From NCBI GenBank assembly GCA_964618905.1, contig CAZUDK010000001.1, positions 158,614 through 198,886 of the forward strand: DNA of 40,273 bases, written 5' to 3'. This document shows, piece after piece, positions 1-40,273 of this stretch. The notes below the pieces were generated by a model that made no database searches, was not told the origin of the DNA, and saw nothing but the letters and a program-made list of their open reading frames with translations. This DNA comes from an uncultured Candidatus Saccharibacteria bacterium. GTDB lineage: Bacteria > Patescibacteriota > Minisyncoccia > Phycocordibacterales > Zambryskibacteraceae. Positions within the stretch are counted from its first letter, which is position 1, and each line of letters starts with the position of its first letter. The translations under genes and the position numbers were made by a program.

Positions 1-129
1 CTCTCTCGACACCGGCGGGTCCACTGGATCCGTAGGGTCCAGTGGCTTAGCGGAGTCGCAAGCCGAGGTGATGAACATAAGCGTCATCACCGCCACGACC
101 CTAAGGCTGGAACGAATCTGAGCGCTCAT
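1..129 (-). CDS. Putative lipoprotein, N-terminal part (runs off window)
   Basis: Manual translation MSAQIRSSLRVVAVMTLMFITSAC-DSAKPLDPTDPVDPPVSRE; hydrophobic stretch plus lipobox-like TSAC; SD AGGAGGG upstream; TTGACT-N18-TATAAT at 228..199. Confidence 0.65.
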   Translation of the reverse strand, partial: MSAQIRSSLRVVAVMTLMFITSACDSAKPLDPTDPVDPPVSRE

Positions 130-267
130 GTTTCCCTCCTGAGGTTGATGAGCTATACGATAAGAAATCGATGAAATCTATGTAAAAGAACTATGGCAAT
201 TATACCCACAAATGACCAGAAAAGTCAAGTACTCCCCTTGCCACTTATCCACACATTTCCATACATA

Positions 268-290
268 AAAGACGTCCCACCGACGTCTTT
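268..290. repeat. 9-bp inverted repeat between divergent genes
   Basis: AAAGACGTC-ccacc-GACGTCTTT. Confidence 0.5.
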
Positions 291-316
291 CTAACAATTT
301 CCTTACAAAAGAGTTA

Positions 317-1159
317 GTGTTTAAAATGAAATTATTGTATTGTATTAATGAAATTAATACTCAAATGAAACCCTCTATAAATATACAATTATTCCTAGTA
401 AACGATTTAGCTATTCACCTCTACAGTCCAAAAGAAGCTGTCAAAAATGATCATCTTGATATAAAAAACGCCATCTTATATGTACCAGGTCTTCCTCAAA
501 TAACAGACAAGCGCTTCTTTCAGAAAATCATCGATAGTGAAAACGCTTTTTTTTATGTCTATTATTATGGAAGCTGGCTTAGTGGGAAAAAATTCACTCC
601 AGAGAATTGCAGAAAAAGTGTAACTGATGCCTTAAAGATAATCGGCTCTGGTTCGGCTATAAAAAGTTTTGATGGGGAAAAATTCTCATGGAATTTTGAT
701 GAGCTTTCGATACTTGGATGTAGTTTTGCAGGTAATCCTGTCTTATCTTCTGGCATAAATGACAGATCAGTAAAAAAGATAGAACTATATGCACCTCTGA
801 TCTTTGTGAATAAAGAGGAACGTGAAAATTTTATGACCAAAGAGGAGAGTGGTGAATTTGATTCATATAATGAATCATTTCTTTATTTCATGAGACATGG
901 TTATGTTAATACATTAAAAGGCATTGACGACCATAAATGGGACGAGTATTTCAAAGGGAATGATGCGGAATCAAAAATTGTAATTGATGAAAATTCTCCA
1001 GAAATAATGATACATCACGGACTTGAAGATAGAACAGTCACTCCAAAATCAACAGAATATTTTCAATCCATACATCCCGATAAAACAGAGGTTGAGTTTA
1101 TTCCAGAATATGGACATGACTTTACTGCATTGTATAAACATATAAACGGAATTGAATGA
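317..1159 (+). CDS. Alpha/beta-hydrolase fold protein (true start may be ATG 365)
   Basis: YVPGLP oxyanion-type segment, nucleophile elbow LGCSFAG, HGLEDRTV (Asp) and GHDF (His) in triad order. Confidence 0.75.
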   Translation: MFKMKLLYCINEINTQMKPSINIQLFLVNDLAIHLYSPKEAVKNDHLDIKNAILYVPGLPQITDKRFFQKIIDSENAFFYVYYYGSWLSGKKFTPENCRKSVTDALKIIGSGSAIKSFDGEKFSWNFDELSILGCSFAGNPVLSSGINDRSVKKIELYAPLIFVNKEERENFMTKEESGEFDSYNESFLYFMRHGYVNTLKGIDDHKWDEYFKGNDAESKIVIDENSPEIMIHHGLEDRTVTPKSTEYFQSIHPDKTEVEFIPEYGHDFTALYKHINGIE

Positions 1160-2205
1160 GCAGAGACAAAATAAAAGTTGCAATTGCTGGAATAGGAAAC
1201 TGCGCAGGCAGTTTAATAGAAGGGCTGAACTATTATAGAGAAACCGGGGATAATAAAGGCTTACTTTTCCCAATTCTTGGCGGATACTCAATTTCGGATA
1301 TAGATATAAAATGCGGTTTTGATATCGCTAAAGGAAAAGCAGGTAGAACTTTATCAGAAGCTATTTATAGTGAGCCCAATAATTTTTTCAAAATACCAGG
1401 GTTAAAAAATATCGAAGAAACAGGACCTGTATATAGAGCTCCTACACTTGATGGAAATCCTGAACATCTAAAATACTTTGTAACAGAAGACCCGAGTACT
1501 CCAGTAAATGTAGTGGGTGAGCTTAAAAAACATGAAATTGATGTTCTTGTGAACCTTCTACCGACAGGATCTAGTGAGGCAACAAATTTTTATGGAAATG
1601 CAGCACTTGAAGCAAACTGCGCATTCATAAACTGTATTCCAACTGAATATGCACAACATCCTGAAAATGCTCATAAATTTGAACGTAAAAAACTTCCCCT
1701 TGTCGGGGATGACATAAAAAGCCAAGTGGGTTCCACGATAATCCATAGGTCTATACTCAACATGCTTATAAATAGAGGGGCAGAAATCACTAAATCTTCC
1801 CAAATAAACATAGGCGGCAACACAGATTTTGCTAATTTTGTACACCGTGCTCATACAAAGCTCGTATCAAAATACAAATCTTTGTCTATTTTTATAGATA
1901 AAGATATTCCAAATCATATAGGGCATCACTACGACCCGACAAAAGGACCTTTCAAAAAAACTTTGTTTGATATTGAAGCAAGTGTCTTCGGAAAATCAAA
2001 GGTAAAAATTTCCATACAACTAGAAAGCGATGACAAACCAAATAGTTCGGGTTCTATCATCGACCTAATCCGCATTACAAAACATGAAAAAGATAATCAT
2101 AGAGGAGGTGTAATATATGATGCTTGCGCTTACTATACCAAATCAGCACCACATCAAATGAAAGATGAAGAATCTTTCGAAAAGGTAAAGAAAAATTGGG
2201 GTTAA
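1156..2205 (+). CDS. ino1: myo-inositol-1-phosphate synthase
   Basis: GIGNCA NAD-binding loop, LVNLLPTGS, FINCIP, GDDIKSQVG, NIGGNTDF, PNSSG, terminal KS; ATGA overlap with upstream gene. Confidence 0.9.
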   Translation: MSRDKIKVAIAGIGNCAGSLIEGLNYYRETGDNKGLLFPILGGYSISDIDIKCGFDIAKGKAGRTLSEAIYSEPNNFFKIPGLKNIEETGPVYRAPTLDGNPEHLKYFVTEDPSTPVNVVGELKKHEIDVLVNLLPTGSSEATNFYGNAALEANCAFINCIPTEYAQHPENAHKFERKKLPLVGDDIKSQVGSTIIHRSILNMLINRGAEITKSSQINIGGNTDFANFVHRAHTKLVSKYKSLSIFIDKDIPNHIGHHYDPTKGPFKKTLFDIEASVFGKSKVKISIQLESDDKPNSSGSIIDLIRITKHEKDNHRGGVIYDACAYYTKSAPHQMKDEESFEKVKKNWG

Positions 2206-3023
2206 TACAATTCATAGTGGACGATTTAATAAAAAAGATAGTATCCACAGATACATTAATAACCATCGACAGTATTTATAAGTTTTCAAAAAAATTAGGC
2301 AAAGAGATTGAAGAAATAATATCTGAATGTAATCAAGTCTTCGGTACGAAATTTTCAATATTCCTGTCTGGTTCTTTAGCGTTCTGTATCCGATCAGAAA
2401 CTTTGAATGATTTCAGGTTTGGTGGAAGCGACTCAAGCGATATAGACATATGGATAATATTAGAAAGTAATAAAGACCTTAATCCCTCATCCGCTAGCAT
2501 TTATGGAAAAGAACTATTAAAAGCAGCTAGTTTAATTAGTGACCATGAGATGGTATCAGTTAAACAGGAGACTGAATTGCCATTTAGTATAAAAATAATG
2601 GAGAGGAAATCCATACAGAAAATCTTTTCTTTTGCAAAATTTTCATTGTCAGTATTAAGAACCACTTCTCTCTTAGACAGGAAGCAATACAATTTATTTA
2701 GTGGTTTCCGCTCGGAATATAAAACACCAATCAGAGAAAGGCCTTACAAAAAATATTATATATGGGAATGGGATGGAAATCCTTATCCAAACAACGATTT
2801 TATTCTTACTGATTTGCATAGTTTTATTTTATTTGGAGGCTTTCTGCATGACGAGATTGGTTTGAAAAATGAACGAGATAAATTTATAAAAATTTGGTGT
2901 AAAAATGCCAAAAAAATGCAACATGGTTTGCCAGCAGAAAATTTGTTCAAGTATTTTATGTATAAATTCCCGACTTCATATTTTGAGATAATAAAGAACA
3001 AAATCAAAGAGGACACTTGCTAA
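2196..3023 (+). CDS. Pol-beta superfamily nucleotidyltransferase-like protein
   Basis: FLSGSLA...SDIDIW (hGS...DxD) signature; start overlaps the end of ino1. Confidence 0.6.
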   Translation: MGLIQFIVDDLIKKIVSTDTLITIDSIYKFSKKLGKEIEEIISECNQVFGTKFSIFLSGSLAFCIRSETLNDFRFGGSDSSDIDIWIILESNKDLNPSSASIYGKELLKAASLISDHEMVSVKQETELPFSIKIMERKSIQKIFSFAKFSLSVLRTTSLLDRKQYNLFSGFRSEYKTPIRERPYKKYYIWEWDGNPYPNNDFILTDLHSFILFGGFLHDEIGLKNERDKFIKIWCKNAKKMQHGLPAENLFKYFMYKFPTSYFEIIKNKIKEDTC

Positions 3024-3661
3024 GTGTCCTCTTGTTTTGATTTAAGAGCATTGAGTCTATATGTAAAGTCTCTTACATGATCTTCTCCCTCAAATTTTGG
3101 AGTGATAACCACCGGAAGAGGATGACTGATGGCCAACCTGTATAAAGAAGCCATACCCTCGCTAAAACTTCCCATAACGATTACATCAGCGTAATTCCTT
3201 GCACAATTAAGAACAGCTAGTTCCATGACTACATGCATCATTTCTTGGAAAGTTTGACTCGAGAAATTTTCTCTCTTTTCTATAGGAAATACGCGTCGAA
3301 CATCCTGAAGTTTAAGATTTCTACCGATTGTTCTGAGAATTTCCAAAGTCGACGGCAAAAAACGGCTGCTAAATTCTACAGAACATCCTAGCTGAGTAAA
3401 GAAAGTGGAGTACAATTCATTTACCTCATTCTGCTCGTCCAGAGAACGACCTGTAAAAACCATTGTCCATGCATCATCCACCAACACGACTAGAGGATAC
3501 CTGCTTAACACTTCAGCAAGCCTTGCAAAAGCTGAGAACAACGGCTTAGGCTTACTTCGAGCCCAAATCGGCAAAGCGAGCGTAGGGTTAAGAGAAATCT
3601 TTCCATAAATCTTTTCTAAGATACCTTCTCTAACCAACTGCTCAGGAGACAGAATAGCCAC
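3020..3661 (-). CDS. Degenerate class Ic (TyrRS/TrpRS-like) Rossmann-fold protein, 213 aa
   Basis: GTG start after AAGGAGGT; segments LVVLVDD, FTQLGCSVEFSSRF, EMMHVVMELAVL, ADVIVMG, PVVITPKF parallel archaeal-type TyrRS catalytic domain; no HIGH/KMSKS. Confidence 0.55.
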   Translation of the reverse strand: MAILSPEQLVREGILEKIYGKISLNPTLALPIWARSKPKPLFSAFARLAEVLSRYPLVVLVDDAWTMVFTGRSLDEQNEVNELYSTFFTQLGCSVEFSSRFLPSTLEILRTIGRNLKLQDVRRVFPIEKRENFSSQTFQEMMHVVMELAVLNCARNYADVIVMGSFSEGMASLYRLAISHPLPVVITPKFEGEDHVRDFTYRLNALKSKQEDT

Positions 3662-3686
3662 AATACCTCCTTTTGAAAGACCAATT

Positions 3687-3812
3687 TTAATTAATGATGC
3701 TATCCTCCGCCGGTCCCGAAGGTCCCGACGAACCACTGCATCCGGCAAAGAGAAAGCCTGCCAGAGCACTGAGCACAACTACCAGCACGAGCTGAAGTCT
3801 CTTGGTCTTCAC
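3687..3812 (-). CDS. 41-aa lipoprotein/lipopeptide (not in ORF track)
   Basis: AGGAGG-ttctc-GTG; MKTKRLQLVLVVVLSALAGFLFAG-CSGSSGPSGPAEDSIIN*; basic n-region, h-region, lipobox FAGC. Confidence 0.75.
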   Translation of the reverse strand: MKTKRLQLVLVVVLSALAGFLFAGCSGSSGPSGPAEDSIIN

Positions 3813-3881
3813 GAGAACCTCCTAGTGTGATAGGTATACGGCGAGAAACAAACATGGAGCAACTAATGTTTCCAAGAAATT

Positions 3882-3909
3882 TTTATCACACTTTTGCTGG
3901 GTTGTACAG
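3882..3909 (-). promoter_or_regulatory. Promoter-like element, copy 1
   Basis: Minus strand CTGTACA-N5-GCAAAAGTGTGATAAA, identical at 23 fixed positions to 6700..6727. Confidence 0.65.
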
Positions 3910-3914
3910 TGTGC

Positions 3915-4370
3915 CTAATACAGCAAGAAGCCTATAACCAAGAGCACAATCACGGCCACAGCTCCCCATACCATCTTCATGTTCATGCTTGAAGATGTGA
4001 AAGAAGTGCCTGCACCAGCGGCAGCTTGCGCTTGAGAAGCGTTATCATCAGAGAGCGAGGTGGAAGAAACACCTTGAGTAAGAGCGGAAGCTAGGTTGGG
4101 AGTTTGAGTTGAAGGGTTTTCCGGAGCTGAAACTGGGTCAGGAGTCGGAGTCTGGACTGGAGACGGGTTTGGATTTGAAGTTGGAGGCATAGTCGGTGCA
4201 GGAGTTGGGGTTTCTATAGGATCCGGCTTCAAGTCTGGAATCGGAGCAGGTGTTGGGGTTGGGGTTGGAATAGGGGCCGGAGTTGGGGTTGGCTCAGGCG
4301 CAGGGGTTGGATTTAAATCAGGGTTAGTATTAGGAACTGGAGGAATATTCTCAGGTTGTGTTTGATCCAT
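3915..4370 (-). CDS. Pro/Thr-rich protein with C-terminal membrane anchor
   Basis: PTPAP/PTPTP low-complexity repeats; C-terminal VWGAVAVIVLLVIGFLLY. Confidence 0.75.
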   Translation of the reverse strand: MDQTQPENIPPVPNTNPDLNPTPAPEPTPTPAPIPTPTPTPAPIPDLKPDPIETPTPAPTMPPTSNPNPSPVQTPTPDPVSAPENPSTQTPNLASALTQGVSSTSLSDDNASQAQAAAGAGTSFTSSSMNMKMVWGAVAVIVLLVIGFLLY

Positions 4371-4453
4371 TTTTGTATCTTTAGCTATTTATAAGTTCAT
4401 AATACCACGCACTCCCCTCACTTATGTCAAATAAATCAAGAATTGTTGATAAC

Positions 4454-5200
4454 CTACATGCTAGTCAGTTCCTTTAATGAATCCCTCAGAATAGAAAGGT
4501 GTCCTTTTCCATAAACAATGAATATGCTTTTTTTATCCTTCCAATTCTCAACTATGACCGACTTTATATGATTGTTCCTCATTTCCGTCCCGTTAGATAT
4601 AATGGCATTAATTATCGTGTCATCTTTGCGAGGGTCAGAGATAGAATTAAGAAACTTCTCGTCTTCTAGTGACTGTTGGTCAAATAACTCATTATGTTTA
4701 TCATGTAACCAGTTAGAGTCTGGAATAAACTCGTAAATGCCTGTAAATTCAGCTTCCCTCTTTATGGAACGCTCCACAGCTTGAGAGAAAGTTGAGTCGC
4801 GCACATGCCGAAACCATGCTCCCAGATTCTGCACAATCAAAGCGTACGCTACAAGTTGAGGGTCAAATAAGGAGCATAGAAATTTTCGTTGCTCGCTACT
4901 AGATGGCTCTGCACATACCACAGGGATACTTGCTTTATTTGCTAACCAGAAGATAGCACCGGACTCTCCATATTTCTTTATGGCTTCTTCATAATTATCT
5001 GGAACATCACGCACATTTCCTTCAATGATAGCTACCCGCTCCTCACTACTGTTATTTAGAAATTCATCCCAGAATTTTTTTAAGCGACCAAACTGCACAT
5101 CATTATTGTTATTGGTATGGCGAGCACCAAAAAAATAAAGGACTTGGTGGTTTGAATTAGGACCAATTTTCAATATGGGGTTATCTTCTAGTCCATGCAT
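4454..5200 (-). CDS. TraB/GumN (Tiki-like) superfamily-like protein, 248 aa
   Basis: YFFGARH, IIEG, GE, MRN, IFIVYGKGHL motifs; start reassigned to ATG 5200, downstream of the terminator at 5221..5255. Confidence 0.55.
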   Translation of the reverse strand: MHGLEDNPILKIGPNSNHQVLYFFGARHTNNNNDVQFGRLKKFWDEFLNNSSEERVAIIEGNVRDVPDNYEEAIKKYGESGAIFWLANKASIPVVCAEPSSSEQRKFLCSLFDPQLVAYALIVQNLGAWFRHVRDSTFSQAVERSIKREAEFTGIYEFIPDSNWLHDKHNELFDQQSLEDEKFLNSISDPRKDDTIINAIISNGTEMRNNHIKSVIVENWKDKKSIFIVYGKGHLSILRDSLKELTSM

Positions 5201-5220
5201 AAGCACGCTGATATTAGCAT

Positions 5221-5255
5221 TAAAAATCGGGTAGCGCATGATTGCGCTACCCGAT
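5221..5255 (-). terminator. Intrinsic terminator ending the rSAM-peptide operon
   Basis: Perfect 13-bp stem ATCGGGTAGCGCA/TGCGCTACCCGAT, 4-nt loop, T-run on minus strand. Confidence 0.85.
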
Positions 5256-5270
5256 CCAGCAGACTCCGTC

Positions 5271-5471
5271 CTACTCGTCGCGTGAGTCCGAGTAGTCCTG
5301 GTAGTCGTCGTAGGGGCTGTCCACATAGACAGAGTCGCTGTAGTCATCGTAGCCATCCACGCGACCACGCCACTCACCCCGCACCTCCCTCGTTGGAGGA
5401 GGAAGGGTGTCCACCCTGTCGAAGGCTGCCTCCAGGGCTATCCCACCCTTGGGTACCTCCACTTCTTGCAT
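5271..5471 (-). CDS. Putative RiPP precursor peptide with six Y-x-D motifs
   Basis: Starts 3 nt after rSAM stop with SD AAGGAG; C-terminal YDD-YSD-SV-YVD-SP-YDD-YQD-YSD-SRDE. Confidence 0.8.
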   Translation of the reverse strand: MQEVEVPKGGIALEAAFDRVDTLPPPTREVRGEWRGRVDGYDDYSDSVYVDSPYDDYQDYSDSRDE

Positions 5472-5474
5472 GAC

Positions 5475-6614
5475 CTACTCCTTTCCTTTGAAAGTGAGTG
5501 TGGCTAGGCTGCCGGGAACACCCGGCGAAAACGTAGTCGGAGTCGCCACACTGTTCATTACTCCGATACGTTCAGAAAGATAACCATAGAACGCCAAGCG
5601 ACTGCCACAATATGCATAGTGAGGCGATGTATCACCATCGTTTATCCGATGGGCAACACATCCATTGTGGCAGAAATTTTTCATTGAACAGACCTCGCAC
5701 TTACTTGGCACCCACAAGGTCTGAGAGGTAAAAGCCTGATGTTCGTGAGATTCAAGAACTTCAGCAAAAGATGAGACAGACACTACATTGCCGAAACATG
5801 CTGATCTGCCCAGTCTTTCACACGGATAAATCATTCCGTCATGGTCAACCAGCATCCAACTACTGCATGACCCTCGGAAAGTACACGACCGATCCGTCCG
5901 ACCACGAGTCCATGCAATCATGCTGTCCAGCTCTCGCACCTTCACATCCGGTCTATCAAGCTGGACCCACTCCTCAAAAATATCTTTAAGAAATTGGGTC
6001 CACGCCTCATCGCTGACAGCGAACGGATCTTGGCGTAAATCGCTCGCTACGTTGTAGAACGCATTGAATGCTATGCTAGTGAACCCTGACTCTACCAACC
6101 CTCTGAGCATCTCCGCCCCCAAGTGGGCATTCCGCTTCGTCACAACACATATGACCGGCGGGAAAATGCCTGCTTCTCTTAAGGTCAAAACCCCTCTGAT
6201 GGCCTTCGCATAGGTACCACGGCCAGAGAGATTTATACGGTCAGCATCGTGGGTCTGAGAGGTCCCATCGATGCTTACACCAACCTTGAAACCACACTGG
6301 CTGAAAAAATCTGCCCACTCTCTGTCTATGAGAGTGGCGTTTGTTTGAATGGTATTGGTCCACTTTTTTCCTGGATGATCTCCTTGAAGTCGGATGACCT
6401 CCTTGAAGAAATCGAGTCCAGCAAGCGTGGGTTCACCACCCAACCAATGTATGCGCTGAGAGCTTTGTGGTAAGCAGGCAAGCGAACTTATGAGTGAACG
6501 CAGTGTTTCTTGCGACATTACCCTCTTGCCACCCTGGTCGAAATCTCTATCGCGGCAATAGGTGCATCGGAGATTGCAGAAATCCCCAACAATCTTCGCT
6601 TGAATAGCGGGCAT
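5475..6614 (-). CDS. Radical SAM/SPASM peptide maturase (anSME-like)
   Basis: CNLRCTYC, GGEP, IQTNA, SIDG; SPASM cysteines CTFRGSC...YPC...CEVC...CHNGC...YC; SD GGAGG. Confidence 0.92.
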   Translation of the reverse strand: MPAIQAKIVGDFCNLRCTYCRDRDFDQGGKRVMSQETLRSLISSLACLPQSSQRIHWLGGEPTLAGLDFFKEVIRLQGDHPGKKWTNTIQTNATLIDREWADFFSQCGFKVGVSIDGTSQTHDADRINLSGRGTYAKAIRGVLTLREAGIFPPVICVVTKRNAHLGAEMLRGLVESGFTSIAFNAFYNVASDLRQDPFAVSDEAWTQFLKDIFEEWVQLDRPDVKVRELDSMIAWTRGRTDRSCTFRGSCSSWMLVDHDGMIYPCERLGRSACFGNVVSVSSFAEVLESHEHQAFTSQTLWVPSKCEVCSMKNFCHNGCVAHRINDGDTSPHYAYCGSRLAFYGYLSERIGVMNSVATPTTFSPGVPGSLATLTFKGKE

Positions 6615-6699
6615 TTCTGCCTCCGTTAGTCAAAGAACCCCTCGCTATCCTCTCAAGCCTAGGTGCCTGAGTTCGAGCGAATTCGTTTTCTGTCCCCAC

Positions 6700-6727
6700 T
6701 TTATCACACTTTTGCGAAGATGTACAG
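6700..6727 (-). promoter_or_regulatory. Promoter-like element, copy 2
   Basis: TGTACA-N17-TAAAGT with extended -10 TGn; matches 3882..3909. Confidence 0.7.
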
Positions 6728-6761
6728 CCATATATTTAAATCAAACATGTAGAATAAAGTA

Positions 6762-7559
6762 ATGACCACTATTATCTCCTGGAACGTCAACGGCATACGA
6801 GCAGTACATAAAAAAGGCTTATTTGTGCCTTTTATAGAAAAATACAAGCCTGACATCCTACTTTTGCAAGAAACTAAAGCTGCAGAGCACCAATCCGAAG
6901 TAGATTTGCCGGATTATGAGGAATACTGGAACTCAGCAGAAAGAAAAGGATACAGTGGTACAGCCATATTCACCAAAGAGAAGCCCATCAAAATCATAAA
7001 TGGTCTACCAGAGAATATTTGCAAAAAATATGGATTAAACACTGATGATTATGGTGATCCAACTACCGAAGGAAGGGTTATAGCCGCAGAATATAAAGAT
7101 TTTTACGTAGTAAGCGTATACACTCCAAACGCCAAGGATAACCTGGGTCGCCTGACCTTGCGGCACAAGCATTGGGATCCGGCCTTTTTGTTCTACATGA
7201 AACAGCTAGAAAAAGAAAAACCCGTTATATTTGGCGGAGATCTGAATGTCGCTCACACTCCAGACGATTTGGCTAATCCCAAGCAAAATGAAGGTAAAAA
7301 GGGTTTTACAGAAGAAGAGAGAGAAGGCATAGATAAGATAATCAAATCTGGCTTTGTAGACACTTTCCGCATGTTCACTAAAGGCAATGGACACTATAGC
7401 TGGTGGAGTCACTTTGCAAATTCCAGAGCCAGGAATGTAGGTTGGAGAATAGATTATATTTTTGTCTCCCCTACCCTGAAATCTAAAGTAAAGAGTGCCA
7501 AAATATTAGCAGAGGTAATGGGTTCAGATCACTGCCCTGTTGAGATTGAGCTAAAATAG
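6762..7559 (+). CDS. xth: Exodeoxyribonuclease III / AP endonuclease
   Basis: SWNVNG, LQETK, GYSG, GDLNVAH, GWRIDY, GSDHCP. Confidence 0.97.
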   Translation: MTTIISWNVNGIRAVHKKGLFVPFIEKYKPDILLLQETKAAEHQSEVDLPDYEEYWNSAERKGYSGTAIFTKEKPIKIINGLPENICKKYGLNTDDYGDPTTEGRVIAAEYKDFYVVSVYTPNAKDNLGRLTLRHKHWDPAFLFYMKQLEKEKPVIFGGDLNVAHTPDDLANPKQNEGKKGFTEEEREGIDKIIKSGFVDTFRMFTKGNGHYSWWSHFANSRARNVGWRIDYIFVSPTLKSKVKSAKILAEVMGSDHCPVEIELK

Positions 7560-7577
7560 GGCTTAACATAGAGCTAA

Positions 7578-7641
7578 AAATAAAGGACAAAAAATAATTT
7601 AGGTTATCCACAGATTTTAATAGTAAATTTGTCCTTTATTT
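7578..7641. promoter_or_regulatory. DnaA box enclosed by a 14-bp inverted repeat
   Basis: AAATAAAGGACAAA (7578-7591) / TTTGTCCTTTATTT (7628-7641); TTATCCACA at 7604-7612. Confidence 0.6.
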
Positions 7642-7927
7642 ATTATACTTCTAGCAGACGCTTGAAGGACGTCTTTCAACTCTCCCACTAGAAAGTCGTA
7701 CTCTCAGGCATAAGTTCGCGTGGTAAATAAGGGAACAGGCCAGCTGCCCGAGTATTAATTCAGGCAGGTTCCTGACCGGAAGACATTCTGGTTTCAGGCT
7801 TTGGGCAAGGATAATCAGGTCCCCAATCTTCATTTTTTTGACCTCTCGTGTCCACAAGTGCCCTCGTCTAGTTCTCTGGAATGTTCTTTCAGAACAATCG
7901 CTTCCCTGCCCTCCGGGCGGAGCAAGC

Positions 7928-7958
7928 AACCGCCTCAATCGCCTTGGGGCGGTTTTTT
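7928..7958 (+). terminator. Intrinsic terminator
   Basis: AACCGCCTCAA-tcgcc-TTGGGGCGGTT followed by T-run. Confidence 0.7.
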
Positions 7959-8094
7959 ATTGGAAAATTAAGAGGACAAGGGCTTATTGTAAGGTTTTTG
8001 TCTTTCATTCGTTTATTTAAAAACACATACCCCCTAAAACCCCTGCTATAAAATCCTTTGGTGTAGCCCTGAATACACAATAAATTGTACAAAC

Positions 8095-8124
8095 TGTGGA
8101 TAATTGTGTGGAAAGTGTGCATAA
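8095..8124. promoter_or_regulatory. Three tandem DnaA-box-like 9-mers
   Basis: TGTGGATAA (8095), TGTGGAAAG (8107), TGTGCATAA (8116). Confidence 0.65.
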
Positions 8125-8198
8125 AAGACATCCTATAATGTACTTGAGGCTTATTTTGTCTTTACTTAGCCAATATTGGACACGAATTTAGCCTTAAA

Positions 8199-8238
8199 TA
8201 TTTCACGTGAAACTATATATTAGGTTGCACATGTAACT
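8199..8238. promoter_or_regulatory. Two parS-like palindromes
   Basis: TATTTCACGTGAAACT (8199-8214, 14/16 to TGTTTCACGTGAAACA) and degenerate GGTTGCACATGTAACT (8223-8238). Confidence 0.6.
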
Positions 8239-8262
8239 ATCTCGTTGAAATAGCCTTATTTA

Positions 8263-8772
8263 ATGGAAAAAAGAGATAACAGAACAGAAAAGCGTAAAAT
8301 AGGGGACATAGGAGAGAATATTGCTTGTGATTTCCTTAAGAAAAGAGGTTTTGAGATATTAGACAGAAATTATCTCCGTAAGTGGGGAGAGATAGACATA
8401 ATTGCAAGAAAAGGTGGTGTTATAAGGTTTTTAGAGGTAAAAAGCGCTAGATCTAGCGCTTTTTTATATAATGAAGTTTCTCGTGGAACCCAAATAGGGG
8501 ACAAAAATACAAATAAAAATAGGTATTTAGGTGGTTCACATGCAACCCCGATACCAGAGCAAAGCTCGCTACGGGGCAAGCATTTTGATAGGGGATACAG
8601 GCCGGAGGACAATATGCACCCCTGGAAAGTTAAGAGGCTAATGAGAGCCATTCAGACATACCTTATTGAAAAGGACATAAATCTGGACTGGCAGTTGGAT
8701 TTGGTAACTGTAAGGATAGATATGAAAAGCCGCATGGCTAGAGTGGAGATACTGGAAAATATAATTATTTAG
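8263..8772 (+). CDS. yraN: YraN/UPF0102 family endonuclease-fold protein with internal insertion
   Basis: GDIGENIA, RNY...GEIDIIA, FLEVK; about 45-aa extra segment after EVKS. Confidence 0.88.
   Translation: MEKRDNRTEKRKIGDIGENIACDFLKKRGFEILDRNYLRKWGEIDIIARKGGVIRFLEVKSARSSAFLYNEVSRGTQIGDKNTNKNRYLGGSHATPIPEQSSLRGKHFDRGYRPEDNMHPWKVKRLMRAIQTYLIEKDINLDWQLDLVTVRIDMKSRMARVEILENIII
8545..8577. repeat. GC-rich palindromic element in frame within yraN
   Basis: ACCCCG-ATACCA-GAGC-AAA-GCTC-GCTA-CGGGGC; 33 nt in an otherwise AT-rich gene. Confidence 0.5.
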
Positions 8773-8779
8773 CTTGAAT

Positions 8780-8853
8780 TGGTGCGGGATGGGAGAATCG
8801 AACTCCCGACCACAGTTTGGAAAACTGTTGTTTTGCCACTAAACTAATCCCGC
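8780..8853 (-). tRNA. tRNA-Gly(TCC)
   Basis: Cloverleaf; anticodon arm ACAGT-TT-TCC-AA-ACTGT; GTTCGA; CCA encoded. Confidence 0.95.
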
Positions 8854-8873
8854 ATTGTCTGAATCTAAACCTT

Positions 8874-8944
8874 TCGGGCTGCTGGGAATCGAACCCAGAC
8901 CGTACGCTCCCAAAGCGTATATACTACCACTATACTACAGCCCG
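8874..8944 (-). tRNA. tRNA-Pro(TGG)
   Basis: Anticodon arm TACGC-TT-TGG-GA-GCGTA; GGTTCGATTCC; no encoded CCA. Confidence 0.95.
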
Positions 8945-9060
8945 TAGTGAGGAAAAATATCAAAATTTATTTTGATATTCATTCCGAGCGCACGGGCTGT
9001 CTTTATCAAGACGGCCCGTAGTGAGACCTAACACCTTAAACCTGCGGTTTCAAGAGTGTT

Positions 9061-9131
9061 TCGGAGTGCCGGGAATCGAACCCGGGTCTCACGAACCCGA
9101 ATCGTGAATACTGCCTCTGTAATACACTCCG
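9061..9131 (-). tRNA. tRNA-Pro(CGG)
   Basis: Anticodon arm CACGA-TT-CGG-GT-TCGTG; no encoded CCA. Confidence 0.93.
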
Positions 9132-9204
9132 GGTGCGGCCAGGGGTAATCGAAACCCCGCCTCGTCCTTGGCAAGGACGCGTCCTACCACTAAACCATGG
9201 CCGC
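9132..9204 (-). tRNA. tRNA-Gly(GCC)
   Basis: Anticodon arm CGTCC-TT-GCC-AA-GGACG; ends ...GCA-CC directly abutting tRNA-Pro(CGG). Confidence 0.93.
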
Positions 9205-9285
9205 GATGAAAGAGATGATATCTTATTTAAAGAAAAAAATCGAGTTTTGATGTAGGATAGCTATGTTGCACTTTTATCAAAGATT

Positions 9286-9360
9286 GCTCCCGTGGTGAAA
9301 TGGATATCATGACTGACTTCGGATCAGTTGTTGTGGGTTCGAGTCCTGCCGGGAGCACCA
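9286..9360 (+). tRNA. tRNA-Arg(TCG)
   Basis: Acceptor GCTCCCG/CGGGAGC; anticodon arm ACTGA-CT-TCG-GA-TCAGT; CCA encoded. Confidence 0.93.
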
Positions 9361-9498
9361 GACTTCAGAAACATGCATTTATGCAGATTTCTGAACGTGG
9401 TGCTGGGCGCAGCGATGTTTCGACAGCAGGCGAAACCGCGAACCGGGGTCGAGTAAAATATCCGTGACCACCTGACCATAAGCAACTACAATAAATAG

Positions 9499-10983
9499 AT
9501 GAAAAAAGAAGAAGAATTTTTAATACCAGAAGAGATTAGGGGAGTCTGCCGAGTTCTTTGGCAGGCTGGCTTTGAAAATTACCTAGTTGGAGGATGTGTG
9601 CGAGATCTCATAATAGGCATAAAGCCTAAAGACTGGGATATTACTACCAAGGCTACACCGGAGCAGATCATAGAACTGTTTCCTAAAACATTTTATGAAA
9701 ATGATTTCGGCACAGTGGGTATAGTAAATGAAGACACGGAAGATGAGACTCTACGCACGGTAGAAGTTACTCCTTACAGGATTGAATCTGAATATTCTGA
9801 TTTCAGAAGGCCAGACAAGATAGAGTGGGGTAAAAATATAGAAGAAGATCTCGCCAGAAGAGACTTCACCATAAATGCCATTGCTCTCGGCATAGAAAAT
9901 CCAAACGAAAAACCTAAAATCATTGATCCTTTCGGGGGACAAGAAGATATAGAGAAAAAGATTATCCGCACTGTAGGCAATCCTGAAACAAGATTTGGAG
10001 AAGATGCTCTACGAATGCTGCGAGCTGTGAGGCTGTCTGCTGAACTTGGCTTTGCTATAGAACACGAGACTCAGGAAGCTATAGAGAATCACTCAGATCT
10101 CCTAGAGCACATTTCAAAAGAGAGGATAAGAGACGAATTCATCAAGATAATCATGTCAGATTATCCTGCAGCAGCACTTGAGATGCTAAACAGACTAAAC
10201 CTGCTTGAATATATTGCGCCTGAACTGCTTAAAGGCATTGGGATGGAACAAAACCAAGCGCATGCTTACAACGTATGGGAACATCTCCTGCGTACGCTTG
10301 AACATGCAGCCAAAAGAAAGTTCCCCCTGCACATTAGGCTGGCAGCACTATTCCATGATGTGGGCAAGCCCCACACCAGAGCTTGGAAGAAAAACCAATG
10401 GACGTTTTACGGACACGATGTAGTCGGCGCCAGAGTGGCTAAGTCTTCCCTAAACAACCTCCGATTCCCCAAAGAGCTGGTAGAGAAAGTGGTCAAGCTT
10501 GTGCGCTGGCATATGTTCTTCTCAGATACTGAGGAAATAACTCTCTCGGCTGTAAGAAGGATGGTTAGAAACGTAGGTCCGGACCTCATCTGGGACCTCA
10601 TGAAAGTTCGCGCTGCCGACAGAATTGGCACCGGCCGGCCGAAGGAAGACCCCTACCGCCTACGAAAGTATAAGTCGATGATAGAACAAGTCCTGCGAGA
10701 CCCTATATCTGTAAAACAGCTCGCTATAGGCGGGGGAGACATCATAGCCCTGACAGGCAGGGAAGCAGGACCTTATATAGGACTTATATTAGACGTACTG
10801 CTCTCTGAAGTTTTAGACGACCCTAAATTAAATACCAAAGACTATTTAAGCAAAAAAGCTGCAGAACTTGCGACACTGCCAGATGAAGAACTCAAAAAGC
10901 TCGGCAAGGAAGCGAGAGAGAAGAACGCCGGAGAAGAAGAAAGGGAATTAAAAAAAATAAAAGGGAAGTATTCGGTAAAATAA
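9499..10983 (+). CDS. cca: CCA tRNA nucleotidyltransferase with HD domain
   Basis: VGGCVRD, DWDITT, RRDFTINA, EDALRMLR, ERIRDE, FHDVGK. Confidence 0.93.
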   Translation: MKKEEEFLIPEEIRGVCRVLWQAGFENYLVGGCVRDLIIGIKPKDWDITTKATPEQIIELFPKTFYENDFGTVGIVNEDTEDETLRTVEVTPYRIESEYSDFRRPDKIEWGKNIEEDLARRDFTINAIALGIENPNEKPKIIDPFGGQEDIEKKIIRTVGNPETRFGEDALRMLRAVRLSAELGFAIEHETQEAIENHSDLLEHISKERIRDEFIKIIMSDYPAAALEMLNRLNLLEYIAPELLKGIGMEQNQAHAYNVWEHLLRTLEHAAKRKFPLHIRLAALFHDVGKPHTRAWKKNQWTFYGHDVVGARVAKSSLNNLRFPKELVEKVVKLVRWHMFFSDTEEITLSAVRRMVRNVGPDLIWDLMKVRAADRIGTGRPKEDPYRLRKYKSMIEQVLRDPISVKQLAIGGGDIIALTGREAGPYIGLILDVLLSEVLDDPKLNTKDYLSKKAAELATLPDEELKKLGKEAREKNAGEEERELKKIKGKYSVK

Positions 10984-11018
10984 CGCCGTAGAACACAAAA
11001 GAACGCAAGCTTTGTCTA

Positions 11019-11047
11019 TTGACAAAGGTATATTAATGCTATATAAT
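11019..11047 (+). promoter_or_regulatory. Consensus sigma70 promoter
   Basis: TTGACA-N17-TATAAT exact. Confidence 0.9.
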
Positions 11048-11086
11048 CTAGCTAGACGGTAATTCACAGCAACAAAGGAGGACGCA

Positions 11087-11461
11087 GTGAAAAACGGCAA
11101 GCCCGTAATCCTCACCATTGACGATGATGTTTCTCTACAACGACTTTGGAAGATAGTGTTCCAAAGGGAAGGCATCGAGGTTATCCATGCTTTTACAAAC
11201 GACGAAGCATGGATGATGTTCGTCCGGCAGCAAGGCAGGTTCGATGCCATTGTCTTCGACGGCCATGTGGGCAGGAGTGATATTCCCACCCTTACATTGG
11301 TCGAGATGGTGCGCAAGCTGTTCGACGGACACATGATCGCAGCCTCTAGCGATCTTGCCTTGCGTCGGCAAATGAAGACTGCTGGCTGCACTCGCCAGTG
11401 CGAGAAGCAGAATTTGCCTGAGGTCGTTCTCGAGCTCTTAACGTCCCCTCTGGCAATTTAA
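11087..11461 (+). CDS. Single-domain response regulator (receiver)
   Basis: ILTIDDD, IVFDG phosphoacceptor, ASS, conserved Lys; SD AAGGAGG, GTG start. Confidence 0.8.
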   Translation: MKNGKPVILTIDDDVSLQRLWKIVFQREGIEVIHAFTNDEAWMMFVRQQGRFDAIVFDGHVGRSDIPTLTLVEMVRKLFDGHMIAASSDLALRRQMKTAGCTRQCEKQNLPEVVLELLTSPLAI

Positions 11462-11476
11462 GAAGGGGAACAAACC

Positions 11477-11512
11477 AATACCTCGCGCCGATTCCGGCGC
11501 GAGGTATTTTTT
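11477..11512 (+). terminator. Intrinsic terminator
   Basis: 14-bp stem AATACCTCGCGCCG/CGGCGCGAGGTATT plus T-run. Confidence 0.85.
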
Positions 11513-11516
11513 ATTT

Positions 11517-11562
11517 CCACTTACAAAAAACTCCGACTTTGGTCGGAGTTTTTTGTAAGTGG
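11517..11562. terminator. Bidirectional terminator downstream of hup
   Basis: 21-bp perfect inverted repeat with internal A/T runs. Confidence 0.85.
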
Positions 11563-11594
11563 CCCTGCATGAAGCAGAGAAAAGAGTAGTTAAA

Positions 11595-11867
11595 TTATTT
11601 AACTGCGTCCTTGAGAGCTTTGGCTGGACGGAACTTAGGAACACGCATGGATGGAACCGAAATCGATTCGCCTGTGCGAGGATTCCTTGCCTGCCTAGCG
11701 GCACGAACTTTTGTAGAGAAGATGCCAAGACCGGCAATTGATACTTCACCGCCGTTCTTTAGAGTAGAGATGACTGAGTCTATGACAGTGTCTACTGCTT
11801 CTTCGGCTTGCATTTTGGTGCCTCCGAGTTTAGCATGCACTGCATTTACTATTTCTGCCTTATTCAT
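11595..11867 (-). CDS. hup: DNA-binding protein HU
   Basis: MNKAEIV, GLGIF, ARNPRTGE, PKFRPAKALKDAVK. Confidence 0.97.
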   Translation of the reverse strand: MNKAEIVNAVHAKLGGTKMQAEEAVDTVIDSVISTLKNGGEVSIAGLGIFSTKVRAARQARNPRTGESISVPSMRVPKFRPAKALKDAVK

Positions 11868-12000
11868 TATGTTCTCTGTCTATCTTAATCTGGTAAATTT
11901 GATTCAAACACGGGTGATTTCCCCATTAGGATTATATAACAAGCCATTTTGAGCCGCTAGCACTATACAAAGTATAAGATTCGTTTTGTAAAAAAGACTC

Positions 12001-13530
12001 CTAACGAGCAAATTCTACCGCTCGATTTTCTCTAATGACATTTACTTTGATCTCGCCAGGATATTTGAGTTCAGATTCTATGCGAACAGCAATATCACGG
12101 GCAAGCTGCTTGGCTTGAAAGTCTGATATTTTCTCAGGAGTTACAAAAACTCTTATTTCCCGTCCGGCCTGCAAGGCATAAACTTTCTCAACACCTTCGA
12201 AAGAGCTTGCGATATTCTCAAGTTCTTCAAGTCGCTTTAGATAATGTTCAACAGTGTCTCGACGAGCACCAGGCCTAGAGCCGGAAATGGCATCAGCCGC
12301 CTGCACTATCATCGATTCTACAGTCTCGTATGGATACTCTCCGTGATGAGCTTGCATAGCCTTGATGATTTCTTCAGAGACTCCGAATTTAGAGAGGATT
12401 TTCCTGCCTATCTCAACGTGAGTTCCTGCCACTTCATGATCAAGAGCCTTTCCAATGTCGTGCAAAAGTGCACCGGCTTTAGCTACAGCAACATTGGCGC
12501 CAAGCTCCTCTGCTATCATGCCGGAGAGATGAGCCATCTCTATCGAATGTTCAAGAACATTCTGACCGAAGCTAGTTCTGAAATGAAGCCGGCCGAGAAT
12601 AGCCAGAAGTTTAGGATCTAAATTGTAAACACCGCATTCATAAGCAGCTTCTTCACCCTTCTCTTTAATAATCTTATTAACTTCGGCTTGAGCTTTCTCC
12701 ACAAACTCTTCGATGCGGGCAGGCTGAATGCGCCCATCGCTTATAAGATTCTCAAGCGCCATTTTAGCTACAGCACGTCTAACCGGATCGTAAGAAGAGA
12801 GGGTAATGGAACCGGGAGTATCATCTACGATGACCTCAACTCCGGTAGCCCTCTCGAAAGCTTTAATATTCCTGCCTTCCTTGCCGATAATTTTACCTTT
12901 GAATTCATCGGAAGATAGCGAAACAGAAGTAGACATTATCTCTCCAGACACGGAACCCGCTAGACGCTGTATTGAAGAGGCTAATATCTCGCGAGCTCGA
13001 CCCTCAAGGCGGGTATTTGCTTCCGTCTCAAGTTTTTGGAGGCGGATAGCTAAGTCTTCTGCAGCATTCTTCTCAATCATGCTAAAAAGCTCTGACTTTG
13101 CCTCATCAGCGGACAAGCCGGCAACTTTAGCCAATTCTGCAACTCGCAATTCCACAAGATCTTCGGTTTTTTTGCGTATATCACGTATATCAGCAGTTTT
13201 CTTCTTTATATATTCAACCTCTTTATTTATATCTACCTGCCGATTATCCAAGAATTCCTCTTTCTTTATAAGCCTGTCTTCAAGCTTTTTTAATCTCTCT
13301 TCCTTTTCCTTAATCTCGACTTCTGTCTTTTGATATATTTTTTCTGCTTCTTTTTCCGCTTCAGAGATTATATTCTGAGCTCTTTCTATGGAAGAGAGCT
13401 CCATCTGCTTTATATCCAGCTCCAAAGAGCCCCTTCTCCCGAAAGAGATAATGAGGCGAAGAAGATAGCCGAATCCAATACCTGCGGATGCGGCAAGCAA
13501 AGATAGCAATAGTGCTAATTTAAGAGACAT
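12001..13530 (-). CDS. rny: Ribonuclease Y
   Basis: N-terminal TM, coiled coil, KH (KGKIIGKEGRNI), HD (LLHDIGK), SRPGAR. Confidence 0.97.
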   Translation of the reverse strand: MSLKLALLLSLLAASAGIGFGYLLRLIISFGRRGSLELDIKQMELSSIERAQNIISEAEKEAEKIYQKTEVEIKEKEERLKKLEDRLIKKEEFLDNRQVDINKEVEYIKKKTADIRDIRKKTEDLVELRVAELAKVAGLSADEAKSELFSMIEKNAAEDLAIRLQKLETEANTRLEGRAREILASSIQRLAGSVSGEIMSTSVSLSSDEFKGKIIGKEGRNIKAFERATGVEVIVDDTPGSITLSSYDPVRRAVAKMALENLISDGRIQPARIEEFVEKAQAEVNKIIKEKGEEAAYECGVYNLDPKLLAILGRLHFRTSFGQNVLEHSIEMAHLSGMIAEELGANVAVAKAGALLHDIGKALDHEVAGTHVEIGRKILSKFGVSEEIIKAMQAHHGEYPYETVESMIVQAADAISGSRPGARRDTVEHYLKRLEELENIASSFEGVEKVYALQAGREIRVFVTPEKISDFQAKQLARDIAVRIESELKYPGEIKVNVIRENRAVEFAR

Positions 13531-13663
13531 ATTTAGTTTTTCCTCTTAACCGAACCAGTGCAGCCGTAACGGGAATTTTCAGTAATTCAGAAGAGTAAAC
13601 GTCCGCCCATCAGCGGAAAAATTTCAAATTAATTTACAAGTGAACAGCCTGAGAATACCTTAA

Positions 13664-14245
13664 TTAGAGAATCTTGTCTATAATGCCGTATTTTTTGGCT
13701 TCATCCGAGTCCATGAAGAAATCTCTTTCTACGTCTTTTTCAACCTTAGATAAAGGCTGGCCGGTGTTTTTGGCAAGCATTCTATTGAGTTTTTCCCTCA
13801 TCTTGACGATCTGCTTGGCAGTGATTTCTATGTCTGTGGCCTGACCTTCAGCGCCGCCATGAGGCTGGTGGATCATAATTTCAGAATTAGGCAGAGCAAA
13901 TCTCTTGCCTTTCTTGCCTGCGGAAAGAAGAATGGCTCCGCCGGAAGCAGCCATACCTACGCAAACAGTAGATACGTCAGGCTTGATATGATTCATGGTA
14001 TCAACCATCGCCAAAGTAGCTGTAACAGAACCTCCAGGCGAATTAATATACAAATTTATATCCTTTTTTGGATCTTCATTCTGCAAAAAGAGGAGCTGAG
14101 CTATGATGATATTTGCCACATCATCAGTTATAGGTCCGCCTAGAAATACAATCCTTTCACGGAGCAGACGAGAGTATATGTCGTAAGCTCGTTCGCCGAA
14201 CTGGCTCTTTTCAATTACTGTTGGAATCAAATATGACATTGCCAT
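13664..14245 (-). CDS. clpP: ATP-dependent Clp protease proteolytic subunit
   Basis: [28 protein letters not shown]. Confidence 0.98.
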
Positions 14246-14272
14246 GAAAGATTATAACAAAATAAGCATCTT

Positions 14273-14313
14273 TTCAAGCTGAAGCTTGAAATAATAAATT
14301 TCATGGGTATTAT
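14273..14313 (+). promoter_or_regulatory. Palindrome TTCAAG-N6-CTTGAA plus TATTAT -10 (copy 1)
   Basis: Same layout repeated at 14658..14698. Confidence 0.55.
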
Positions 14314-14355
14314 ACCGATTGGACAATATTCTCTTCCTACAGAAAGGATACTTTA

Positions 14356-14595
14356 ATGTCAAAAGAGGCGCCGCAAAGGTCCAGACATCTTTCCTATCAC
14401 AAGGCCAGTGACGAGTACAAGACCAAACGTGGAAAACGTGCGCCTTGCAATAATTGTGGCGTCTACGTGCATGTCGACACGGATGGCAACGGCAATATTG
14501 TTGACTATGAACTGAATGGAAAAACAATCCATATCTGCAAACCCGAAGATGTGAAGAAGGAAAAGGAGAGGAAAAAAGAGATGTACCGTTGGTAG
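14356..14595 (+). CDS. Small putative zinc-ribbon protein (CxxC...HxC)
   Basis: CNNC...HIC; SD GAAAGGA; own terminator; paralogous to 14738..15031. Confidence 0.75.
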   Translation: MSKEAPQRSRHLSYHKASDEYKTKRGKRAPCNNCGVYVHVDTDGNGNIVDYELNGKTIHICKPEDVKKEKERKKEMYRW

Positions 14596-14610
14596 AATGG
14601 TTACATTCGA

Positions 14611-14636
14611 AGATGCCGGAGAAGTCCGGCATTTTT
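14611..14636 (+). terminator. Intrinsic terminator
   Basis: ATGCCGGA-gaag-TCCGGCAT plus T-run. Confidence 0.8.
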
Positions 14637-14657
14637 GTTACACGCATATGGAAATAT

Positions 14658-14698
14658 TTCAAGCTCAGCCTTGAATAAAGAAGACGGAGATGTATTAT
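14658..14698 (+). promoter_or_regulatory. Palindrome TTCAAG-N6-CTTGAA plus TATTAT -10 (copy 2)
   Basis: Identical spacing to copy 1. Confidence 0.55.
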
Positions 14699-14737
14699 GT
14701 TTTAAGACAGCGAACATTCCTCCAGCTCCGAAAGGTT

Positions 14738-15031
14738 ATGCCAAACGACACAGTGGTAAAATCAAGGAAGTCGGAGATCGTCTGCCCGCGAGCCCAATAC
14801 CGATTCAAGTGCACGACTGGCGTGGAAGCAAGGTGCCGAGACTGCAGCATGGATGTCTTTGTGAGCACCAGCGGTGGCAGACTGGTGGAGTATGATCTCG
14901 AACAGTATAAGAAAGGGAGGCTCGTAAAACACACGCACAGGAACCTGCCCCAGCCCAAGAAGACGGAGAAGGTTGATCCGAAGACCTCCTCTGATCTATT
15001 CTTGAACTTCAGGAGGGTTCTGCCCAGATGA
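14738..15031 (+). CDS. Small putative zinc-ribbon protein (CxxC...HxH), 97 aa
   Basis: GAAAGG-tt-ATG start at 14738; CRDC...HTH; aligns by eye with 14356..14595. Confidence 0.72.
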   Translation: MPNDTVVKSRKSEIVCPRAQYRFKCTTGVEARCRDCSMDVFVSTSGGRLVEYDLEQYKKGRLVKHTHRNLPQPKKTEKVDPKTSSDLFLNFRRVLPR

Positions 15032-15049
15032 GCCTTTGGACCACTCCCC

Positions 15050-15082
15050 GAGCGCCGGATAAATCCGGCGCTCTTTGTTTTA
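15050..15082 (+). terminator. Intrinsic terminator
   Basis: GAGCGCCGGA-taaa-TCCGGCGCTC plus T-rich tail. Confidence 0.8.
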
Positions 15083-15157
15083 TTTAAAAAGAGCCCCACC
15101 ACTTTGCTTCAATAAAATTGCATATGAAAAGTGGTGGGACCCTAGAACTTGGAGTTA

Positions 15158-15304
15158 TCAGGTTTTTACCTGCTTGTCCGGTGCGTCATCGCAGACAGCT
15201 TCATGACGAAGGCATTCTTCGTGATCATAAAAAGGTTTGAGACAAACATGGCACTCGAACAAGGGTTCCTTGGAAGGAACTGGAACTTCTAACTTCGATT
15301 TCAC
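15158..15304 (-). CDS. 48-aa C2HC zinc-finger protein (not in ORF track)
   Basis: GGAGGT-ttag-GTG; MKSKLEVPVPSKEPLFECHVCLKPFYDHEECLRHEAVCDDAPDKQVKT*; downstream 11-bp hairpin 15095..15138. Confidence 0.75.
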   Translation of the reverse strand: MKSKLEVPVPSKEPLFECHVCLKPFYDHEECLRHEAVCDDAPDKQVKT

Positions 15305-15383
15305 CTAAACCTCCTATTCAATTATGGAAAACAACCGTCTGTATTATTTATAACTCGGCGACAACTTTAGGGTCAATTTAAGA

Positions 15384-16352
15384 TTATTTCAAACCCTCTA
15401 AAAATTCCATTACTTTAGCATTTCTTATCTGAGTATAAGCAAAGAGGCGAGCGCGCAGAGGGTCAGCGTCCGGATAATGAGACAGCACATGCTGTGCTTC
15501 ATGCTCTATTTCTTTTTCTTCCGGCTCGAGCTTTTCTTTCTCGGCAATTTTTATAACCAAGAGCTCTGCTTTGACCCTCGAAACAGCTTGTTCCTTCCAT
15601 TCTTTTCTTATGTCTTCATCGGTCTTCTTGGTTTCTTTCAAGTATGCAGCCCAATCCATACCCATTTTTTCTACATCAGACTTAAACTGAAGCAGCATCT
15701 TGTCCAGCTCCGACTCAACCAGGATTTTAGGAACAGATATATCAGTAGCTTTTACCATTTCTTCTATAATCCTTAGGCGCTTCTTCTCTATAGCTCTGAA
15801 TTTCTTTTCTTCCAGAAGATTCTCTTTAACTTTCTGCTCAAGAGTCTCTCCCTCTTTAAGATCCGCCTTAACTCCGCGCTTCTTTATTTCTTCAAGAACA
15901 TCGTTCAATTCCTTGTCAGAGACTTCAAGATCCTCTTTTTCTTTAGCTACCTCCGTGGAAATTTTTTTGTAATCAGGTAATTCAAACTCCGGTTCAAGAT
16001 GTATATGGATTTTAAATTCAATAGGTATGTTTGGAGCCAGCTTAGTGATGCTTATATTTGGACGACCGATAGGGGAAAGCTTGGCTTCTTCTATGATGCC
16101 TGCGTACTCTTTTCCTAAGGCAACTTCTGCAGTTTCTTCCAAAACTCTCATTTCTCCGAGTTTCTTAACTAAAACATCATCCGGAATATGCCCAGGTCTG
16201 AATCCGGGAATGGAAACTTTATTTGCCAGAAACTTCAAAGCCTCAGTGCGGCATTCAGACAAAAACGGGAGAAGTATTTCTCCCGTGATCTCAGCTTCCG
16301 ACTCGGGAAGTTTAGATACTTTAGATATTGTAAAATTTTTATTAGATGTCAT
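15384..16352 (-). CDS. tig: Trigger factor (short, apparently no FKBP domain)
   Basis: IPGFRPGHIP ribosome-binding signature; C-terminal VPKILVESE...IAEKEKL; 322 aa. Confidence 0.92.
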   Translation of the reverse strand: MTSNKNFTISKVSKLPESEAEITGEILLPFLSECRTEALKFLANKVSIPGFRPGHIPDDVLVKKLGEMRVLEETAEVALGKEYAGIIEEAKLSPIGRPNISITKLAPNIPIEFKIHIHLEPEFELPDYKKISTEVAKEKEDLEVSDKELNDVLEEIKKRGVKADLKEGETLEQKVKENLLEEKKFRAIEKKRLRIIEEMVKATDISVPKILVESELDKMLLQFKSDVEKMGMDWAAYLKETKKTDEDIRKEWKEQAVSRVKAELLVIKIAEKEKLEPEEKEIEHEAQHVLSHYPDADPLRARLFAYTQIRNAKVMEFLEGLK

Positions 16353-16599
16353 TTAACTCTGCGTCCAAATCTTCTGTGTTTGTTGATTCAAGATCAGCCC
16401 CATTAGAATCCGAACTGTCTGAATTGCTTTGAGTGTTAATTGATTCTACAGCCTTATTTATTCTGTCTTCGTTTATCAGGCTGTTATCAGTCTTCCGCTG
16501 GCTCCAAAAATATAAACCTCCGATGACTATAACAGCCAGGATGATAATAGTACCAATAATCGGGCCTACCGAACCGTTTGGAGTGTTTTCTTGTTCCAT
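16342..16599 (-). CDS. Small single-pass membrane protein
   Basis: GPIIGTIIILAVIVIGGLYFW then acidic tail; lies between ppa and tig. Confidence 0.7.
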   Translation of the reverse strand: MEQENTPNGSVGPIIGTIIILAVIVIGGLYFWSQRKTDNSLINEDRINKAVESINTQSNSDSSDSNGADLESTNTEDLDAELNDI

Positions 16600-16676
16600 T
16601 AAATTTTTATTTACGCGCACCCCGCTCATTATTCTGGTTAATGAGTGGCTAATACGCTTGTATAATAACAAATTTA

Positions 16677-17207
16677 TTAGTTTTTTGCCGGAAATTTATC
16701 CTTGTACAGCTTTAATCCTTCCTCAAAGGCCTTTTCCGCCTCCTCTCGGCCGCTAAAGCCGTTAACTTCCACTTCTTTGTTCTGAAGTTTCTTGTATGTA
16801 GTGAAGAAATGCTCCATTTCAAGAAGAGTGTGCTTATTTACATCTTCCAGCTCGCGAACACTGTCGAATCTAGGGTCATCGACGGGAACAGCTATGATCT
16901 TCTCATCCCTCTCACCGCCATCTACCATGTTCATAACTCCTACTGGACGAGCTCTAACCAATATACCGGGTACGAGAGGGTAGGTTGTGAGGAGCACCAC
17001 GTCTAAAGCATCACCGTCATGCCAAAGAGACTGGGGCACGAAGCCGTAATCAAAAGGATATGGCTGAGCAGTATGCATAGCACGGTCGAGGGCTATGAGA
17101 CCTGTCTTCTTATCTATTTCGTATTTATTGTTTGAACCTTTGTTGATTTCAATAACAACATTCATTGCTGTCTTATCACCAGGTTCCACTTCATGCCATA
17201 AATTCAT
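16677..17207 (-). CDS. ppa: Inorganic pyrophosphatase (family I)
   Basis: KYE, YPFDYG, DGDALDV, DEKIIAV, FFTTYK. Confidence 0.97.
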   Translation of the reverse strand: MNLWHEVEPGDKTAMNVVIEINKGSNNKYEIDKKTGLIALDRAMHTAQPYPFDYGFVPQSLWHDGDALDVVLLTTYPLVPGILVRARPVGVMNMVDGGERDEKIIAVPVDDPRFDSVRELEDVNKHTLLEMEHFFTTYKKLQNKEVEVNGFSGREEAEKAFEEGLKLYKDKFPAKN

Positions 17208-17258
17208 AATGATAGTTTACTAGATTATTTGTTTAATACTATTTTAATAGCGAGGAAG

Positions 17259-17353
17259 GAAAACTAATTTGTCGTGCCTTGCGCAGCCGCGGCAGCGGCG
17301 AGCAGAGCAGAATTTTCAGCAGAAAATTACGCGTGCACAGGAAATTAGTTTTC
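17259..17353. repeat. Dispersed ~70-bp element, copy 1, within a 12-bp locus-specific inverted repeat
   Basis: Core 17272..17340 near-identical to 24191..24256; arms GAAAACTAATTT/AAATTAGTTTTC. Confidence 0.9.
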
Positions 17354-18643
17354 TCCCGAGCCTACCTCATCGGCGGAGTCTTCTACTGTAGTGTCTTGCG
17401 ATTCTTCAGTTTCCTCTGCCGGTTTTGCTGTTTCAGCTTCTGCTGAAACTTCTTCAAGAGCTTCTTCTACAATTTCTGCCGGTTTCTCTCTTTCTTCCTC
17501 AGGAACTTCTGCTGTAGCAAGCTCCTCTCCGCTTTGAGCAGATTGAATGTCTATCTTCCAGCCTGTGAGCTTAGCAGCAAGACGCACATTCTGACCACCT
17601 TTACCTATAGCAAGAGATTGCTGGTCTTCAGAGATGTGAACTGTGGCTGTCTTAGTTTCTTCGTCTATATCTATGTCGATGACTTTGGCAGGGGAAAGGG
17701 CCTCTTCTATAAACCTTTTAGGTTCCGGAGACCATTCGATTATATCTATCTTTTCTCCTCTTAACTCAGACATGACTGTCGATACACGCACACCTCTTTG
17801 TCCGACCAGAGCGCCGACCGGATCGATGTGAGTATCAACTGCATGAACAGCAATTTTTGACCTGTAACCTGCTTCTCTGGCAATGGCTTTGATTTCTACT
17901 GTACCGTTGGCAAGTTCCGGAGACTCTGCTTCAAAGAGCTTCTCAAGAAACTTAGGATGAGATCGGGAAAGTCTTAAGAACACGCCTCTTGGACTGTCTT
18001 CAACTCTGTATAGGTAAGCGCGGACGCGTTCACCTTGGCTGAATTTTTCGCCCGGAATCTGTTCTTCATAAGGCAGAAGGCCAGTAGCCCGTCCCATATC
18101 TATAAAGATATTGCCTCTTTCGATGCGCTGAACAGTACCGGTGATGATTTCTCCTTCTCGCTTGCCGTATTCTCCGACAACAGACATCTTCTCCGCTTCA
18201 CGGATCTTTTGCATGATGACCTGCTTGGCAGTCTGGGCAGCAATGCGGCCGTAATCTCCCTTAGATTCGATAGGGAAGATTATTTCATCATCAAGCTGAG
18301 CATCTTTCTTAATCTTTCTGGCATCATCTAAGAGAATATGATGTTCAGGGTTGTAAACAACTCTTTCGTTTTCGCCGAACTCCTCAGACTCACCATACTC
18401 TTCGTCTTCTTCATCTTTAAATATAACTCTTGAGTCATCTACCACTATCTTGACCTGGAAAAACTGAACTTCTCCGGTCTGAGGACTGAAATCTGCACGT
18501 ATTATCTGGCCTTTTTTGCCATATTCTTTCTTATAAGCGGTTGCTAGAGCAGCTTCAATAGCCTCAAGAATCTTCTCTCGAGGTATGCCTCGAACTTCTT
18601 CAAGTTCTCCTAAAACGGAATTTATAACCTTTAAATCAAACAT
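17345..18643 (-). CDS. nusA: Transcription factor NusA
   Basis: GRIAAQTAKQV, S1 domain, AREAGYRSKIAV, SLAIGKGGQNVRLAAKLTGWKIDI; start taken at MFDLK. Confidence 0.97.
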   Translation of the reverse strand: MFDLKVINSVLGELEEVRGIPREKILEAIEAALATAYKKEYGKKGQIIRADFSPQTGEVQFFQVKIVVDDSRVIFKDEEDEEYGESEEFGENERVVYNPEHHILLDDARKIKKDAQLDDEIIFPIESKGDYGRIAAQTAKQVIMQKIREAEKMSVVGEYGKREGEIITGTVQRIERGNIFIDMGRATGLLPYEEQIPGEKFSQGERVRAYLYRVEDSPRGVFLRLSRSHPKFLEKLFEAESPELANGTVEIKAIAREAGYRSKIAVHAVDTHIDPVGALVGQRGVRVSTVMSELRGEKIDIIEWSPEPKRFIEEALSPAKVIDIDIDEETKTATVHISEDQQSLAIGKGGQNVRLAAKLTGWKIDIQSAQSGEELATAEVPEEEREKPAEIVEEALEEVSAEAETAKPAEETEESQDTTVEDSADEVGSGEN

Positions 18644-18775
18644 AAATAATTTGTTTTTTATCAAAGAAGTCCGCCTTTCGGCGAACTTCTTGCTGTTCAT
18701 ATCTACTTCCACATTATATCACACGATAAAACTTATGCAAATAGCCCTATAAGTTGGCTTTTGGAAAATAAATAG

Positions 18776-18802
18776 CTACCCCCTCGCTTCGCGAGGGGGT
18801 AG
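18776..18802 (-). terminator. Intrinsic terminator
   Basis: 12-bp stem CTACCCCCTCGC/GCGAGGGGGTAG, T-rich tail on minus strand. Confidence 0.75.
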
Positions 18803-18809
18803 AGGCTCC

Positions 18810-19022
18810 TTACAAATCAAGGATTTCCGCCTTATCCGCAACGACTACCGTGCGCGCACCTACGCGCCGGAGGAATTTCAAGAATTCCTTATCCAACTCG
18901 CTCTCGAGTACGAGAGCGATGCTGTGTTCGCCGTTTCTGTCGGCAAACCATTCGACAGTTCTGCCGCGAGAAGGGGAGCGGCCGACTTTTGCCCATCGTA
19001 GATCATATAAATCGGGACACAT
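18810..19022 (-). CDS. 70-aa hypothetical protein
   Basis: AAAGGAGG-catc-ATG; extended -10 TGATAAATT upstream; own terminator. Confidence 0.7.
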   Translation of the reverse strand: MCPDLYDLRWAKVGRSPSRGRTVEWFADRNGEHSIALVLESELDKEFLKFLRRVGARTVVVADKAEILDL

Positions 19023-19081
19023 GATGCCTCCTTTCTGCAAAGAGCCTCCACACTTAATTTATCACGCAAAAGCTTAAATCA

Positions 19082-20002
19082 CTATTTCCTTCTTGAATGG
19101 AATTTCTTGTGTGTATCCCGCAAGTGCTTGTCTGTTACATGGGTGTATACCTGAGTTGTAGAGATATTGGCATGACCAAGAAGCATTTGGACACTTCGAA
19201 GATCAGCTCCGTTTGAGAGTAAGTCTGTTGCAAACATGTGCCTGATTATGTGCGGAGTAACTTTTTTTGAAATGCCTGCTTTGGTGGCGTAATACTTAAT
19301 GAGCCTCTGCACTGAGCGGCTAGAGAGGGGAGCGGCGGCATCAAGCTTCTCTTTCTGTCCTTTCTTAGGCTCTTTTATTTGGATAAAAAGATGCTCGCTC
19401 ATATCCTTGCGTTTGTTCAAATATTTTTTTATGGCGTCCTTTGATTCCGAAGAAAAGAATACTACGCGGATTTTCTCACCCTTACCTCTGATGGAAAGCT
19501 CATCATGAGAAAGATTTATATCACGCGGCAGAGAGCACAGCTCTGAAACTCTGAGGCCGGTGGAAAACAAGGTTTCAAGCAGGGCCTTGTCTCGCAAACC
19601 CAAGAGGGTGGAGGTATCGGGCATTTCCAAAAGACGCATAAGCTCTTCGCGGGTTATCAGGTCTATATGCCGCTCGCCAACTTTGGCAAGCTCTATGACT
19701 TCAGGTGAAATGACTGTGACGCCGCGCTTTGCCAAATACTTAAAAAAGGCCCTCAGAGCTATAAGATAATAGTTCTGAGTCTTTTTCTTTAACGTGTCTT
19801 TAGCGGAAGAAGGCTGTCTGTTGAGCCATAATCTGTATTCTCTAAGCATGGCGTCAGTTATCTCGGAAGGAGATTTAGCCTCCGAGAACTCCAAGAACCG
19901 CGATAGATAACGGTCGTAATTTTCAACTGTTTTCAAGCTGCGTCCCTTCTCTATTTCGATATATTCAAGAAACTCCCTCTTAAGTTGCTCTAAATGTGTC
20001 AT
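19082..20002 (-). CDS. xerC: XerC/XerD family tyrosine recombinase
   Basis: TGLRVSEL, GKG, HIIRH, LLGH, TQVYTHV. Confidence 0.88.
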   Translation of the reverse strand: MTHLEQLKREFLEYIEIEKGRSLKTVENYDRYLSRFLEFSEAKSPSEITDAMLREYRLWLNRQPSSAKDTLKKKTQNYYLIALRAFFKYLAKRGVTVISPEVIELAKVGERHIDLITREELMRLLEMPDTSTLLGLRDKALLETLFSTGLRVSELCSLPRDINLSHDELSIRGKGEKIRVVFFSSESKDAIKKYLNKRKDMSEHLFIQIKEPKKGQKEKLDAAAPLSSRSVQRLIKYYATKAGISKKVTPHIIRHMFATDLLSNGADLRSVQMLLGHANISTTQVYTHVTDKHLRDTHKKFHSRRK

Positions 20003-20097
20003 GATTTAGCAGATATTTTCCGACATTATACCACGCATCCAAGGCTAAAATGCCGTAGAGACTTGCAAAATGAGCCCAGATGTGCCATATTTTAGTT

Positions 20098-20367
20098 ATG
20101 ATTTCAAAGACCAAAAAAGGCAGAATCATCAAGGACGTCCAGATCCACGATAAGGATACGGGCTCTCCTGAGGTGCAGATTTCAATACTGACAAAACGAA
20201 TCGAAGAGCTTGCTGCCCACTTAAAGAAAAACAACAAGGACAACCACTCTCGAAGAGGTCTTTTGGCTATGGTGGCAGACCGTCAAGCACACATGAAGTA
20301 TCTTGAAAAGAAAGATCCTAAGAGAGCAAAAACACTTGCCAAGAAAATAGGTCTGAAGAAATCCTAG
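20098..20367 (+). CDS. rpsO: 30S ribosomal protein S15
   Basis: DTGSPEVQI, HLK...KDNHSRRGLL; 89 aa from ATG 20098. Confidence 0.97.
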   Translation: MISKTKKGRIIKDVQIHDKDTGSPEVQISILTKRIEELAAHLKKNNKDNHSRRGLLAMVADRQAHMKYLEKKDPKRAKTLAKKIGLKKS

Positions 20368-20451
20368 AGCAGGTTCTAGCGGCTAACTTCTAGGTGCTAG
20401 CCTAATTCAAGAATCTGAATCTCAAGTTTAAAAGCTAAAAGCTAAATTTTA

Positions 20452-20997
20452 ATGACAGTTATTAAGCACAAAGCCCAGAGAGTCGGCATTTTTATAGACA
20501 CTCAAAACCTTTATCACAGTGCTAAAAACCTTTTTCATTCACGAGTGAACTTTGGGGCAATAGTTAAGGACGTACTAGACGGGCGATCCTTGATCAGAGC
20601 CATAGCATACGTAGTTACCACCGAGTCCGGCGATGAGAAAGCTTTTTTTGGAGCTCTTTCCAAAGTCGGTATAGAAACTCGCACCAAGCCTTTGCAAATC
20701 TTTCTCGGAGGAGCAAAGAAAGCAGACTGGGATGTGGGTCTTGCCGTTGATGCTATCAAGATGGCACCTCGCCTCGATACAGTCATCATCGCTTCCGGAG
20801 ACGGAGACTTCGTACCGCTTGTTGAATATCTTAAAAACTATCAGGGTTGCCAGGTGGAGGTAGTAGCCTTCGGCAAGTCTTCTTCAGCACGACTTATTGA
20901 AATTGCTGATGATTTCCTTGATCTGGATCAAAATCCTAAAAGATACTTGCTCGGATACGAGACAAAGAAAAGCACTTCCAAAAAAAGCTCTGAATAA
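20452..20997 (+). CDS. NYN domain (LabA/DUF88) protein
   Basis: FIDTQN, KADWDV, SGDGDF. Confidence 0.9.
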   Translation: MTVIKHKAQRVGIFIDTQNLYHSAKNLFHSRVNFGAIVKDVLDGRSLIRAIAYVVTTESGDEKAFFGALSKVGIETRTKPLQIFLGGAKKADWDVGLAVDAIKMAPRLDTVIIASGDGDFVPLVEYLKNYQGCQVEVVAFGKSSSARLIEIADDFLDLDQNPKRYLLGYETKKSTSKKSSE

Positions 20998-21069
20998 GAA
21001 TTCAGAATTAATAATTCAAAAGCATAAAACCAGTTTTCTTCCTACGACAAGGAATGTAAAATGAATTGA

Positions 21070-22182
21070 ATGAATCCTGCAGAAAACAAAACAACTGCTG
21101 CGCAAAACACTTCTGTTCCTCCAACTTCTCAAAACCAGACCCCTCAAGCAACTCAGGAAAGCCAACCTTCCAGCCTTAAACAAATCCGCACATATCAAGG
21201 AGATATTGCTCAAGCCATACAAGGACAAAATGAGTCCATCTATTCCATACGGCAGGCCGAAAAAGCCAGAGAAGCTGCTGTTGAAAATAAAAATCCTGAA
21301 CAAGAGCAATCATCTCCCAACAGACTCAAAGCTATCGCTCTGCTTGTAGGAAGTTTTATTCTGGTTGGCGCCGGAGTTGTTGGGGGCTGGTATTCGTACG
21401 TTCAATTCATCAAAAAAACAGCACTGCCAAATATAGAAGTACCGGCAAACCGCCTTGTCATAGCTTCGAAAGTTGTTGACTTCGACTCTTCTGAACTGAG
21501 CAGAAGCTCTTTAATAAAAGCTGTTATGGAAGAGAGCTCAAAAGCCGATCTTGCGGAAGGAGAAATTCTTCACATAAATATTTCAGAAAAGATTGTTGAC
21601 GAAGAAACAGGCGAGACTTCTGTAGAACCTGCTTCAAGCCAAAAGCTCATGGAAATACTCGGCAGCAGGGCTCCGGGAAATTTAGTTAGAGCTTTCAATC
21701 CGATTTTCATGCTCGGTGCAATAGAAAAACCAGCTAAGAAAGTTGAGGCAGCTGATATTTTTTCTACTTCTACTCCTAGTGTCGCAAGTTCTACCAGTGA
21801 GGTTTCCAGTACTACTGCTAGCAGCACCGGCACTACGACACCGGTTGTTCTTCCGGAAGTTGCTGATGAAAGCATCTTTCTTATCATTAAACTCGATTCT
21901 TTTGAAAATGCTTTTGCCGGCATGCTTGAATGGGAGAAGAACATAGCTGAAGATATAGGACCTTTGTTTGCAACCAGAGAAATACTGGCGCAAATTCCAG
22001 CTGGAACCGCTTTTTCGGATATAACAGAAAGAAACAAGGATTCAAGAGTCATTAAAACAGAGGATGGCCAAACGGCTCTGCTTTACTCTTTCTTTAATGA
22101 TGATACCCTCATAATCACTGACAATTTAGAAACTTTGCACGTCATTATAGATAGACTAACAAACAAGCTTCTATCCCGATAA
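21070..22182 (+). CDS. Hypothetical single-pass membrane protein
   Basis: 370-aa ORF, one TM segment, Ser/Thr-rich insert, IRTYQGD and FAGMLEWE motifs. Confidence 0.75.
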   Translation: MNPAENKTTAAQNTSVPPTSQNQTPQATQESQPSSLKQIRTYQGDIAQAIQGQNESIYSIRQAEKAREAAVENKNPEQEQSSPNRLKAIALLVGSFILVGAGVVGGWYSYVQFIKKTALPNIEVPANRLVIASKVVDFDSSELSRSSLIKAVMEESSKADLAEGEILHINISEKIVDEETGETSVEPASSQKLMEILGSRAPGNLVRAFNPIFMLGAIEKPAKKVEAADIFSTSTPSVASSTSEVSSTTASSTGTTTPVVLPEVADESIFLIIKLDSFENAFAGMLEWEKNIAEDIGPLFATREILAQIPAGTAFSDITERNKDSRVIKTEDGQTALLYSFFNDDTLIITDNLETLHVIIDRLTNKLLSR

Positions 22183-22227
22183 AGACGGCACTGGATTTAG
22201 AAAAGTTTTACATGTAAAATATCGCAA

Positions 22228-22587
22228 ATGACATTAGATTACGAATACTTCAAAGAAAAACTTGAGAAGGAACAGAAGAAAGTTGAAGAAGAACTTCAAA
22301 AAGTAGGAAGGAAAAATCCTGATAACCCTTCGGATTGGGAAGCAACGCCGGAGAGCACAGAAGATTCCGCAGATGAAAATGTGGTAGCAGACCACATTGA
22401 AGACTATGAAGGGAACAACGCCATAGTAAATACTTTGGAAACTCGCTTAAAAGATATACGAAGCGGTCTCGACAAAATTAAGCATAACGTCTATGGCACA
22501 TGCCAAGTCTGCGGCAAAGAAATAGAGCAAGACAGGCTGGAAGTTAATCCTGCCGCCCGCACCTGCAAAGAGCATATTAATGCCTAG
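22228..22587 (+). CDS. DksA/TraR family zinc-finger protein
   Basis: Coiled coil with acidic tip; YGTCQVCGKEI...RL...PAARTCKEH. Confidence 0.88.
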   Translation: MTLDYEYFKEKLEKEQKKVEEELQKVGRKNPDNPSDWEATPESTEDSADENVVADHIEDYEGNNAIVNTLETRLKDIRSGLDKIKHNVYGTCQVCGKEIEQDRLEVNPAARTCKEHINA

Positions 22588-22633
22588 TAAGACGCAGGAA
22601 TTCCCGCAAACCTTTTCTATGTATACTTAATGC

Positions 22634-24163
22634 ATGGGTTTCTCTAAAGTTTATAGCGCTCAGCCAAACCTGCTTAATATCACTCCTATTTCCATTGAGG
22701 CGGACATTACCCGCAAGACTCTTCATGCTTTCTCGGTGGTAGGGCTTCCGGATAAAGCTGTGGAAGAGGCGCGGGACAGAGTCTCGGCTGCCATAAAAAA
22801 TTCCGGCTTCACTTCTCCGAAAGCAAGCAACCAAAAAATACTGATCTCTCTGGCGCCGGCCGACCACAAGAAAGAAGGGCCGGCTTTTGACTTGCCGATA
22901 GCTCTCTCATATCTTCTTGCTAATGAAGAAATAACTTTTGATCCGGAGAAAAAGATGTTTCTCGGGGAGCTGTCGCTCGACGGCAAGGTGCGGCCTATAC
23001 GCGGCGTCCTGCCCATAGCCAAGTTTGCCAAGGAAGCCGGCTTTGAAGAACTTTATGTGCCGAAAGAAAATGCCGAAGAAGCAGCTTTGATTGAAGGGAT
23101 CAAGGTCTACGGAGTTTCATCACTTGAAGAAGTGATACGGCATTTGACCGGCGAGGCCTCTATAGAGGCCTCGCCTTTAACAAAGTTTAGAGTAGAAGAA
23201 ACTGAGACTAAAACAGTAGATTTCTCTGATATAAAAGGGCAAGAGAGGGCAAAGAGAGGGCTCTTGATAGCTGCAGCCGGCGGACACAATGCCGCCATGT
23301 ACGGCCCTCCCGGCACCGGTAAAACTATGTTGGCAAAGGCTTTCACAGGAATTTTGCCGGAGCTTACATTTGAAGAAGCTCTAGAAGCCACAAGCATACA
23401 TTCGGTAGCCGGCACTTTGGAAGAGACAATGATCACAACTCCTCCCTTCCGCTCTCCTCATCACACATCTTCTTATGTTTCCCTTGTTGGAGGAGGAGCT
23501 GTACCAAAACCCGGGGAAATAACCTTGGCACATAGAGGAGTGCTGTTTCTCGATGAGTTTCCTGAGTTTGAAAGACGGGTAATAGAGAGCTTGCGCCAGC
23601 CTCTTGAGGATAAAATTATTTCTGTATCAAGAGCAAAAGGTACAATGCATTTTCCGGCCAACGTTCTTCTTATTGCGGCCATGAACCCATGCCCTTGCGG
23701 AAATTACGGTTTCAGGGGCAAACCTTGCATCTGCACTCCTGCAGCTATCAACCGATACAGAAGAAAGATGTCCGGACCTATAGTAGACCGCATAGATATC
23801 TGGCTTGAAGTAGACAAGATCCCACCTCGAAGCATGCAGGAAGAAGAGAGTGGAGAGAAGAGCGACTATTTTAAAAATTTAGTAAACAAAGCAAGGCAGT
23901 TTCAAAAGGAGAGATTCGGTGAAAGAAAAATTTCAAACAATGCTGAAATGAGCGCCCGAGATATTGTGATGTTTTCAAATTTAGATAAAGAAGCAGGGGA
24001 GGCTTTGAACTTGGCAGCCGAACGTTTAGGATTTTCTCCGCGTGTTTATCACAGAGTAACAAAGGTTGCACGCACCATTGCTGACCTCGAAGGCAGCGAT
24101 AGCGTTAATCGCGACCACATTCTCGAAGCCGTCGAATACCGGCCGAAGAAGTTTGATGTGTAA
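22634..24163 (+). CDS. comM: ComM/YifB Mg-chelatase-like AAA+ ATPase
   Basis: VGLPD, GELSLDG, GPPGTGKT, PFRSPHH, LFLDE, AMNPCPCG. Confidence 0.95.
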   Translation: MGFSKVYSAQPNLLNITPISIEADITRKTLHAFSVVGLPDKAVEEARDRVSAAIKNSGFTSPKASNQKILISLAPADHKKEGPAFDLPIALSYLLANEEITFDPEKKMFLGELSLDGKVRPIRGVLPIAKFAKEAGFEELYVPKENAEEAALIEGIKVYGVSSLEEVIRHLTGEASIEASPLTKFRVEETETKTVDFSDIKGQERAKRGLLIAAAGGHNAAMYGPPGTGKTMLAKAFTGILPELTFEEALEATSIHSVAGTLEETMITTPPFRSPHHTSSYVSLVGGGAVPKPGEITLAHRGVLFLDEFPEFERRVIESLRQPLEDKIISVSRAKGTMHFPANVLLIAAMNPCPCGNYGFRGKPCICTPAAINRYRRKMSGPIVDRIDIWLEVDKIPPRSMQEEESGEKSDYFKNLVNKARQFQKERFGERKISNNAEMSARDIVMFSNLDKEAGEALNLAAERLGFSPRVYHRVTKVARTIADLEGSDSVNRDHILEAVEYRPKKFDV

Positions 24164-24169
24164 AATAAA

Positions 24170-24277
24170 AACAAAAAGCAAATAGGTTTGTCGTGCCTTG
24201 CGGAGCCGCGGCGGCGAGCAGAGCAGAATTTTCAGCAGAAAATTACGCGTGCACAGCAAACCTATTTGCTTTTTGTT
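24170..24277. repeat. Dispersed ~70-bp element, copy 2, within a 21-bp locus-specific inverted repeat
   Basis: Arms AACAAAAAGCAAATAGGTTTG/CAAACCTATTTGCTTTTTGTT, perfect. Confidence 0.9.
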
Positions 24278-24330
24278 AGCTAGAAGAAACGTTGTGCCCC
24301 TCGACTACACTCGGGACATTTTAGCTATCG

Positions 24331-25290
24331 CTAAAACGGATTCTTGGCGCCGCGGACTTCGAAGTGGACATGAGGACCTGTGGAGTGTCCGGTACTGCCT
24401 ATCTCTCCTATGACCTGACCTTGCTCAACTTCTTGGCCGACAAATGCCCTAACCTTGGACATGTGAGCATAGAGAGTCTGGGTTCCGTTTGGATGTTTGA
24501 TTACGACATAGAGGCCGTAACCACCGTTATATCCGCTAGGCTTGGCGACGATAACCTTACCGCTTGCTGCTGCTCTGATATTCGTACCGATAGGGGCTGC
24601 AAGGTCAACCGCATTATAACCGTGTATACCCTGACTCTTAACACCTCCTGATATCGGTCTTATGAAGTACCCTGATAGAGATTTTGAATTTGAGAAAGAA
24701 GACTTTTTAGATGATGAACTTGATGAACTGCCGGAGAGGGAACCGTTAGGAACGATGATGACATCGCCTACGGAAAGCTTTGTATCCGCGGAAAGTCCGT
24801 TGTAGGCAAGAACATCCTCAACCTTGGCATCATACTTGCTTGTAATGGACTCAATAGTGTCTCCAGATTTAACTGTATGCCTGACTCCAGAGATAGGTAA
24901 GATAACAAGTTCGTCTCCAGGCCTGATAGTGCTGTCTTCTATATTGTTGGCCCAAGTAATCGTATTGATAGACACATCAAACATCTGAGCAATAGATGAA
25001 AGAGTGTCCCCATCGCGTACTATATAGACACTAATCTGACCTCCGGACTCGCTGGCATCAATAAAGACAGTAGCGCTGTCTCCTCCATGCACTAAAGCCA
25101 TGTTGTCTACTATGGCAAGCTCCGCTGCAGCCGCGCCAGTTGGATTTGTATTTAAATAACCCTCAAGAATACTCATTGTCTGAGAAGTTTGGGGCTTCTC
25201 AACTTCAGGCAGACGGGAAACCTTTTCTCCACCTCCGCGAGCGTAAAGGGCTGTCGGAGGATACGAGATAAAGGCAAAAGGGCTAAGCAT
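24331..25290 (-). CDS. LysM-domain M23 family peptidase
   Basis: Two LysM (YIVRDGDTL, HTVKSGDTI); HGYNAVD, YAHM, TGPHVHFE; frame open upstream to about 25395. Confidence 0.93.
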   Translation of the reverse strand: MLSPFAFISYPPTALYARGGGEKVSRLPEVEKPQTSQTMSILEGYLNTNPTGAAAAELAIVDNMALVHGGDSATVFIDASESGGQISVYIVRDGDTLSSIAQMFDVSINTITWANNIEDSTIRPGDELVILPISGVRHTVKSGDTIESITSKYDAKVEDVLAYNGLSADTKLSVGDVIIVPNGSLSGSSSSSSSKKSSFSNSKSLSGYFIRPISGGVKSQGIHGYNAVDLAAPIGTNIRAAASGKVIVAKPSGYNGGYGLYVVIKHPNGTQTLYAHMSKVRAFVGQEVEQGQVIGEIGSTGHSTGPHVHFEVRGAKNPF

Positions 25291-25565
25291 CAGAACAATT
25301 CTGACGCCTACTATAAGATATGGGTGATTGGAGCCAAAGAGAGCTAGGTTTTTAAGAAAATCTCTTCGGCGCTTATTGGTAGAAATAAAAAAGGGTTAAA
25401 CTTCTCAAGTGGTCAGGCGGTAAATCAGAAATGGCTCTACTGAGCCATATTTCAGTCATACTTTTCTTTCCGCTAAAGGCATTATAGCTCAGAAAAAGCT
25501 GCAGAGTCAATCCATTTTTCCACTTCAAAATGAGGTCTTAGCAGTTGTGTTATAGTGGACTTCTA

Positions 25566-27572
25566 ATGGCTTCCAACTCCTTAGACAGTCTCAACAATGC
25601 TCAAAAAGAAGCGGCTCTTTCTAAAGAAGGTCCTGTGCTCGTGCTTGCAGGAGCTGGTGCTGGAAAAACCAAGACTATTACAGAAAGGATCAAGCACCTC
25701 ATCTTATCCGGAGTAGCCCCTTCTTCTATACTGGCCATTACCTTTACAAATAAGGCCGCCCGAGAGATGCGCGAGCGCATCTCTCGGGCCATCCATGAAG
25801 ACCCAGCATTAAACAGGCCTGTAACAGAAGATGAAAAACCTTTCGTCAGCACATTCCACTCACTTGGAGTGCGCATTTTGCGGGAGAGGTTTGAAGAAGC
25901 GGGAATTAAAAAGCATTTCACCATTTTTGATAAAGATGATTCAAAAAGAGCAGTCAAAGAGGCCATTGTAGTTCTCGGACATGACCCAAAGGTTTACGAA
26001 CCTGGCAGATTCATGTCGATAATATCCAAGGAAAAAGGCCGAGGAGTAACCAAGAGCGAATACAAACAGAAAGAAGAGAAAGGCTGGGGAAAATTCTCGG
26101 AAGTTTTGGAAGGAATATGGGCCGGCTATGAAAAAATTTTAAGACGAGACAATGCCCTAGACTTTGACGACCTCCTGCTCAAGACAAGAAATCTCTTGAG
26201 AGATAATCCAAAGGTAAGAGAGCATTACCTAAATCTTTGGAAATATATACATATAGATGAGTACCAAGACACCAACAAGGTTCAATATGAGATCAGCAAG
26301 CTCCTGACCGGACCAGAGCACAATATCTTCGTAGTGGGAGACATCGACCAGAGCATCTATTCTTGGCGCGGAGCAGATATAAAAAATATTCTTGAATTTG
26401 AAAAAGATTATCCTGAAGCCAAGACCATTATATTGGAAGAGAACTACCGCTCCACAAAAAAGATCTTGGATGCCGCCAATAAAATCATTGAGAAAAATAA
26501 ATTAAGAAGAGAGAAAAATCTTTTCACCTCAAACCAAGAAGGCGAGAGCATAAGCATCTTTAAAGGATTCGACGAGCAAAGCGAAGCGGAATTCATCGCC
26601 ACCAAAGCAGGAGAAATAATAAAGACAGGTGAAAGGCCAGATGAAATAGCTGTGCTCTACAGAGCAAACTTCCAATCCCGAGCACTGGAAGAAGCTTTCT
26701 TGAGACAGAGCATACCTTACCAACTCCTTGGCACGAAATTTTTTGAAAGAAAAGAAATCAAAGATATTTTGTCATACCTAAGAGCGGCTTTGAGTCCGGA
26801 CAGTCTCGCCGACATAAAGCGGATCATAAATGTTCCAGCCCGCGGCATAGGCAAAGCAACTGTTGCAAAACTATTTGCCGGAGATGAAGCTTCACTGCCA
26901 GCTGCCACTAAAATAAAGATAGGAAAATTCAGAGAGCTTTTGATGGAGATAAAAAGAGTGGCGGAAGAGTCGAGTCCGAGCGAGACAATAAAATTCATCA
27001 TCAAAGCTTCAGGACTTGAAGCAGAGTGGAAAGAGTCAAAAAGAGAAGAAGATGCCGAACGATTAGAGAACGCATACGAACTTGCAAACTTCGCCAGCCG
27101 CTATGACCTGCCTCGCGTCGACGAGTCTCCGCGAGTCGAGGCTGGCGGCCGTCCAAAGGATGAAGCGGTCCTTGAATTTCTATCTGATGCCGCCCTCCAG
27201 AGCGACCAAGATGAAATGAGCGATGACGGCAATGCTGTCCGTCTCATGACAGTACATGCTTCTAAAGGCTTGGAGTTCAACACAGTCTTCATTGCCGGCA
27301 TGGAAGAAGGACTCTTTCCTCATGAAAAAGTTGAGAGAGACGGAGTGACTCCGGAAGAAGCAGAAGAAGAGAGAAGGCTTTTCTATGTAGCCCTTACACG
27401 TGCCCGGAAGAAAGTATTCTTGACCCATGCCGAGTCGCGAACAATATTCGGCAGAAGGCAGGTAAACGTGCCGTCTCAATTTATATTTGATATTCCAGAA
27501 GAACTTTTAGAAGAAGAAGGATTTGATGAAGGCGGCTGGCGCAGGAAGCCTCTCCTTGATATAGAGTTTTAA
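25566..27572 (+). CDS. pcrA: UvrD/PcrA DNA helicase
   Basis: AGAGAGKT, TFTNKAA, DEYQD, VGD..QSIY, NYRS, TVHASKGLEF, EERRLFYVA. Confidence 0.96.
   Translation: MASNSLDSLNNAQKEAALSKEGPVLVLAGAGAGKTKTITERIKHLILSGVAPSSILAITFTNKAAREMRERISRAIHEDPALNRPVTEDEKPFVSTFHSLGVRILRERFEEAGIKKHFTIFDKDDSKRAVKEAIVVLGHDPKVYEPGRFMSIISKEKGRGVTKSEYKQKEEKGWGKFSEVLEGIWAGYEKILRRDNALDFDDLLLKTRNLLRDNPKVREHYLNLWKYIHIDEYQDTNKVQYEISKLLTGPEHNIFVVGDIDQSIYSWRGADIKNILEFEKDYPEAKTIILEENYRSTKKILDAANKIIEKNKLRREKNLFTSNQEGESISIFKGFDEQSEAEFIATKAGEIIKTGERPDEIAVLYRANFQSRALEEAFLRQSIPYQLLGTKFFERKEIKDILSYLRAALSPDSLADIKRIINVPARGIGKATVAKLFAGDEASLPAATKIKIGKFRELLMEIKRVAEESSPSETIKFIIKASGLEAEWKESKREEDAERLENAYELANFASRYDLPRVDESPRVEAGGRPKDEAVLEFLSDAALQSDQDEMSDDGNAVRLMTVHASKGLEFNTVFIAGMEEGLFPHEKVERDGVTPEEAEEERRLFYVALTRARKKVFLTHAESRTIFGRRQVNVPSQFIFDIPEELLEEEGFDEGGWRRKPLLDIEF
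27107..27148. repeat. 42-nt GC-rich palindromic insert in frame in pcrA
   Basis: CCTGCCTCG...CGAGGCTGGCGG encoding LPRVDESPRVEAGG. Confidence 0.55.
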
Positions 27573-27596
27573 TTAAACTATGCTCACTATAATAAA

Positions 27597-28397
27597 ATGA
27601 GAGCAAAAAAATCTTTAGGCCAACATTTCCTGCGGAGCCAGAAAGCTCTGTCGGACATTGTTGATGCAAGCGATCCGAACGCAAACGATGTCATACTTGA
27701 AATAGGTCCCGGTGAAGGAGTGCTGACAAAAAGACTTCTAACATTTGCTGCCAAAGTTATAGCAGTTGAAAAAGATGACAATCTTTATGAATTTCTCAAG
27801 GAAAATTTTTCTGAAGAAATTCGCAAAGGCAAGCTCGATCTCATACACGGCGACATACTGGAATTCAATCCGCAGAGCTTGGAATTCTACGAAGGCTTTC
27901 CATACAAGATAATCGCAAATATTCCATACAACATTACCGGAGCAATCATCAGAAAGTTTCTGTCTACAGAACTTCAACCAGAGCTCATGGTTCTTTTGGT
28001 GCAAAAAGAAGTTGCAGACCGAATAGTTGCAAAGAAAGAGAAAGAAAGCATTCTTTCAATTTCCGTCAAAGCTTACGGGAAACCGCATTACATAAGCACA
28101 GTCAAAGCAGGATCTTTCGCTCCGGCCCCGAAAGTTGATTCGGCGATTATAGCCATAGAAAAAATTTCCAAGGACTTTTTCAGAGGTTTCTCAGAAAAAT
28201 TCTTCTTTGAACTGCTTCATGCAGGCTTTAGTTCCAAGAGAAAAAAGGTTTCATCCAACTTGGCTGAAGTCTGCCCTAAAGAAGATATAAAGACAGTGTT
28301 TCAAAATCTTGGCCTAGATGAAAATACTCGCGCCGAAGATTTAGATATAGAAACTTGGGGAAAAATAGCTAGGCTACTTAGAGGTGCCCATGTATAA
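27597..28397 (+). CDS. rsmA: 16S rRNA adenine dimethyltransferase
   Basis: KKSLGQHFL, EIGPGEG, ANIPYNIT, PKVDS. Confidence 0.97.
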   Translation: MRAKKSLGQHFLRSQKALSDIVDASDPNANDVILEIGPGEGVLTKRLLTFAAKVIAVEKDDNLYEFLKENFSEEIRKGKLDLIHGDILEFNPQSLEFYEGFPYKIIANIPYNITGAIIRKFLSTELQPELMVLLVQKEVADRIVAKKEKESILSISVKAYGKPHYISTVKAGSFAPAPKVDSAIIAIEKISKDFFRGFSEKFFFELLHAGFSSKRKKVSSNLAEVCPKEDIKTVFQNLGLDENTRAEDLDIETWGKIARLLRGAHV

Positions 28398-28838
28398 GAT
28401 AGTGCCATCTGCTTCGAGTTTTCCAGAACACTTTGGAGGTTGACAGAATCCAGCCAAACACTTTAAGGCTGCTGTAGCATAATCAGAATCTTTTATGTAT
28501 TTACATGAAGCTTCTTCTTTCTTGTACTTCCCTAGATTCCAAACATCTTCTTCAATTTTCTTATATTGATACAGATGAGTTGTTAGAGGATCATAAAACA
28601 GAGACATACCAGAAGTTTTAGTGCCTCCTTTCCAGAAAATATCATCATATTTGATCAGCTTTGTACCGATTTTTTCCGGTTCTTCCGTAGGACAAAAACA
28701 TTTATCTACGCTGGTAATTTTTCCGCCGAAGAAAACCTCACCGCCCGACAGAGAATTCAGACCGGGATTGCTAATTGCAAATAAAAAAATAGGAGAAAAT
28801 ACAAACCCTAGAATCATCAAAAATTTTAACGATTTCAT
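28374..28838 (-). CDS. Hypothetical exported Cys-containing protein
   Basis: Signal-like MKSLKFLMILGFVFSPIFLFA; FGGKI...CFC; six Cys; ends MGTSK. Confidence 0.6.
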   Translation of the reverse strand: MKSLKFLMILGFVFSPIFLFAISNPGLNSLSGGEVFFGGKITSVDKCFCPTEEPEKIGTKLIKYDDIFWKGGTKTSGMSLFYDPLTTHLYQYKKIEEDVWNLGKYKKEEASCKYIKDSDYATAALKCLAGFCQPPKCSGKLEADGTILYMGTSK

Positions 28839-28888
28839 TGTTTTTAAGTATAACTTTACTAAAAAACTTTTGCTATACTTAAAGCAAC

Positions 28889-29674
28889 ATGCGGCACCGT
28901 ATAGCCTTAGCCCTTTTTTTATCATTTGCCCTAATCGGAGGAGCAACAATTTTTAGATTAAAAGCAGACAGCAAGATCACATACACTGTTACTACTTCGA
29001 GTGCAGATAAAAATGCCAATAACGAATTCAAAGACTTTCAAGTTGCATATCTAGACAGCGCTTCCGAGAACACAGCAAGTTCTACTCCGCTCACTCAGAC
29101 AGACTTGATCGCAAGACAGATGTTCTCTGATTTCATAGATTTAAATTCGAGAGGGCGAGCTACTTCAGAGAATTTAAATTCTTTAGCCAAATCATATGCT
29201 GATAACATCGTCGGCCTTTCATTATCATTTGATTCTGGCTACGTTCCAAATTTTGAAACAGTCCCGAACACTCCAGCCAATCTCAGCGCTTATGGATATT
29301 CTTTGATGTTCACAAGAAAAGAGCATCAGAAAATGGTAGAGGAAAATACTTCGTCTTTGGCTCCAGACGAAAGCTTAGAAAAAATCCTAGCTAATGCAGC
29401 AACTATTATAAAACCGATATATGAAAGCTCGGTAAAAGACTTGGAAGCCATGAAGGTTCCCGAAATGCTTCAGGAGGAACATGCCGCTTTGATAAAAAAT
29501 CACATTGCAAGTGCTAAGGCTATGGAGGCATTAGAGCAAATGCCGGAAGATGCCATACAAGGCTTCTCAGCTCTAGCGGCTCAGAAAAAAGCTTTTAATG
29601 AAGATGTGATTATATTTTCAAAGATTAGAGATATTCTTGCATCAAAAGGCGTTATCATAGAACCAGGCACATGA
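28889..29674 (+). CDS. Hypothetical N-anchored helical protein
   Basis: N-terminal TM; first gene of a co-directional run. Confidence 0.7.
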   Translation: MRHRIALALFLSFALIGGATIFRLKADSKITYTVTTSSADKNANNEFKDFQVAYLDSASENTASSTPLTQTDLIARQMFSDFIDLNSRGRATSENLNSLAKSYADNIVGLSLSFDSGYVPNFETVPNTPANLSAYGYSLMFTRKEHQKMVEENTSSLAPDESLEKILANAATIIKPIYESSVKDLEAMKVPEMLQEEHAALIKNHIASAKAMEALEQMPEDAIQGFSALAAQKKAFNEDVIIFSKIRDILASKGVIIEPGT

Positions 29675-30951
29675 AAAAGAATTCTATAATAATCGGATTA
29701 ATTATCATTCTCGCACTATCGGCTTTCCCTTTGGAAACAAGAGCTGATGCAATCGATACAATAGGTGGAGCCATAGGCGGAGATGATGATTTTGTTCCAA
29801 TTAAAAATCCTGCTTGGGAAGAAAAGGAGATAGGAGACGGTGGAGGTGGAGATATCATTGGTGCTTTAGGTAAAGCGATACCCGGACTTGAGGATGTTGT
29901 AAACATTGCTTGCGGTGGATGGGATTCTTGTTTGGTGGCCGCTGCGAAGGTTGCAATTGACCAAATTACTAATTCAACATTGGATTGGATAAACAGCGGC
30001 TTTGAAGGCAACCCGACATATGTCACAGAGCCGGGAAAATTCTTCGGTAATATTGCTGACGGCGTTGCAGGAGAATTCCTTCAAGGAAGCGATCTAGGCT
30101 TTCTATGCTCTCCATTCCAAAACAGTATAAGGATTTCTTTAGCCCAAAATTATAACAGCAGCCACGGCTATGGAGAATCAAGATTCCAATGCACTGTTTC
30201 TGAAGCATGGGGAAACATTGAAGATTGGTATGGCGGAAATTTCAAGGAAGGCGGCTGGAAGACATGGCTGGCTGTGTCTCAAAATCCAAGCAACAATCCA
30301 TACGGGGCTTATTTGGAAGCTAAAGTAGAACTCGACTCGCGTATTGCCGAGGACATAGGAATTAATGAAAAGATGTTAGAGTGGGGCAGCGGATTTCTGG
30401 GAGCTGCAGAATGTATAAAGAGTGACCCAGAAACAGGAGAGTGCATAGAAAGAGGACCTATATCTACCCCGGGCACCCTTGTTGAAGGTCAGCTGGAAAA
30501 GCTGCTTGGCAGCAATGTGTCTCAACTCGAACTTGCTGATGAGTTCGACGAGCTGTCAGTGGCAGCAATGACAGCAATAGCTGATAAGATTGCGGGCCTC
30601 TTCAGTAATAGGGGCTTGAAAGAAAGTGGAGGTGCAAAAGGAGAAGCACCAGCTGCAAGCTTGGTATCCTGTATACCAATGAAAAAATCTGTACAGGTCG
30701 GCGAGCAAACAGCTTGGACTGTGTTGAGCTTCTTAGGATCTAACCAATCATTTGTTTGGACTGGAGATGAGATGACAAATATAAATTCGCGCGATGCGGT
30801 TATCAGCTATGCTATACCTGGAGAGAAGAGTGCTCAAGTGAGAGTAACAGCAATAGGCAACGATGGTGAAGAGCGTACCGTATCAGTAAATTGCTCAGAT
30901 ACAATATTAGTATCAGCTGCTCCAGCAGAGACAGAACAACCACAGCAATAA
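29671..30951 (+). CDS. Exported protein of T4SS-like locus
   Basis: Signal peptide; WINSGFEG, LCSPF, GGW, NNPYG, TPG motifs; C-terminal beta-rich (PKD-like) segment. Confidence 0.65.
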   Translation: MKKNSIIIGLIIILALSAFPLETRADAIDTIGGAIGGDDDFVPIKNPAWEEKEIGDGGGGDIIGALGKAIPGLEDVVNIACGGWDSCLVAAAKVAIDQITNSTLDWINSGFEGNPTYVTEPGKFFGNIADGVAGEFLQGSDLGFLCSPFQNSIRISLAQNYNSSHGYGESRFQCTVSEAWGNIEDWYGGNFKEGGWKTWLAVSQNPSNNPYGAYLEAKVELDSRIAEDIGINEKMLEWGSGFLGAAECIKSDPETGECIERGPISTPGTLVEGQLEKLLGSNVSQLELADEFDELSVAAMTAIADKIAGLFSNRGLKESGGAKGEAPAASLVSCIPMKKSVQVGEQTAWTVLSFLGSNQSFVWTGDEMTNINSRDAVISYAIPGEKSAQVRVTAIGNDGEERTVSVNCSDTILVSAAPAETEQPQQ

Positions 30952-30952
30952 G

Positions 30953-33322
30953 ATGAAAAAATTTTTAGCACACATTTCAAATCCCGCAACAGTACTGACA
31001 CTGACTCTTGTAGTAAGCATATTACTTCTTCCTCAACCGGCACATGCTTCACCTGTTGATTTTGCCGCCGGGGCCATTGAGAAAGCATTAGCTATTTTGG
31101 CTGGTGCTGTATTAAAAATATTCAGCCTCCTTACCGCACTAAGCGGTATGCTGCTCAATTTTGTTATGCACTACACCATAGTGGATGTAGCAGACAATTA
31201 TTCGAAGCTGCCAGCTATAAATTCTGCTTGGACAACTATACGAGACGTGGCTAACATGTCTTTTATTTTCATACTTTTATATGCGGCTATTCAGCTGATA
31301 CTTGGCATCGGGAAAGATACTCAAAAGTTGATTGTAAAGGTTGTAATGGTAGCCATACTGATAAATTTCAGCATGTTCTTTACTAAAGTAGTGATAGATG
31401 CTTCCAATGTGTTGTCCATAACTTTCTATGGTGCGATGGCCCCGGGTGCACTGGAGTCAGATTCCCCAATAGAGTCAGGGCTTTCAAACGCCTTCATGGA
31501 CCATTTAGAGATATCTTCTCTTTATGAGGCGGCTGGCCACACTCTTGATGTGGGGTCGATATTTACCACAGGCATAATGGGATCAATATTACTCCTTATA
31601 GCTTCCTTTGTTTTCTTTGCCATAGCCATCATGTTCATCATCCGGTACGTGATCTTGATAATGGTCATAATACTCTCTCCGCTGGCTTTTACGGCAATGA
31701 TACTTCCGAATTCTGATAAGTATTTTGATAAATGGAAAGACGCCCTGATTGGACAGGCCTTCTTCGCCCCCATATATCTGATGCTGACATGGATTTCCTT
31801 AAAAATGCTTGACGGTATGTTTGCTGCTAATGTTTTCGGTCCTTCGGAAGGTGCAGAATCTGCACTTAGCGGAATAACCTTGACGGCAACAGGTGCGGAC
31901 GGTGCCCAAGGATTCTTATCGACCTTCATGGGATTTGCTGTTGTCATAGTATTTTTAATAGCTGCTCTTATTATTTCAAAAGATGTAGCAAACAAAGCTG
32001 GCCCGGGCGTAAAGAACCTTACCAAGTGGGCAACCGGCAGGGCAGGAAATATTGCATTTGGGGGAGCGGCTAAGTTGGGAAGGGGAACAATTGGTCTTGC
32101 TGGTAAGGCGGCATCTGATAATGTGGCGCTTCAAGAAGCAGCAAAAAAGGAGAGGACGGGCAGCTGGAGAACAAGAGTTGGTTTCGTAGATAATACCAAA
32201 GGAGCTGCTGCTCGCTTGGCATTATATACAAGTAAGAAAGCTCGAAGTGGTTCAATGGATGTTAGGCGGGCATCCATTCCAACTAGTGTTATTGGCGATC
32301 TAGCTCAAGGTACGGTTGGTAGAACTAAATTTGGCAGAACAGTTGGTCTTGATGATGTAAATATTAAAAATATTGATGTTGGCGCCTTTGCCGCTAATCA
32401 GACTGGTGTAGGACAAGGACAAGAAGGTGGGTACAAAGAGAAGAAGGAAGAGAAAGAGAAGAGAATAAATACAAGAGCGAGAGCTAATGCAGACGAATAT
32501 AGAAAAGCTCAATCAAAAACTAAGATTAAGGAAGGGTTGTCAAATAATGCTTCCCCAGCCGAAATCTTAGAAATGCAGAAAATGATTAAAGATATGTCTA
32601 ACAAAGAGATTGTCTCTCTTGATGCTAATACTCTTGCCAACACTAAGGTGGCAGAAGCTCTCACAGCAAATCATCTAAAAGCAATTGATGATGATAAAGA
32701 TAATCTTTCTGAGACAGAAAAGAGAGAAATCTTTGAAAAGCACTTTGCTAAAGTTGCTGATGCTGCTGATGCAATTCATGCAGGCACAGCTACAAATGCT
32801 GATAAAAATATCATTAAGAATATTTCGGATAAAGAGCTAAGTTATATACCATCTTCAATATTTGATCCTACAAAACTTGATCCAACTAACGCCTCTGCAG
32901 AAGGAAATAGAAGCAGGGCTATACTCAAGACTATCGGACAAGGACAAGTTGACAGCCTCACAAAAAGCGATAAATATCTTGCTTCTGAAAAACAAGCCAT
33001 TAAAACAGAAAGAGCGAGACCACTGGAAGACGCATTTACAAATGGTAATTGGTCAGGCTCTCCGGATAGTGCAGTTGAACTTATGAGAGGAATGAGACCC
33101 GAAGCATTGGTACAACTCGATGATGCAAAGCTTACAAATCCTAATGTTATAGAACTTTATTCGCCTGCCCTCCTTAATAAGATGGCTGCCCGTTCTGAAC
33201 TCACAGAAGGAAAGGCTCGCGCAATAAGAAATGTAATTATTAATGCAGGACCTGGAATTCCTGGATCTGACCAAGAAAAAGCCTACACATGGCTGCAAGG
33301 TGATGGATTAAACATATTCTAA
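30953..33322 (+). CDS. VirB6/TrbL-like polytopic membrane protein with long C-terminal extension
   Basis: W..IRDVAN, LINFS, multiple TMs, SPLAF...LP; context upstream of PrgI and VirB4. Confidence 0.75.
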   Translation: MKKFLAHISNPATVLTLTLVVSILLLPQPAHASPVDFAAGAIEKALAILAGAVLKIFSLLTALSGMLLNFVMHYTIVDVADNYSKLPAINSAWTTIRDVANMSFIFILLYAAIQLILGIGKDTQKLIVKVVMVAILINFSMFFTKVVIDASNVLSITFYGAMAPGALESDSPIESGLSNAFMDHLEISSLYEAAGHTLDVGSIFTTGIMGSILLLIASFVFFAIAIMFIIRYVILIMVIILSPLAFTAMILPNSDKYFDKWKDALIGQAFFAPIYLMLTWISLKMLDGMFAANVFGPSEGAESALSGITLTATGADGAQGFLSTFMGFAVVIVFLIAALIISKDVANKAGPGVKNLTKWATGRAGNIAFGGAAKLGRGTIGLAGKAASDNVALQEAAKKERTGSWRTRVGFVDNTKGAAARLALYTSKKARSGSMDVRRASIPTSVIGDLAQGTVGRTKFGRTVGLDDVNIKNIDVGAFAANQTGVGQGQEGGYKEKKEEKEKRINTRARANADEYRKAQSKTKIKEGLSNNASPAEILEMQKMIKDMSNKEIVSLDANTLANTKVAEALTANHLKAIDDDKDNLSETEKREIFEKHFAKVADAADAIHAGTATNADKNIIKNISDKELSYIPSSIFDPTKLDPTNASAEGNRSRAILKTIGQGQVDSLTKSDKYLASEKQAIKTERARPLEDAFTNGNWSGSPDSAVELMRGMRPEALVQLDDAKLTNPNVIELYSPALLNKMAARSELTEGKARAIRNVIINAGPGIPGSDQEKAYTWLQGDGLNIF

Positions 33323-33326
33323 AATA

Positions 33327-34031
33327 ATGACTTACCCTAAAGAAATAATTAGAAAAATATATCAATCTCTTCCTGATGAACTAAAGAGTGTTGTAGGTAC
33401 CCAAGAAACAGCGAGTATTAATGATGAAATTGCTAAAGCTTACAGACTAAATACAAAACAACGATTGGGAATGGGAGATGAAGTCACCATGAGATTGATT
33501 GGAGTAACAACAGCTAATAGTTTTATCTCTAATCTTAAAACCAGGCTTGGAATATCTTCAGAAATTGCAGAAAAAATAAAGGCAGATGTAGAAACTAAAA
33601 TTCTCTCGAAAGTTTCAGTAAAAGTTCTTCATGCACAAGAAGAATATAGTCAATCAAAATTAAAAGAAACCACTACTACTTCAACAAAACTTCCTGAAGT
33701 TGCGCCGGAGATTCATCCTATGGTGGAGAAGGGGGAAGTTGCACATAATGTGCCGCTGGCTGAAGAGGAAGAACCAAGTGCTGCATCTCACAAAGCATCT
33801 GCTCCGGCAAACATTCCTACGCAAGATCCATCAGAAGTTCCTGAATCTATTGAAGAATTAGTAGAAGAACCTTCAACTCAGCCTTCTGCAAATCCCGTAT
33901 CTAAACCCGAACCGAAAATTACCGCACAATCCGCTTCAGAACCAAAGAAAGAAGAGGTTCAAGTACCGCCACCTCCTGCAAAATCTCCCTACCCACCAGG
34001 TCAAGACCCGTATAGGGAACCTATTGAATGA
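33327..34031 (+). CDS. Hypothetical protein with Pro/Glu-rich tail
   Basis: N-terminal helical domain (SLPDELK); ends DPYREPIE. Confidence 0.75.
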   Translation: MTYPKEIIRKIYQSLPDELKSVVGTQETASINDEIAKAYRLNTKQRLGMGDEVTMRLIGVTTANSFISNLKTRLGISSEIAEKIKADVETKILSKVSVKVLHAQEEYSQSKLKETTTTSTKLPEVAPEIHPMVEKGEVAHNVPLAEEEEPSAASHKASAPANIPTQDPSEVPESIEELVEEPSTQPSANPVSKPEPKITAQSASEPKKEEVQVPPPPAKSPYPPGQDPYREPIE

Positions 34032-34051
34032 CTCTGTCATTCAATAGGTTC
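34017..34051. repeat. Perfect 16-bp inverted repeat covering a stop codon
   Basis: GAACCTATTGAATGAC-tct-GTCATTCAATAGGTTC. Confidence 0.85.
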
Positions 34052-34077
34052 GAAGTATGTAGTAAGAAGTATGAAGT

Positions 34078-34455
34078 ATGACAGAAAACAAAATCAAATC
34101 TTTCAAAGATTTAAGGGTGTGGCAAGAAGGACACAAACTTATATTGGAAATATATAAAATAACAAAAACATTCCCTAAGGAGGAATTTTTTGGATTAACA
34201 AATCAAATTAGAAGAGCATCTGTTTCTATAACTTCAAATATTTCAGAGGGATTCAATAGAAATTCTATTAAAGAGAAGCTTCAATTCTATTATATTGCTC
34301 TAGGCTCACTTGCAGAAACTCAAAGTCAATTATTAATAGCAAAAGATATAGGGTATATAAAACCTGAAGTGTTTGATAAAATAGAATTGCAGTTAATTTT
34401 AGTCCAAAAGTTATTAAATAGCTTTATAAAAAGTATTCGCTCGTTTAATTCATGA
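34078..34455 (+). CDS. Four-helix bundle protein (23S rRNA IVP-like family)
   Basis: FKDLRVWQ, FPKEE.FGLTNQIRRA..SI..NISEG, GSLAE. Confidence 0.92.
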   Translation: MTENKIKSFKDLRVWQEGHKLILEIYKITKTFPKEEFFGLTNQIRRASVSITSNISEGFNRNSIKEKLQFYYIALGSLAETQSQLLIAKDIGYIKPEVFDKIELQLILVQKLLNSFIKSIRSFNS

Positions 34456-34491
34456 ATCTTTTTACTACTTACTTCTTACTACTTAAACAGC

Positions 34492-34962
34492 ATGCGTTTC
34501 CAAGTACCACAATTTATAGAAGTAGAGGACAAGATTTTCGGACCGCTTACCTTCAAGCAGTTCATATATGTTGCCGGCGGGGGAGGTATCTGTGTTCTCT
34601 TCTTCACATTCTTGCCGAAATTTCTGGCACTGCTAATTAGCGTGCCTATAATTGTTTTTTCTCTAGCACTTGCTTTCTATAAAGTTAATCAAAAACCCTT
34701 CATTGACCTTGTAGAAGCTTTCTTTGAATACAGTCTCAAAAGCAAACTTTATGTGTGGAAAAAAGAAGAAAAGAAGCCGAAGAAAACCAATTCCTCCGCC
34801 GTAGGGCAAGCACCCGGACCTATAAAACAGGTCCAGCTTCCCAAACTTTCACATTCCAAACTTAAAGAGCTTACATGGCGCCTTGACATAAAAGAAAATC
34901 AAAATCCCGTTACTCCGACTTCTGCCGAATCACCAAATGGTTACAGCCTAAACAATATTTAG
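34492..34962 (+). CDS. PrgI family (VirB3-like) protein
   Basis: FQVPQFIEVEDKIFGPLTFKQF plus two TMs. Confidence 0.85.
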   Translation: MRFQVPQFIEVEDKIFGPLTFKQFIYVAGGGGICVLFFTFLPKFLALLISVPIIVFSLALAFYKVNQKPFIDLVEAFFEYSLKSKLYVWKKEEKKPKKTNSSAVGQAPGPIKQVQLPKLSHSKLKELTWRLDIKENQNPVTPTSAESPNGYSLNNI

Positions 34963-35034
34963 AAATAATCCACTGATACTCATATTCAAATTAGAATTTA
35001 TAACTTAGAACTTTCTATAAGTAAGGTATAATAA

Positions 35035-35682
35035 ATGCCAATGACCGCGGCCAAAAGCTCAACTCAAGAGTTCGTTCCCATAAAAGAAGTTCGAGACGGT
35101 ATAGCTGTACTAAAAGACGGCGGCATGAGAGCTATTCTGCTGTGCTCTTCTTTAAACTTTTCCCTTAAATCTGACGATGAGAGAAATGCTATCCTCCTTC
35201 AGTTCCAAAACTTCTTAAACTCTTTGGACTTTTCCGTTGAAATAGTGGTGCAGTCCAGAAAACTCGACATCAGACCGTATATAGCCCTTCTTGAAGAGAG
35301 GGAAAAGGAGCAAACTACCAACCTTATGAAGATCCAGGTCAGGGAATACATAGAATTCATAAAGAATTTCACAGAAAGCACCAATATCATGACTAAAAAC
35401 TTCTTTATTGTCGTACCTTATTCGCCATCAGTTTTTCGAGGTGGTAAGAAAGGAATCTTTGACTCCCTACCATTCCTCAACAATAAAAAGAGTAAGCGGA
35501 ACAGTAAGGGAAACTTTGAAGAAGACAGAAGCCAGCTCGAGGAACGCCTAGCTGTTGTAGAGCAAGGCTTGCAGCGTTCGGGTATTCGAGTAGCCCGCCT
35601 TGGCACAGAAGAAATGGTCGAGCTCTTCTACAAAGCCTTTAATCCGGGAGAGACAGAAAAACCTGTTAAAATATCGCAATGA
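35035..35682 (+). CDS. VirB4/TraC N-terminal-like protein (start may be 35041)
   Basis: NFSLKS..E, FLNSLDF, K.FFIVVPY; directly upstream of VirB4-like ATPase. Confidence 0.7.
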   Translation: MPMTAAKSSTQEFVPIKEVRDGIAVLKDGGMRAILLCSSLNFSLKSDDERNAILLQFQNFLNSLDFSVEIVVQSRKLDIRPYIALLEEREKEQTTNLMKIQVREYIEFIKNFTESTNIMTKNFFIVVPYSPSVFRGGKKGIFDSLPFLNNKKSKRNSKGNFEEDRSQLEERLAVVEQGLQRSGIRVARLGTEEMVELFYKAFNPGETEKPVKISQ

Positions 35683-37571
35683 GCATCTTAGAAAAATTAA
35701 CATCGGACAATAATAAAAAATCCGACATAGAATCAATCCTTCCTCAGGAAGTATTCCAAGCTGGTGTCCTTGAGCTTAAAGACATCATCGCGCCTTCGGC
35801 GCTCAAGATAACCCCAAAAGAGATCGACCTCGGCGAGAAAATCCTCAGAAGCTTCTTCGTGATCTCATACCCAAGATTTTTGGCCGAAGGTTGGTTTTCT
35901 CCAATAATAAATATGGATAAGGTTTTTGATGTTTCTATATTCATTCATCCTATAGAGACCTCAAAAGTTCTTCATCAGTTTCAAAAGAAAGTGGCAGAAG
36001 TTCAAAGCCAGATTCACACCAGGGAAGAGAAGGGGCTTGTTAGAGATCCAGTTCTCGACGTTGCTTATCAAGACTTGGAAAACTTGCGCGACCAACTCCA
36101 GCAAGCCCAAGAAAAACTCTTTGATGTTGGGCTGTACATAACCATATACGGAGACAGTGAAGAAGAGCTCGATAAAGTAGAAGCAACCATAAAATCCATT
36201 CTTGAAGCCAAACTCATATACGTCAAGCCAGCCCTCTTCCAGCAAGAACAGGGGTACAAGAGCACTCTTCCGCTTGGCAATGATCTTCTAGCAGTAAATT
36301 CCAAACTCAATTCTTCGCCCCTCTCGTCACTCTTCCCATTTACATCTTTCGACCTAACTTCCGACAAAGGAATTCTTTATGGCATCAATAGACACAACTC
36401 CTCTCTGGTCCTCTTTGACCGATTCTCTCTTGAGAATTACAACTCAATCATGTTTGCCAAGTCTGGTGCAGGTAAGTCTTATGCCACTAAGCTCGAAATA
36501 CTACGCTCTCTAATGTTCGACACCGAGATCATCTGCCTAGACCCGGAAAATGAGTATGAATACATGGCCGAGGCTACCGGAGGAAGATACTTTAAAATCT
36601 CGCTTAATTCCGAACATCATATTAATCCGTTTGACCTGCCAATGCCTGGGCCAGATGAAGCTCCAGCTAATATTCTGCGCTCGAATATCATTAATTTAGT
36701 GGGACTTTTCAGATTGATGATGGGCGGCTTAACTGCAGAAGAAGATGCCATTATAGACAGAGCTATTACAGAGACATACGCCCTTAAAGATATAACAGCA
36801 GACTCAGATTTCAGAAATGTTGAGGCTCCGCTGATGTCCGACTTTGAACTGGTGCTCTCAGGCATGAAAGGCGGAGAGTCTCTTGCTCAAAGACTGTCAA
36901 AATACACCAAAGGCACATGGTCTGGATTTATAAACAAGCCGACAAATGTTGATATCAATAAAAAGTTCGTGGTCTTTTCGCTCAGAGATATGGAAGACGA
37001 ACTTAAACCGATTGCAATGTACATCATTACTCACCATATTTGGAATGCTATAAGAAAAGAGCTCAAGAAACGCCTCTTGGTCATCGATGAGGCTTGGTGG
37101 ATGATGAAATCAGACGATACCGCATCGTTCCTCATGGGACTAGTTAAAAGAGGGCGTAAATATTACTTAGGCGTAGCAACCATCACTCAAGATGTCGGCG
37201 ACTTCTTGAAGAGCCCTTACGGCCTGCCAATAATCACAAACTCTTCGATTCAAATTCTTTTGAAACAGTCTCCAACCACCATCGATAACCTCCAAAAAAC
37301 ATTCAACTTAACTGATGAAGAAAAATATCTTCTTCTTGAATCCGATGTGGGGGAGGGTATCTTCTTCGCCGGACTAAAGCATGTTGCCATAAAGAGCATT
37401 GCTTCATACACCGAGGATCAGATCATCACCTCAGACCCATCCCAAGTACTGGCTATAAAGAAAGCTCGCAGGGAAGCGGAAGAGATCAAGGAAGAGGTAA
37501 GACCGGCAGCACCAGCACCAAATCCTGTAAACCAAACGAATACACCAAATGAAAAAGCAGCCCCAGCTTAA
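35679..37571 (+). CDS. VirB4-like ATPase
   Basis: Walker A AKSGAGKS, DPENEY, INPFDL, Walker B LLVIDEAW, RGRKY, ITQD. Confidence 0.9.
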   Translation: MSILEKLTSDNNKKSDIESILPQEVFQAGVLELKDIIAPSALKITPKEIDLGEKILRSFFVISYPRFLAEGWFSPIINMDKVFDVSIFIHPIETSKVLHQFQKKVAEVQSQIHTREEKGLVRDPVLDVAYQDLENLRDQLQQAQEKLFDVGLYITIYGDSEEELDKVEATIKSILEAKLIYVKPALFQQEQGYKSTLPLGNDLLAVNSKLNSSPLSSLFPFTSFDLTSDKGILYGINRHNSSLVLFDRFSLENYNSIMFAKSGAGKSYATKLEILRSLMFDTEIICLDPENEYEYMAEATGGRYFKISLNSEHHINPFDLPMPGPDEAPANILRSNIINLVGLFRLMMGGLTAEEDAIIDRAITETYALKDITADSDFRNVEAPLMSDFELVLSGMKGGESLAQRLSKYTKGTWSGFINKPTNVDINKKFVVFSLRDMEDELKPIAMYIITHHIWNAIRKELKKRLLVIDEAWWMMKSDDTASFLMGLVKRGRKYYLGVATITQDVGDFLKSPYGLPIITNSSIQILLKQSPTTIDNLQKTFNLTDEEKYLLLESDVGEGIFFAGLKHVAIKSIASYTEDQIITSDPSQVLAIKKARREAEEIKEEVRPAAPAPNPVNQTNTPNEKAAPA

Positions 37572-37908
37572 ACATACAACAGAGGGTTTGATGATATCGA
37601 CAGCTCTGTTCTTTGATGCTTTTCAGGCTGTCATACAACTAATACCCGGACTGGGACAGATATTGGCATCCCTTGTGGGGATTTATGCCTTATTAACATT
37701 TTGGCTCTGGTTTAGACTGCATGGCATAAAATTTAGCACTCCAAAGAGAGCAGGAACTATGGGGGGAGGATTTTTAATTGAACTTATACCTCTACTGAAT
37801 GCTCTTCCGGCATGGACATTGGCTGTTGCTTTAATCATAGCCGATTTGAGAGTAAAAGAAGCTGCAGATAAATTCGCAGGCGACGGGGAAAACAAGAAAG
37901 CAGCTTAA
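37549..37908 (+). CDS. Small hydrophobic membrane protein
   Basis: Hydrophobic helices; ELIPLLNALP.WT motif. Confidence 0.7.
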   Translation: MKKQPQLKHTTEGLMISTALFFDAFQAVIQLIPGLGQILASLVGIYALLTFWLWFRLHGIKFSTPKRAGTMGGGFLIELIPLLNALPAWTLAVALIIADLRVKEAADKFAGDGENKKAA

Positions 37909-37931
37909 GAAAAACCTGTATAATATAGAAA

Positions 37932-38624
37932 ATGAATAAATTATTTGCTCTATTTGCAATATTAATATTTTCTATTCCTTTCTATACAAATGCTCAAGGT
38001 ATAGACCTTCTCTGGCAAGGAGACACTTACACGCCGCCTTTCTACAAGGGCAGGCCCCTCTGGACCGACCAGTCTAGAGTTATAATAGTTGCCATACCTG
38101 ATATTACTGGCGGTTCAAACCTTTTCTATAAATGGTCGAAGAATGGCACTGTACTTGGCGGGGCAAACGGAGTAAATGGCATAGGACAAAATTCATTGAT
38201 CTTCACATCATCCATCATAGGTAGGCCGCAAGAAATCAATTTAGACCTCCTGTCGAGCGATAAAGCTGTTCTTGCTTCAGCAAGCATAAACTTAGATCCT
38301 ACATATCCAGAATTATTAATTTATGAAGACAATCCACTTTACGGTCTCTTGTTCCACAGAGAAGTAGGGGGTAGATACAACCTCACTGATGAAGAAGTTA
38401 CACTGAAGGCTTTTCCAATGTTCTTTAGTGTTGAAAATCCACTACAAAGTTCTTTAGATTTCACTTGGCGGACAGGAGGCAACACTAATAAAGAAAGCTC
38501 TGTAACATACCGCATTCCTGATGGCGCATCCGGCACTTCGGAAATTTTTACCCAAATTAAAAATACCGAAAGAATTTTGCAGTCGGCCAGCAAGAATTTT
38601 ACCCTTCAATTTGGTGATAAATAA
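37932..38624 (+). CDS. Exported beta-rich (Ig-like) protein
   Basis: Signal peptide; YTPPFYKG, YKWS, FTW motifs. Confidence 0.7.
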   Translation: MNKLFALFAILIFSIPFYTNAQGIDLLWQGDTYTPPFYKGRPLWTDQSRVIIVAIPDITGGSNLFYKWSKNGTVLGGANGVNGIGQNSLIFTSSIIGRPQEINLDLLSSDKAVLASASINLDPTYPELLIYEDNPLYGLLFHREVGGRYNLTDEEVTLKAFPMFFSVENPLQSSLDFTWRTGGNTNKESSVTYRIPDGASGTSEIFTQIKNTERILQSASKNFTLQFGDK

Positions 38625-39563
38625 ATGAAATTTTCAAGAAAAATATTAATATTCTGTCTCTCAATCCTTGTGCTGGTGGCTTTTATCCATGCTGGTTCTG
38701 TATTTGCCCAAGACTCCACAGAGTATAAACTACTCGAACCAATCCCTTCTTTTGTAGGTGACTCTGAAGGAGTGACTACAGCAAATGAATATATTCCTGG
38801 AGTAATCAGACTTATAATCGCCTTGTCTGGAGCACTGGCTGTAATAAAAATAATTTTCGGCGGCATCCAGTACATGTCTACTGATTCTTTTAGTGGGAAA
38901 AACCAAGGGCGGCAAACAATACAAAACGCCTTATTCGGACTGATTCTGGTTATTTCCGCTTGGCTTATCCTGCACACCATTAATCCAAACTTGGTAGAAT
39001 TTGATTTCTCTATTGAAGGACAATCTTTAGGTGAGAAATACACCTCTACACCAACTGGTCCTCCTAATGTAGACCCTGGCGACTGTATTAATTGCACAGC
39101 TGTTACAGTTGACCATAAAGGCGCATTTGGTGTATCTAAAGGTTGCGCACCAGTAGGTGAAGACAAAACATGTAAAGTAAATGCTGTATTAAATAGCCGA
39201 TTGGTAGGTTTGAGTAAATTACTTAAAAGTGAAGAAAATTTAACCCTCTTCATTACAGAAATGTTCCCTCCGACAACCTCAGCACATAAATGTCATTGCC
39301 ATTATGACGGCACTTGCGTAGATGCGGTAGCAGGTATAAAAGGACCGACTGGAATCATGTCTGATGTTATTACTGGAGACCAAATAAAAGCCTTTATAGA
39401 TTTTTCAAATGATATGAAGTTAAACTCCGTATATGAAGTTCTAAGTGAAGAAGAAGCAGAAAGGATAAGAGAAGAAACCGGACTTTCCGATTCGCAGGTG
39501 ATTTACGTCCCTCACGCTACCGGCCGTCATTTTTCTGTTTATCAAAACAGTTGCAGTTCATAA
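38625..39563 (+). CDS. VirB2/TrbC-like pilin domain fused to putative M15-like metallopeptidase domain
   Basis: Signal ending VFAQ, two TMs (IIFGGIQY...ILHTINPNL); C-terminal H-x6-D (HYDGTCVD) and GRHFSV. Confidence 0.65.
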   Translation: MKFSRKILIFCLSILVLVAFIHAGSVFAQDSTEYKLLEPIPSFVGDSEGVTTANEYIPGVIRLIIALSGALAVIKIIFGGIQYMSTDSFSGKNQGRQTIQNALFGLILVISAWLILHTINPNLVEFDFSIEGQSLGEKYTSTPTGPPNVDPGDCINCTAVTVDHKGAFGVSKGCAPVGEDKTCKVNAVLNSRLVGLSKLLKSEENLTLFITEMFPPTTSAHKCHCHYDGTCVDAVAGIKGPTGIMSDVITGDQIKAFIDFSNDMKLNSVYEVLSEEEAERIREETGLSDSQVIYVPHATGRHFSVYQNSCSS

Positions 39564-39564
39564 T

Positions 39565-40273
39565 ATGAAAAAAGCTCTAAACATTTTTTTAATCATACTT
39601 TTGGCTAGCGGAGTGATTTTTTCTGTATGGTATTTCTTCTTGCAAAAACCTGCAGAAAACACCGTTGAAAATCCATTCAGTAATTCTCTCCCTTTTGGAA
39701 ACGGAGATAATGTAACTTTCCCAACATCTTCCTCGGGCGAGACTGGCCAAAACATAAATGCCGGAATTGAAAATGGTAAGCCGGCTTCCGATCTGTTTCG
39801 CATAACAGCTTCACCTGTAGCCGGAGCTGTCGTGCTGGGAGAAGGAGCTTCAACAACCGTAAGATACGTGGAAAGAGCAACCGGGCATATATATGAGACG
39901 AATCTGACCACTCTTAAAACTAGAAAGATACTAAACACCACTCTTCCAAAAATTTACGAAGCCTTTTTCAGCCAAAATGGCAACAAGGTTTTATTCAGAT
40001 CTCTCAGCGATAATGGAAAGATTGAAGATTTATCATTGAATCTTATTCCACCCGACTCAGAATCGGAATCTTCAGGCAGCTCAGATCAGCTGAGTACTTT
40101 ATACACTTCAGAAGCTACTGTTTTAAATGGAGATATAAAAGAAGTAATAGCCGGAGAGGGAAATAGCCTCTTTTATGTGCTTGGTGACGATTCTTCAATA
40201 AGCTCTTCAACATTTGAAGGTACAAGCCAAAAAACAATCTTTTCTTCTCCATTTACTGCATGGAGGCTAGGTT
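39565..40273 (+). CDS. N-anchored exported protein, partial (runs off window)
   Basis: ATG 1 nt after upstream stop; MKKALNIFLIILLASGVIFSVWYFF...; RYVERATGHIYE. Confidence 0.75.
   Translation, partial: MKKALNIFLIILLASGVIFSVWYFFLQKPAENTVENPFSNSLPFGNGDNVTFPTSSSGETGQNINAGIENGKPASDLFRITASPVAGAVVLGEGASTTVRYVERATGHIYETNLTTLKTRKILNTTLPKIYEAFFSQNGNKVLFRSLSDNGKIEDLSLNLIPPDSESESSGSSDQLSTLYTSEATVLNGDIKEVIAGEGNSLFYVLGDDSSISSSTFEGTSQKTIFSSPFTAWRLG

Follow-up and report, generated by a model that had tools for sequence, protein, structure and literature searches.

The locus described here is read from the minus strand of the window (the whole 40,273-nt stretch of DNA that was analysed) and comprises a radical SAM/SPASM (rSAM) enzyme gene, a short ORF for a 66-aa peptide and a gene for a putative hydrolase of the TraB/PrgY/Tiki type (Table 1). 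As the original prediction, made from the sequence alone, had claimed, the rSAM gene is led by a Shine-Dalgarno sequence and the peptide gene is tightly coupled to it, with the rSAM stop codon TAG (5475-5477) followed by GTC and then by the ATG of the peptide gene, a spacing of 3 nt. The 13-bp terminator proposed downstream of the peptide gene was likewise recovered, as a perfect inverted repeat (5226-5255) followed by UUUU-AAU, and folds with -27.8 kcal/mol in RNAfold (z = -5.1; none of 200 shuffles folds as well); a scan for consensus terminators missed this hairpin. The 11 other testable loci all have a GC-rich hairpin with a U-run in the same place, after the precursor gene and before the hydrolase gene. 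The promoter that had been proposed did not hold up, since a sigma-70 scan found no minus-strand site upstream of the rSAM gene and the best candidate by eye is weak (TGTACA-17 nt-TAAAGT, with a TG before it, at 6698-6726).

Table 1. Features of the rSAM/peptide/hydrolase locus, in positions of the window.
Feature	Position	Strand	Basis or remark
Shine-Dalgarno sequence GGAGG	6620-6624	minus	5 nt 5' of rSAM ATG, read from sequence
Gene for an anSME-like rSAM/SPASM peptide maturase of 379 aa	5475-6614	minus	Pfam, NCBIfam, PDB, AF2
Ribosome-binding site GGAG of peptide gene	5478-5481	minus	within the end of the rSAM gene, read from sequence
Precursor peptide gene, 66 aa + stop	5271-5471	minus	ORF; homologous peptide 3' of rSAM in 14/14 close loci
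Leader part, residues 1-40, motif ALEAAFDRV	5352-5471	minus	family consensus ALxGAFxR[IV]
Strongly acidic core of residues 41-66, YDD YSD S V YVD S P YDD YQD YSD SRDE	5274-5351	minus	six Tyr-x-Asp motifs
Intrinsic terminator or attenuator	5222-5255	minus	13-bp perfect stem (5226-5255), 4-nt loop, U-run
TraB/PrgY/GumN (TIKI-superfamily) hydrolase gene, 248 aa	4454-5200	minus	proposed leader peptidase or processing enzyme

The operon had been described as consisting of two genes and containing no peptidase. We found, however, that the hydrolase gene comes next after the peptide gene in 13 of the 14 close loci (it is missing from L086), so the cassette has three genes, not two. In the program-made list of ORFs the hydrolase gene appears as a 307-aa ORF (4454-5377) overlapping the peptide gene, and alignment with 19 homologues places its true start at 5200 (MHGLEDN), bearing out the earlier suspicion of a false extension. 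This false 5' extension runs across the precursor gene, which is thereby hidden by gene callers at this locus.

Enzyme and peptide had been proposed to form a maturase/precursor pair, with a search for Y-x-D peptides beside homologues of the enzyme as one way to check it. We identified 17 close loci, 14 of them informative, and in all 14 loci with downstream DNA (rSAM 45-75% identical) the rSAM stop is immediately followed by a gene for a related peptide; of the others, L111 is an rSAM fragment (residues 41-186) without a peptide, and L003 and L089 have no sequence beyond the rSAM stop codon. A peptide also lies directly 3' of the rSAM gene in L013, whose rSAM is 35% identical. It is very probable that the small peptide is the substrate of the rSAM enzyme.

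The enzyme is a member of the radical SAM/SPASM superfamily, with a CX3CX2C motif and a Cys-rich C-terminal SPASM domain. Both the Radical_SAM (PF04055; 68.5 bits, E = 1e-18) and SPASM (PF13186; 28.8 bits, E = 1.6e-6) models of Pfam matched above their cut-offs. The cluster motif CNLRCTYC occupies residues 13-20, eight Cys are conserved in the C-terminal part, and C13/C17/C20, together with C250, C265, C306, C309, C315, C319 and C336, are invariant in 23 sequences. Assignment within the superfamily is less clear-cut, as the enzyme scores below every curated cut-off. The triceptide class of XyeB, GrrM and FxsB, to which it had been assigned, was not supported by the corresponding models (95-114 bits vs cut-offs of 310-450), with XyeB (TIGR04496) at 95 bits of 450, GrrM/OscB (TIGR04261) at 114 of 310 and FxsB (TIGR04269) at 96 of 370; two further triceptide models, YhhB (NF041707; 106 of 445) and AmcB (NF041718; 127 of 425), also failed. 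The best NCBIfam match was instead the anaerobic sulfatase-maturating enzyme (anSME) model TIGR03942, with 258.1 bits against a cut-off of 349.45, followed by DynA (184 of 450), DarW (149 of 650), PapB (NF047865; 143 of 340) and DarE (128 of 650). Ten further CPR homologues also fall below the curated 3-CyFE cut-offs. In the PDB, the enzyme matched anSME 4k36 from Clostridium perfringens (E = 3.5e-45, 157.6 bits, 28% identity) vs 51 bits for ChlB, being by sequence score three times closer to anSME than to ChlB, and its AF2 model superposed on anSME 4k39 with a TM of 0.79 (0.79-0.80 in Foldseek; structures 4k36-4k39) and almost as closely on the triceptide synthase ChlB (9gm3), with a TM of 0.76. 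This placement is based on HMM and PDB scores.

Like anSME, the enzyme has no N-terminal recognition domain, and the two agree in length and in their three-cluster arrangement of Cys. The anSME matches would suit a genuine anSME beside which the small ORF is incidental. We regard this as hardly credible. The 258 bits lie under the curated cut-off, which none of 11 CPR homologues tested reaches; and the small ORF occupies the same place, with a conserved sequence, in all 14 loci. The system also differs from anSME in its putative substrate, a dedicated small peptide, and in having family members whose core lacks both Cys and Ser. A sulfatase-maturase reading also fails because the genome has no sulfatase: PF00884 had no match in the host genome (94% complete), while the control search was positive in 10 of 14 control genomes. 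Homologues beside sulfatases and without a conserved peptide had been named as evidence against the original prediction, and the opposite pattern, a conserved peptide in a host without sulfatase, favours it.

The peptide divides, as foreseen, into a leader-like part of about 40 aa, here residues 1-40 with ALEAAFDRV (family consensus ALxGAFxR[IV]), and a core in which the six motifs claimed earlier (YDD, YSD, YVD, YDD, YQD and YSD) are found exactly; its C-terminal end reads GYDDYSDSVYVDSPYDDYQDYSDSRDE. In the tail, Asp stands two positions after six of the seven aromatic residues (p = 0.0003 in composition-preserving shuffles). A protein atlas search with the peptide gave no usable match, and a profile search over 1.84 billion proteins returned 56 peptides, eight of which are the training sequences themselves. 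Positions A12, A16 and R19 of the leader are invariant in the precursor alignment, and the strict leader motif is present in 50 of the 56 profile matches. The cores, with a median net charge of -8 in the 56 matches, share a central Y-x-D-[C/A/S]-P motif across the family and are mutually 21-54% identical. Asp occupies position +2 for 55 of the 65 aromatics counted in the cores of 15 peptides (a second aromatic for four of the 65) and for 205 of 249 aromatics in the 56 matches, at 1-8 motifs per core. Downstream of more distant CPR rSAMs (33-38% identical) lie peptides with WxD/WxN or WDK/WEK repeats; across clades the aromatic/+2 frame is retained and the +2 residue differs. A comparison of charges between enzyme clades and cores yielded 27 complementary and 23 anti-complementary positions (full swaps, 3 vs 0), and for this reason does not count in favour of the pairing; the full swaps (R54, K225 and H322) are leads only.

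Triceptides are defined by an Omega1-X2-X3 motif, according to PMC11499958, and the aromatic/+2 register seen across CPR clades matches this definition. As in known triceptide systems (XyeB, GrrM/OscB, FxsB, YhhB, HaaB, HtkB, ChlB and MicB), an rSAM/SPASM maturase lacking a separate recognition domain adjoins a short precursor whose core repeats aromatic-X-X3 units (six YxD units in the window), with an X3 identity that differs by enzyme clade; the two genes are adjacent in 14 of 14 loci. Tyr motifs are likewise known among triceptides, namely YDR for ChlB and YSK for MicB (PMC11499958 and PMC12912966). The window family differs in having Asp at X3, a precursor downstream of the enzyme, a CPR host and a TIKI/TraB-type partner hydrolase, and we found no description of a triceptide with Asp at X3 in the triceptide literature examined. 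Our results suggest that the Y-x-D unit is likely the site of modification, and we put at about even odds that the bond formed is the predicted cyclophane between Tyr and the beta-carbon of Asp. Sequence similarity to anSME would be compatible with such chemistry, as DarE is described in part of PMC10288494 as closest to anSME by sequence and yet forms cyclophanes.

A different radical reaction on the same substrate, within the same cassette, is a serious though unlikely alternative to this cyclophane. It could be an aryl-O-C ether of the daropeptide kind, oxidation or decarboxylation of Asp (giving, for example, aminomalonate or a beta-modified Asp), a ring-free Tyr modification, or a Cys-Asp thioether of the ranthipeptide type in Cys-bearing members. 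The sub-threshold matches span several oxidising and cross-linking chemistries (anSME, DynA, DarW, PapB and DarE); DarE, DarW and DynA, the second-best family matches, are also anSME-like and cross-link aromatic side chains in short cores. Cys occurs in the central Y-x-D-C-P of 23 of the 56 family peptides, and a 3-CyFE reportedly yielded formylglycine and aminomalonate in vitro (Ma et al. 2021). However, the window peptide has no Cys at all and the core of L002 has no Cys, Ser or Thr, so neither a thioether nor Ser/Cys oxidation is the common reaction of the family. An ether of the daropeptide type would involve Omega-x-Omega, with an aromatic at +2, whereas this position is rarely aromatic in the window family, and the conserved aromatic with +2 spacing is the triceptide register, retained when the +2 residue changes among clades. 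Assignments of the enzyme to the daropeptide/dynobactin maturases (far under the cut-offs of 450-650, and with few aromatics at +2) and to the ranthipeptide maturase PapB (143 bits vs 340, and no Cys in the window peptide) were both rejected.

TraB/PrgY proteins are associated with peptide pheromones, and the third gene of the cassette encodes a probable relative, small and soluble, that, unlike TIKI/TraB/PrgY/GumN proteins, has no membrane part. Six residues never vary among 20 sequences of its family (G25, H28, E60, R208, G231 and H234), and at least 90% of them share E79, giving the pattern GxxH ... E ... R ... GxxH. From this pattern, which alone provides the positional equivalence, H28, E60, E79 and H234 appear to fit the 2His/2Glu hydrolytic motif given for the TIKI superfamily in a section of PMC6254334. 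Of the 20 members, 10 matched PF01963 (best E = 8.6e-6); the window's own protein had no match to PF01963, and its sole Pfam match was DUF5694, below the cut-off (E = 0.0057). [quoted passage not shown] ChaN, EreC, Bcr135-type proteins and HopBA1, the proteins to which these matches point, count as superfamily members in the same section of PMC6254334. Foldseek against the PDB returned nothing at E = 1e-3 or better, with EreC at rank 2, and a PDB sequence profile search gave a chance match only. The nearest clusters in the protein atlas are annotated as 'hypothetical protein' (Minisyncoccota) and DUF5694, and all 45 homologues examined are 'hypothetical' or unnamed.

In a class-wide sample, all four hydrolase matches of at least 230 bits (one in the window's genome, G000, one in G360 and two in G371) adjoin an rSAM gene. 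The link between hydrolase and enzyme is limited to this close subfamily, since eight weaker relatives (214 bits or less) have no rSAM gene or recognisable precursor within 1.5 kb. A predicted complex of hydrolase and precursor reached a median score of 0.30 vs a mark of 0.32 and counts neither for nor against an interaction. We hold the proposal that the hydrolase is the leader peptidase of the cassette as tentative, at somewhat less than even odds. Our search of the literature joining TraB or Tiki with RiPP found no description of a role as RiPP leader peptidase, and a 2023 review of RiPP leader proteases mentions neither TraB nor Tiki (PMC10885120).

Genes for SPASM rSAM enzymes and Tiki/TraB-family peptidases have been reported in RiPP loci of CPR bacteria, as set out in passages of Makarova et al. 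2022 (PMC8939145); precursors were not found in most such loci, and the passages suggest that gene callers had missed small ORFs. Individual cassette loci may overlap the CPR graspetide 'branch 2' loci published there. Those loci are, however, defined in the same passages by an ATP-grasp ligase and a 'cluster 23' protein, whereas ATP-grasp was found in none of the 20 flanking ORFs of nine cassette loci nor among the window's neighbours, and the host genome contains only a sub-threshold, distant ATP-grasp_4 match (18.7 bits, 114 kb away). In the literature joining triceptides, cyclophanes or rSAM RiPPs with CPR, we found no description of the family, although the enzymes could be included in the triceptide network of 2022 (10.1021/jacs.2c00521). 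Taken together, our results most likely reflect a real, uncurated RiPP family, with a modified peptide of an undescribed family as the product of the cassette, and we estimate at roughly 0.6 the probability that the three genes form a self-contained RiPP cassette (rSAM/SPASM enzyme, precursor and TIKI/TraB-like hydrolase) in a soil CPR bacterium. A search for sequencing runs containing this stretch found no RNA run and four DNA runs from one soil-metagenome study, one of them possibly the source.

The host had been predicted to be a minimal, CPR-type organism, which its small genome of 535 kb, devoid of sulfatase, corroborates. The rSAM gene is the genome's only PF04055 match, and Pfam searches of this 94%-complete genome gave no match for the SAM synthetase C-domain, SufBD, IscU/NifU_N, flavodoxin or Fer4 ferredoxin, families that the control searches each found in 10 to 14 of 14 control genomes. 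With a lone PF04055 gene and no matches to these families, the supply of the enzyme is puzzling. The cassette might thus be a recently acquired or decaying passenger, non-functional in a host that cannot supply a three-cluster radical-SAM enzyme (the MetK C-domain being among the families without a match). The genes flanking the cassette also vary among loci, and in L002 it adjoins an rve integrase gene. Yet the three ORFs are intact, with all cluster ligands, the hydrolase His and Glu, both ribosome-binding sites and the hairpin present, and a cysteine-desulfurase-like gene occurs in the genome, about 6% of which is missing and in which divergent genes may evade Pfam models. Neither is the base composition of the cassette unusual (47.1% GC vs a genome mean of 43.4%, sd 2.5; 5.8% of genome windows are as high); as it falls within the spread of the genome, the claim of a compositional island of foreign DNA was dropped. 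A non-functional passenger is consequently quite improbable. An empty-site comparison with relatives was uninformative, as the one close exonuclease III neighbour (G021, 69% identical) sits at the edge of its contig.

No exporter was found in the cassette and no transporter is conserved in the flanks of the loci, and inspection of its sequence revealed neither a signal peptide nor a membrane segment in the hydrolase, which by sequence is cytoplasmic. These features, together with the strongly negative cores, would accord with an intracellular cofactor or metal-binding peptide, made from Tyr and an acidic residue in the manner of PQQ or mycofactocin and used by the cell itself. PQQ and mycofactocin precursors have one fixed site, however, unlike the variable motif number and divergent cores of this family. 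Its distribution is sparse, with no close homologue in 400 other genomes sampled from the class (best 334 bits vs 638 self), and no partner oxidoreductase is conserved nearby, so that we consider a product of this kind improbable, if slightly less so than a non-functional passenger.

For the RiPP cassette that we favour, we propose that the rSAM enzyme and precursor would be translated as a coupled pair, and that the conserved hairpin 3' of the precursor gene would pass only read-through transcripts to the hydrolase gene. The enzyme would bind the 66-aa precursor via its conserved leader ALxGAFxR[IV], and would modify the aromatic-x-Asp repeats in the acidic core by 5'-deoxyadenosyl radical chemistry. 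The likeliest product would have one three-residue ring per motif, in which the aromatic ring of Tyr and the beta-carbon of the Asp at +2 are joined by a C-C bond; a triceptide-type product would carry up to six rings, each at a cost of 2 Da. The hydrolase, of the TIKI/TraB/PrgY superfamily and of the His/Glu type, would most likely remove the leader or otherwise trim the modified peptide.

A broader scenario, which we advance as speculative and on balance unlikely in its entirety, is that Patescibacteria possess a lineage-wide, undescribed group of leader-guided rSAM peptides with welds from an aromatic residue to the residue at +2. In the window clade Asp would take this position for the first time, and the product would be a chain of Tyr-Asp cyclophanes, up to six or more in number and polyanionic overall. 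Its leader would be cut by a TIKI/TraB/PrgY-type hydrolase, from a protease superfamily so far unknown in RiPP maturation whose other links are with peptide signalling. In this 0.5-Mb symbiont, the genome's only radical-SAM enzyme would receive SAM, and perhaps Fe-S clusters or electrons, from the host, and the peptide would depend on that host and serve at the symbiont-host interface as a signal or a weapon.

CPR bacteria are regarded as nearly devoid of secondary metabolism. Because it is compact, conserved and mobile and comprises three genes, the peptide pathway described here, in a 535-kb genome, offers a concrete, easily clonable handle on CPR products. For RiPP chemistry it would add a new precursor family with 56 representatives, a candidate aromatic-x-Asp motif, a putative new class of leader peptidase and an enzyme clade placed between anSME and the cyclophane synthases. 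The lone radical-SAM enzyme, without a recognisable SAM synthetase or Fe-S scaffold, poses the testable question of whether cofactors are supplied by the host, and the polyanionic product may act as a signal, a metal binder or a weapon at the symbiont-host interface.

The cassette occupies the minus strand of the window and comprises an rSAM/SPASM gene, a precursor peptide gene whose GGAG ribosome-binding site sits within the end of the rSAM gene, and a third gene. The peptide reads MQEVEVPKGGIALEAAFDRVDTLPPPTREVRGEWRGRVDG-YDDYSDSVYVDSPYDDYQDYSDSRDE, with Asp at +2 of all six Tyr; composition-keeping shuffles of its tail reached six Tyr-x-Asp pairs in 0.03% of cases. The downstream ORF is listed as 4454-5377 (minus strand), overlapping the peptide gene, and alignment to homologues places its true start at 5200. 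A promoter was the sole element not confirmed on the minus strand of the window, and the original prediction was therefore otherwise accurate in describing the rSAM gene, the coupled peptide with its YxD motifs, the 13-bp hairpin and the false ORF extension.

Features of the cassette and its surroundings in the window
Feature	Position	Strand	Remarks
rSAM gene	5475-6614	-	379 codons
Ribosome-binding site ahead of rSAM gene	6620-6624	-	GGAGG; read from sequence
Peptide ORF	5271-5471	-	66 codons; ATG three bases past rSAM TAG stop
Inverted repeat, then U-run	5226-5255	-	Perfect, 13 bp; directly past peptide stop; RNAfold -27.8 kcal/mol, z -5.1
Third gene	4454-5200	-	248 aa; start by alignment with homologues
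Pro/Thr-rich ORF	3915-4370	-	151 aa; hydrophobic C-terminal tail; no Pfam match
Exonuclease III gene	6762-7559		Flanks 7600-8260
Intergenic stretch	7600-8260		~660 bases; no ORF of at least 100 aa; no Rfam family at gathering score
UPF0102 gene	8263-8772	+	169-aa ORF; flanks 7600-8260
Five tRNA genes	8780-9360		Gly-tcc, Pro-tgg, Pro-cgg, Gly-gcc, Arg-tcg; ~2 kb from cassette

A protein search returned 1042 relatives of the enzyme, including 43 consecutive rows at 60-80% identity and about 46 at 42-52%; where named, relatives at 42-80% belonged to Parcubacteria-type CPR bacteria. A set of 160 loci was drawn from genome and metagenome collections, and an rSAM at least 42% identical to that of the window occurred at 17 places (the window and 16 loci), of which L003 and L089, stopping at the rSAM end, and L111, a gene fragment only, were uninformative. 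At all other places (14/14) a related peptide lies directly downstream of the rSAM gene, bearing out the predicted pairing of maturase and precursor; L013, whose rSAM is 35% identical, likewise encodes one. In these peptides a shared leader motif, A-[LV]-x-[GAED]-A-[FL]-x-R-[IV], precedes an acidic core (alignment A4) whose best-kept unit is Y-x-D-[C/A/S]-P, and 55 of the 65 core aromatic residues in 15 peptides have Asp at +2. A profile of these 15, searched against 1.84 billion representative proteins (threshold E 1e-3), recovered 56 proteins of 47-86 aa, eight of which belong to the 15 used to build it. The strict leader motif was present in 50 of the 56, and their cores had 1-8 motifs, a median charge of -8 and Asp at +2 of 205 out of 249 aromatics. 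The window peptide, the only one scanned against Pfam, had no match there, and NCBIfam matched none of the 15 peptides.

Pfam assigns Radical_SAM and SPASM domains to the window enzyme, and the CX3CX2C motif and SPASM cysteines are invariant in 23 homologues. The enzyme scored below the cut-off of every curated NCBIfam model: anSME TIGR03942 was best (258 bits; cut-off 349), the DynA model second (184 bits), and named triceptide maturases reached 95-127 bits, so that its proposed membership of the named triceptide families fails. Ten more CPR homologues gave the same picture. Among solved structures, Clostridium perfringens anSME was closest by sequence (157.6 bits; sactisynthase CteB, 61.8; triceptide synthase ChlB, 51), and the AlphaFold model (pLDDT 75) gave TM 0.79-0.80 on anSME and 0.76 on ChlB. 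This places it among anSME-like SPASM proteins, outside every named family. A role as sulfatase maturase is ruled against by the lack of any sulfatase domain in the assembly containing the window (535 kb, 10 contigs, 94% complete), where the enzyme is single-copy. DarE, according to PMC10288494, is also closest to anSME, yet forms cyclophanes.

Downstream of rSAM genes 33-38% identical, mostly in CPR genomes, are peptides with a similar leader and a core that consists either of WxD/WxN repeats or of a basic tail with repeated WDK/WEK. Repeats of WxD, WxN or WxQ make up the cores, such as ...WQQWGDWDNGHADS or ...GWDDQWDHWDQLG..., at L016, L017, L092-L094, L096, L100-L103, L107, L109, L114, L117-L119, L131 and L165-L167. 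In another rSAM clade (L022, L034, L047, L132, L149, L152, L160, L173-L175, L177, L178), basic peptides end in ...PWDKAWEKGPWDKGHWANRK, keeping to the three-residue register with units of Trp-x-Lys and Trp-x-Asn. What stays constant across clades is the aromatic and +2 frame, matching the Omega1-X2-X3 by which triceptides are defined in PMC11499958. Mainly because this frame persists, we favour a three-residue cross-link as the putative chemistry, judging from the pattern.

The two-gene operon without a peptidase that was originally proposed missed a third conserved gene, located 3' of the peptide gene in 13 of 14 close loci (rSAM at least 42% identical); it is missing in L086, and a contig end cuts the L088 copy. 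No other conserved gene was found in the cassette flanks of these loci. L086 has a 70-aa Cys-rich ORF with CxxCxG-type repeats (4016-4228) about 250 nt past the peptide gene. Across 20 members of the third protein's family, G25, H28, E60, R208, G231 and H234 are invariant and E79 nearly so; ten match Pfam TraB_PrgY_gumN (best E 8.6e-6), and the window's own protein does not. Its AlphaFold model (pLDDT 93) found no significant match with Foldseek; a wide structural search ranked a Tetrahymena complex IV subunit (Z 9.0) above ChaN (Z 7.6), EreC (6.7), Bcr135-type proteins and HopBA1 (5.9), which were also among its better-scoring entries. PMC6254334 counts ChaN, EreC, Bcr135-type proteins and HopBA1 in the TIKI superfamily, whose 2His/2Glu hydrolytic site acts on ester and peptide bonds. 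From the family's Pfam matches, the His/Glu residues and the structural matches, the third gene is predicted to encode an active hydrolase of the TIKI/TraB type, with cleavage of the leader from the precursor as its proposed role. All 45 homologues are unnamed or 'hypothetical', and neither TraB nor Tiki appears in a 2023 review of RiPP leader proteases (PMC10885120). Makarova et al. 2022 (PMC8939145) describe ATP-grasp loci of CPR bacteria that contain SPASM as well as Tiki/TraB genes, with precursors not found. No ATP-grasp gene occurs among 20 ORFs flanking nine of the cassette loci or among the cassette's neighbours in the window. One hydrolase relative (L204, G170:C1:47271-48063) contains a single in-frame TGA through which it is read, and its match is split in two; a pseudogene, frameshift or recoded stop could each account for this.

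All 11 further loci that allowed the comparison have a GC-rich hairpin followed by a U-run between precursor gene and hydrolase gene, with stem sequences that vary from locus to locus; in the window only 25 nt lie between hairpin and hydrolase start. Placed behind such a hairpin, the hydrolase would probably be expressed via read-through and more weakly than enzyme and precursor. Hairpins of the 45-49%-identity clade share a near-identical top above differing stems, the top being GUUUGCAAAAAC in L005, L085, L087 and L088 and a variant form in L004, L006 and L084.

In a sample of 400 further genomes from the class, 25 contain an anSME-like rSAM (threshold E 1e-40), and none comes near the score of the window's enzyme (at most 334 bits versus 638). 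Ten of the 400 have a hydrolase relative; strong hydrolase matches (at least 230 bits) adjoin an rSAM, and the eight weaker ones have none within 1.5 kb. In GC content the cassette is within the ordinary range for the genome. An rve-type integrase gene (2001-2891) lies immediately upstream of the cassette in L002, and a putative M16 peptidase pair accompanies it in L004, where an M16 (insulinase-type) gene (1540-2862) just upstream is preceded by a similar-sized ORF (108-1394). The window's Pro/Thr-rich ORF is not kept beside the cassette in other loci. Of the 80 positions in the UPF0102 profile, only 1-47 are matched within the 169-aa ORF, so that the domain may be interrupted or extended.

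The cassette enzyme is the only Radical_SAM (PF04055) match in the window's 535-kb, 94%-complete genome (G000), and domain searches there gave no match to MetK C-domain, SufBD, NifU_N/IscU, flavodoxin or Fer4. Of the cofactor-supply functions sought, the sole one to match was a single cysteine-desulfurase-like gene (C4:32719-33834), which a 172-aa ORF adjoins. The missing SAM and Fe-S functions may be hidden in the absent 6% of the genome or in divergent genes; alternatively, SAM and reducing power may be supplied to the cell by its host, or the cassette may be idle in this organism. No exporter is present with the cassette. Overall, the three genes make up a conserved RiPP cassette whose family is uncurated. 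It belongs to no defined triceptide system but, to judge by its sequences, most probably works like one, with the third gene as a candidate new type of leader peptidase.
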